From the NCBI GenBank assembly GCA_030295235.1, contig AP026130.1, forward strand, positions 186,001 to 250,000: a DNA stretch of 64,000 bases. Direction: 5' to 3'. The stretch comes from Fistulifera solaris (taxonomy: Eukaryota). Shown here piece by piece: positions 1 to 64,000 of the stretch; the stretch's first letter is position 1, and the number at the start of each line of letters is the position of its first letter. The notes under the pieces are model-generated. The model was not told where the DNA came from, did not search any database, and worked only from the letters and a program-made list of their open reading frames with translations. The position numbers and the translations under genes were made by a program.

Positions 1-214
1 CGCGCCACAACGATGATGAGTGACACGTGACACCGCGTAAACAAAAAGGCAAAACTGAGTCACCATTATGACAATATCCAAGAAAACAACAAGAACTACC
101 GGTGCCTCTAGAGTCTACAAAAGTTGCCATTACTTTATCCTTCCTCTTTTGATCTTTTGAGTTAAAAGCAAAGTCCGCAGACGCAAAGCATAGTCATCCA
201 AGTCGATACACAAG

Positions 215-3200
215 ATGAGAATAAGTCTGTTTTCTTCCACGGCATGTCTCTGCGTCGTATCTTGGATACTTCCTTCGGTCGCCTTTCATGTCGCCCCTTC
301 GAACCGGAACAACATTGCCGTACAAACATTGAGTGGAAGCCCAGTCGCTAGTACAGTTTTGAAGATGGGCATGTTTGAAGATTTCGTGTCGGGTCAAGAC
401 AAAAATGTCCGTCAGCAGGAAAATGCGGCGTATTTACAACAACTCCAAACCCGCGTCGAACGAATCAATGCCCTGGAGTCGTCGGTGGAAGAATTGGGAG
501 ATGATGAATTGATGGCCAAGACGCAAGAATTTAGACAACGCTTATCGCAAGGAGAAGATATTAATGGAAAATTATTGGAAGAAGCGTTTGCGGTGGTCCG
601 AGAAGCGTCCTGGTGAGTAGACTCACTCGTTCTTTTGATGGGCGATGACTCTTTTTCCCTTTTTCTCATTCATACCCGTGTTTCTTAGGCGCGTCTTGGA
701 ACTCCGTCATTACGATGTGCAATTGTTGGGTGGTTTGATCTTGCACGATGGTCGTTTGGCGGAAATGGCCACCGGTGAAGGAAAAACCTTGGTGTCCACG
801 TTACCCGCGTACGTCAATGCCTTGACGGGGCAAACCTCTTTCGTGATTACCGTCAATGACTATTTGGCACGACGAGATATGGAGAAAATGGGACAAATTC
901 ATCGTTTTTTGGGATTGACGGTCGGGTTGGTCCAAGCCAACATGAACGAACAACAGCGCAAACAGGCGTATGCGTGTGATATTGTGTATGTTACCAATAG
1001 TGAATTGGGATTTGATTATTTGCGAGATCATTTGGCGTTGTCGCCAGAGCAGACGGTGTTACCGGGAGGTGCCGGCGAATTTAGTGGGTTTTGTGTTGTG
1101 GATGAAGCGGATTCGGTTTTGATTGATGAAGCACGGACACCGTTGATTGTCAGTAAACAAGTGGCGGCACCGGCAAACAAGTATGCTGCCGCGAATGCTA
1201 TTGCGGGGGCTTTGAAGGCGGGTCTGCATTATACGGTTGATCTCAAAAACAAGAATTGTGTCCTCACCGAAGTAGGTTTCAAAGAATCCGAAGCGGCGCT
1301 GGGAGTAGATTCACTCTTTTCTATTCAAGCCGATGGGTCTGCTTGGGCTCCTTATATCACGAATGCGGTCAAGGCAAAGGAGCTATTTAACAAAGACGTC
1401 GAATACACTATTTTAAAGGATGGTAGTGGAAAGGATATTGGTGTTGGCATTATCGACTCTTTTACTGGTCGCGTTTTGGATGGACGTCGTTGGTCGGATG
1501 GGTTACATCAGAGCATCGAAGCGAAAGAAGGTATCGAAGTCAGTCAACAAAGTAAAGTCATTGCGAAAGTCACCTATCAAGCGCTGTTCCGACAATTTTC
1601 GCGTTTGTCAGGCATGACGGGTACCGCCATGTCGGATGCGCAAGAATTTGAGCAAACGTACGGTTTGAAAGTAGTCCCCGTTCCTACCGCTTTGCCAATC
1701 GCACGTCGCGACTATCCGGATGTTAGTTTTAAAACCCGTGCGGCTGCCAATCGTGCATTGGTAAAGGAAGTTGTGAACGTGGGCGGTGGTCAACCCGGTG
1801 GACGCCCCTGTTTGATCGGAACGACATCGGTGGCTCAGAGTGAAGAACTGATCAAAGCTTTGGAAGAGGAAGGAATTGAGGCCGAGCTGCTGAACGCCTC
1901 ACCCCAGAATGCTCCACGTGAATCCGAAATTATCGCGCAAGCGGGACGTGCGGGTGTCGTCACGGTGGCCACGAACATGGCAGGTCGAGGTACAGACATT
2001 TTGTTAGGTGGATGTCCCACAACCATGGCTCGTATCAAGACGAGATCGGTGCTACTAGAAGAAGGTGTCGTTGCCTCGAAGAAGAACTGGCGCTTGTACC
2101 GCCATCTCCGGACGAGGATTACTACCCTGCAGATGTAGATGAAGATGCTATCACAACGCTTAAAGACGCCGCCAAAGCAATGAAGAGAGTTTTCGCCGAC
2201 GGAGTCAGTGCCATTGAATTGGATGACATTTTGACGGTGGCTTTTGATACGACAGAAGCTGATGACGAACCTGAGTATGTGACACTACTAAGAGAAGCAG
2301 CCGATTCCATTAAAGAAACGTTCAAGGAAGTGCTGGCAGATGAGAAAGCAGCTGTCAAAGCGAAAGGTGGTCTTTACGTTATGGGTACGAATCGTCACGA
2401 AAGTTCTCGTATCGATCTTCAGCTCCGAGGACGTGCTGGGCGTCAAGGAGACCCTGGGTCATCTCGTTTCTTTTTATCCTTCGAAGATGACATGTTTGTC
2501 ATCTTCGGTGGAGACAAGTTGAAAAACATGTTGAATATGTTTCGTGTGAGTGAAGATATGCCCGTAGAAGCCGAACAAGTAACTGAAGCTTTGAATAAAG
2601 TCCAGAACGCAGTCGAGGAAAAGTATCGAGAGATCCGAGCTGAGATTTTTAACTTTGATGATGTCCTCAATAGTCAACGTTCCGTCATTTACAAGCGCCG
2701 CAGAGATATTCTATTTTCCTCACCAGACGAATCACTTCGAATAATCAAGGAATACAACATGCAGACAGTATCAGATATCGTCAAGGGGCAAACGGACAAG
2801 GATGGAACTGTCAACGTCTCCAAGCTGTTGCAAAAGGTGTATCAATTTTTCCCTCTGGTGCAACCGTTTATATCAGAAGATGATCTCGTTGGCAAAGACA
2901 AGAGCACAATTGAGACATTTGTTAAGGTGGCTGTTGAAGAAGTGTTTAACTCAAAACTGGAAACACAACCAAATCTTGTTCGATCAGCCAATTATGCTAC
3001 GCTTGTAACCATGGACAATGCATGGAGTGATCATTTACAAGCAATGGAAAACTTGAAGGAAAGTGTGATTCTTCTCAAATATCAAAACCGTGACCCTGTT
3101 TCCGAGTACAAAAATCAATCATTCAACCTCTTTAAGAATTTGGAAGATACAATGCGTCGGAATGCGGTTTTCTCGCTTTGGCAAAGTCTTGCTGCTAGCG

Positions 3201-3226
3201 GACAACCGGCTACTCAAACAGCGTAA
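215..3226 (+). CDS. secA: Plastid-targeted preprotein translocase SecA (intron 613-688; frameshift ~2075)
   Basis: Signal peptide plus 'AF' plastid motif (MRISLF...SVAFHV). SecA motifs AEMATGEGKT, VDEADSVLIDEARTPLI, ATNMAGRGTDI and HESSRIDLQLRGRAGRQGDPG. The GTGAGT...TTAG intron restores EASW-RVL. ORFs 645-2138 and 2012-3226 join by a 1-nt indel. Confidence 0.95.
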
Positions 3227-3380
3227 TATTCACCTTGCAGCGACCATCGTTGCCTGCGGTGTATCATAAATTCTACTTAATATTCTCTATTTTCGCAATA
3301 GAGTTCCAAATAAGCTTCGTTACGTCTGCTTGTCGTTGATCTGCGATCATCATCGGTCGTCCGCATTTGCCAATGCTCCG

Positions 3381-6250
3381 TCAACTTGGCTGGTCATTTC
3401 TATCGTCGTCGTCGTCGTCGGCGGCGGCGGTGTTCCCTTTTCTGTCGCGGTGCTTTGCTCCCAAAGTAGATTCAACGAAGCGGTCATCGTAACGCAACTG
3501 AGCGGGAACAAAAGAGTTTTCATAGACATGCAGTTCAATTGCTGTTTCGTCTGCCGAGATAAGTCGCTCGAAGGAGCTTTGAATAAATGGGTCGTTGGTG
3601 GAAACGCAATCGATCGCGTCTTTCCTGTGTAAATCTCCTTGGCTAGAATCGTCGATACGAAGTAAGGATGACTGTCTTCGTCGTCGAAGTCCCTTAGTTT
3701 TCTCCAAAGTTGTTGTGGAGGTAGATGTAAGGTGCAGATCCTAGACCACCATCTACTATTTCAAATCCCATAGATTCTGGTACTTCCCTCTCGTCTAAAG
3801 GAACTGACTTTTTTCTTAAAGCTTTCACGACATCTGAGCTTTCATTCTCCATTATTTCGCGAACACAGTATTGCGCCGCCATTCTTAGTTTTTCCAACGC
3901 TGACCACTCTTTCTTAAACATTCCTTGCTGAACCTCTGTTCGCGGTAGAATTCTCCCGAAAAATTGCTGTCCAGGTATAGATTGATCATTGCATGGAATT
4001 TTAGGCAATATCTTAGTAACCTCGGCGTGGGAGCACGGAAGAGGTCTGTCGTGGTGCCGACTTATGTTGAACGAAGGCACTTGCGTGATATAGGTTCCGA
4101 AGGCCAAACACTTGGCATCTTTCAGCTTAAGGGCATCTTGGCGACGATGACGGGCTGACTTCGATTCGTTTTGCAGCTTCTCGATGGCTTTAGAGATCTT
4201 GTCGTCGTGAGATAGGCTGCCAAAGCACGAGTCTACCACCATCATGTGCGGACCAAGCAAGCCGTAAACGATTATCTTAGAGCTCCAAGTCAAAATAAAC
4301 TCCCATGGTAACAATAGGCTCACCAGCCCTGCGACCAAAAAATCCCGCAGTTATCCAGAAAGAAATGACCCCTTCTTCCCATGTGACAAGAATTTTGACG
4401 ACGCGCATGTAGTGACAGTACTTTGCTATGATGCCTTGATATCGTGACAGTCGCTCTAACAGGTCTAAAGGAATGCTAATGTTGGCCTGTTTGGTGTGAA
4501 TAGCCTCGTCGCCGATCGCATTCAGCTTCTGTTGTAGCTCGGTCAGAGTCGCAATATGTTTCTGATCACGCTCGACGCGGTCTCTCCAAGCCTTTTCATG
4601 AGCATCGATCTGTTCCATAAGATGGAAGGGTTCGATACGCTCAAACTGAATCGGAGTCTCGCCTACCAGCAATATTTGTAAGTAGTTTTGAAACGATGGG
4701 CATCCAAACCATGGCGACGGGTGTTGTCGCCTTTGCATCAGTGTGATTAGCATGATCCACCCAACACCCAAGAAGCAAAACGCCGGAAATAGAGAAGGTC
4801 TCTCTAGTAGTTTGCTGCAGGCTAAGAAGAAGACGAGAGAGTGCAATGGAAGGACCATTTCAAAGACTTGTACCTGTCCTCGCCAAAAGATCAGAGATTG
4901 GATACTGTCAACCATGCAATATCCCAACGTGTTTTTATATTCCAGTATTTCATTGATGTATGATCGCACGATCGTGATATCCAACCCTTGTTCCGTGTGA
5001 TCCCCAAATTCTCCGTGACAGGTGTAGTGTAGAACTTTAAAGCTCTTCTCCTTTTCTACATTGACATGAAACTTCGGACGTGATCGGATTCCTGCCACCA
5101 AAGCTTCTCGCTCATTGAAATACTCCAAACGAATTCGTACCGTAATTTGACCAGCCGATATGCGATCGGTGACATGAGAATTCGGATACAAATTATAGGT
5201 GAGTGTGTACTCTGTGTTGCGTTGTAGATTGCTGAGATTGACGACCACCCGTCCCAATGGATCATGATCACCGAGACAATCAAAGTCAAACGCTCCCAAA
5301 TACAGCAAACTGGATGGATGCATGATTTTGATGCAAAATGCTCTCTGGGTCCAGGGCATCCAGTGAGGACTGAGTTCATCGTCAATGACCGGTGTTTGGA
5401 CCATGGCGTCTTCGAACACGGCACAGACAAAACAGTCGGTCAAATTTCCGATACTCCCTCCGATATCGACGTTCGGAAGATCGGAACATTTCAGTACTTC
5501 TAAGTAGAGATGTCCGATGGAACCTGATCCGGCGGTTACCCAATGCTGGGAAGGAGCAAATATGGTTTCCTTGATAGCTTCTTTCGACATGTACGTTGTT
5601 TGTTCGACTCGTTGCGGATCGGCGTGCGGTTTGACGTAAACATTGGAAACATTCTGGACCATTGTCTGCAAAATGGTAGATACGGAACGTCCCAAGTTCT
5701 TCCATTCGTTCGCTTCGGTGACCAATGTGGCGGTGGGTACGGCTTCTCTCCAAGGATTATCGTTGCGATATAATTTCGTCAAAAATGCAATATCACTGTC
5801 GGTAGCCAATCGAAAGCGCATCGTTAAAGTCACATTCTCTGTCACCTGGATATCCATATGCTCCTCTGGCGAAGCTAAAATGGCATCTCCGTTCACTAAC
5901 GCGTGTCCTACTAAACCCGTATCCCACGTGGTCAGATGCAATGGATCTTTTTGTTGGTACCGAACCGTGATTTCCAAAGGATCCAAAGCCAACTCGCGCG
6001 GCGTCGCATCCCACCAAAAAAGTGACTTTTTCGACAACGACCATATTCCACCCTCTTCGGCCGAACCGGTCTGATGTCGAAAGGTTCGTCCAAACGCAAT
6101 TTGGCAAAAATATTGGTGATTGTTGGGGTCAACGCCGGAAATTCCGACAACTTCTCCTAAAAGACGAATGGTTTCATCCTTTGCCAGCAATTCTATTTCC
6201 TGTTCGTACGCTTTCCGTGTGTCGTCACATTGGGTAATGGAAGCCTCCAT
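3381..6250 (-). CDS. C2-domain multi-pass membrane protein (MCTP-like architecture); frameshifts ~4340 and ~3705
   Basis: C2 motif (LYLEVLKCSDLPNVD...TDCFV...TPVIDDELSPHW...FDFD...HDPLGRV) followed by hydrophobic segments. Three consecutive minus-strand ORFs; both ends are approximate. Confidence 0.7.
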
Positions 6251-6878
6251 TTTTCCTGCATTTGTTTCAATGTTGATGATGTTGTTGTTCTTCCGCCGAT
6301 GCTGGGGGCTGCAAATAGAGCTTTGGCGCGAATTGGAGTCCGACCGTTGAAAGTCGAAGGGCTCTATTTGATTTCCGTTGAATGGATCGTTGAAAGAAAG
6401 ACTTACCGAAGTCTTGGAGGATTCTGTCTATTTATAAACATGAGGCCTGGCCAGCGTTTCGTACTATTTAAACTATACAAACGACAAAGCTAGGACAAGG
6501 TTGCTATGTCGTATCGGGTATCGCTGAGACTTTATTTGACGAACAATGAAACGAACGTCGTCGAACGACGAACACGGAACACGGCGGAAACCGGGGTGTG
6601 TGTGGTTGGAACGATTGACCTCGCCCGAGCACGAAGCTGGCACGAAGATCTCAAGTACTTTATATTCGATACAACGCTCGCCATTTCTGCCTCGTCGCTT
6701 CCGAACCTCACGTCGCAGACTCGAACAAAGAGTAGACGGAGGGAATCCTGCACAGCCAAAATAAATCTGCAGCAAATTTGGACCGAGCAGCGGCGGATTA
6801 TAATTGCAATGAAAAGTCTTGTAATCACCGTTGTTATTTTTGTTTCTTTTTCTCATTTTCCTATCTGATACTCCAAAA

Positions 6879-8844
6879 ATGACTTATCAAGGATTAGTTG
6901 TTCTTTGGGCCGCCGCAGCCGTCTCCATGGTCTCCGCCAGTCTCGCTGTACCCAGCTTTCCCTTGACTACGCTCCACGAGGATATCTCTTCGATTGCCCA
7001 AGCGCTCCGTGAAAACGGTTTACTGGCTATCGAAATGCCCTCGGAGTATACCGCCACCAGGAACTACGCCTTGAGTGGCGTTTGTTCGTGCTGGAATTCT
7101 CTTGCAGAAGCTCGCAGTGTCCTCGGTGGTAATACTATGAGCGGTCTCTTGCAACAAGGTGCGAGAACGACGGTAGCCACCGCCACAGTGGGCTCGACAC
7201 CGCTGCCCTTGCCGACGGAAATCGCTCAAATGTGTGGAGCGGACGTGGCGGATGCACTGGATACTTTGCGTGATCAAGTAGCTGCAGCTTCCCAAGCGTT
7301 CATCGCCGCTTGGGATCAATCGATTCCTTCGTCTCGCACTCCGCTGCTCCGTACCAAACACGGAGTCGAGTATCATCGCATTCACGATATTGTGAAGGCC
7401 TCTACTAACTTGGAACACTTTCATTTGTATTCCAAGACAACTGGTGACGAAGACGATCCTGATTTGAGCGTGCACACGGATGCGGGTCTCTTTTGAGTTT
7501 CGTTCCCGCCTTGGATTGCACGAATGGAGAGGATTCGTCATTTTGGGTCGAAGACGTTCACGGCACGTTGCAACCCGTCAAGTTTGCCGAAAACGCGGTC
7601 ATCATCATGATGGGTGCCGGCGCCGAACACTGGTTGCAATCTCCTCTCAAAGTCCGCGCCACCCGACATGCCGTTCGTATGCCCGTCGGGACGGTGCGTT
7701 CTTGGTACGGAATGAGTAAGTATTACGAAATGGACATGTTATTAAAGGCTTGTGCAGATCATTGTCTGACATAATCGCCCTTCGTTTTATATCTATTTCA
7801 GTGCATTTGGTTCCTTCTACGGCCATCATTCAAGAATCCCCCGAACCACGTACGTTGGCGGATTTGCAACAAGCGCTCGTACACACACGCTCCGACACGA
7901 CTTTGCAAATGCGTTATCAAGATGACGTGATTTCGATGGGGTGCGGTAGTGTTCCCGTCCAGGAATCCGTGGTCAGCAACGACGATTCGGCGTCTCCGCG
8001 TCGCCGTTTGGCCATGGTGGACAATGCCAGTGTCTGTAATAACGTCACTAACTTTTACTGTTGGATGTCGTGTTTAGACATTCCCGAAGCGGATCAAGCC
8101 CAGCAGCATTTGGAAAATGGACATGGTCTCTATTGCGTCGACCCATCGGTCATGCATTCCACCAACAACGATGTGGCGCAAGGGGTTGAACCTTGTATCG
8201 GTGAAGATGGCCTATTCGGAAGTGCCATGAATGAAGCTTGTGTCGGTAGTTGGCAACCTAGGGTAGATCATTTGGCTGCGGTCCCTATCAGTCTCGACGA
8301 TAGCCAATTTTCACAGGAAGAAGCACCGTACTGTTACGGAGGGTCTGTCATGTTTCACGACGGATTCCAATGGAAGAGTACGACGTGTGCGATCCTGTTG
8401 TTTCCTCAATGGGTTTTGAGTACGCAAGGTCAATTCATTGCCGGCTGCTTTGGAACGGTGTTGTTGGGTGTCTTGGTAGAATTCATCTTGTTCCAACGCC
8501 GCAAAGTAATGAAACGTATGGAGCAATCGTCGCGTGCCATGCGCTTGACCATGTCAGCAATCGTTTATGGTTTGCAGTTGACCATCGGATACATGGTCAT
8601 GTTGGTGGTGATGATTTATTCGGCCCCTTTGTTTGTTGCCGTGATTGGAGGCCTGGCACTGGGTCACGTTCTGTTCAACGCCAAAGACGCTGTCTTTGCG
8701 ACGTCTTCGCCAACGACTGTTGCAAAAGCACAAGAAACTCTCAGTGAAGAAGATGGGACCGAAAAAGCATCACAATCACGCTGTTGTAGTGAAGATACTG
8801 ACCATGCGGAGGGCATTACACCATGCTGTCAACACACCTTGTAA
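6879..8844 (+). CDS. Signal peptide + 2OG-Fe(II) oxygenase-like domain + Cys-rich linker + Ctr (SLC31) copper-transporter domain (frameshift ~7491; intron 7716-7801)
   Basis: N-terminal signal peptide MTYQGLVVLWAAAAVSMVSA. HxD motif (VHTDAGLF), distal His (RATRHAV) and RSW. The GTAAG...TTCAG intron gives WYGM-MHLVP in frame. The C-terminus has three TM helices with MLVVM (MxxxM) and GLALG (GxxxG). Confidence 0.8.
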
Positions 8845-9029
8845 AGCGAAACGGGATGAAACGGTTAATAGCCAGTAATATGTACATAAATAACTCTTGA
8901 AAAGCTGATGTTAATGGATAGTTTATAAATGAGTATTTTCCCACGAATAAGCAACATGTGCAATGCTCGGCTCGACCCCCTTTATTGTCCCCTTTAGGCC
9001 GAAATGCATTCCGATCGTTTTACTAACAT

Positions 9030-9083
9030 TTTACTATAGGCCCAAAGTGTTGCCGGTTTTCTCCACGACTGCATTTCAGTCAC
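9030..9083 (+). repeat. Dispersed intergenic element, copy 1 (TTTACTATAGG-N23-CACGACTGCATTTCAGTC)
   Basis: The core recurs at 12874, 25688, 48838 (minus) and 61174; the upstream TTTACTATAGG box recurs at identical spacing at 61141. Confidence 0.75.
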
Positions 9084-9344
9084 CGTTATCTACTTCATCT
9101 ATTTCATTTTGTAGCAAATTTTTTCCTCAACATTGAAAATGGAGCCAATAGTGTCGAATGACTAGTCGTGAATCGGTTAAAGATACAATTGCGTTGTAAT
9201 TGTCTATAAAAAAAAACTCCCTTGTGTTTCACGGAAGAATGCTTGGATTTTACATCCGTTTGTAGTTAGACGCTAGTGGCGTCTGCCACCTTAGACGCCA
9301 ATAAAGTACGAGAATTCTTATTTCAAAGCAGTCTTAATACAGAT

Positions 9345-10584
9345 AGATAATCTGGGCTGTTCCACAAATTCTGGACCACGTATAATTCATTCAAACAGAA
9401 AATCTGGGTTGGTCCAGAAATTCCAGACCAGGTGTTTTCCATTCGTAAAATCTGGGCTGGTCCAGAAATTCTGGACCAGGTGTATTTCATTCCTACAGAA
9501 AATCTGAGCTGGTCCAGAATTTCTGGACCAGGTGTATTTCATTCGTACAGAATTCAAGGCTGGTCCAGAAATTCTGGACCAGATGTATTTCAATCATCAA
9601 TCATACAGAAAATGTGGGGAGGTCCAGAAATTTTGGACCACGTATAATTTATTCATACCGAAGATCTGGGCTGGTCCAGAAATTATGGACCACGTATAAT
9701 TCATTCATACCGAAAATTTGTGCTGGTCCAGAAATTCAGGACTAGGTGTATTTCATTCATACCGAAAATTTGGGCGGGTCCAGAAATTCTGGAGCAGGTG
9801 TATTCCAATCATACAGAATACGTGCGGTGGTCCAGAAAATTCTGGACCACGTATATTTCATTCATACAGAAAATCTAGGCTGGTCCAGAAATTCTGGACC
9901 ACGTATATTTCATTCATACAGAAAATCTGGACTAGTCCAGAAAATCTGGACCAGATGTATTTCATTCTTACAGAAAATCTGGGCTGGTCCAGAAATTCTG
10001 GACCACGTATATTTCATTCTTACAGAAAATCTGGGCTGGTCCAGAAATTCCAGACCAGTTGTATTTCTTTCAAATAGATGGTCTGGGCTGGTCCAGAAAT
10101 TCCAGACCAGGTGTTTTCCATTCGTAAAGAAAATTTGGACCAGGTGTACTTCATTCCTACAGAAAATCTGAGCATCAGAAATTCTGGACCAGGTGTATTT
10201 CATTCGTACAGAAATTCTAGGCATTCTAGGCTGGTTCAGAAATTCTGGACCAGATGTATTTCAATCATACAGAAAATGTGGGATGGTCCAAAATTTCTGG
10301 ACTATGTGTATTTCATTCATACAGAAAATCTGGCTGTTCCAGAAATTCTGGACCACGGATATTTTATTAATACTGGTACAGATAATCTGGGCTGTTCCAG
10401 AAATTCTGGACCAGTTGTATTTCATTCATACCGAAAATCTGAGTTGGTCCAGAAATATTCTGGACCAGGTGTATTTTCATTTACACAGGAAATCTGAGCT
10501 GGTCCAGAATTTCTGGACTATGTGCATTTCATTCATACAGAAAATCTAGGCTGGTCCAGAAATTCTGGACCGCGTATATTTCAT
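9345..10584. repeat. Tandem minisatellite, ~52-bp unit, ~23 copies, with palindromic core GGTCCAGAA-A-TTCTGGACC
   Basis: Consensus CTGGGCTGGTCCAGAAATTCTGGACCACGTATATTTCATTCATACAGAAAAT; period 52 (e.g. TCTGGACC at 9841 and 9893). Units are diverged, with indels. Confidence 0.95.
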
Positions 10585-10804
10585 TGGCTGTCTTTACTTT
10601 GTCCTTACTTTGTTGTTATGCACTTCGCACAGAGTAATGCGAGGTGCGAGTGACGACTCACTTTTTCGCTCATCGTTCACCTTCATTATTATCGACTCCA
10701 TTATCATTAACGGCTTCATGTTACTAGCGCCTTTCCATTAGAAAACCACTTAATTCGTCGTTCAATTGGTAGCCCGTGATTGATCTTCGTCCGACGGGAA
10801 ACAA

Positions 10805-12677
10805 ATGAAGAACAACACTAGGACGATTGTCGCCGTGTTCGTGCTACTGGGGGCCAATGTTTCCCATGGTTTCCTTTCGCCGTACCGATCCAAAACGAAA
10901 CTAGCACTTCGATCCCAGCAGCAAGAATTGCAAGAGATTCTTCAGCAAGTTACAGTTCTAGAAGAATCCTTGAAAGACGACGACACATCGAATTTCCTAA
11001 AAATAGAAGAGCAAATTTCGTTACTCGAACAACAAATGCAACAATTCGAGCAAATACCGATTCAATTAACAATAAACGAGTTCCAAGAAGCTTGTTGGAC
11101 GATTTTGAATTTACCCGTTGAAGTGCGTGTAGCTCTGTGGTATGCCGTGGAGGAAACGAGCGACGATCTTTGGGAAAAAAGCCACCGATGTTCAGCAAAT
11201 ACCAACCCTCATCACTAAATTGTACGAACAACAACACAATCAAGCAGAATTGGTCACGCGATCACAGGAAGGTCTCCTTATCGCACGGAAAGGCCGTAAG
11301 ACAAAGAAAACACTCACACCAGCTACAACACCCACTAAAACAAAGAAGACACCCCAAACATTTTCCCTATTCAACAACAATAACAACAGCGATGCCGAGA
11401 AGACGATCGAATTGACACCGGAGGAGCAACGCACGGAAAGTATGATCCAACAACTCTTACCACGGGTCACGCGACAATCCGAAGTTACCTCCCAAGAATT
11501 GGCGGTCGTCATGGAAGTCTTGCGTCGCAAAGATATCTTTCTTCCGACATCGACTTCGCCGCGACGAATACCGGGAGGGTATTGTATTTCAGGGACATGG
11601 AAACCGAATCAACAAAGCGTGAGAGAACGATTGAAACGATTGGAAGAACAAGTGCCGAAATCCTTCGACGCCCAGCTGTGTTGGTTGCCCGATTCGTTTT
11701 CGGACACGGACGATGACGATGAACCATTCGGTGTCACGAAAGATCCAGTTTTATTGTTGACCAAACGTGATTTCACGTCCTCCACCCAGCCTCTGCTCAA
11801 CGGCATTGCATCCTTGTCGGCATTTTGTACTTGCATTGTCTTTATTGTTGGTATATACGGTGGCAATGAACTGGTCATGACACGTCTGACACAACCCGAT
11901 TACAGTGGAATTGATTGGTTCAATGGCAAAATTGTGGATTTGTTGGGTCCGCTTTCGCTGGTTTCTGGCATGCACTTGTCGGCACAAGCAGTAGTGGCAC
12001 GATGGGAACAAGTGAAATTGTCGTTTCCGGTCGTCTTGCCCTTTTGGCCTTTACCGTGGATGGGTACCCTCCGTCGTTGTACGAATTCTCCTTCCTCACG
12101 GACGTCCTTGGCGAATGTTGCCTTGGCCGGTCCCGTGGCCGGATTGGTGACATCGGCGGCATTGTTGTGGTTGGGTCTCCAATTGACGGCGACGGCACCT
12201 TCTGAACTCTCCGACTACTTTCCAACATTACCCGTTCGTGTCTTGCAATTGAGTATGGCCGGGGGTTCCATGATTGATTCTGTATTGGGTGGTGCTGCGG
12301 GATTTTTTACAACACAAGAGTCATCCACGGCCATTCCATTGCATCCTTTGGCGGTAGCGGGTTACGTGTCCTTATTGATCCAAGCGGTGGATTTGTTGCC
12401 ATTGGGAGCCACCAATGGTGGTCGATTGTCACTAGCGTTGTTGGGCCGAGAAGGTCATTCGGTGATTGGTGGTCTCACGTGGCTGATTTTATTGCTGGCC
12501 TCTCTTTCCGACGCCCAAACCGATGTCTTGGTCGGCGCATGGATCGTCAATAATGTGGTCCAGAATGATCCCGAAGTTCCATGTCGGAACGAAGTGGATC
12601 CAGTGGGAATCCCACAAGCGGCTGCCGCAATGTTCTTATGGTTCGTCACGGCATTGATCTTGACGCCATTGCTCTAA
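10805..12677 (+). CDS. Plastid-targeted M50/S2P-family EGY-like membrane protein, probably catalytically dead (frameshift ~11175)
   Basis: Signal peptide plus GF motif. M50 segments VALAGPVAG, IPLHPLAVAGY and LLPLGATNGGR. The HExxH site reads MHLSAQ. Confidence 0.75.
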
Positions 12678-12873
12678 AAATTAGAGATGCTTGTAGAGTT
12701 AAACCAAAGTAAACGGATAGCTAGATTTAAACCGCATCATGTCCTAAAGTTTTTGTTAAGTATCAACTTGGATTTAGAATGCAGCATTAATAGTATTTGG
12801 GTCGAAAAGCTTCCGGATCGCATCCTTTCATTGCTACTATACAAAGTAGGGTCGAAATGTCCCCTCAACTCAA

Positions 12874-12894
12874 CCACGACTGGATTTCAGTCAC
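12874..12894 (+). repeat. Dispersed intergenic element, copy 2 (CCACGACTGGATTTCAGTCAC)
   Basis: 20/21 identical to 9063-9083. Confidence 0.7.
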
Positions 12895-13291
12895 GTTCAA
12901 ATTACTGAAAACGAATGAAATTGGCAAAAACAGGTCCCTAGGCGAGATTTAAATGTGTCTATTAAAACAATTTGTTTTTTTGACGATGCGGCTAGCATTA
13001 TTTCAGTTAAAATAAAAGGCAAACATCTCGATCATTTGATGTCGAAAAGCTGGTGATCCTGCTAGGAAATCATTTTGTTGCTGTCGCACCGCAATACCCC
13101 CCTCGTTCGTCATTCGACCGTCTCGGATGTCCGACGTCAGCACAAAGCAGTCTTGAGTCTTGAACGCGAACGTCAGTGTGATTCACGGATCGGCGGCTTC
13201 TTGAACAGTTAGATACGGCTGCAACATGATGAAGCGCCACATACCTTTGGCTGTTGCTGCTAAACAACAATAACAACAAACCTCTTTCACC

Positions 13292-14184
13292 ATGGCTCCT
13301 TTGAAATCACTTGTTGCTCTCTTATTCAGTTTGAGTGCTGCTTCGGCATTCACTCCCTCGAAAAATGTCGTGCCCAAGGTGACGAGGTAAGGCAGAGAGA
13401 GAGAATGGGATTTGTAGGCGCATGTCTCCAAAGCAAGAAATGAAACTGTATCCACGGAGTTGCAATGCAAAAGAAATCCTCGATTCCTTCATTGCTTTTT
13501 CAAACGAAACAACGACGATAGCCTTGCTACTGCATAGGATTCGCGTTGGCCCGACAAGTCCTCGTAGTATTCATTATTTGCCCTCTTTGTCGTGACTCTC
13601 TTTCTCACACACACTCTCTATTACAGCATCCAAGGCGCCAACCTCGGTGCCCCGGAAATTTTCGAAGACGCCACAGCCGATTGGGCGAAACAATTCCCCG
13701 CCTTTGCCAAGTACGGTTGGGGACCGTCCGTCCAAGCCGAAAAGTGGAACGGCCGACACGCCATGTTTGGATGGTTCTTTATTTGTGCCACCGCCTACTG
13801 CAAGGGCCACGGATTGATTCCGGATGCCGAATCCTTGGTCAGTTTCAAGGATTGGGGTACCTTGGCCACCATTTCGGGCAAAAATACCATCACCAATGAA
13901 CGTGCCATTATCTTGGCCGCCAATGCCCACTTTTTCGGAGTCTCCTTGATGGCCACCTTTGCCCTCCCTCGCAGGGGAGATACCTTGTTCACCGAACCCA
14001 CCGTCAACCAGCCCACGGGATACGGATACATGCCCAAGTTCAATATGGGTTTGACGCAAGAAGCCGAAATCCTCAATGGACGTTTGGCGATGCTCGGTTT
14101 GATGGCCTTGGTGGTCGCCACGGCGGTCGAACAGAAGGATATGCTAGACATTGTCAACGAATGGTGGGTGGTGCCTACTTTTAA
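13292..14184 (+). CDS. RedCAP: RedCAP, red-lineage chlorophyll a/b-binding-like protein (intron 13387-13626; frameshift ~14165)
   Basis: Exon 1 reads MAPLKSLVALLFSLSAASAFTPS (ASAF motif). The GTAAG...TACAG intron gives KVT-SIQGAN. Helices AEKWNGRHAMFG, TITNERAIILAANAH and AEILNGRLAMLG. Adding one G gives the C-terminus NEWVGGAYF*. Confidence 0.85.
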
Positions 14185-14565
14185 AGAAGTTGAATGATTC
14201 CATTTCTACTTTTTAAAAATAGTCTAGTCCATTCGTTTGCCACACACAAAGTAGTAGTTTCTAGTTGTTAAATAGACTATAACTAAGCCCAATCGTTTTA
14301 GTATTTTAGCTTACACAAATAGAGTTTTAAAAAAATCTGCGACCTCGTTCGTTGCAACATGGTAGCTCAACTGATAAAATAAATAATAGGAGTACGGAGT
14401 AGAGATCTTCGTGTTAATTAGAAGATACTTTAGATTATGGCTAACATCTTGTTGAAAATTGTAGCTATAGAGAGTTATTATGATCTCGTTCGTAGCAGCA
14501 TTCTTTTTTCTATTTGTTTGATTCCTATTACTTTTAGCTTTCTTGTCTCAATTTCCTTCCACGCT

Positions 14566-16093
14566 TTACACCTGCGCCTTACCATCATCATCCTCATCAC
14601 TCGCGGTCGTGTTCTTGTCGTACCCGTATTCTCGTCCCTTCGTTTTCTTGAGTTCTTCTTCATCAATGCCTTGATACGCTTTTCCCGCATTGTACCCATG
14701 AAAGACTTTGGCGGTGATTTCCACCATGGCATCTTCCGGTACCATTTCCGGTGGAATTTCGACCCGATTGACAATTTGAATGCCCGTTGAAACAATGGCA
14801 TTGTATTTCATATCACTCATACTGATGAAATTATGAATTTTGGTGACACCCAAGAAATGCAAGGGATCCGGCATGAGCGCTTGGAAGCGGGTATCTTGGA
14901 CGCCGGCCACTTGTTCCGTACAACGAAAGTACCGGTCGGCACTGTCCCCTCCTTCTTGTCGTTTGCGCGTGTTGTACACCAAATACTTGGTGACTTCACC
15001 CAACGATCGTCCTTCTTTGCGATAGTAAATGACAATCCCACAACCACCCCGTTGCGCCGTTTTGATGCATTCTTCAATGGCGTGCGTCAAATAGGGCCGA
15101 CAGGTACAAATGTCACTCCCAAAGACATCGGAACCGTTGCATTCGTCGTGGACGCGACACGTCAATTCAATGTCTTCATCGGGGATGGTGGCCGGATCAC
15201 CCCAAATGTAAATCGTTAAACCCCCGATCGGCGGCAGAAAAATTTTAATGTCGGGCCGGGTAATGAGTTCGGGGTACATGCCGTTCGTCATGCGGAAAAT
15301 GGAATGTCGCAAATGCGTTTCCGTCGTTTGAAAGCGCCGCGCAATTTCGGGCAAATACCAGACCGGTTCAATGGCGGCCTTGGCAACGACCGACTGTCCC
15401 GAAGACAACAAGATTTTGCCATCCGGAATCAATCGTCCCGACGCGACGCCTTCGCGACATTCGGGCAAATCAATGTGGGCTTTCGTGACGGCAATGGTCG
15501 GACGAATATCCCATCCCTTCTCCAACCAATCGCCGTAACATTGTGTGACAATGTGCCCAAAGGGATCGATCGAACCGATCTTTTTGGGATCACTCCACGC
15601 CGGATGCGGACCAATGGGAAAGACGGGACTCGTGAGGGACAAATCGGGGACGTAATTGGGATCGAGTTTGTTCGCCGCGACGGCCAAGCCGGTATAAATA
15701 CAGTAGGATCCTTGATGCGCTCCGATGGCGTTGCGTTGCGACGAATGGGTGACGGTACAAATGACGGGACCGCGGACGCGCGGATCGGGATGTCCCCAAC
15801 TGATGGGCACCGGATCGACGCCAAACGCGTCGGGATGCGACGTCAATTGAATGTGATCGGAATCGTGAAAGTCGGGAATGGGAATGCCGTCTTGTTCTTA
15901 ATAATGAGAGTGAGAATGAGAGTGAGAGAATGTAAGACAAGAAAGACACTCAGCATCTCTGTAACAACGCACCATGATGCTCGGTACGAGCTTTTTTGCT
16001 CACACGCGGCGTCAATCCTCCCATATTCTCTTCCGTGTTATTGTTGTCGGTATCCCGTGTCGTCATCGTCGTTGTTGTTACTTCGGGTTTCAT
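14566..16093 (-). CDS. urg1: URC1/URG1-type GTP cyclohydrolase II-like protein (intron 15897-15972)
   Basis: N-terminal extension WGHPDPRVRGPVI...RNAIGAHQGSY. Zinc site RVHDECNGSDVFGSDICTCRPYL; also RKEGRSLGEVTK and SMSDMKY. The GTGCGT...TAAG intron joins MKPEV...EHH to the main ORF. Confidence 0.88.
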
Positions 16094-16428
16094 CGTTGAT
16101 CTTACTCGGTTGTATTGGATTATGACAACCAGCAATAAAACAGCAATAAAGAGAATGTACCAGGTGATGTCACTTTTGAATGGAAATGCGAGAATCTTGC
16201 ATTCCGAAGGAACCGAATGTTCCGTTTGAGGGTTTCTACAGTTTCGACCGCAGTCATTCGAGTACCGCTCAATGACCTCCCTGGCCGGGATGACGTACTT
16301 GCCAAGACTTGCTTCCGACGTCGATCGGAATGGTACTAAACGAAAGAAAACTAAGGCTTTATGAGTCTTGACTAGTCTCGACTAGTCAGTCTACGGATCC
16401 AACAAAAAAGAAAGGATTTCCACTACTA

Positions 16429-19396
16429 CTACTTGCTAGTGCTACTACTAGGATCCGATGACGACTCTGATGCTTGTTTGGGTTGCTTCTCCCCCGTCGA
16501 AAGACTCAACAAAATACGGTCCATGTCGGCATCGCGACCTTCTTCCACAAATTGCACCAACTTGTGTTCATCGATCCATTGGATCAATTCTTGTACGGTA
16601 AATATACCATCCGAGTTTTCGTCCATATTCTTGGCCAGCTGGCGGGCTTCTTCCAAGGAAATCTTGCGTTTCAACACTTGTTGGAGGACTTCGGCCAGTT
16701 CGTCTTGGGATAAAATTCCGTCCTTGTCCTTGTCCAAATAGTGCAGTTTGTCGCCAATTTTCACTTCGGTTTCCGTCAACTGGACTTCAATCTTGTCCAC
16801 CATGGACTCGATACGCTTTTTCAAACGACGAATCACCACATCGTCTTCCGATTCTTCGGTCTCGGGTGTAGTTACTTCTTCCGTCGGAGCCGTCGTCGTG
16901 ACGGTAGTCGACTCGGCACTTTCCTTGGCGGCACGGTCCTCACTCTCGCGGATGGTTGATTCGACCAACCGGTCCGCTTCTTCGGACGACATGGGTCCCG
17001 GTGCTGTGGCTTCCGGTGTCGGTACTTTGTCTTCCGCAGGTTTGCCCGTTTCTTTCTCCCCTTCGGTTTCGGGTTTCTCCTTTTGCATTGCGGCTTTGAT
17101 CTTTTCCAACTGAGCACGCTCCATACTCACGGGATCTTCGGACAGCAACTGGGAAATGGCGTCCATTTCAGCCGAAGTCAGTGAATGCTCTGCTTTCGTC
17201 TCGGACATTTCTTCCTTACTTTCCTTTGGAGAAGGAACTGTTTTCATTGTCTCTGTTGCAGCAACGGCCACGGGTTCTGTCTGGGCAGGCGTCGCTGTAG
17301 TAGACACGGGTTCTTCTATAGGAGCCTTCTCCGCGTCGGCGTCCGTCGTTGCTCCCGACTCGGTTTTGACTTTTTGTTTCTTGGCCGCCTCACGGGCCGC
17401 TTCTTCTTCGCGAATCAACTCATTTTGCTTCGACAAAACTTCCAATTTAATCTTTCGAACGTCGGGATTGGACATTTTTTCTTCGGATGTCGCCACGTTC
17501 AAAATCACTTCGTTCAGTACTTCCTTGTCGAGACCCGAAATGGTGTCCGCCAATCCCGCCAAAGATTCACGGGGTTTCTCTTCATCGGGTTTGCGCTCAA
17601 ACGCTTCTTCTTGCAAAAAGAAAGTACGACTCATGATGAGCAAGGAGATAGGGACATTCTTTTCTACACTCAACTCCAACCATTGAATCAACATCCGTTT
17701 GAACGCGTCCTTACTTAACCCCGTCGAACGCATCCCTCGTTCCCGACAAGCTTCTCGTAATTCCATTTTCGTCAAAGAATCAATGCCTTCCCACAAGATG
17801 CGTTGGTCGTCCTCTTTCAGAATACGAATGCGGTGTCGCAGTTGGAAGCGTAAAAACGAGTCCGAACCGTACGGAGGAATGCCCATGTATTTACACATAT
17901 TAATGAGTTGCATCCGTGGCATGTTGTCCAACGTCAAGTCGTCTTGAAAGTAAGTGGCATACTTGATAATCAACTCCGGCGGAATCGTTCGTCCGCTGCG
18001 AGCGCTCTCCAAAAATTCCAGCATGGATCGTGCGGAGTCTTCCTGTTCGTGCATTCCTACCTCATCGCCAGCTTCTTGCAATTCTTTCGTCTTCTTTTTC
18101 GCTTTGCGTCTCTGTTCTTTGGCCAACTCCTCAAGTGTTCTTTTGAGTACGGCGGAGAGCAGGAGTGAGAAACAATCACTGGTGATTGTCGAGTGCATGA
18201 CTGTCAAATACAAATAAAAACTTACTCGTGGAAGAAGCTGGCCATGGCAATGCGTGACTGTAGTTCTCGTTTCATGTTTTCCTCATTCTTGAGCGAATCT
18301 TGAAAGGTACTGGGGAGCATGTTCGGGAAGAGACGCAGCACAAAGGGCAAGGCAAATTCACCCAACGGAATGATAATGAACATGCTGAATGGAACCATTC
18401 GGAACAGATCCGATACGGTTCGTAACAGTTGCTTCCGTTCACGACGTGTCAAGGAAGAACCTTGCAAGGTCTTGACTACCAAACTGCGAGATGTTTGAAT
18501 GTCAGCCCATAGCAACTACACAATGAAAATGAAGCAATCCAGCAATGGTGAGTTTGTGGTTTCATCACTTTACAAAAAAACTCGATTCCTCCACGTACCT
18601 TGAAACCAACCCAATAGTGATGTATTTCGTCCTTGACGGCCTGTTTCATGTCGGCATACTTCTGCCGCGTCTCCGTCGGATGGGTCAAATAATAGTATAA
18701 ATTCCCCGGCAACTGGAAAAGAACCGCAACAACGTCGTAAATGCCGAAATCGTCACATCGACACCTTTTCGTACAATACTCCGGGGACTCGTCTTTGTGA
18801 GGGATTCCAGTGGATTCATTTCGGGCTCGGACGGTGGCGTCGGAATGCGGGTCGGATCGAGTTTGTGTTTGACCACCGGACGGTGCCGTCCGCGCCGCTA
18901 CCGAAAGCGAAGGTGGCACGGAGGATGACGAAGAGTCGGAAGGTGGCGTCGGAGATGTTGAAAATTGCGCCAATTGTTGCAACCAAGGGGATTGAGTAGG
19001 AATGTTAAAATTGAAATGATAATGGTTTCGATGTCTGCGATGACTTTCTCCGCCGCCAGACTTTGTCACAATTGTTTGCGCTGACGGAATTATTCGGAAT
19101 TCCTTGGCTTCTAGCACATTGGTCGATGGAAGGATCGTCGCGTCTTGCAACGCTGCAAGTTCCGAAGAAGACCAGCCGACGTACAGTGACGACTGGAGTT
19201 GACTGCACGACGAAAGAGGCGAGAGCAGTCGTTCATTATAATAAGAAGATTCCATCCCGATTTGACTTCCACTTTCCGACGTCTTGGGCAGATCCAAAAA
19301 GACCGACGAGCGAACGATAGAATCGGTTGGTCGTCTCTTCCAATGGCTACGCGCAATTTGCCGCAAAGCACCACTTTTTCGACATAGATTCATCAT
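16429..19396 (-). CDS. LETM1: Mitochondrial LETM1/Mdm38 protein with EF-hands (introns 18516-18598 and 18140-18225; frameshift ~18800)
   Basis: HHYWVGFK-LLWADI, LTRRERKQLLRTVSDLFRMVPF, FPNMLPSTF and ELREACRERGM. EF-hands DKDKDGILSQDE and DENSDGIFTVQE. Basic mitochondrial-type N-terminus. Confidence 0.92.
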
Positions 19397-19882
19397 GTTT
19401 ATAACTGTGAGAGTTATATAGTGTGAAGGCAAAGAAACGAAAACAACAACAATAAGATGCCGGTTCTCTTTTTTCGCTCTGTTTCGTTTGGATTTTTTTT
19501 TGCGGGCGTATCGAAACGGTCCGTTTGCGCAAAAAAGAAACGGCCCGAGGCGCGCCACTCCGCGCTCGGGAATGAATGAGTCCCCTTCGTCTATGCTGCA
19601 ACCGTGCGTTATTAGTTCTTGGAGCTTCGTGCGGTCCTCGGATTTTCGGTGGTCGACTGTGTATGCGCCAGTCGCCGCAAGCAAAATGCCGTCTTTCTAT
19701 CATACGTAAAGTACAGTATGGAATCATCTCAGGGTTCCAGGTGCCAGAAACGATTTCTCCCGCCGCAGCAGACGACAACCAAGGCGACAACGGAGGACGA
19801 GGCCTCGACAACAACGCGGCTTTAAACGAGGCTTTATTCTCGCTGATTAGGATATATTTTTGGAAAGCATACAAAAGAGACT

Positions 19883-25038
<5,156 letters not shown>

Positions 25039-25655
25039 CGTTTCTTCACACGCGCTGCGATTGCCGTCACTCTTCTACTCAATAAATGATGGAATCAAGA
25101 TTCTAATTTCATTCCCCGGCGCTTGGTTATTCAGGAAAACGGGAGCCTGTCATTATTATTTATTTATGCGACGAGGATCGACGCAAAACATCGTCGTCGT
25201 CGTGACCCCGCGTTTCCCGCTGGGCAAAAATGGATGGCCCGCCTCTTTGTGATGGGGAAACGTGTGATACGTCGTACCGCGTCTCAACATATAATCTCTA
25301 TCAGTAAGGGTACGTCACGTTTCCATTTCATTCCTATGAAATCGTGACAGAGTTGCAGTAGTCTCTAGAGTCTGCCCTAAACCTAGCACCGTCCTTCTGC
25401 TCTTTCCATGATCTAACTTTCAACTACCATTTGTAAAGCAAGGGTTGATTGTTACTTCAACGAGATGTAGACGGAAGATGGCGGACTGCATGGCAGTCAT
25501 GAACCATCACAAACGTTCCGCACCTTAGACTGCTACCTAACGACCGTTCCTTGTATCATTATTTGAAAAGTGTATTATTTGTCTTTCTAGTACAAACGTT
25601 TGCATTGCATCTCTCACTATGATGTTTGATTTGGTGTGGATTGTTCTATTTCGTA

Positions 25656-25710
25656 TTCACTGTAGAACCAAGTGTAGACGACTTTTGCCACGACTGCATT
25701 CAGTCACGAG
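25656..25710 (+). repeat. Dispersed intergenic element, copy 3
   Basis: TTCACTGTAG...TGTAGACGACTTTTGCCACGACTGCATTCAGTCACGAG aligns with 61141-61197 and 9030-9083. Confidence 0.7.
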
Positions 25711-25993
25711 GACATATTCGTTTTTTAGATAACAAGCATATCGAATGAGAACGGAGGACTCCGCCCTTTTCCAATATCTACCATGAAGCCACTCACAGAA
25801 GTAAGGCCGTTGCGAAGGGTGAATTCGACACATGACGAAGCGGACGATAGATTGCAAAAATTCATGCAGCGACGCTTCTAGACCACGCATGTGGGTCGCG
25901 TTAGCGACTCATTGCTTCTCACACACGAACTATGGAATACGCTTTTATATGGAATAATTTACATGTTACAATACTCTCCGCAATTCATCTGAA

Positions 25994-27300
25994 TTATACT
26001 TCATGGCGTTCCATGTCATCGTCTGCTATATAACTCGAAGACGTCACACTGGGCGGTTGCGCGAAACTAGAATTGTTCTGAGTGGTCGACATGGAATCGA
26101 AACGCAAATCTTGACTATCGGTGCTACTTCTTTGTGTTGTGCAAGTGCTCAATCGTGCCGGAGACTTGTTGTTGCTGTAGGTCGTTACCGCGTCGCCTAC
26201 TTTTTTCGTAACGGTTTGTGCGACGACCTTCGCATTCCGAAAGATAGTTTCGGCGGTTTGTGAGTTACGAGCCTTTCCGAGCATGGACATGAGGTGCGAT
26301 CCGCCCCGACGGAGTGTTTCGGTAGTTTGATGGGTCTTGTACACGGCTCGGTTGTCAAATGTAGGGCAGTAGGATAAAAGCTTTCCTTGATTGTCGGTTT
26401 CGAAAACATCTACTATAGTCATCGTGACCAGATCACCAATTTGCAACTGATTCACAAATTCATCATTACTATGTGATTGTTTCGGTCCATGGCGGTGTTC
26501 GGACAAAGGAGCAAATTCGTTCATCCAAGTCCAAACAACACGGTGTGCCGCTGTCACTCGATATCGTCCGCCGGCAATCCTCATCACCGTCAAGCCAGGT
26601 GGGTCGATTATATTTAAATGGTCACCTCCAGGCATCAGTGCTAATTCAAATATCGGAAAAATGTGAGAGAAAAGAGGAGAACAATATCGAACGAAAAAAG
26701 ACAGAACAATGCTGGGAGATGCAAAGCAGCCACGCGTACTCGTCAATCAGCATACGTTGTCTTACCTAGCCATCTTAAAAATAATTGTGAAATCGACGAA
26801 ATGCCAGCAGCAGCTTCTAATTCGATCCCCTCGAGTCGTTCGATGCCAAATAACTGCGATGCAGTGTGTGCTTGCGGCAGCACCACTTCGGCGTCATCGG
26901 CAAATACAACAAACGGCAATGGCGTAGCTATCGAGGTCGCTTTTGGTTCATGAAACGCGACCGACTCGGCTTCGGTGAGTGACTCATTGTCGTATTCGGC
27001 ATTCCATTGCTCCAAGGTCGTCGCGCCTCGCGCCGGATGCGTCGCCAGAGCTTTCTGAAACTCCTCCGGATTGCTGAGTAAATACAGCAGCGCTAAATGC
27101 ATTTCGTGAATTGTGTCTGTCGCATCCGCGTGACTTGTCGAGTGGTAATGCCCCGTCATGGACGATGTTCCGGCCATGGTGTGTATGGCCAGATAGGATT
27201 CCGAGTCTGCGACAGAAGCATGATCCATAGACTCGAATTCGCCATTGGTTGCTTCGCTGCGTTGAAAGTCATATGCTGACAGAGGACTTTGTTGGTTCAT
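25994..27300 (-). CDS. Hypothetical protein (intron 26641-26765)
   Basis: Two ORFs joined in frame by GTAAG...TTAG (FLRWL-ALMPGGDH). Globular-looking core; no family recognised. Confidence 0.65.
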
Positions 27301-28156
27301 TGTACGATTAAGCTCTAAATGTTGCTTGTAATCAATACCAGGTATGTTTTCAAGCGTCTTTCTTGAATAATATTCAATCTGTCGTTCATAATAAACAAAG
27401 ACGGCCGTTGAGCGAGAACGGAAGCTTTTGTGTGCCGTTGAGAGAAAAAGAAAACAGCGGCGAAGAAAAAGGACGGGGGCGCAGAATGACGTCGAGTTCG
27501 AGACCCGATAACCGGTTAACACGGGACTGACACCTAAGCATGATAAGGTTAGGACTTCTTCTTCTGGATGTGGCACTGTCGCATACACGTCACAAAATAC
27601 GTCACAAAGTAGTTCACAGATCACAGATGAAAGACGTACTATCGTTCGTAGTGTCGATCGTCTCTATTTTCTTATAAGTAGCGTTGACGTTTGCTCTTTG
27701 CATTCCGCGTCCGGGAGGAGAAGAAAGGTATTCGACTGTAAATAGTACAGAACAATGCCCACTCTAAATGCTCCGTGTGGCCAATCAAAATGGTCATTGA
27801 ACCACGAACGCGACAGGCAACACTTTCGTCTATAAGAGGGGATCCGATTGTGTTCTTTACTCTTGCAAGTGGGGAAGATTCCATTTCGAATTTAGGCACA
27901 ATGGACGCCGTAGATCGTAATTCGCGCTCTTATGTACCCTTCGGCATCGTGCATCGTTGCCAGTAGCAAAGGACTCCCACAAAACACAAGCGGGAAGGGA
28001 GAAAAGCCACCAAGAGTGGCGAGTGAATTCCTTCAAATGTGTTTCAGTGATAAAAGAGGACTTTCGTGAGTGTTTGGTACCGCCGACCTTGCAGTTTTTT
28101 CGCCGACGACAATCAATCGCTCATAAAAAACGATGCGATCATTCATTACCTCCACA

Positions 28157-29053
28157 ATGACAAGCACTTCGAACAGCACTTCCAAGATTGCACGTCGTCG
28201 CTCCATGCCAAAGTCCATCAACACCGATACCACCGAGCCCTCCTCGGTTTGCTCACGCATTCAAATAATGTTCAAGTCGTTATCCGATCGAACACTGATG
28301 AATTCGAATACCTCCGATCGACAATCGCTCTCCCAAACATTGAGTCGAACGTTTTCTTTACGGTGTTTTCACAACAACAAAACAGGCAAGGCGAAAGCCA
28401 ATGTGAGCATCCCCAAAGAAATAAGCGTAGGAACTCGCAAGGAGTTTCGTAAAGAAGCGGCGAAGAGAGCTAACCCGAGCTCCCCGAGGAAAACAAAGAA
28501 TGTAACTCCCATCGAAATTCATGTCAATGGTCTCGACACAGCGAGCACTTTTACTCCCAAGGACGTCAGTGTCGACATCCGAAAGACTGCTACAATGAAG
28601 AAAATCCGCTCCACGAGTATAGACGCGTCGCCGACGGAAATTTGTGTTGAAAGTCTTTGGACGTCTCCGAAGAATGATACCAGTCGCCGAAAAGAAACAA
28701 AACAGTCGTTTGCGACTCCTCCTCCTGCCGTCAAGAAGCAGATCACAATTCCTCTCTTGATGAGCCCTCAGAAGAGTCCTCCTCCCCGCGCTGTTTTAGC
28801 ACGCAGCTTGTTGGAGAATCAATCGAGCGATGCCGCATGGAAGTTGGAGAAACCTCCTATGCTGTCACGTGCTTCCCCACCCTCCCGCACCGTCAGTCGC
28901 TACGCTTCCTCCCAGAATCTCGTCAGTGCACATGCGACCCCCGCCCGACCGGAACTGTACAAACAAACGTCGGTGTACATTCCCAAAGCGGATTTGGACA
29001 AGTTGTGCAATATGTACGACGATATTGTCGACACTCCCTTTCGAGCTCACTAG
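28157..29053 (+). CDS. Hypothetical S/T/P/K-rich disordered protein
   Basis: Uninterrupted ORF of ~300 codons; no motif recognised. Confidence 0.5.
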   Translation: MTSTSNSTSKIARRRSMPKSINTDTTEPSSVCSRIQIMFKSLSDRTLMNSNTSDRQSLSQTLSRTFSLRCFHNNKTGKAKANVSIPKEISVGTRKEFRKEAAKRANPSSPRKTKNVTPIEIHVNGLDTASTFTPKDVSVDIRKTATMKKIRSTSIDASPTEICVESLWTSPKNDTSRRKETKQSFATPPPAVKKQITIPLLMSPQKSPPPRAVLARSLLENQSSDAAWKLEKPPMLSRASPPSRTVSRYASSQNLVSAHATPARPELYKQTSVYIPKADLDKLCNMYDDIVDTPFRAH

Positions 29054-29315
29054 AGGTCGAGGACGCGGAAAGAGCGAAACCAACGATTCATATTTTGAAA
29101 GTGTTCGACATTGTTCACTGATATAGTCAGTTGATCTTAAAAGCAGTTATTAGAAAATGAACACTTATTTGATAATAGAGTCGTGTCGTTGTACTTTGTT
29201 CGAGATTCTCTTTTCCTGCTCTCTCTAGAGTTCAATGTTTTTAACGACGCTGTTGGGATTGAGCAAGACCGTCGTTTTAGAAAGTTATTAGTTCTATGGA
29301 AATTCGATATGCTGT

Positions 29316-30118
29316 TTACACCGATAGCTGACTTGAGATGACAAAAGCGTTCTCGAAATCCGCAACAAAGGATGATTTAGCAAAGGAGTCACTGAACTTT
29401 ACTTCGGACGCCCACGTTGTCACGCAGGTGCTCGAATCAAATGGATTCCAGTCATCCGTACCGAAAGCGTCCTTAGCGATTTCGTTATGGTTTGGCAATG
29501 AATGAACCGGCATCTTCTTAGCAGCATTTTCTTGCATTGCTTTTGGTGCTTGTAACGTCGAGGGGTCCGGAGTATGTTCCTTTGTCTTTGCCCTTGATCG
29601 TACCGGCGTGCGATACCTTGGTGTCATAGGGACTGCTCGAGGCGGTAATTTCTCCGCTTGAATAGTTGTTGCTGATCGGTTTAAATCAGTCAGGATAAAA
29701 TCAATGTCGGGGCTTGGAAGTTTATTGTTCCGTACAGGCCTGCCATTGTTTTCAATCGTCGCCGCGAGAAGGACCGTCTTTTGACGGCTTCTTCGAGACT
29801 CGGGCCACGGCTTCGTTGGCTTTTTCGGGAGGCTCGAGAGCTGCTGGATCGTACCGTTTCCCTCAAGCGTGCTTCCGGCAGATTGTCAATCACATTTTGC
29901 TCTCGCTGGCTGCCCATCGATTCGTCGTGCCCAGCGCATTGCACGGCTTCGTCGAGTTCCCTTAGTTCTCGAGCAATATTGCGGGATACACGAGGGATAC
30001 CAATCGTTTGTTTCGGGGCTGGCATGTCGTTCCGTATCACTTTTTGAACTTTCTCTGTAGGAGTCACCTTTCTCCGCGGACTCGGAGGCTCCGCCCCTCG
30101 AATTCTGTTTGCTACCAT
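29316..30118 (-). CDS. Hypothetical low-complexity protein (probable frameshift ~29700)
   Basis: Two consecutive minus-strand ORFs; acidic-aromatic C-terminus (DAFGTDDWNPF, FSDSF, DFENAF). Confidence 0.45.
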
Positions 30119-30587
30119 TGATTTAATCACAAATTGTTGTTCAACCTTGTTTCTTTTCCTTTGTCGTCAGTTGCTATTGCTTGTCAAGTATCACTTGAAT
30201 GGGACTGCTCGCATGAGAATGAGAGCAGTTGGTGCAGAGTGTCTGGAAATGGAAACCATTCAACGCATCGTGGATCATGGGAAAGAGAACACAAAATTTA
30301 ATTTGTGAGCCAACGGGCATTTTCCCAATAGGAAATCTGTACCGACTTATTTTCAACGCATGGAAGACAGAATTTCGCTATGTACGAAACGGAAATTTTT
30401 ACGCGAAGCGGGAGCGGACGAGTTTTAGTTACATGCGCACCTCGCGCGCGCCGCCGCATCGGCATTATTCGTGAGTGACTCTGGCTCGTGACTTAACCAT
30501 TATAATTGCAATCATTCGTTCGAAATAATGTGGCGATAGACCTTGTTCATGTTGTCAAAGCTCATTCAGTCGATGCCCGTTCACCGA

Positions 30588-31934
30588 ATGAGACCATCTT
30601 TGATATTCTTTATCATCGCCTTAGGCTTGTTGAACATAATTCACTCGCAAGGTAATGGACACGATGCCCACAAATTGGCTCTATTTGAGGACTGGATCCG
30701 CACGAATGCATGGATGCATTCGAATGTCACTCTTTCGACATTTCCCCAAGGAAACGGCCTAAAAGCTACATCGGCTCTACCAGAAAATACAAAAATTATG
30801 ACAATCCCCATTGATTTGCAAATATCGCGAGAGAGCATGACGAAGTCACTCCTCTCTCGCTGTAACGATTCTTCCATCGATGCGAATGAGTTCATGGAGG
30901 TTTTAAAATATTTACATGACGCAGAACTTATAACTATCGGGATGGTGATTGAAAATGGTTTCGACGAGAAATCGCTTTTCTATCCATACCTATCAATTCT
31001 TTCTACCGAAACCCCTCAGCTCTTGTTTGCTTGGAATCAGAAAGAGCTTGACTTTCTTCAAGACGATCAACTCGTCGGGCTTGCCCTAGATACAGCTCGA
31101 CGACTTGAGTACGTATGGAACAAACTTTCACAGTCACAGTACCTTCCAAGCATTACTACAAATTCAAGCAGTCTCTCGCTAGAATCTTTTCAACGATTCT
31201 ATGCCATCACCTTGTCACATTCTATGTGGCTTACCGACAATATGCTAAGGATCGTGCCAATGGCCGAACAAATCAATCATGCTCCATCCCATCAGCCGGA
31301 CTCCGCGTTTTCTGCTTTTCACGTCCGCAATGAAACTGATGGATCCATTTCAGTGTTTTTGGATCGAAATGTTGTAGAAGGAGAGCAGATTTACGAAGAG
31401 TACGACCGATTGGATAATTCGTGGCACTTGCTCCAATTCGGTTTTGTTGCCGAGGACAATCCTTATCATTGTGTTGTTCTTCACTTGGTCCCAGCGGACG
31501 TTCATTGGGATGGCACTGCTTGTGTACGTCAAGACAATACTTACATCCCAGACAAGCATGTCGATCAGCTGATTGCGCGATATACGGATAATTCTGAATG
31601 CTTGGAACAAATTCGTTCGTTTGACGCACGAGGCATTGAAGAAAGTTGTTCGGCTACAGCGATTGCCTCAACTGATCAGACTAGTGCTCCTGCTTTGGAC
31701 AAAACGTTGGTAAGAAATGCGGCGCGACGAGACTCTCGAAGTGATCCTGCGTTACTAGAAAGTCTGAAAGAGCAACTGGAACAGATTGAGGAGGGTTCGA
31801 CCGTGTTTGCGGCAGATATCAACCCCAAACGACTGGCCCTAGCGATACGATTTCGACTTGAAGACGCTAAGCTGGTTTTTAAATTGACGCAGATAGATAT
31901 CGTCGACGAACGAACTACAACGGACGAGCTTTAA
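30588..31934 (+). CDS. SET-domain (Rubisco LSMT/SETD3-like) methyltransferase with signal peptide and C-terminal TDEL
   Basis: GNGLKAT, IMTIP, FYPYLSIL, IVPMAEQINH and GEQIYEEY...LLQFGF. N-terminus MRPSLIFFIIALGLLNIIHS; ends ...TTTDEL*. Confidence 0.82.
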   Translation: MRPSLIFFIIALGLLNIIHSQGNGHDAHKLALFEDWIRTNAWMHSNVTLSTFPQGNGLKATSALPENTKIMTIPIDLQISRESMTKSLLSRCNDSSIDANEFMEVLKYLHDAELITIGMVIENGFDEKSLFYPYLSILSTETPQLLFAWNQKELDFLQDDQLVGLALDTARRLEYVWNKLSQSQYLPSITTNSSSLSLESFQRFYAITLSHSMWLTDNMLRIVPMAEQINHAPSHQPDSAFSAFHVRNETDGSISVFLDRNVVEGEQIYEEYDRLDNSWHLLQFGFVAEDNPYHCVVLHLVPADVHWDGTACVRQDNTYIPDKHVDQLIARYTDNSECLEQIRSFDARGIEESCSATAIASTDQTSAPALDKTLVRNAARRDSRSDPALLESLKEQLEQIEEGSTVFAADINPKRLALAIRFRLEDAKLVFKLTQIDIVDERTTTDEL

Positions 31935-32044
31935 CTCATATATAAAATGTACATGAATGAACATCAAAAATCCATTTGTTCACTTATATTATTTTAGTTT
32001 GCGAGAGAGACGTTGTCCCGCTCGAAGACGACGCTCCAATAACA

Positions 32045-32578
32045 TTAATCATCTTCATCATCGTCGTCAATCAGTGGATCGTCATGCTCAGCACGAAATT
32101 TTCGAACCAGCTCCATTTCATTGTAGTGTCGTTTCCTATGTTCCTTAAACTCCATCGCCTTCATTTCCTTCTTTCGCTCCTCCTCCACATCCGAGTGATC
32201 GGATGTGTGCGATGGACTGCTTGGAAACGCCTCTCGCACCGCCGCCACACTATCTAATCGCGTCTGTAAGGTATCCCAACTGATGCTTTCTTTTTGCGTT
32301 GCGGGTGACTTGGGGCGACGCGAGTCGTCGCTTTCGGCCCCCGAATCGTAATGCATGTACGGAGTATTCGGTTCTTCAATTTTCATTCGCGTACCGCGCA
32401 AGAGATCGTGCTCTTCAATCGCTGCTTCATCCCACTTTAAATGCCGGTCTTTGTTGTTATTGTGTGTCGTTTTCTTTTTCCGCAAGGCGGGCTTGGCTCG
32501 GCGATGCTGGCCTTCACCAATCTCTCGGGCACTCGGTTTGCGATCGTCTTCTGACGATTCCGAATCGCTCATTGTCAT
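32045..32578 (-). CDS. PPP1R2: Protein phosphatase 1 inhibitor-2
   Basis: HLKWDE, MKIEEPNTPY and FKEHRKRHYNE motifs. Confidence 0.9.
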   Translation of the reverse strand: MTMSDSESSEDDRKPSAREIGEGQHRRAKPALRKKKTTHNNNKDRHLKWDEAAIEEHDLLRGTRMKIEEPNTPYMHYDSGAESDDSRRPKSPATQKESISWDTLQTRLDSVAAVREAFPSSPSHTSDHSDVEEERKKEMKAMEFKEHRKRHYNEMELVRKFRAEHDDPLIDDDDEDD

Positions 32579-33021
32579 CAGACTACGTCTTTGTGCCTTG
32601 TGTTGTGTGTTCTACTTAATAGCTTGTGTTCACGGTGCTTCGGTGGTCTTTTTAAAAGGTGTCACGATAGCACACACGCGAAGCGTTTTGTTTTGAAACG
32701 CAATATAAAAGTGCCACTGTGAACCGTGCGTGATCGTGATGGCTGGACCTGCCCGCCGGCCGTTTGAATCCCAGAAATTGCACTATGGGCTGATCAGTAG
32801 ATTACTTTTTTTCAATGCAATGCCGGTGCGATTGCAGTGCCACTGACGGGATCGTGAATGAAGAATGCATTCGAACAAAAGCTCGAGCCAAGATGCTCGA
32901 GCACAATATAGAACATAAAACTGCGTTTATGCTACAAGTATTGCTCTTTTGTTGTTTGCACGATAGAGTATCGCATAAAAATCTTCAAACTTTGTAACTT
33001 TGATAACTGTTTAGAACGATC

Positions 33022-33750
33022 ATGGTGGCGATTTCAAACAAACTCGCTCTGGGTGCTGGTGAGAAACTTCTAAGTAGTCGCTCTCTGTTAACCTCTTCGT
33101 GCTGACATTAAGCTTTTCGCTTGGTCTCTTACTTCTATTAGGGTGCTATTGGGGTACAGAGAAATTCATTGTCAAGGACTTTCAGAAGAAATTTCCAGGA
33201 TCAGTAAAGGACGCTAAAGTTGGATTCATGTCGCCCGATCCGAACGCCATGGCGAACCCCTCCTACCGTCAGGTAAGTTCACATACGCAATATATCTCTT
33301 TCGTTCTTTATTCTTGTTTTAAAAGCGGAGAGTCTCATCTTTTGTTCCAAGGTATGCTCCGGAACCACGGGTCACGTGGAAGTGTTGTGGGTGGAATTGA
33401 ATGATCCATCGACGACCTTCGAACCCCTCATTCGTTTCTTTTTTCAATTCCACGATCCGACGACCAAAGATCGTCAAGGCAACGATACGGGGTCGCAATA
33501 CGGATCGGCCATCTTTTGTGACGATGAGGCACAAAAGAGTATTGCACAAAAGGTCAAAGCGGAAGTACAGCAATTGATGGATGCGGGGAAAATCAACAGT
33601 TATGCCAAGAAGCAAGTCGAAACGATTATTGTGGATATGAATCCGTTTTATCCGGCACATGAAGAGCATCAGCAGTATCTGGAAAAGAATCCTTCGGGAT
33701 ATTGCAATCATTATTACCGTTTCAAAGAATGGCCAACTTCTTTGAATTGA
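33022..33750 (+). CDS. msrA: Peptide methionine sulfoxide reductase A (introns 33059-33141 and 33273-33351)
   Basis: Spliced GAGCYWGTE, NPSYRQ-VCSGTTGHVEV, HDPTT..RQGND.GSQY and FYPAHEEHQQYL. Confidence 0.93.
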
Positions 33751-33903
33751 AATGATGTTAAGAAGGGCCGAAACGAAGGATGCTGCATTGTAATGTAACT
33801 GCAACACAAGGATCAGACCAGTAGAAACAATAGCAAGATGATGATTGATAAATGAACAAAGTAAATAAATTATACAGGCAACTGATTATTGTAGCGTTTC
33901 GGC

Positions 33904-35229
33904 CTAGCAAATCCCGGGCATGTTCAGCATTTGTGCATTATAGACCCATGGCTGAAACTGTATTCCATCGTCGGCAAAACATACGTAGAGAACTGTGTAA
34001 GCTGCTGCACTCAGTGCTGCCACTTTTAACGTGAAGATCGTTAATAAGAACGGAAGTCTCAACAGGAACCGGAACAAAGCGACTGTTAATTGCGTCCACA
34101 TTCGTAGAAAAAGTAAAGGCAATGAGGTTCGTTGCATGGGGATCGGCTCTTCAGCTTCGTCTAGAGTCAATTCTACCGAATCGTCTTTCTTGGAAGTAAT
34201 ACTATTCTCCGTTTCGGCTGTAGCGTCATCGTCGGATAGTGGGAGTAATGTCGCATCGGAAGACGTGACAACACTGTTTTCGTTACATGTATCGGCTTTC
34301 TTCGACATATCCATTAATGGTGACACACTACTTGGCGGTGCAATCCCTTGCAATTGTTTGATTCGTTTCGATACAGTGAAGGTATTCGTCCTTAATGGGG
34401 CTAACATTGTGTTTTCGTCATTCATAAGTGCAGATCGTTTAACTCCGATTTCGTTATCTTTTGATAACTGATCGGCTAAGGCAACAGAATCGTTCTTACC
34501 AACCGTAGCTTTTCCTCCGTCGCTTTCACTATGGTCCTTGCAGCTGACATTTGGATCCTCTTGCACACCAGTTGAGTCAAGAGGTGATGTTGGTCTTTCA
34601 GTAATTCGGTGCGGTATCTTTCGAGTGTCTTCAAGAGGAGCAACTTGTTCGTCAACTGCATCCAATCGCGCAGTTGTAAATAGCTCAGTCTCATCTTTTT
34701 CAGTGAAGATCGGAGTACTTATCGCAGCAGAGCGAACGAAACAACTCTTTTCAAGTCTACCTTCTTTTCCAGTTTGACTGACATGACAGCCGTCAGCGTT
34801 TATTTCCTGTACCGCTACAAAGGCCGGAGCGTCTATATTTGGTGCATGAGCGTATTCATCTTGTTTGCAGGTATCGACAAATGGTTTACATCCGTTGTTC
34901 ACTGGTGCAATAATACCATCTGGGGGAAAAGACAATGTGTTTAAGCTTTTCTCATGGCGGTTTTCTTCTCCTTTGTTGTCACCAGAGCAAGAAAACTTGA
35001 CTTTCCTTTGTTTTATCCTTTGATTCGACAATCTTCTAGGCGTAATCTCCTCATTCGGATGACCGACGACTGCTTGTTTCTTGACGCTGCGTCGTCGAAT
35101 AGAGCTATAGTTCTCAGCTCGTTTTTCGGAAGTACGGCCAAAGTCATCGAGACAGGGTCTGCACGGTTTCGAGGCGTACGGGTCCCCGGAAAGCACCGAC
35201 TCGCTAATAAATGTGCTGTTGCGATTCAT
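33904..35229 (-). CDS. Hypothetical disordered protein with a C-terminal hydrophobic anchor
   Basis: 441-aa ORF; hydrophobic C-terminal segments followed by ADDG...NMPGIC*. Confidence 0.65.
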   Translation of the reverse strand: MNRNSTFISESVLSGDPYASKPCRPCLDDFGRTSEKRAENYSSIRRRSVKKQAVVGHPNEEITPRRLSNQRIKQRKVKFSCSGDNKGEENRHEKSLNTLSFPPDGIIAPVNNGCKPFVDTCKQDEYAHAPNIDAPAFVAVQEINADGCHVSQTGKEGRLEKSCFVRSAAISTPIFTEKDETELFTTARLDAVDEQVAPLEDTRKIPHRITERPTSPLDSTGVQEDPNVSCKDHSESDGGKATVGKNDSVALADQLSKDNEIGVKRSALMNDENTMLAPLRTNTFTVSKRIKQLQGIAPPSSVSPLMDMSKKADTCNENSVVTSSDATLLPLSDDDATAETENSITSKKDDSVELTLDEAEEPIPMQRTSLPLLFLRMWTQLTVALFRFLLRLPFLLTIFTLKVAALSAAAYTVLYVCFADDGIQFQPWVYNAQMLNMPGIC

Positions 35230-35713
35230 TGAAAGGGTAATCTCTCAACATCGGATTGTTGCATTTGTATGTTGCAACACAATAATACGACCCGCGTGAA
35301 GGTTTCGAAATTCATTCGAACTGCCGCCGAAAAATCGCACAACAACCGATTCAAACCGTTGACCGTTATAACCAACATTTTACACGATATCAGTAGGTAC
35401 CGTTTCAGTTTTGTATAGCCAGTTGTGTAGTCTCGTGTCTTTTCTGATCTTCGGTGAATTTAAGGTGAAGGTTATGGCTATGGATTCGAATGAATCATCT
35501 ACAAGGTATTATAGTCGGTCATCGTCCTTGGTTAACCATGGCTAATAGAGATGATTACCAGGTAAGGTCTCGCTAGTCGCTAGGCTAATGACAATGAGAA
35601 GGGACAAAAAGTAAAAAGATAGAAGAACCTATAATAACTTATCTACTGGTATGATTAAAATATAGAGGTCAACGTGTTCAGTTGTTTTATTTAGCAAACC
35701 ACACTCCTCCTTG

Positions 35714-37738
35714 TTACACCAAACCAGGTCGACTGTGCATCTCGCTGTAGAGTCCTCCTATCCCAAAGTCTCCATAATACATCCATACCGTCGCTAATAG
35801 GACGATCGTGGCCGAGGACACAGTTGTAGCCAGTAGAATTCGTACGGGAAGCCCAATGAAGATAGTCCACAAGATGGTCTTGATCAGGTCAAAAACATGC
35901 CCATAAAGAGTATCACAATATTTGCTTCTTCGGGAGGCGGCGGCGGTGCTGTTTTCTTTTTTCGACAATCTTCTTTTCCTTTTGTGGCTCAACCGTCACT
36001 GCATCTGTATTGACGCCAACATCTCGACCCGGGGTTTTCGAAGCTACAACGGGTGGAGGTGACGTCGGTTCAGTTGCTCCATTGGCCATGTGTTGCGACG
36101 CAAAGATCATCGTGGAAATTGCTGTGCAATAGTGTTCTCGAACCGTTCGGGCGGTGAGGTATATGGAGTCCAAATCATATTCCCTTTCATTTGCTTCCCT
36201 GTCAATGTACAAGATATTCCCCAAAGGTTCATTTTCGGCATTCTTGTACTCGATCCAGTCGGATCCATCCGCTAGCTGATGACGGACGTTATCTTCTCCG
36301 TAGAGTGCCAACAGAGACGAATCGGCATTGATGCGGGCCACCACTTCCAGTGTCGAAGCTTTCGTGGCATCGGCCGACATTTCGTAGAGCTTGGAAGTTT
36401 GCTGACCCGCACCGAACCACAATTCTCGTTCTGACGCCACTCCGTAGGGACGGCGCACAATGAATGTAGCCTTGTCGGATTCATACTCGTGCACCGTGTC
36501 TTTGGTGGCACGAATCAAAGCGTCACGATCCGGGACAACCGATGGATCTTGCTTGTTGCGCTTTGGGTGAGGCGTCGGGACGTGACGTCGACGAGGTGAC
36601 ATGAGCATGGGAGACGACATTTTCGGTGATAAAAAACCAATGGTCGGCCGACCCGATACTTGACCCCGGGCCAACTTGACCGCTGCCGCATCTCCTTCCC
36701 GATCCGCCAAGCGAACAATGTCCTCCATACTCGGAGCTGTTCGGCGTTGCAGCTGCTTCACTTCATCTTGTAATTTCGCTACTTGTTTGAGAGCATCTGC
36801 TTTCTCATTCTCGGCGCGAATCAGTTCCTTTTGCATCCTTAGCTCGGGCGTTTGGGATGTCGTCGAGTCCGTCGTCAAGGACTTGGCCACTTCTTTCATG
36901 TTTCGCAAGATTTCCATGCGATTCGCACTCGCCATAGACTTGGGTGGCTGATTTTCTTGCAGCATGTCGGGTGGTGATGGAGCCGATGTTACCGGGGTGT
37001 CGGCCTGTGTCTTGAATGGAAACGGTGTCGCCCCGGCCTTGGTAGTATTTACTTCCTCCTTAGGTGTCTCTGCGTGCTTGTCAGGAAACGGCGTAACTCC
37101 GGCGTATTGGGTATTGCCTCCGTTGACTTTACTGACGTGCGGAGTTCCTTTGTTCATAGGAAAGCTTTTGAAAGCAGGAGTCGCTACCGGTGCCGGCGGC
37201 TCCTCGCTGAACGAGACAGCGCTCATTTTCGCCGGCGAAATGGGCAAGCTCGCCGGGGGCTGTGGAATAGGACGTGATTCTTGCGGCGCGAAGGATACTG
37301 ACGGTGGTGGTCCTGGTTTGGGTGGTGGTGGAGGAGGTCGCACGGGAGGAGCACTGCGTGACCGACTCGAAGGGTTTTCACCCGAAAACGAAGCATCCAA
37401 ACGACGTGCTAAGGTTTCTGCCTGAGGTCCTTCGAGAATGGTAGCCGCGGGTTGAAGTTTTTGTCGCTTTTGGGTGCGGTAGGAAAAAGGTCACTGTGAC
37501 GGACTTCCAAACGTCCCCGCGACGGCATTTGCGGAACGGCAAGCTGCGAGCGAGCCATATTTAGGACCGAGCTTTTTTCACGTTGTTGTTGCAACATTCG
37601 AATTTGTTCTCGGCGGTAAGCGATTGCTTCATCAACCTGATTGTCGGTTGCATTACTGTCGTGCTTTGGCGTGCCTCCGGCTCGCATTTTTTTCAGAGGC
37701 TGAGACATGGGGTGTCCGGGTGAGACCGCTGTTTGCAT
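35714..37738 (-). CDS. Hypothetical Pro-rich/coiled-coil protein with a C-terminal hydrophobic anchor (frameshifts ~37405 and ~35960)
   Basis: Three consecutive minus-strand ORFs; repeated TPF/TPH motifs, a coiled coil, and a C-terminal TM segment followed by GDFG...SRPGLV*. Confidence 0.6.
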
Positions 37739-38192
37739 AATGTCAAATCCTGACGAGAATAAGCTATAGAAGAAGAATTAAAAGACGCAAGAAGATTTGC
37801 ACCGGGTGAAAAGAAAGGTAATTGTTGTTTGCTTTTGCTACAAAACAACATGAAACGCAATGCCTGGTAAATAATTAACACGCGACCGCACCTATTTTTT
37901 GCCTTTGCCTGGTATGCCTCTTTATCGCAGTGCTCGCATTGGATTCCGCTCCTACACAAAGAACCAGTGTGAATGATGCGCACTACCGCGCGAGAAGAGC
38001 CGTTTTCATGCGTTCAATAAAACATGCAATATGTCGCACCGCTACCTGTGCATGAATACACACACCACACACGGAGCAAAATGGAGCAAGGCAGAGTGCG
38101 CGCAGTGATGGTGATGACAGTAAACACAATGATAAAAACAAACGGCTGAGCTTATCATTTGTGCTTTTGTACTGCAACTATAGAGCTTAAAA

Positions 38193-41167
38193 ATGGATGA
38201 TTCTTTTTATAACGAAGAAGAAACACAAGGAACTGGGACTGCTGAACCGCCAGAAGTCTGGCTCGAAGCGACTCCAAATGATCAAGCCTGGATGGAGAAA
38301 TTTGGGAGGCTTGTCCTGTTCCGAGAGGCTCACGGACACTGCAATGTTTCAAAAAATTTCGAAGATAAAGAACTGGGATCATGGGTCGCGAATCAAAAAT
38401 CGTTTCAACGCGCCGGAACGTTGCGCAAAGATCGCGAGAAGTTGTTGAACGAGATCGAATTCACGTGGACGGTGCCGGGCAAACAGGAATCAACCAGTAG
38501 TGTGAAGTTGTCATGGATGGATCGCTACAATCAACTCGTTGCCTTTAAAGAGAAACATGGACATTTTCAGGTCACGAAAGATGACACGCCTTTGAAAAAT
38601 TGGGTCAGTGCTCAGCGATTGGTTTATCGGTCGGGCACCATGCGTCAAGAGCGAAAGGATTTGCTCGACAAAATCGGTTTCGTGTGGAATGCACGGAAGG
38701 GACGCCAGACAACTGCGGCGCCAAAATTCGGCTTGACTTCTGTGCAAAACAATGAAGAGTCGTGGAATCGAATGTTTGAGCGATTGAAGCGTTTTTATCA
38801 GCAACACGGGCATACCGATGTCCAAGCGAACTCGGATGATTTGGAACTCTTGCAATGGGTTTCGCTGCAACGAAATTTACACAAACTGGGGCATTTGGAC
38901 GTAAAGTACGAAACGGCGCTTCGTGAGATAGGGTTGACGTGGGAGCCGCAAGCACTGCAGCATAACGCCCCCAAGAATGATCGCCAAATGTCCCCGACTC
39001 GAGAGGACGAACTCTGGATGTCTCAGTTTCGACTGCTCTGTGAATTTCATCAGCAGAACGGGCACACATGTATACCGCGTACGGGTGAGACCAGTGCGTT
39101 AGCTCAGTGGTGGTTTGTTCAGCAGCGTCTTTTGGAAAGAGGTAGGCTTTCGGAAGACAAGAAAAAGAAACTCGCGAATTTTTTGAGAGACGAGTCGTCG
39201 ATGGCGACAACAGCGATTAACTCAAACAGTACATCGCGTGAACCGCAATTCGCATCAGTAAATGAAGGTTCAACGTTGTTACCAATATTCAGTCATGCAC
39301 AAGACTCGTCAATGGCAGCGGCTTCATTGGAAGTAGGAACGGTTCCTTTCACATCAGTACCAAAAATTGTAGAACCAACATCGGGATTGGTGTCCAGCCA
39401 TGCACTAGGTGCTTCAATAGCAGCACTATCTGCCTCAATAGCAACCGCTTCAATGGAGGCAGATCCAGCTCGTGTTCATGATCTGGTTGCCAGCGTCGGA
39501 GACTCGGGTCAGAAAATTCCAACCACATCATCGACGATTAATACGGCAGATATTTCTTCAGAAGATCCTCGTGTTCGGCTTGCACACCACGCTTCACAAA
39601 CACAATTGATTGCAAACGCGACAGCGGCAGGAGCTTCGTCGACAGCGGTAAAGTCTTCCAACGCCGATAGCGAAACTCCGATAATCATTCAAAAGTTCGC
39701 CATCGGTACGCGGATAGAAAAAAGTTTTTGAGGTGGACGGAGTGTTACAGGTATTTGGTGGTAATGTCTTTTCGTTCGAACAGTTTGAAGAGGACGATGG
39801 TACTCACACGTGGGGGTATATGATCCATTATGATGACGGAGACAAAGAGCATATGTTAGAAGCAGATGTAGAAAAGTATCTGGTTGTCGTAAAGAAACAA
39901 AAGCGTGCAACGAAAAGTCATCAAAACCCAAAGTCATCTAAACGAGCGAAACAAACAAGTCCGTCGAGCAGAGAAGATAACTCAGCGCCGTCCGCGGAGA
40001 CAACCACTGCAACTATTTTGAACGAAGCCGTAGCGTCTGCTGTCCGGGACGCAGCAACAAGCAGCGTTACTACTTCCGCAGGAACTCTAAAAGACTCATC
40101 AATATCTAGAGCAAGCTCGGAAACAAACAAAAAATCTGGAGAAAAAGAGGCTGGACGAGAGTCTCGTGGAAGGGACGCAAAGCTGTTGCGGCCATCTGGT
40201 GAAATTCCGAAGGAACCACGAACCACAGCCGGTGTTAAAGAGAAAGTCTCAGCGAGTTCGAAACCGATGAATGAATTAGATAACGATAGCTCATCGTCAG
40301 AGGATGAGCCTTTGCATTTGCTGGTCCGCAAACCAGCTCGGTCGAGTGGGAGAAAAGCCAATCAAGACGTTCAAAGCGATGGAGTCGATCTGGAGCAGTT
40401 GTATCTGCCAGACAGCCCTGAAGTCCAGACGGGCGCAACGGCGACAAATCAAGAAAAAGATATGGAAAACGAAGTTGTGCGCAAAGATGACTTTGTGCGA
40501 CGGTCTTTAAATCAGCAATATCAAACTGTCGCAAATGATGCAAATCAAGAGAAAGCGATACAGCACGAGCTTGCTGATAAGGACCATCGGTCTCGGATGC
40601 CTGTTAGCCAGCAATATCATACTGCCCCAGAAAATTCGAATCAAGAGAAAGAGATACAAAAACAGATTTCTGGTAAAGATCAACAGTCACGATTGCCGCT
40701 GAACCAGCAAAATCAAAGTGTAGCAAAGATTGCGAATCAAGAAAAGAGAAACAACACGAGCTTGTTAATAAGGATCAGCTGATACATTTACCAGTGAACC
40801 AGCAAAATCAAAATGTTGCAAAGAAACCGAATGAAGCGAAAGAGATGATTCGGCACGAGATAGTGGACCTTGTCGATAATGACGATGATGAAGAGGAGGA
40901 CGAGGAATCAACGATAGCTAACTCACGGCAAACCTCGAATGAAACGGTGAACCCTCCTCAAAGGTTTCCAAAGGGTACGACTATTTCGAGAAAGTTTTTG
41001 ATCTGAGTGACAACGAACGGGAAAAGTCATATGGGGGTAAAGTTATTGACTTTGTATACCTAGCGCTGGAGAAAGACTGGTATTACTTCATTCAGTACGA
41101 CGATGGAGACACGGAGTTTATGGACGAATGGGAAGTAGCAAAATTCTCGGCGTTGTTGCGGAGATAA
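38193..41167 (+). CDS. Helicase-associated (HA) repeat x4 + two Tudor-like (YDDGD) domains, paralog 1 (frameshifts ~39722, ~40750, ~41000)
   Basis: W..KF..LV.F...HGHCNV....LG.WV..Q...L..I.F.W repeats; FAIGTRIEK...YMIHYDDGDKEHM; C-terminal FPKGTTISRKF...FIQYDDGDTEFM. Confidence 0.82.
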
Positions 41168-41643
41168 GAAGCAAATCGTTCTCCAGATCTGTTGAATGCG
41201 GTGGAAGAAGAGTGACTGACAGTTTGAGTTCTGTTTGAATGAATTCTGCCTGGCGCTCACTGAATAAAAGAGGCAAAAAGTGAAGCGACGTTGTGGTGTT
41301 ATGGTTCTGTACACAGCTGTAGGAAGGGATAGCAACTGAAATTGACATTCACATCTAACAAGCACTTGTATGGAGAAGCTAAATAGCAGCACGGCTGATC
41401 CTTGCTTGGCAAAAGATCCCTGTTTTACTAAACAACAATGTTAACTTTTGACGGGACAGAAATCAAGAAGAAAGATAGTGGATGATAGCAATAATCGCAC
41501 CGTTATTGCTTGCTTCGAATTTCGAAAAAGAAACCATGATGATTTCATTCATTCGTTGCCGTGATCATTATGTTCCCTTCTCTCCAACAAGGAAAATAAG
41601 TTGTGCTCGTTTATTGCATAAACACCTGACAGATAATATCAAT

Positions 41644-44175
41644 ATGAATATCCGTCCTTCGAGCGAGGAAGAAACACCGCAAGTAACGGCGAGGCACGAA
41701 ATGCCAGAAGTCTGGCTCGAAGCGACTCCGAATGACAAGATCTGGATGGAGAAATATGGGAGACTCGTGGCTTTTCGAGAGACACGCGGGCATTGTAATG
41801 TTTCGAAAAGGTTTGAGGATGATAAGGAACTGGGATCGTGGGTTGCGAATCAAAGATTGGCATACCGCGCAGGGACTCTACGGAAAGACCGCGAAAAGCT
41901 GTTAAACAAGATAGAGTTTTCGTGGGCTTCAACTAAAACTACAACGTCTTGGATGGATCGCTACAATCAGCTTGTTGCTCTTAAAGAGAAAAACGGCCAC
42001 TTCAAGATCACAGCAGATAACTTGCCTCTGAGAAATTGGTTGAATACCCAGAGAATGTTTTACAGGTCGGGCACATTACGTCAAGAGCGCAAGGATTTGC
42101 TCGACGAAATCGGCATGGTATGGAATGTAAGAAACGGACGCCATAGTCCTGTCGCGCCGGCACCGAAATTCGATTTGACTGCTCTGCAGAATAATGAAGA
42201 ATCGTGGAATCGAATGTTTGCGCGATTGAAGGAATTTTATCAGCAAAATGGGCACACCGATGTTCTAGCGAACTCGGATGACTTGGAACTCTTGCAATGG
42301 GTTTCGCTGCAACAAAACTTGCACAAACTAGGGCGATTAGATGAAAAGTATGAAAAGGTGCTTTGTGAGATCGGATTTTCATGGGAGTCGCAGTTACAAC
42401 AGGATAAAAATGCCACCAAGAATGATCGCCAAATGCCATTGACCCGAGAGGATGAACTTTGGCTGTCCCAGTTTTTACTGCTTTGTGACTTTCAACAGCA
42501 ACATGGGCACACGAATGTGCCACATACGAGCGAGACCAGTGCGTTGGCTCAGTGGTGGCTTGTTCAGCAACGTCTCATGAAGAGAGGTAGACTATCGGAT
42601 GAAAAGAAACAGCAGCTCCGACGTTTCTTACGGGCCGAGTTGGCGATGACAGCAGCCTCTTCGTCGAGCAAAACATCTCGTGAACCACAAGTCGCATCTG
42701 TAAACAATGTTCCAACAACAGGACCAGTTGGTAGTCATGCATTAGTTTCGGAAGCTCACGGTGTCCAGTTTCTAAATGGGGGTCGCAATCAAGGGTAAAG
42801 GCGACAGCGGCAGAAGCTTCGTCGGCTGCGGTGGCGTCTTCCGATGTCGATGCACCGAGGATTATCCAGAAGTTCGCCATAGGTACTCGGATAGAGAAGG
42901 CGTTTGAGGTGGACGGAGTGTTGCAGGTATTCGGTGGCAATATCTTTTCGTTTGAACAGTTTGAAGAGGACGACGGTACTCACACGTGGGGTTATATGAT
43001 CCACTATGACGATGGCGATAAAGAACACATGCTTGAAGCAGATGTAGAGAAGAACCTCGTTGTCGCGAAGAAACTCAAGCGTGCGACGAAAAGTCACCAA
43101 AATTTGAAGTTGTCGAAACGAGCGAAACGAACGTGTCCATTTAGCAATGACGCACATTTAGCGCCGTCCGCGGAGACAACAATCCCATTTATTTCGAATG
43201 AAGCCACCGCGTCCCCTGTCCAGGACACAGGAACAAGCAATGATAAAAATTCCACAGAAACTCTTAGAGACTCATCAAAGTTTAGAGCAGAAACAAAGAA
43301 AGCATCTGGAGAAGATGAGGCTGGACGAGAATCTCGTGTAAGGGACGCAAAGCTGTTGCGGCAACCACCAAACACAGCTTCTCAAGAGAAAGTACTAGCG
43401 AGTTCGAAATTGATGAATAAATCAGAAAACGATAGCTCATCGTCAGAGGATGAGCCTTTGCATTTGCTGGTACGCAAACAAGCTCGGCCGGGTAAAAGAA
43501 AAGCCAACCAAGACAATCAAAGCGGTGGAGCTGATCTGGAGCAGGTGTATTTGCCAGATTGCCCTGAAGTCCAGACGGGTGCAACGACAATAAATAATCA
43601 AAGAGCGATACAAGATGAAGCCGTGCGCAAGGATTACATTTTGCGCTTGCCGATTAGCCAACAAATCAACGAAGGAAAAGAGAGTCACGGTGAATCTGTG
43701 GATAAGGATCATCAGCTGCGAATGGATGTCAGGCATCAATATCAAAGTGCTGCAAATCATGCATCTCAAAAGAAAGCGATACAACAAGAGCTTGCTGATA
43801 AGGATCAGCAGTTGCATATGCCGGTGAGCGAGGAGTATCATTGCACCGCAAAGAAAGCGAATAAAGCGAAAGAGATTCAACATGAAATAATGTACCTTGT
43901 CGACGATGAAGAGCCAACGATAGCTGATCCGCCGCAAACTTCGATTGAAACGGTGAATCATCCTCCCAGAAATTCCCGACGGGCACGACTATTTCGAGAA
44001 AGTTCTTTGATCTGAGTGACAATTAACGTGAAAGTCATACAGGGGTAACGTCATTGACTTTGTTTACCTGACACGGGAAAAGGGCTGGTTTTATTTTGTT
44101 CAGTACGACGATGGAGACACGGAGTTCATGGACGAACGGGAGGTAGCAAAATTCTCGGCGTCAATGCAACGTTAA
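41644..44175 (+). CDS. HA repeat x4 + two Tudor-like domains, paralog 2 (frameshifts ~42780, ~43970-44030)
   Basis: High nucleotide identity to paralog 1 (e.g. CCAGAAGTCTGGCTCGAAGCGACTCC; CAGTACGACGATGGAGACACGGAG). Confidence 0.82.
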
Positions 44176-44669
44176 AGCGGGTCTTTTGAGAGCTTTGACC
44201 GATCTGGTCTGGAAGCAGAACTCACAATCGGCCAGGTAACGTGTGTTTTTATATATATATAGAATAGGTAACGATGATAAGAATGTTTCTACGATTATTA
44301 AGGTACGCCAGCACCGACGTGATGGTCGTTTTGCTTTGTATAGTTTCTAGAAGCAAAAATCATCATTTTTAGTGAGCTACTCACTCTATAATCTTTCATC
44401 CGAGCTACTTCATTGTGGAAACATTTGAAGAAAGCGATGATCCATCAAAAGCTAACCTTAGTTTTTTCGGGATAGTCGCGCGAAGGCGCGCACTTTGTGC
44501 GATTGGGAAAAATCTTCGGCGAGCGCGAGGCGCCAAATAAGAAACGAATGACAAAAAGAAATCTCGATGCAATTTTAGTGCAAACATTAATAGAAAAGAA
44601 CGACCTGCAAAACCATTCCTTGAGTGTAAAAAAATAAAGACTTTTGATTCTTGTTTACAACTAGGCGGG

Positions 44670-46321
44670 ATGGATGCGGAAAGAGGAAACGCGCGAGTCG
44701 ACGCTAATCTGGATGAAGCCTGGATGGAAAAGTACCGGCGGCTCGATGCGTACAAACAGGTACACGGCCATTGCCGAGTTCCCCAATCGTATGAGGATCG
44801 TTCGCTGGCTTGCTGGGTTGGAAATCAGCGATCGATGCAACGAGCAGGCACCTTGCGGGACTATCGCGAGCGTTTATTGAATGATTTGGGTTTCACTTGG
44901 AGCAAGCCACGCGCGATCTCAGAACTCCAAATTTGGATTGAGAAATACAATCAACTGATTACATTTCACCAAGAAAATAGACGCTTTGATGCCTCACCCG
45001 CGGAGGACAAGGATTTGAACACCTGGGTGAGCACTCAGCGAGAGCAGTACAGGTCGGGAACCTTGCCGAAAGATCGACAGGAATTGTTGGAAAAGATTGG
45101 CTTTGTTTTTTGCGGGAACGCCAGCAACCAGCGAGGTGATACGGATAAGGCGATGCATACAATTCACGAAAATGAACGAGCATGGAATCAAATGTTTGAT
45201 CGGTTGTGCGCATTTTCGCTGCAACATGGACACACAGATGTTGCAGCCGGTGTAGATAACCAGGATCTAGCAGAATGGGTCTCTTTACAACGAAGCTTGC
45301 ACAAAGAGGGACGCCTTGATGAGAAGCACATTGAGGCTCTCACTGAAATTGATTTCTCGTGGGAGACTGCGGACGAACTAGCGGAGGACGACCAAAAAGT
45401 GCCCAAGACCGATGAAGAAGTGTGGATGTCACATTTTGAGTTGCTCTGCAATTTCAAAAGGCAGCATGGGCACATGCTTGTTCCGCGGAGTGGCGAAACA
45501 AGTACATTAGCCCAATGGCTTTTTGCTCAACAACGACTTCTTTACAGTGGTATGTTGTCGGAAGACAGGATGAAACTGCTCGCAGGCGCCTGGATTACTG
45601 AATCGTTCGAAATGGTAGCGGCCACTTTGGCTACTAAGCAGAGTGATGTACCGGGAGTAAAATGCGATGAAGATGTCGTTGCAAGCACCGGTAACCCGTC
45701 ATCGAGTAACATTGTGTCGGTGGGCGTAAAAGTGAACCACCCGCTGCTGAAGCCACGACTCATCTATCCGCGCCTATTGTTCCAGCAAGAAGTCATGCAA
45801 AGGAAGCGACACTGCCTCCTAAGATTGAGAAGGAGACACCAGCGGTAGGTCAAAAGTTTACGATCGGTACACGGGTCGAAAAGCTTTTCAAAGCAAGTGG
45901 AGGGTTGCAGGCATTCGGTGGGACTGTCATTGCCTTTGAGGAGTACGAAGAGAAAGATGGCACAGCAGCATGGGCGTACTTGATTCTTTATGACGATGGC
46001 GACCAAGAGCACATGCTTGAGGCCGACGTGGCAAAGCATCTTGCTGGCTCAAAACGAAAGAAGCGTTCGGTGAAGAGTCCGCCGAGACCCAGGTCACCCA
46101 AGCGACAGAAACAGCCGAAAGCGACAAGTTCCGATGTAGCGCAAATTGTTCCAAGCCCGGTCAGGAGCAGTCGAGGCTGTGGGAAATCTGTTGTAGACGT
46201 CGCAGGAAACAAGATTCCTGGAATGGTAGCTAGTGCTCGCGTTTCGCGCGTTCGCGATACAAAGCTACCTCCGTTTACCACCAGCAAATCTGCAGTGAAG
46301 GGAAAAGCTTCGGTCAAGTAG
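44670..46321 (+). CDS. HA repeat x4 + one Tudor-like domain, paralog 3 (diverged; frameshifts ~45760-45900)
   Basis: Four HA repeats (HGHCRVP, HGHTDV, HGHMLVP), then FGGTVIAF...YLILYDDGDQEHM. Confidence 0.78.
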
Positions 46322-46838
46322 CCAACATAGTAACAACAGATACATTTCTGTGTAACCCGTACAAAATGCTCAGACGGTCTAGAGTAGGAGGGGAAAACAG
46401 ACTAGAATATCCCCTAAGTTTTCGACGGTAGAAGATGGTTGAACTACAATGGGGGCTCAGTTTTGCTTCTACACCGTCATTTCGTCTTAAAAACATAGTA
46501 ATCGCTGTGCGTTTAAACTACCGAACATAGAGTTTGAAAACCGCTAATCTTAAAAAAATATAGCTTGACATTTTTATTTCTATTGTCTAGGCTACCAGTA
46601 CAAAGCTACCTTAGCTACAAATACGACTTACATTTGTGAGTCATGAGGAATGGGAAGGGGGACCCCTAAATGCTGAACCTTAACCCTAAAAACCGTTTCT
46701 CGACGAAAATCTTCCGAGCGCCAAAAAGAAAAGAAAAAAATGAAGCTTCAACAGAAAAAAAGATCTGCATGTATTATTTGAAGGCTCGAAGGGAGCCATC
46801 TTCTTTGGTAGTCATTTCGAGAACAAACCAAAAAGCAG

Positions 46839-47615
46839 ATGACGCTGGTTTTTCGAACAGCAGCGCCGCGTGTCCATCTCCTGACGCTACTCTTGCTCGT
46901 CGACCTTTATCGTGGGTTCACTCCGAAAGCAACCACGACGTGTTCGTTCCAGCATCATCTAGCCAAAGGTAACAGAGAAGCACCCGAAGTAACCAACAAT
47001 CCATTCACAAAAGCCTCTTGGTATGCTGTTGAAGCCTTTGGAAAAGTATTTGGATCTCCCGTAAAGAGTGTCGACGATGAGCTTGTTACCATCGATCGTT
47101 CGAGGCCTCCATCGTCGATGGAAGAGACCATCCAGCGACTGAAACAAGACAATAATCGACAGTACTTTTTGTCGGGAACCGTCGATGAGCTGATATATGA
47201 TGAAGATTGCACCTTTTCGGATCCCTTTGTATCCTTTCAAGGGAGAAGACGCTTTGTCGAAAATTTGCAAAATTTGGGATCGTTCATTGCCCAATACAGT
47301 GCCAAGCCGCTAGATTACACACAAGAGGACATGGACGGATCGATCGTGGTGCAAACCAAATTTATGGTCAAATTGGAACTCAAGCTTCCGTGGAAACCCG
47401 TATTGGCATGGCCGTGGGGCGTTGTTTGCACCATTGATCGGGAAACGAAGTTAATTGTGAAGCATCAGGAACTTTGGGACATTGCGCCTTGGGACGTAAG
47501 TACTGATGATCGATGTTTGCTTTTGCTGTCTGTACGACCTAACTCTTTGTTTCATTATGGTTGCGCTTTATAGGGAGTCAGGCAAATTTTTCGAAAACCC
47601 ACAACTTCCGTGTAA
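46839..47615 (+). CDS. Plastid-targeted DUF2358/SnoaL(NTF2)-like protein (intron 47496-47573)
   Basis: Signal peptide plus GF; YFLSG....IYDEDCTFSDPFVSFQGR, LKLPWKP and IVKHQELWD. The GTAAG...TAG intron gives WD-GVRQIFRKPTTSV*. Confidence 0.8.
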
Positions 47616-47657
47616 CGTATAAAGTAAAGAATTACTATTTGTTGCCTTATTCTCTCT

Positions 47658-48614
47658 TTAGCCCCCAAATTGATTCTCGTAAATCATTTCTTCCCGCGGA
47701 TAACGTCGACTCCGCCAATCAAGATTCGTCATTGGTGATGCCGCTCGGCCGGTCGCAATCACCAACGGAATCGCGTAACGACTGGGAATCCGCAAGACGC
47801 GACGAATGCCGGGTCCATCGATGCCTTCCATGGGTATCGTCGCCAAGCCCCGTGACGAACAGGCCAACATGTACGTCATGGCCACCAACATGGCGTTCTT
47901 CGTCGACCATGTTTCGGTACTACTCAACGTGGGAAGCGTGGGTGGAAGTCGTAAGATGCGAGTCACGATATTCAGCATCGACATGGCCCATCGAAAGGAG
48001 AACGAAAGGATCGCTGATAGAATTCGTGGCAATGGATATCCGGAACTGAAGACAGCAATGTAGAACGCCAACAGTTTGGTCATTTGGCGATTTTGCTGTT
48101 GCAAAAACTGTGAAAAACGGGGCAATGTTTTCAACACTTTCCGATCGGCGAGAAAGACGGCCGTGCAATCGGCATCACGGACACGGTCCGCATTCGGACC
48201 CAAACAATACCGCGAAAGCGCCAACTTTTGTTCCGGATTATGTACCATAACGACTTTATAGGGTTGTGTGTTGAAGGAAGACGGCGCCAGTCGCGCCATA
48301 TCGATGCATTCGAGTGCCTGGCGAATGATTTCGGGATCCGAGGGTGATGCCGTAACGCATTCGGGCACTGTAGCATTGGCACGTTGAAAGCTTTTGCAAG
48401 CGAATCTTGACATGACGGCTTGATCGAACGACAATATATTCCTATTATTGCTGCTTTGCGATGTATCTGCTGCCGAAGACGAGAAGAGACTGGATCTGTA
48501 GGGCAAGCGAGGCGCCACCGAATAGCATTCGCCGATGGGAAACTGTGTCAGAAGAATGGCTAGCCCTACGAGCCATGCTATCAGCTCCAGTCGCCTTCGA
48601 ACAAACATTGCCAT
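47658..48614 (-). CDS. Nitroreductase-family flavoprotein with signal/plastid presequence
   Basis: SRFACKSF, ARLAPSSFNTQPY, MLACSSRGLATIPMEG and IPLVIATG. Confidence 0.88.
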   Translation of the reverse strand: MAMFVRRRLELIAWLVGLAILLTQFPIGECYSVAPRLPYRSSLFSSSAADTSQSSNNRNILSFDQAVMSRFACKSFQRANATVPECVTASPSDPEIIRQALECIDMARLAPSSFNTQPYKVVMVHNPEQKLALSRYCLGPNADRVRDADCTAVFLADRKVLKTLPRFSQFLQQQNRQMTKLLAFYIAVFSSGYPLPRILSAILSFSFRWAMSMLNIVTRILRLPPTLPTLSSTETWSTKNAMLVAMTYMLACSSRGLATIPMEGIDGPGIRRVLRIPSRYAIPLVIATGRAASPMTNLDWRSRRYPREEMIYENQFGG

Positions 48615-48837
48615 CTTATTATTGTGTTCGAGGATAAAAAGTAAATAGACCGTTTATTATCTATCTATTGTTAATTATGTGTTTGACGACGCGACGATCG
48701 CCATCATTATTTTTTATCATCGTCCCCGTCGCGCAGTGGGGTATAAGGTCTCCATAGTAGGGTTAGAAATAATAAATCTGATGTTCCGGCTCCCAGAAAA
48801 TCTGGAAGTGTATTCACACTTCGTTTCATTACGACTC

Positions 48838-48858
48838 ATGACTGAAAAGTAGTCGTGG
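48838..48858 (-). repeat. Dispersed intergenic element, copy 4 (CCACGACTACTTTTCAGTCAT on minus)
   Basis: 18/21 match to copy 1, reverse orientation, ~220 bp upstream of the piggyBac-like ORF. Confidence 0.6.
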
Positions 48859-49078
48859 ATAGATGAGGTACTCCGTAACATTTTTCAACTATACGGAGCA
48901 AAGTAGTAAATACAGTTGTCATTTTTGTAGCAGACGGAAACTCTGAAGTGCTGTGTCTGCCCATCAACGCCTCGCTCGCGTTTATTATTATCATCGCGTC
49001 GCGTCGGCATTTTGCAAAACGCATTGTTGCAATTGAAAACATCACACGTTGCCGTAGAAGACACCTTGTTCCAGCACA

Positions 49079-52036
49079 ATGACGACCCAAACGGATTGGC
49101 TGGCTCAAAAGATCCTACAGGAATGTCAGGCCCGCACGGAAGGATGGAACGAAGACCTCTCCGACAACAAGCCCTGGAAGCTGCTCACTGAAAAGGAATT
49201 TGCCGAGCAATTTTTAACCACAAGTCTCCATGATTCGTTTCGACAAGCGGCCCAAAGTATTCCGGAAGAAGTGTTTCGTGTCGGCAATGACTACTCTCAG
49301 TCGACCGACGCCTTTCGCGTGCTCTTTTCGGACGATGCGATTCAAAAGTTAGTCGATTGCACGAACGGTTATTTACGGCATAATGGAATTTTTCCCGAGA
49401 CGAATATCCAAGAATATCGGGAGTTTCTCGCGCACAAATTTCTGCTCAGTCGTTATCGATGCGAAGCTATCTTTCGCGATATGTTGCCCATGCTGGCGAA
49501 CCAGCACGGCTTTCACGCCATGAATTGGCAACGTTTCCAGAATCTGTACAAATGCACGCATGGATATCCCATCGAGGAACATTCAAACCATGATAATGAT
49601 GTGTGGCAGCAGCGGAAACCAGTGCTTCGGAAATTGAATGAATTAGAGCGTTTACTATTCGAACCTTCGATGAAGTTCATGTTGAACAAGAAATCCGGAA
49701 TCCTGGCAGTCGACGAAGAGCGCTTGAACTGGCGAAGAAGGGAGGAGTACGACTATGAGGACAGAGAACCGCCCGCCAATGGACCGGCCTGTGACCGTAT
49801 TGTTGACGCACTCACCGGTGTCGTGTTTGGGATGCGGCTTCGTGTTCGGGGCGAATCGCCGCGAGAAAATGTCGAGGAACTATTACAGACATTGCCTCCC
49901 ATCGCTGCGCCCGACCAAGTTCGAGTCTGTTTCGATGAAGAGTACGGCAACATGCGGTTTCTGACGAAAAATGTCTGGGAACGAAACTTGGACGTTATCA
50001 ATCGTGCGAGACAGTATTATTCCAATCATCCGTTTATTACAGAAGAGGAGATCGCGAGTAAACGTAATGAATGGAAGGAGGCGAACATAACGGATCAAGT
50101 TCAGCAAGAGGCGTATGATAAGTTTGAGCCGTTTATTTTGGATGATAGGTCGAATCTCCGAATTGTAACTAAAACTCTACCCAGTGATGAGACGAAACGC
50201 ATCCGAGCAACTGCGTTGAGAGACAGTTTTGATCCTTTGTCTACCTGCAAGCTTCATCGCATCTTTTCGAGCGGAGGGGACGAAATGTCCGGTGTATGGG
50301 TGGCGAAAACGGAAGCGACGACTGTTCCATACAAAACTCTCTTCAAAAATCGATCCTGTCCATTGCCCATAGAAACGCAATTACTTGAGACCTGCCATCC
50401 GATCACTTTGATGCAGGAAGCAGCGGATTGGTTATGTCAGCGAGCGTTTCGGTTATCAGGCTCTCTCACCGGACTTTTTCTTGAAAGTGAGACATCGGAG
50501 CAGCCGGGAGTGGACTTGAGAGTTGTGCGTATGCGACAGTGTTTGGACTCATGGTTTGGGTCGCAGCGGCCAACTATAGCAATGCCAGAAGAGGATGAAT
50601 ATGAAGAAGAGCCTATTATCAATGAAATTATGAGGTTTCCTTGGATCACGGAAGTGTACGAGATTGGCCTTGTGGAATGGAAAAGGGCGCCATTTATTGC
50701 TGTTTCTCCGGATGGAGTGGCCGAGTTTTGCCACAATGATGCATCGCATCATGCATGCATTTTGATAAAGAAGAGAACAGATTGGTCAGACATAGAAGAT
50801 GCCGAAGAAGTAGCATCGATTCATGGGTCAGTTGTGCATTGTAAGTTTGGTGATGACGTGTTCAAGGATTGTGTTCCTTTGGGTGATCGCCACGAGTTGC
50901 TGCAGCATGCAATAGTGACTGGCCTTGACTATGGCATTTTCGTCACAAGCAAACAAGAAATTGGAGACGAAACAAAGATCGTTCAAGTCGTTGTTGTTGC
51001 GATCCAAGCGAGCGACAAATATGAAGCTTCATTATCAATTCTGAGTTTAGGCAAAGACCTACTTGGATGGCTATTCGAGCCAGCCATCATGGCACGATGC
51101 TATTTAGTCGAGTCTAGTTTTCCAGAATGGTTACCGAGCGCATCACAGGAGGCAAACATCATTCGAAATCACTACAAACTATGGGTCGCCCAGTACAAAC
51201 AGATCCGAAACGACGGTGTCAAGTACAACCCCACTCTTCCTCTTGAATCATACGAGTATTCCGAGCAGCACCTGTACAACCTGGCAAGAAAGTCATTAAA
51301 GAAACATAGAGCTGATCGCAAGGACCTTTCCATTGACTTAGATGTTTCAGATGAAACAAGATATGTGTTTGAAATGATTGATGCGGTTTTCTACAACCAC
51401 TGGAGGTTTGCGCAGGGAATTGATAAAGTCTTACCATTCTTGGAGGCTAATGTAACGAAGACGATTTATGAAAAAATAAGTGAGAGAATGTTGCAGCTTG
51501 AATTGTCCAGCCATGTGTATAAAATGCCATTGGATTTCCTTGCCAAGTCCGCAATCGATAAACGAATTGGGAAGGAAGTTGGGAGTCGCATGAGGCAACA
51601 ACTTGTTGTGAGCGAGAAAGAAACAGACACGGATGTAATGAAAGATGTCGAAAAGTTGAAACGCAAACGCAAGTTCCCTGTTGGAAAGAATCGACCGCAG
51701 ATATTCCATCGTGAGCCAGCCTTGAAGAGGCTTCGATTAGCGACAACACCAACTCATATGCCAGTAAACAAAGGCAAAGAACACTACGGCAACTTATGTG
51801 CTTTGTGTGGTGTTTGTAGGACCAGCGTTTGGTGCGAGATCTGTTGTGTCCCCCTGTGTTCGGGAAGGCATTTTACTTTGTGGCATTCCGCGGATGACCT
51901 ACTTGAGACTCATGTAACAGAGAAAGCAGAATCACTAAAAGCAAAAGTAAAAGCACCACCAGCAGCAGCAGCAAGTAACACACAAGATGATGAAGAAGAT
52001 GCCTCGGACGCCCAAAGCGACGAGAGCAATAAGTGA
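49079..52036 (+). mobile_element. piggyBac-like (PGBD) transposase-derived ORF with an embedded YqaJ/lambda-exonuclease domain and C-terminal Cys-rich zinc ribbon
   Basis: PGBD N-terminal motifs FRVLFSDDAIQKLVDCTN, EYREFLA and MNWQRF. Acidic sites AVDE (49712) and CFDEEY (49934). YqaJ motifs QEAADWLCQRAFRLSGS, GLV...PFIAVSPDGV and LQHAIVTG. C-terminal CALCGVCRTSVWCEICCVPLC...HF..WH. No TIR or TTAA ends found. Confidence 0.72.
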
Positions 52037-52263
52037 GACCAGCATAATACAGTAGGTCATTCAGGCTAGCGGAAACTCCAGTGACTGTGCAAAGCCTATT
52101 TCACAAATACTTAACGAATATTAACAAACTCATTATTATTTGTTCTATGCGCAAATCTTTGAAATTAAAAATTTAGCACGTGCAATCTATTTTACAGGAG
52201 CTTGGTCCATGATGCAAGATTCCGGGTGCGATGGAATTCCCAGAAGTTTCATCGTTCGATCGC

Positions 52264-53838
52264 TTAGATGCGCTTCTTGCTTTCTTCCGGGTTGGAGAAA
52301 ACGGCATCCGGCTTGGCCTTCTTGTATCCGCCAATGAGCGACTTGATGGTGGTACCAAGAAGCTTCAGGTCATCGAGGGGGTTGTTTCCCTGCACCGTCT
52401 TGTACAAGTACGAGTCGAAAGTGACTTGTTGCACGTACTTGGACTCGCACAATTCCACAAAGGCTTCGCGGGCTCCGTTGTTGGAGTAGAATACTCGCTG
52501 GAGGATGTCAAGAACGGCGTAAGTGGGTCCGTACAAGTTGTCGTACTTCTTGATGTAAGTACTTTCAATCTCGGCCTGAGAGGGAAGACGAGATCCACCC
52601 TTCATGAGGGCCACAATTTCTTCGGCCGCCATGCGTCCCGACTTGGCGGCAAAGTAGATACCTTCACCCGAGCACTTGGTGACGTAGCCCGCGGCATCAC
52701 CGACTAAGGCGATACGTCCTTGAACACGACGAGGACGGTAATGCTCGGGGATGGGGTGGGCCTCGACCTTAATAATCTTTCCTCCGGCAATCTTGTCACC
52801 GGCACGGTCGCGGATGGCCTTTTGGTATTGCTTAATGGCCGGACGGTTGACCACGGTTCCAGTTCCGACACCGACGTGATCGTACTTGGGGAAGACCCAT
52901 CCGTAGAAATCGGGAGACACATCATCACCGACATACATCTCCGCCATCTCCTCGTAGAATTTCATCTTCTCATCGGGGATCTTAATGCGCTCCTGGAAGG
53001 CAATGGCAAAGTTGTACAAACCGGCATCCATGGCCTTGGCCACACGCGAGTTGGCACCATCGGCACCGACAATCACATCGACATCCATGGTCTTGGCCAC
53101 ACCGGCCTTGGATCCTTCCGTGTATTCTTGGTAGTGGATGGTGTATCGGCTGTCTTCGTTGGTTTTGTGGTCCGCGGGGACATCGATGCTGGTCACCAAA
53201 CCGTTGACAATCTCCGCACCGTACTTTTGGGCACGGTCACGGAGGTATTGGTCCAAGATTTCACGACGGCACATACCAATGTATTCATCCGGCTTCAATG
53301 TGCTTCCGATAGAGACCTCAACACCCGTGGGAGACACCAGATTCATTTGACGGACCTGGAGAAGAAACAGAGAACGAAGAATGAGATTACGTCAGCGAAC
53401 GATCATGACCGGAGTCGAACGCTCGAGCGACATTGATTCAGAGCAAGACAGTCTCGAGCACGACAGGTGTGTTCTGATGTCTCCGATAGAGAGAAAAACG
53501 GTACAAGCGTCATAAACAACAGAAGCGCATCGTACCTTACGGTCCACCACCGACTCCGGAAGGTCGAATTCGCCCACCATGCAGAGAGGAATGGCTCCAC
53601 CGCACGGCTTGGCGTTGTCGAGCTTTCGCTCAATCAAAACGGTATCAATTCCCTTCTCTTGAGCAAAGATTTCCGCCGCGCAGGCACCCGAAGGACCTCC
53701 ACCGACGACGGCCACCTTGTATTTCATGTCGAGGGCCGACGACGAGGTGGGGACGCCGACGAGGCTTCTTCCGGTGAAAGAAGAGAAGGCTGACGCGGAA
53801 GCGACAACTCCAGCGAGAGTAACAAGAGTGAACTTCAT
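52264..53838 (-). CDS. chlP: Geranylgeranyl reductase (plastid; intron 53356-53535)
   Basis: ASAF presequence; VAVVGGGPSGA, KPCGGAIP, GADGANS, YGWVFPK and GDAAGYVTKCSGEGIY. The intron joins VDRK-VRQM. Confidence 0.96.
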
Positions 53839-54172
53839 CTTTATCTGGTGTAGGATTTGGCTTGAAAAGTACCGAGATGATTGGGAAGGAAAGTGATGGA
53901 GAGAAGATTTATGTTAATGGGTCGACGAAGTTGAACCTTTTCGTCGGTCGCGGCGATCCGCAGAATCCAATGTACAAGTACGTAGCCGTCCTACTTGGAG
54001 CCATTCTGTGGTGGGATCTTTGCGATCGGGCAGCATTTGGAAAGTTCAAAAGGAACTTCAACATGAATGGAATCCTTTTGAAAAATAAAAACACCTATAT
54101 TTTCTGTCACGATTCCCATTCGGTACTCCAACAGCTATAGTCGTTTCCGGATCCAAGAAAATAGTTCACGTA

Positions 54173-54350
54173 TGACGTAGGACTTTTCATTCGGAGTCTC
54201 TCGTGACTGAAAGTTGTGACGTAGAACGGAAGGATGGCGAACACGCTGACTCAGAAAATGCAACACCGTTTCTATAGCTGCGTTAAACAAGATTTCTGAA
54301 CTCTTACGTCACAGTGCGTTAGAATGTTTCGTTTCTAATGAGTGTGACGT
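54173..54350. promoter_or_regulatory. Cluster of four TGACGT (bZIP/aureochrome-type) hexamers upstream of chlP
   Basis: TGACGT at 54173, 54217 and 54345; ACGTCA at 54306. Confidence 0.45.
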
Positions 54351-55701
54351 TGGTTGTAGCGCAAGTCGCAGCACGATACGGCGAGCCACGAGCACGAGGC
54401 TAAGATCGTGCCGAGACGTGTTTCACGCATGGCGCAGGCATCCGAACTCACTTTTTAGTTTATTTCTGATACAGCAATAGCAAGGAGTCGGGATAAGTTA
54501 ACAACTATTCTTGAATCCGCAAGATCTGATGCTTACTATTTAGAGAGTGAAAGATTGCTGGAAGCGCGACACCCGTAGTTGCAGTCAACTAGGCGGGCAC
54601 GGATCCAACGCAGGCAACAGAGAAACGGGACGCGCGAAGACTGCCTGTCAGATTTTTGCCGAACGATCCTCGCGGTTTTCTGCTGTAAACGATCGAGTCG
54701 CATCCTCTAGGGTCGTTCTTCGGAGCGCATGACAAGCACACGATGCCTCTGCAACGGAACCCTCTCGAGAGCTGCCTAAATCATCCACCCAATTCAAATC
54801 GTATACTCTGTCGTCAAGAGTCTTTCATGTTCGTGGCATTCTCTCTTTCTCTGACTGCCGCTCACTCGGACTGCGCCCAATACTGCGCCATCCGTTTTAC
54901 GGCATTGTGCAGCGCGCGAGGGAGCATCATCCGTACTCACTGAATGGCTTCTTCGTAGATGAATGACGTCGTTGTAGTTCTTCTCTGCAACGAGGTCCAT
55001 CCTGTTCGATGGACTCACTCTTGGGTGGGATCGATTGTCATTCATAGGTTCATTCAATCCAGGGGGACATCGCATCCACCACCAACAATCAACAGCCTCC
55101 GACACTTGGCTTTCAAGAGTTATGTTATATGTTATACGTTTGGAGACAATTTTCTTTCCATGGACGAGATCTAGACGATGAGAGGTTTTTTTTGAATATG
55201 AGCAGTGTTTAGTGCGAAAGAACATATGCGACGCTCTCGAGAGTCGAGAGAGGCTACGCTTGGACCACCGTTGAGCTAAAGTATTTCATCGAGTGTCTCT
55301 AGTATGAGACAGAGCATTGATCACTCGATTGCATGGTTCTTGCACCGCTACCTTTCTTGTCAACTTCTGTTCTTCGAAAAGGCGTCCTTTCATCCCTTGC
55401 GTGCATTTTTTGTGAAGGGTTTTCAGTCCCGTTTTCAGTCGCTCCATTTTTAGCGACGAAACCATGATTGCGATAAATTTAGTACACAAAGTTAGTGACG
55501 TATCCGTAGGATTTAAAAATATATAGCCGTTTTCACACTGCATTGATTGTACTCTCCGCATCGCCTTTCGTTTCTGCTGCGTCAACCAGCACGACGATGA
55601 CCATCTTGTTATTCCTCTCAAAACCACCCAATGCGAACTTGGCGAAACGATTCTTCGGCCATTGCAATCGATACGTCGTCATTCATTCCTTCCTCACGAA
55701 C

Positions 55702-57722
55702 ATGACAGACGATATTACCAATTTATTGAGTTCGATTTCGGCCATTAGCGGCATTGCGACCGTTTTACTCGGTTCCTTGTTGGCCTACGTCCTGTTGAAC
55801 CGCGACAAATCCGCGTCGTCGTCTCTGACGACTCCTTTAAAAGAGGAAAAAGTCTTGGATCTCAACAAATACCCCGGAGGAGAAATTACCGTCTATTATG
55901 GAACACAAACGGGAACGGCCGAATCGTTTGCCCGCGTTTTGGAACGAGAAGGCCCGAAGTACGGGTTTTTCGTGCACGTCATGGATTTTGAAGATATTAC
56001 GGTCGAAGAATTGGCGTCCCGCACCAACGAAACCGACGGCATTGCTCGCGCTATCTTAATTTCGGCCACGTACGGAGAAGGCGAAGCTCCCGACAATGCC
56101 ATCCAATTTGCGAATGAATTGTGTGACAAGGCGAATACGCAAATATTGTTTCAACAAATCAAACGGCCGGAGGAGCCACTGGAACCGACCTGCTTACAAA
56201 ATGTGCAGTACAGCGTCTTTGGTTTAGGAAACAAACAGTACGATCATTACAACTCCATGGCCAAGTTTCTCGATCATGCCATGGAGCGTTGTGGAGCCCA
56301 GCGATTGGCGGAAACGGGTTTGGGGGACGATGATGACGATCTCGAAAGTGATTTTGAAAATTGGAAAGATCAAATCTTGTGGCCTTCTCTCAAGAAACAA
56401 TACTTGCAACACGAATTTGTAGGAGCCGCATCGACGCCCGAAACCGAATGGCCGGAGTGTCCCTACGCGATCGAATATCATCCTTCCACCACAACCGCGG
56501 CTTCCTTCCGTGAAGATCAAATTCATTCGCACAGTCGACATTACTTTACCGCCGTTGACTGTCCCGTTCGAGTCACACGGGAGTTACGGACCGACCAGGA
56601 TCCTGGATCCACCGTGCATGTCGAAATCGATCTTTCGGGACAATTGCAATACCAAACGGCCGACAATTTGGGAGTCTTGCCCATCAATCCTCCGGCCATT
56701 GTCGAACAAGTCGCACAATCACTTTCCTTCGATTTGGATCAAGTCTTTTCGTTGCACGCGGCGCCGAATCATGAATGGCACGGGGCTCCTTTCCCCATGC
56801 CAATCAGCGTTCGCGAATGTTTGATGCGCTATTGCGATTTGACCGGTGCGCCACGACGATCAGATCTCAAACTATTGGCGTCGTATGCCACCGATCCCAT
56901 CGATCAGAAAGTTTTGTTGCGCATGGCCTCGAAAGAAGGACGCAATGAATATAAGGAAAAGATTCTGGAGGAATATGTCGGCCTGGCGGGGTTGTTGCAA
57001 AGTGTCCGTCCATTCAAATGCCGTTGGAGCATTTTTTGGGTATTTGTCCGTTGCTGCAAACTCGGTTTTTTACCATTAGTTCTTCCTCGTCGGTGCATCC
57101 CAACACTGTGCACTTGACGGTGGCCGTCACGCAGCATGAACGCAAGGATGGTTCATTGTTTCAAGGGGTTTGTTCGAACCATTTGGCATCGCCTTCGCTC
57201 GACACGGTTCGTGTGTTTGTCCGTGCGTCTACCTTTCGCTTGCCGAAGGACTCGTCTCGTCCCATTCTCATGATTGGACCCGGCACGGGCATTGCTCCGA
57301 TGCGGGCACTGCTGCAGGAACGAGAGTATCAACGCCACGTGCAAAAGAAAACGGTTGGTCCGAATATTTTGTATTTTGGGTGCAAAACGTCGAGTCAAGA
57401 TTATATTTATCGTGATGAAATGGAAGCGTGGGCGCAAAACGGAGTCCTCGATCATCTCCGCGTGGCGTTTTCTCGAGAAACTGTTGGGAAGAAAGTCTAC
57501 GTGCAGCATTTGCTGGCCGACCACAGCGAAGAAACGTGGAAATTGCTGGAGCAGGAAGGCGCTTATGTTTACGTGTGTGGGGCGGTCAAGATGGGCCAAG
57601 ATGTAGCGGAAGCGTTGAACAAGATTGTATCGGCGCATGGCAACCTGTCGCATGACGAAGCCAAGGCCTACTTGTCGAAAATGAGTGCCGAGGGACGGTT
57701 CGTCCAAGAACTTTGGGCTTAA
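55702..57722 (+). CDS. CPR: NADPH-cytochrome P450 reductase (frameshift ~57000)
   Basis: N-terminal TM anchor; YGTQTGTAE, ATYGEGEAPDNA, FGLGNKQY, RFFTISSS, GVCS, MIGPGTGIAP, YFGC, YVCG and terminal ELWA. Confidence 0.94.
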
Positions 57723-57949
57723 GACAACATTTTTTTGCTCGAGGTGTATCCATTATACAAACATAGAGCTTTTGAATCGAAGTATTCGTTCGCACGCCTG
57801 TTAATTCCGAGTGAGTGATACTTTTTTGTGCCATTTCATTCCGATCTCATGACAGTGAACAGAGTCGACGCATACATTGAAAATAATATACGAAAGATAC
57901 GTAGTAGCATTTACTTTTCAACAATCTATTGCTTTGTAATATTTATGAT

Positions 57950-59572
57950 CTATCTTTCACCAAAGGACTGCTTGGTTAAATGAAAGTCAGGCACATATCC
58001 CGGAACAAAGGTACCATGTAAGGCGAAAGAAAGGAACGTAGGAATGGGTGCTTCACAAATGGGACCTTTCGCAATGTTTCGACAATCAAAGATACAAAGG
58101 GTCGTTTCTTCTTTGATTCCGTTCAACTTGTACGCTAGTAAGTAACCATCGTCTTCGGCCTCGCCACGAGGCACAAAACATACTTCTCCAATGAACTCAT
58201 CGACCGACTCGGGCAACCATTTTTGTACTGTGCGCCCTTCTTGGACATCAATCTTGGCAATGCCTTGTACGGGCTGTCCTACCGTGGCGCTGGCACCGGC
58301 TCCCACATAAACATACTGGTACGGCTTGGAAACGTATCTGGGATGAATGACAGGGAATTCCACGTTCGCACTGGCATCGGTCGACATTGTGGTCACGGAC
58401 AACAGCTTTCGTTGGGCCAAATCGATCTTGTAGCGGCGCAATTGATACGCATTCGTGCTCAAATCGAAGGTTTCCCACAAAGGACGTTCGGGGTATTGGT
58501 TCGATTCGGTATCGGCAAAGTTCACGTCATCCGCCATAATGGCATCTACCACCAACGTTCCATCTTCGTCTTCAAACGCATTGCTCAAATGGAACGTGAA
58601 AGCGACGGGAATTTCAATTTCGATGACTTCTTCCGGGCCCGTTCGAGGCAATAGAAAAATCTTGGCGGCTTTCGCTTCTTTGTCCGACGATATACACTCC
58701 GCGACACTCTTCTTTCCCAATACAAAGGGCCATACATTGAATTTGACCGGTGCCTGGAAGGCACATACGTAATTTTTCGATATCGCCATGTCGTGCGCGA
58801 GGCCAAATCCGGGCAAAGGAAATTTGCGTTTGCGAATCAATTTCATATCCATTCCGGAATGCTCGTACACGGTAAACATGTGTCCTTTACTGGGATCCGA
58901 AACGGCTGGATCTTGGCCGACGGCAAAGTTGACAATGTTTCCCGAATCCGGGTCGATTTTGTAGTGTGCCGCGTAATTCTCCGCCGGTCCCAAGGAACCG
59001 TTCAAATCCACCTCACCCAACGTCTCCAAAGTATCCGGACGCAATTGAAATGGCTTCCCGCCTTCCCATAATGCAAACAAGTGATTGTTCGAGTACAATA
59101 CGTGCGTGTTCGCCAGATTCTTGGTTTTCATATCCAAAATATTGGACCACCAGGCTCCTTGGTTTTTGGCCGTTCCAAACATGCCCCGGTATTTTACTTT
59201 GTTTGCGTTCAATTCTTCAACATATCCCGGTGTTTGTACAAATCGATTCCGAAACCACGCTTTTCCCTTCGAAAACGTCACGGCCGTTACCATGCCATCT
59301 CCATCAAACGGATGAACGACAATTTCGTCTCCGACTTGAAACTTGGCGTGTCCATTTTGAAAGAACGTTCCCGTAATATCGGTAGGAAACTTGCCTTCTA
59401 TTTCGTAACAGTCTTCGGTTTTAACGGTATGGAAACCCTTGTGAAAAGCTGCGCGATGGAAGGTGTCGCGGATCATAATGTCACTGGACGATGCCGTCGT
59501 CGCCGATAAACTCATCGTCGTCGACAGAGACGACGCCAACACGGCGCTGTAAGACAAGAACGATAACTTCAT
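57950..59572 (-). CDS. Carotenoid cleavage oxygenase (RPE65/CCD/ACO family) with N-terminal presequence
   Basis: HPFDGDGM, NLANT and ALWEGG; four iron-ligand His residues (AHYK, AHDM, FHLS, LHGTF); EFPVI and EDDGYL. Confidence 0.92.
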   Translation of the reverse strand: MKLSFLSYSAVLASSLSTTMSLSATTASSSDIMIRDTFHRAAFHKGFHTVKTEDCYEIEGKFPTDITGTFFQNGHAKFQVGDEIVVHPFDGDGMVTAVTFSKGKAWFRNRFVQTPGYVEELNANKVKYRGMFGTAKNQGAWWSNILDMKTKNLANTHVLYSNNHLFALWEGGKPFQLRPDTLETLGEVDLNGSLGPAENYAAHYKIDPDSGNIVNFAVGQDPAVSDPSKGHMFTVYEHSGMDMKLIRKRKFPLPGFGLAHDMAISKNYVCAFQAPVKFNVWPFVLGKKSVAECISSDKEAKAAKIFLLPRTGPEEVIEIEIPVAFTFHLSNAFEDEDGTLVVDAIMADDVNFADTESNQYPERPLWETFDLSTNAYQLRRYKIDLAQRKLLSVTTMSTDASANVEFPVIHPRYVSKPYQYVYVGAGASATVGQPVQGIAKIDVQEGRTVQKWLPESVDEFIGEVCFVPRGEAEDDGYLLAYKLNGIKEETTLCIFDCRNIAKGPICEAPIPTFLSFALHGTFVPGYVPDFHLTKQSFGER

Positions 59573-60043
59573 TGTTGCGCACTAGACTGATCCGAACACC
59601 GATCAAGCAATGCAATATCCGAAGATTGGAATGAATGAAGTAGCAGGGAAGGAAATGAGAATGACTGGCGCGATGAGGAAAGAACATCGCATCATTTCGT
59701 TTTCCACTTTCCACCTCATTACGTCACTTCCGAACGGACGGAGTATTGTCGAATTTCCCGACCGGTACTTAGATTTAGTACTCTGTACACCACACTTCTT
59801 ATGACACGACAAACAGTAAATTAACGGCTATGCCATGTTGTATCCAGTAGGCTGTACTAAAAGGTAAAACATTGTGGACGAAGTGACATGTGACGTCATC
59901 ACTTATGCCAGCAACCGTATGACGAAACAAGACAGACACCACCGAGCGAGAAAGAACAAAAACAGGACGACAAGTCCTTCCAAAGAAAACAAGCTTTATC
60001 ATAGCTATCAAATAATGCATCTAGCCATCATACAATCGTAAAC

Positions 60044-60994
60044 ATGAGAAAAGACGACAGCATTACCGTGACACGGCACTACTATTCACAAAAGCATCGG
60101 ACCTTTGAAACCAGTCTCGATGTCTACGTGCCATCCACCCCCAATATTTCTTCAATCGTCGTCTTGGTCGTCGGGTCGGCGTGGATGGGACATACGCCCT
60201 GGATCTACCGGGGGACATCGTGGTGGAATCGTGCCGGACCACGGGCGGTGGCCCAAACGTCCGCCCTCTGCATTTGTGTCCGCCATCGGGGGGCCTTTTT
60301 CCAAGTTCCACCTTTGTCGGTAGTGTGCGTTATTTTGATGATGATGTGGCTGGGAACGACTCCACAGATAACGCTGATTCTCTTTTTGACATGGATATGG
60401 TTGAAGATGGTCGGTCAGAATGCGGCATCGTTCGCGGATATGCAAAGTGATGTCGAACAAGCCATTCAATGGATTCAACAAAACAAGTCCCATCTGTGTA
60501 CACAATATACGGGTGGAAAGGATGTTCCCCTGTATTTTGGTGGATACAGTTCCGGTGCTCATGTGGCCTTGACCGTTTTGCAACGGTCTCCTGCTATAAC
60601 TTCCTTCTTTCAAGGAATTGTTCTCCTTTCGGGTGTCTTGGCGGTGCGACCGTTCTCGGAAAAAAACCACCCTCGATGGTTGACCGATACTATTTTACAC
60701 ATTGTGTTTGGACCCCAAGAGGCAAAAAAACATTCCATCCCCCATCGCCGGTCCCATTCCTCCTTTGCCGCATCTCATCATTGGTTGTGAACACGAAGTC
60801 TGGGGATGGAATGGACTGAATGTCTTTTTTGTTCCCAGGCGTACGCCGAACAAGCTCGACGGACAGGGATTCCCGTCTCGTATCACGAACTACTGTCGGA
60901 TCATTGGTTCATCTTGTCGCACCCGGAATTGCCGCAACGGCTTCAACAGGAATTGCCGCGATTGTTGGTCCTGTCATCATCGGAACAACAATAA
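60044..60994 (+). CDS. Membrane-associated alpha/beta hydrolase (frameshift ~60725)
   Basis: LDVYVP, VGSAW (oxyanion-like), nucleophile elbow GYSSGAH, LLSGV and C-terminal DHW; hydrophobic hairpin. Confidence 0.75.
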
Positions 60995-61140
60995 TATTTT
61001 AATAATAACAGTTAAGATAGATTTGAATAGAGGATAACGAATTCAAGACTACAAACGATTGTGTTTTGAGGAGGAAGTAGAAGAAACTATAGTCAATCTA
61101 CGATGATTTTGGCCTTGTGGATGTCTACGGTGGTTCCCTA

Positions 61141-61197
61141 TTTACTATAGGTGTTAACTGTAGATGACCTTTTTCACGACTGCATTTCAGTCCTGAG
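61141..61197 (+). repeat. Dispersed intergenic element, copy 5
   Basis: TTTACTATAGG-N23-CACGACTGCATTTCAGTC, with the same spacing as copy 1. Confidence 0.75.
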
Positions 61198-61292
61198 TTG
61201 TCGTGCTTTTTGCACCGCCGTTATCACTTTCTCCATTATTTTTCCATCGACACAGCCATATAACTATAACGTTTCTTTACAGCCTTCTTATC

Positions 61293-62561
61293 ATGGATAG
61301 AAACATGCCAGAAACGGATCATGAGGATAATAATAGTACGAGCAGCGACAAGGATCCTCCGCCAATCCACGGCAAACGTCCGTTGACAGCCACAACAACA
61401 ACGACAAGTCCGACAGCCAAACGACCACGATCTACGGAAGATGACAGCCATTTCTTGAAACTAGCCCGTTCCAGACTTTCCAAATGGGCGGTACGATTGT
61501 TTGATCCGAATCGACCACGGGGTCTCGTGGAAGCGCCGCAAACCATACCGTTGAATGACGAATTTTTGCAAGCCTTTGGGCAACGCGAAAAAAGCCCACG
61601 ATGTCGCGCGGGGAGTGTCCCTCGAAATTAATTCCACCATACATGATGACGAAGAAGAGGATGACACAAAGACTGACTCAGATCCACCGTCCCAACCTGT
61701 CAAAATCAAAATCACCAATCTGAAATACACGACGACACGCACTACGTTGGAAGCCGCGTGTCAAAATTTCGGACCGGTCGAACAAGTCCATTTGATTATG
61801 GATGACAGTGAAGACGAGAAAAACAAAGGGGTTGCCTATGTGACATTCCGTGATGAGCACTCGGCACAAGCCTGTATCGAGGGTCTCCAAAAACTCGAAG
61901 GACGGCCTTTGAATGTGACCCTGGCGGCGACGACGACCACAACATCAAGCATGACACCGAAAGCTTCCACGGCACGGTATTATTTAGAACAAGAAAACAA
62001 CATTTCCTTCAAATGCTATCGCTGCGGAACACCGGGACACGTCGAAGCCGATTGTACGGCATTACCGAAAGCCCGTCCGTGTCCACTCTGTGCGCAACTG
62101 GATCACGATGTCCGGACCTGTCCCTCGAAAGCCGTCTGTTTCAATTGCGGTGTGCCCGGACATGTTTCACGACAGTGCCCAAAAGCAAGGGTGTACCGCC
62201 CCGACGACTCGAGGCCTTGCCCTATACGGCCACGCGCGGGGCCGTGTGTCCCGTGTGTCATCGTGCGGGTCATTTTCTGTGTCAAGAATTCAAGTGGTTT
62301 GTGGGACTGCAAGGAGGTATCACGTGTTTCAATTGTGGCCGATTTGGTCACAATGGATTTGATTGTGATCGTGTGCGTCCGGAAGAATGTTTGCATCGGG
62401 AGGATTTGGTGTTGACCGAAATCAGTAAAGTTGACAAAGAACAACGGACGGAACAATTGATTCAGGCGGAGCGTCATCGTGAAGCATCACGACAATTGGA
62501 AGTGGAACGGCGTCGTGCCAAAAGTGCTCCGCCGTCGCGAAGAGAGCGGTGGCGTAAATAA
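61293..62561 (+). CDS. RRM + multiple CCHC zinc-knuckle protein (frameshifts ~61590 and ~62200)
   Basis: RNP2 IKITNL and RNP1 KGVAYVTF; knuckles CYRCGTPGHVEADC, CPLCAQLDHDVRTC, CFNCGVPGHVSRQC and CFNCGRFGHNGFDC. Confidence 0.85.
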
Positions 62562-62639
62562 AAATAAACTATATTTTAAGTGGACTAGGCCATCTAAAGA
62601 GTGTAAAACATCCGGACATATTATTCTTTTCGATTTTTT

Positions 62640-63902
62640 TTAACCATCCATCAAACGCGGTATCAAGTTGACTTTGGGAATGTGATCGAACCACAAATAA
62701 TCGGCCACTTTGGATTGGGACGCCAGTGTTTCGGGTCCCGTCCCAATTTCGAGTCGCAAAAACCGACTTTTCGACAAGGTATCTTCAGCCGTGGGATTCA
62801 ACAAAATGGTCGTGACCGAATCGTCCGTGACTTGGGATTGTCCCAAGAAACGACACAATCGAGGAATGCGTCCATTGATGCCATATAAGAAGCGGACCTG
62901 GGTCATGGGAGTGACTGTCACGACCAACGGTGCCGTCCCGTGGGTGGCGGCGTATTTTGCACACGCCGTCGCGGCCGCTTCGTGTTCCAAAATCGTTTGC
63001 GAAAAGAAATTGGCAAAGTCGAGCGACGGTGGTAAATCCTTGATGAGGGATCGATCGGTATAGACTTTGAATTTGGGATCTTGGGGCAACGCAATGAATC
63101 CTTGTGGGTCAATGACGTATTGAGTGCGACGGTCCATGTCGACATTTTGGAGACCCCCCTTTTGGACGGCTTGGATGTCTTGAATTTCGGGAGATAAAGC
63201 AATAAGATCGAGTTTCTTGATTTTGGCCAATTGCCACAGTGGTTGATAGAGTGCTTGTAGAGTCGAATCGACATTGGCTTGGGATAACGCTCGCAGAAGA
63301 TCATCTTCCTGACATTGATTGGACGTATATTGATTCAGCATCGATTGCACACTGTACGGGAACGGCAATCCGAGTGCCGTGTTACTATTACGACGCGACG
63401 CCAGAGTCTCTACAAGATCGACCGCGAATTGAATATCACTGGTGGTAAATTGTTGAGGCAATCCCAAACACACAAAGGTGGGACCCGCTTGCGGTTTGGT
63501 TTTGGTGACCGACTCGATGGTCCCAAAAACGGCCTTGTTGAGCATATTGTTCAAATTGATGGTATCTACAACAATGGCATCTTTGTTCGTCCCGGATCCT
63601 TGCGCGAGTTCTTTTAATATTTGAGTTTGTTGCTGGCTGCGCAAGGGCAAGAGTGTCGGAGGAAGGGTCGAATCGACGCGATACGCGGTCGGGCGAATGG
63701 CGGGTCGATAGTCGGTGGCGGCAGCTATTTGGGGTTTTAATACGACGGTAGAAGCCATTCCCGCCAGCATTTGGCGTCGCGATGGTAGCATATCGAGTGC
63801 AGTGGTGGTTCTCGGGGTAGTGGTGGTGAAAGTTGAAAAACTCTGACTTGGAAGCGTCCATGAACTCCATGACAGTATGAATAATAACCAGTATGTTGAC
63901 AT
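62640..63902 (-). CDS. Plastid thylakoid-lumen protein with a degenerate ChaN/PhuW (haem-binding uptake)-like domain
   Basis: Signal peptide plus SF, twin-arginine SRRQMLAG and AAA cleavage site. ChaN-like segments ALGL, QSMLNQY, LYQPLWQLAK, VQKGGL, GINGRI and KVADYLWF. Start codon uncertain. Confidence 0.65.
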   Translation of the reverse strand: MSTYWLLFILSWSSWTLPSQSFSTFTTTTPRTTTALDMLPSRRQMLAGMASTVVLKPQIAAATDYRPAIRPTAYRVDSTLPPTLLPLRSQQQTQILKELAQGSGTNKDAIVVDTINLNNMLNKAVFGTIESVTKTKPQAGPTFVCLGLPQQFTTSDIQFAVDLVETLASRRNSNTALGLPFPYSVQSMLNQYTSNQCQEDDLLRALSQANVDSTLQALYQPLWQLAKIKKLDLIALSPEIQDIQAVQKGGLQNVDMDRRTQYVIDPQGFIALPQDPKFKVYTDRSLIKDLPPSLDFANFFSQTILEHEAAATACAKYAATHGTAPLVVTVTPMTQVRFLYGINGRIPRLCRFLGQSQVTDDSVTTILLNPTAEDTLSKSRFLRLEIGTGPETLASQSKVADYLWFDHIPKVNLIPRLMDG

Positions 63903-64000
63903 TCGGAGTGTGATCATCCTGAATAAGACTATCGATTGACTTAAAAATTGCATTTGATTGTGATGTAATATTGAAAAGATCCGGTGGATGATTCTATATC

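Follow-up and report, generated by a model that had tools for sequence, protein, structure and literature searches.

The window analysed here is a stretch of 64,000 nt from Fistulifera solaris (contig AP026130.1, positions 186,001 to 250,000). Its longest ORF lies between genes of the nitroreductase and geranylgeranyl-reductase types, and the locus is laid out as follows, in window coordinates.

47658-48614, minus strand: nitroreductase-family gene, upstream neighbour
48615-49078, no strand: upstream intergenic flank of 464 nt, without a transposon terminus
49079-52036, plus strand: intact intronless ORF P0001, 985 aa, stop codon included in the coordinates, colinear with its relatives end to end
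49220-49690, plus strand: helical N-terminal piggyBac-like part, residues 48-204 (Pfam match from residue 76, VIA superposition from residue 48)
49691-50038, plus strand: first part of the RNase H-like core, residues 205-320, with D212 and D286 (integrase cores align from residue 205)
50039-50386, plus strand: two helices and a four-stranded sheet, residues 321-436, opening the D2-D3 insertion region
50387-51187, plus strand: predicted nested lambda-exonuclease/YqaJ-fold domain, residues 437-703 (VIA superposition; Pfam YqaJ in relatives)
51188-51664, plus strand: resumption of the piggyBac core, residues 704-862 (piggyBac alignment to residue 831, integrase cores to about 784)
51665-51784, plus strand: basic linker KLKRKRKFPV..., residues 863-902, 75% identical to the ortholog
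51785-51898, plus strand: piggyBac-type C-terminal Cys/His-rich zinc domain, residues 903-940, 82% identical to the ortholog
52037-52263, no strand: downstream intergenic flank of 227 nt, without a transposon terminus
52264-53838, minus strand: geranylgeranyl-reductase-like gene with one intron, downstream neighbour

The initial annotation had described an uninterrupted, intronless ORF of 985 aa, which our analysis bears out, and every motif that it had listed was found in the encoded protein. AVDEE places D212 at nt 49712 (49712-49714), and CFDEEY places D286 at nt 49934 (49934-49936). The central part contains MQEAADWLCQRAFRLSGS, IAMPEEDEYEEE and LLQHAIVTG, together with IGLVEWKRAPFIAVSPDG, which carries D545 (nt 50711-50713), and CILIKK, which supplies L562 (nt 50762-50764), at the position of the catalytic Glu, and K564 (nt 50768-50770). 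Further downstream, K741 (nt 51299-51301) of YNLARKSLKKH occupies the third-Asp column, and CALCGVCRTSVWCEICCVPLCSGRHFTLWH corresponds to residues 907-936 (nt about 51797-51886). The motifs are not fortuitous, in view of the Pfam, predicted-fold and family-profile matches described below, and the ORF itself cannot be put down to chance, given the DDE_Tnp_1_7 match, the 376 relatives and a frame that never stayed open in neutral simulations. The AlphaFold2 model of the protein has a pLDDT of 90.6 and a pTM of 0.83.

Pfam and structural comparisons agree on a transposase of the piggyBac type. DDE_Tnp_1_7 (PF13843) matches residues 76-269 well above its cutoff (E 6.3e-11, 42.6 bits against 22.4), over positions 3-189 of 349, which is the N-terminal half of the profile only. 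The match in the relatives ends at about position 243-253 of 349, and the D3 part of the profile was not matched in the C-terminal parts of relatives L002 and L004. Residues 401-720 and 721-985 of the window protein, searched separately, matched zero Pfam families at E<=10, and a single-protein phmmer search against PDB sequences gave chance-level matches only (E 0.14). On the structural side, VIA superposition pairs model residues 48-831 with residues 117-521 of piggyBac 6x67_C (Z 25.2, rmsd 4.3, 371 residues aligned), Foldseek matches piggyBac at E 4.8e-7, and piggyBat 9c0f_C superposes with Z 22.7. Tn5 transposases superpose too, with Z about 15-16 (best 15.9), well below piggyBac and piggyBat, and retroviral integrase cores superpose on model residues 205-784. 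Membership of the Kolobok superfamily was considered and discarded, as both the Pfam match and the fold are of the piggyBac/IS4 type. A structure search of the ESM Atlas aligned PGBD4-like clusters on residues 49-825 with TM 0.51-0.54, from an Atlas model of poor quality (pLDDT 0.48). The feature search of the same resource returned a eukaryotic cluster as its best match (0.94), with Oomycota as the commonest phylum; the phylum is known for 2 of the 56 members. Both Atlas results serve as leads only.

In the predicted structure, residues 48-204 form the helical part that we take, after the piggyBac structure, to be the dimerisation/DNA-binding region. The first part of the RNase H-like core follows, with strands at 208-215, 237-243, 249-254, 281-285 and 304-309. 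Residues 321-436 would correspond to piggyBac's own insertion domain. The core resumes after the nuclease domain with a strand (722-727) and a helix (728-747) that bear YNLARKSLK, and long helices come next. As judged from the predicted models and the alignment ranges, the topology appears to be nested, and K741 would stand at the equivalent of the third Asp; which Asp residues are catalytic is likewise suggested by motif and model position.

The YqaJ-like module that had been proposed between the second and the third Asp was recovered as model residues 437-703, which superpose on lambda exonuclease 3sm4_C with Z 14.2 (VIA; rmsd 3.8, 208 of 229 residues aligned) and fall inside the span of the piggyBac match (48-831). 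Thus both of the proposed folds, PGBD and YqaJ, are matched. Lambda exonuclease 1avq_A and LHK-Exo superpose on the window model with Z 14.1 and Z 13.6, respectively, and Foldseek matches the model to lambda exonuclease at E 3.8e-4. Among nucleases, lambda exonuclease and LHK-Exo lead the VIA comparison, aligning on about 190-210 residues with Z 13.4-14.2, whereas Cas4, Dna2, MGME1 and RecE score lower (Z 7-8.4 or less). LHK exonuclease is also matched by the family profile (E 4.3e-5), which aligns the stretch with the N-terminal nuclease motif to the N-terminus of LHK-Exo, QRTEEWFAARLGKVTAS. This motif, Q-x3-W ... R-x-[ST]-G-[ST], is present in the window protein as QEAADWLCQRAFRLSGS; its Arg binds the 5' phosphate in lambda exonuclease, and the nested nuclease would presumably act 5'-3'. 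The same layout recurs in a relative with intact sites that belongs to a repeat-flanked element (Z 25.0 over residues 35-827 and Z 15.7 over residues 433-692), and the third-Asp motif of the relatives, YNKGKxGLDKNTE, comes after the nuclease domain.

The Pfam check suggested by the initial annotation succeeded for DDE_Tnp_1_7 in the window protein but not for YqaJ or the zinc ribbon, both of which were unmatched there at E<=10. Since neither the full window protein nor its residues 401-720 matched Pfam YqaJ (PF09588) even at that threshold, the YqaJ assignment rests on the relatives and on the predicted fold. The profile was found above its cutoff of 22 bits, at the aligned region, in all six of the closest full-length relatives (23.3-37.6 bits). 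The ORFs of the metagenome relatives L002 and L004, the two that were tested, match YqaJ (E 2e-8) and DDE_Tnp_1_7, both above cutoff.

The C-terminal zinc domain is the best-conserved part of the protein: the window protein and its ortholog are 82% identical here and 75% in the linker, as compared with 51-63% in the other structured regions. The piggyBac-type Cys/His ribbon read from the sequence found a structural counterpart, as the family profile matches the C-terminal Cys-rich domain of piggyBat 9c0f_C (residues 521-577, E 0.0031) and the VIA alignment to piggyBat reaches model residue 941, paired with chain residue 572. In L004, one of the relatives, Pfam zf-Tnp_2 is detected weakly and below its cutoff (E 0.002-0.003). 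By analogy with piggyBac, the basic linker at residues 863-902 is a possible nuclear localisation signal.

An exhaustive homolog search at E<=1e-3 identified 376 related proteins; a word-indexed search, with either the protein or the alignment as query, returned the query and one ortholog only. The relatives with a named source come from diatoms and Plasmodiophora. Ortholog P0002 (1013 aa) is full-length and colinear with the window protein, with 57% identity over 99% coverage. A variant that is 98% identical to the window protein has also been recorded, and the two form a clade with the 57% ortholog (SH-aLRT 100), nested among intact members. Elsewhere in the family the relatives act like mobile elements. 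In Nitzschia inconspicua, 14 proteins from contigs listed with 10 different lengths fall into one cluster at 90% identity or more, and subterminal repeats are found at either end of two metagenome copies. In L002, one 10-mer is present in 8 copies (0.04 expected), all of them close to the two ends; in L005, a different 10-mer is present in 7 copies (0.35 expected), of which 6 lie close to the ends. The ends of L002 align imperfectly, starting about 5 nt in from the left end of the contig, and TTAA was not seen at the apparent L002 boundary; the right-hand repeat of L005 lies 25 nt from the contig end. In the 90% cluster of the window protein, each member was seen on one contig.

The alignment of the family revealed how far the window protein departs from the catalytic consensus. 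The D1 column holds Asp in 48 of 50 aligned rows and the D2 column in 47 of 51. The third-Asp motif, previously read as YNLARKSLK, has K741 where 44 of 48 rows have Asp, and the Leu noticed in CILIKK, L562, stands where 49 of 55 rows have the nuclease Glu and is found in the window row only; the sequence next to it is without an acidic residue. Both triads of the window protein are therefore incomplete: D212, D286 and K741 in the DDD site, and D545, L562 and K564 in the D-ExK site. The missing D3 makes the protein a derivative of the piggyBac superfamily, not an active member. Relatives intact at both sites do exist, since 14 of the 18 aligned rows that cover all six positions keep DDD together with D-ExK (DEK). 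Together with the nested model and the intact relative of the same layout, they support the proposal of a lineage that couples a DDD recombinase to an exonuclease fold. In ortholog P0002 a single transposase Asp of the three remains, the third being among those lost, while the nuclease triad D, E and K is kept; fragment P0010 keeps the complete D-ExK triad as well, and the 98% variant shares both K741 and L562. A comparison of the orthologs gives the order of catalytic decay: loss of the third Asp preceded that of the first Asp in one species and that of the nuclease Glu in the other.

At the locus, the gene is immobile: it is without termini and is embedded among conserved host genes (nitroreductase family, geranylgeranyl reductase and DUF2358, within 464 nt / 227 nt of the ORF). 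The impression that no termini were visible held up, in that inverted repeats in the 464-nt and 227-nt flanks do not exceed chance (the flanks share an inverted word of 9 nt at most, a length that 69 of 200 shuffles also reached) and no TTAA pair lies at a repeat boundary; a second copy of the ORF was absent from the 64-kb window. The frame is open in the window, in the 98% variant and in the 57% ortholog, and none of 200 neutral simulations at the ortholog's level of divergence kept the ORF open, the mean being 14.6 stops. As far as sequences can tell, the intact-frame ortholog, the simulations and the SH-aLRT 100 clade point to purifying selection. The contigs of run X2 represent only the geranylgeranyl-reductase-like gene, with its spliced joint, and those of X1 represent genes and intergenic sequence alike; they are uninformative on expression of the ORF.

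We consider it probable, with a likelihood of roughly 70%, that the window gene descends from a piggyBac clade whose transposase bears a nested lambda-exonuclease domain, and that it has been domesticated and has probably lost catalysis. The domestication suspected from the start is supported by the TIR-less flanks, the host neighbours, the colinear ortholog at 57% identity, and K741 and L562 at conserved catalytic positions. The retention of D212 and D286 counts against the dead-derivative reading. An old immobilised copy whose frame has stayed open by luck, or the transposase of a larger element with ends beyond the region, would fit the mobility of the family elsewhere. However, the 985-codon frame is open here, in the variant and in the ortholog, the simulations never left it open, host genes adjoin it on both sides, and the ORF is a single copy in the 64 kb, with inverted repeats at chance level, all of which makes this account quite improbable. 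The idea that the central domain has either an unrelated fold or only a generic PD-(D/E)xK-like one, and that the transposase is a member of another IS4-like or Kolobok-type group, could appeal to the missing Pfam YqaJ match in the window protein at E<=10 and to the Tn5 superpositions at Z about 15-16. It is largely refuted, and we regard it as very improbable: lambda exonuclease and LHK-Exo exceed Cas4, Dna2, MGME1 and RecE, close relatives pass the YqaJ cutoff, piggyBac (25.2) and piggyBat (22.7) stand well above Tn5 (15.9), DDE_Tnp_1_7 is matched, and the C-terminal zinc domain matches piggyBat.

Another possibility would be that the gene is domesticated and yet enzymatic, encoding a DNA-targeted nuclease of the host, for example in repair or programmed rearrangement, in which the loss of Glu is compensated or only partial. 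P0002 and P0010 retain the nuclease D, E and K, P0002 doing so without two of its three transposase Asp residues, and therefore the retained function of the clade may involve the nuclease. The nuclease domain is 61% identical between the orthologs, which places it among the better-conserved regions. The window protein itself still has D545, K564 and the N-terminal Q..W..R..SGS motif, and its L562 could be compensated or recent. However, the Glu that L562 replaces is the family norm, Leu is confined to the window row, the 98% variant bears the same Leu, and no acidic residue adjoins position 562; we thus judge an enzymatic role unlikely.

With a domesticated and probably dead derivative as the preferred reading, a scheme for the lineage may be outlined. 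Its transposase is encoded by a single ORF with the PD-(D/E)xK domain predicted between the second and the third Asp, where piggyBac and Tn5 hold an insertion domain. In active members, the DDD centre would cut and join the element ends, and the built-in nuclease, with its N-terminal Arg-containing YqaJ motif kept, would resect the 5' strands at the breaks, which could then be channelled into recombinational repair. The window protein would have lost DNA cutting and may act in the nucleus as a non-catalytic DNA binder or scaffold through the DNA-binding surfaces of the transposase. Going further, we tentatively propose that the family is an undescribed piggyBac clade of diatoms and Plasmodiophora in which excision is tied, through an in-core 5'-3' resection nuclease, to copy gain and to repair by recombination. 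The window gene might then be a co-opted, doubly inactivated descendant that serves as a sequence-specific DNA-binding factor, such as a repressor or recruiter at the ends of still-active relatives. This extended version is possible, although we hold it with much less confidence.

Among known systems, piggyBac and piggyBat (6x67, 9c0f) resemble the window protein in Pfam family and fold (piggyBac residues 117-521, Z 25.2), as well as in the order of their parts: DNA-binding region, RNase H core arranged D-D-(insertion)-D, helical region and C-terminal Cys-rich zinc domain. Unlike them, the window family nests about 270 residues of lambda-exonuclease fold between D2 and D3, and the window copy is without D3, terminal repeats and a visible TTAA duplication. 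Domesticated piggyBac genes include vertebrate PGBD1-5 and ciliate PiggyMac with its catalytically dead PiggyMac-like partners; such genes are immobile, TIR-less and conserved, and some that are without the DDD triad are still under selection. The window gene is likewise immobile, TIR-less and conserved, but it derives from a different piggyBac clade, one found in diatoms, and we know of no gene of the PGBD1-5/PiggyMac type with a nuclease nested in its core. It is a further example of a domesticated transposase, in this instance from a diatom-related lineage. piggyBac is also a main transgenesis tool, whose seamless excision depends on the way in which one active site deals with the two strands. 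With a natural piggyBac lineage that has an in-core lambda-exonuclease domain, the idea of a transposase processing the breaks it makes becomes open to test.

A search limited to the literature found no paper on a YqaJ/lambda-exonuclease domain nested in piggyBac. The nearest architectural precedent is Dada, which also has an exonuclease domain inside a DDE/DDD transposase core, after the second acidic residue. Dada belongs to another transposase superfamily and its nuclease is of the DEDDy 3'-5' type, whereas that of the window family is PD-(D/E)xK lambda-exonuclease-like and presumably 5'-3'. KolobokE joins a DDD/E transposase to a PD-(D/E)xK lambda-exonuclease-like nuclease, but places it downstream of the transposase domain, not within it, and represents another superfamily; the same paper ascribes TTAA duplications to Kolobok as well as to piggyBac (PMC9587614). 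That YqaJ nucleases accompany some DNA transposons, as the initial annotation had pointed out, is confirmed for ISL2EU of the PHIS superfamily by two reports: this cut-and-paste transposon has its own YqaJ-type exonuclease, which is encoded by a separate second ORF, beside a Harbinger-like transposase with a THAP domain (PMC4122938, PMC4482050). The window family would represent a third transposon route to recruiting such a nuclease, after the separate ORF of ISL2EU and the downstream fusion of KolobokE, and would provide, after Dada, the second exonuclease nested in a DDE core.

The longest ORF of the 64-kb window, at 49079..52036 on the + strand, is a single unbroken frame of 985 aa, intact as the initial annotation had claimed. 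Every motif quoted for it was found at its place when the positions were checked.

Motifs of the window ORF
AVDEE, D212, nt 49712, + strand: transposase acidic motif
CFDEEY, D286, nt 49934, + strand: transposase acidic motif
MQEAADWLCQRAFRLSGS and IAMPEEDEYEEE: quoted motifs, present in the ORF
IGLVEWKRAPFIAVSPDG, containing D545: quoted motif, present in the ORF
CILIKK, L562 and K564: nuclease site
LLQHAIVTG: quoted motif, present in the ORF
YNLARKSLKKH, K741: third-Asp site
CALCGVCRTSVWCEICCVPLCSGRHFTLWH, Cys/His cluster: quoted motif, present in the ORF

Pfam assigned the window protein to a sole family, DDE_Tnp_1_7 (the piggyBac family; E 6.3e-11, 42.6 bits, cutoff 22.4), with profile positions 3–189 of 349 matching residues 76–269. 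Of the profiles proposed for it, this one was recovered; YqaJ and the zinc ribbon gave no match at E ≤ 10 to the whole protein, to residues 401–720 or to residues 721–985. A phmmer comparison of the protein with PDB sequences returned chance-level matches only.

Our AlphaFold2 model of the full protein (mean pLDDT 90.6, pTM 0.83), built on a 94-row alignment of 94 of the 151 proteins listed by searches, matched both folds. Foldseek against the PDB ranked piggyBac first (6x67_C, E 4.8e-7), followed by piggyBat (E 3.9e-6), lambda exonuclease (6m9k_B, E 3.8e-4, TM by target 0.61) and Tn5 transposase. In VIA-align, piggyBac was superposed with a Z of 25.2 (rmsd 4.3, 371 residues; model 48..831 on chain 117..521), piggyBat with 22.7 (model 52..941), Tn5 with 15.9, lambda exonuclease 3sm4_C with 14.2 (rmsd 3.8, 208 of 229 residues, model 437..703), the lambda-exonuclease homolog LHK-Exo with 13.6, and retroviral integrase cores with about 6.5–6.7 (model 205..784). 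Because these ranges nest, the RNase H-like core is predicted to start at about residue 205 and to be completed after residue 704, with the lambda-exonuclease fold inside. The order of secondary structures in the model is consistent with this arrangement.

Secondary-structure order in the model
strands with D212 and D286
residues 322–411: two helices and a four-stranded sheet
nuclease domain
strand 722–727 and helix 728–747, with the YN...K741 motif
long helices
zinc domain

Judging from the count of aligned residues, the four-stranded sheet may be the counterpart of piggyBac's own insertion domain. Moreover, the model of an intact relative, the ORF of the repeat-flanked metagenome element L002 (pLDDT 90.1), displays the same nesting, with piggyBac matching at Z 25.0 (model 35..827) and lambda exonuclease at Z 15.7 (model 433..692). 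Both models are predictions, and they support the proposed YqaJ/lambda-exonuclease module within a piggyBac core.

Sequence evidence from the relatives points to the same two components. A word-indexed search gave one relative, the ortholog P0002 (1013 aa, 57% identity over 99% of the query), and an exhaustive HMMER search gave 376 proteins at E ≤ 1e-3, of which 146 reached E ≤ 1e-10 and 39 reached E ≤ 1e-30. A Pfam scan of 20 proteins from the HMMER matches (E ≤ 0.01) found YqaJ in 10 and DDE_Tnp_1_7 in four, two of which had both; eight matched no family. All six closest full-length relatives (P0003–P0007 and P0011) passed the YqaJ gathering score of 22 with 23.3–37.6 bits, the match aligning to window residues ~440–620. 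The ORFs of L002 and of a second metagenome locus, L004, each contain YqaJ (E ~2e-8) and DDE_Tnp_1_7 (E ~3e-6) within one frame, and L004 has a weak zf-Tnp_2 match under the cutoff. Run against PDB sequences, the profile of ten family members matched LHK-Exo (3syy, E 4.3e-5), piggyBat in its Cys-rich C-terminal domain (9c0f_C residues 521–577, E 0.0031), Mimivirus R354 (E 0.027) and piggyBac 6x67 (E 0.11).

Among the relatives, P0007 carries an extra N-terminal extension of ~300 residues (1–300), a Pro-, Lys- and Thr-rich stretch of low complexity preceding the conserved body. In the ESM Atlas, the nearest cluster by features is eukaryotic, with Oomycota as the commonest phylum (known for 2 of 56 members), and 20% of its members have a SAP domain. 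Members of the family may differ in the DNA-binding modules that they acquired at the N-terminus.

The ten-sequence alignment revealed one common order of motifs in the eight more distant members.

Motif order in these eight members, with counts from the 94-row alignment (rows gapped at the column left out)
first Asp: VVDDEL; D in 48/50 rows
second Asp: FDRGYGK; D in 47/51 rows
nuclease D, E and K: GVSPDG and VEIKTR; D in 51/54, E in 49/55 and K in 52/56 rows
third Asp, after the nuclease domain: YNKGKxGLDKNTE; D in 44/48 rows
Cys-rich end: last in order

In intact members, the nuclease keeps its D-ExK triad (DEK) and an N-terminal Q..W..R..[ST]G[ST] motif that the ten-member profile aligns to the start of LHK-Exo. 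Eighteen rows span all six sites, and in 14 of them the transposase Asp triad (DDD) and DEK occur together, the exceptions being the window protein, P0002, P0123 and P0144. The window protein reads D, D, K and D, L, K, so that the Leu and Lys noted initially at the nuclease Glu (L562) and the third Asp (K741) are upheld by the alignment columns; it is the sole row of the 94 with Leu at the former. P0152, a 98%-identical variant from a different record, shares both K741 and L562. P0002 reads N, D, Q and D, E, K, and P0010, a fragment about as close (59% identity), keeps the nuclease Glu. The third Asp is therefore absent in both the window species and P0002, the first Asp is lost in P0002 only, and the nuclease Glu in the window species only.

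The relatives of the window gene behave as mobile elements. The P0013 cluster (90% identity) comprises 14 proteins, all from Nitzschia inconspicua, whose listed contigs have 10 distinct lengths. P0020 belongs to that species as well, P0014 to Mediolabrus comicus, and P0108, reading DDD+DEK, to Plasmodiophora brassicae. Source annotation calls these members hypothetical or 'YqaJ viral recombinase domain-containing'. L002 has one 1082-codon frame between imperfect inverted ends, with subterminal palindromic repeats of TTACGTCCCGTA units on both sides of the ORF (57–167 and 3936–4013); all eight occurrences of one 10-mer (0.04 expected) fall at 58–161 and 3937–4012. The metagenome locus L005, its coding region split into three frames, has palindromic TACCTTGACA units on both sides (138–211 and 5078–5100) and another 10-mer with six of seven occurrences near the two ends (0.35 expected). 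These repeats, which are element-specific and differ between L002 and L005, are likely to be transposase binding sites. Both contigs stop at or near the repeats, and exact termini and target duplications lie beyond their reach.

The copy in the window is no transposon. Its neighbours are a nitroreductase-family gene at a distance of 464 nt and a geranylgeranyl-reductase-like gene at 227 nt, with a DUF2358 gene farther upstream. Between its two flanks, no shared inverted repeat exceeds chance (longest inverted word, an AT-rich 9-mer; at least 9 in 69 of 200 shuffles), in keeping with the initial report of no visible termini, and neither another copy nor a fragment of the family occurs elsewhere in the 64-kb window. 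In a quick IQ-TREE tree (LG+G4) of 25 long members, short fragments left out, the window protein, P0152 and P0002 form a clade (SH-aLRT 100) with a long stem of 0.76. This clade is sister to P0003, which is intact, and to P0012 (support 99), and it branches from among intact members. The protein is kept by selection, since a simple neutral simulation, run to one lineage's share of the divergence (76% identity to start), left the frame open in 0 of 200 runs (mean 14.6 stops). Host-gene neighbours, the lack of terminal repeats, the ortholog clade and the maintained ORF support the proposed domestication.

Upstream of the ORF, in the putative promoter region, a 13-nt inverted pair, TGACGACGCGACG (48684–48696) and CGTCGCGTCGGCA (48997–49009), is 92% complementary with arms 300 nt apart; it was ruled out as a transposon terminus because the arms do not flank the gene. 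Contigs of sequencing run X1 show no differences in the transposase-derived coding region, only a 1-nt insertion upstream, at 49009. In the reductase gene downstream (52264–53838, − strand), a spliced contig from run X2 connects 53353 with 53534 across a 180-nt intron (53354–53533; CT..AC on the + strand, GT..AG on the gene strand). Run X1 contigs carry a second version of 52368–52774 with nine base differences, four of which show the other letter in ~33 of 55 depth units, a pattern pointing to another allele or haplotype. Farther away, 38193–45848 (+), which overlaps strong positive GC and AT skew, looks like a tandem array of HA-repeat genes. Three of its four large ORFs (38193–39731, 41482–42798 and 44670–45848, +) have four Pfam 'Helicase associated domain' repeats each (HA, PF03457; E 1e-57 to 1e-60); the fourth (42831–44015, +) has no Pfam match.

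In the intact family, the DDD centre would perform piggyBac-type breakage and joining, and the nested nuclease would resect 5' strands at these breaks and so bias donor-site repair towards recombination. Alternatively, the nuclease may act in second-strand cleavage, by analogy with the PD-(D/E)xK protein TnsA of Tn7. For the window gene, we consider it likely (probability about 0.7) that the protein binds DNA or serves as a scaffold without catalysis, because each catalytic centre has lost a near-invariant residue and conservation is strongest in the DNA-binding parts. Between the window protein and P0002, identity peaks at 82% in the C-terminal zinc domain, followed by 75% in the preceding basic linker, compared with 61% in the nuclease domain and 54–57% in the core segments. 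The main rival, that nuclease function is retained in the window clade, arises because P0002 keeps the nuclease triad; we regard it as unlikely. The initial observation is confirmed and its interpretation supported.

Our literature searches on combinations of piggyBac, YqaJ, lambda exonuclease and exonuclease domain found no description of such a fusion, and it may already be catalogued in Repbase or Dfam. Papers on diatom genomes speak of elements 'weakly related to piggyBac' or include PiggyBac in their TE classes, and their passages on piggyBac elements mention no nuclease domain (PMC2806351, PMC5859163). In ISL2EU, according to the relevant passages, the YqaJ protein is a separate ORF (PMC4122938, PMC4482050), and the closest precedent for nesting an exonuclease is Dada. 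These findings are relevant to transposon research and to the piggyBac mechanism: a transposase of the piggyBac type, a lambda-type exonuclease carried by a transposon and the domestication of a transposase, all of them known already, come together here.
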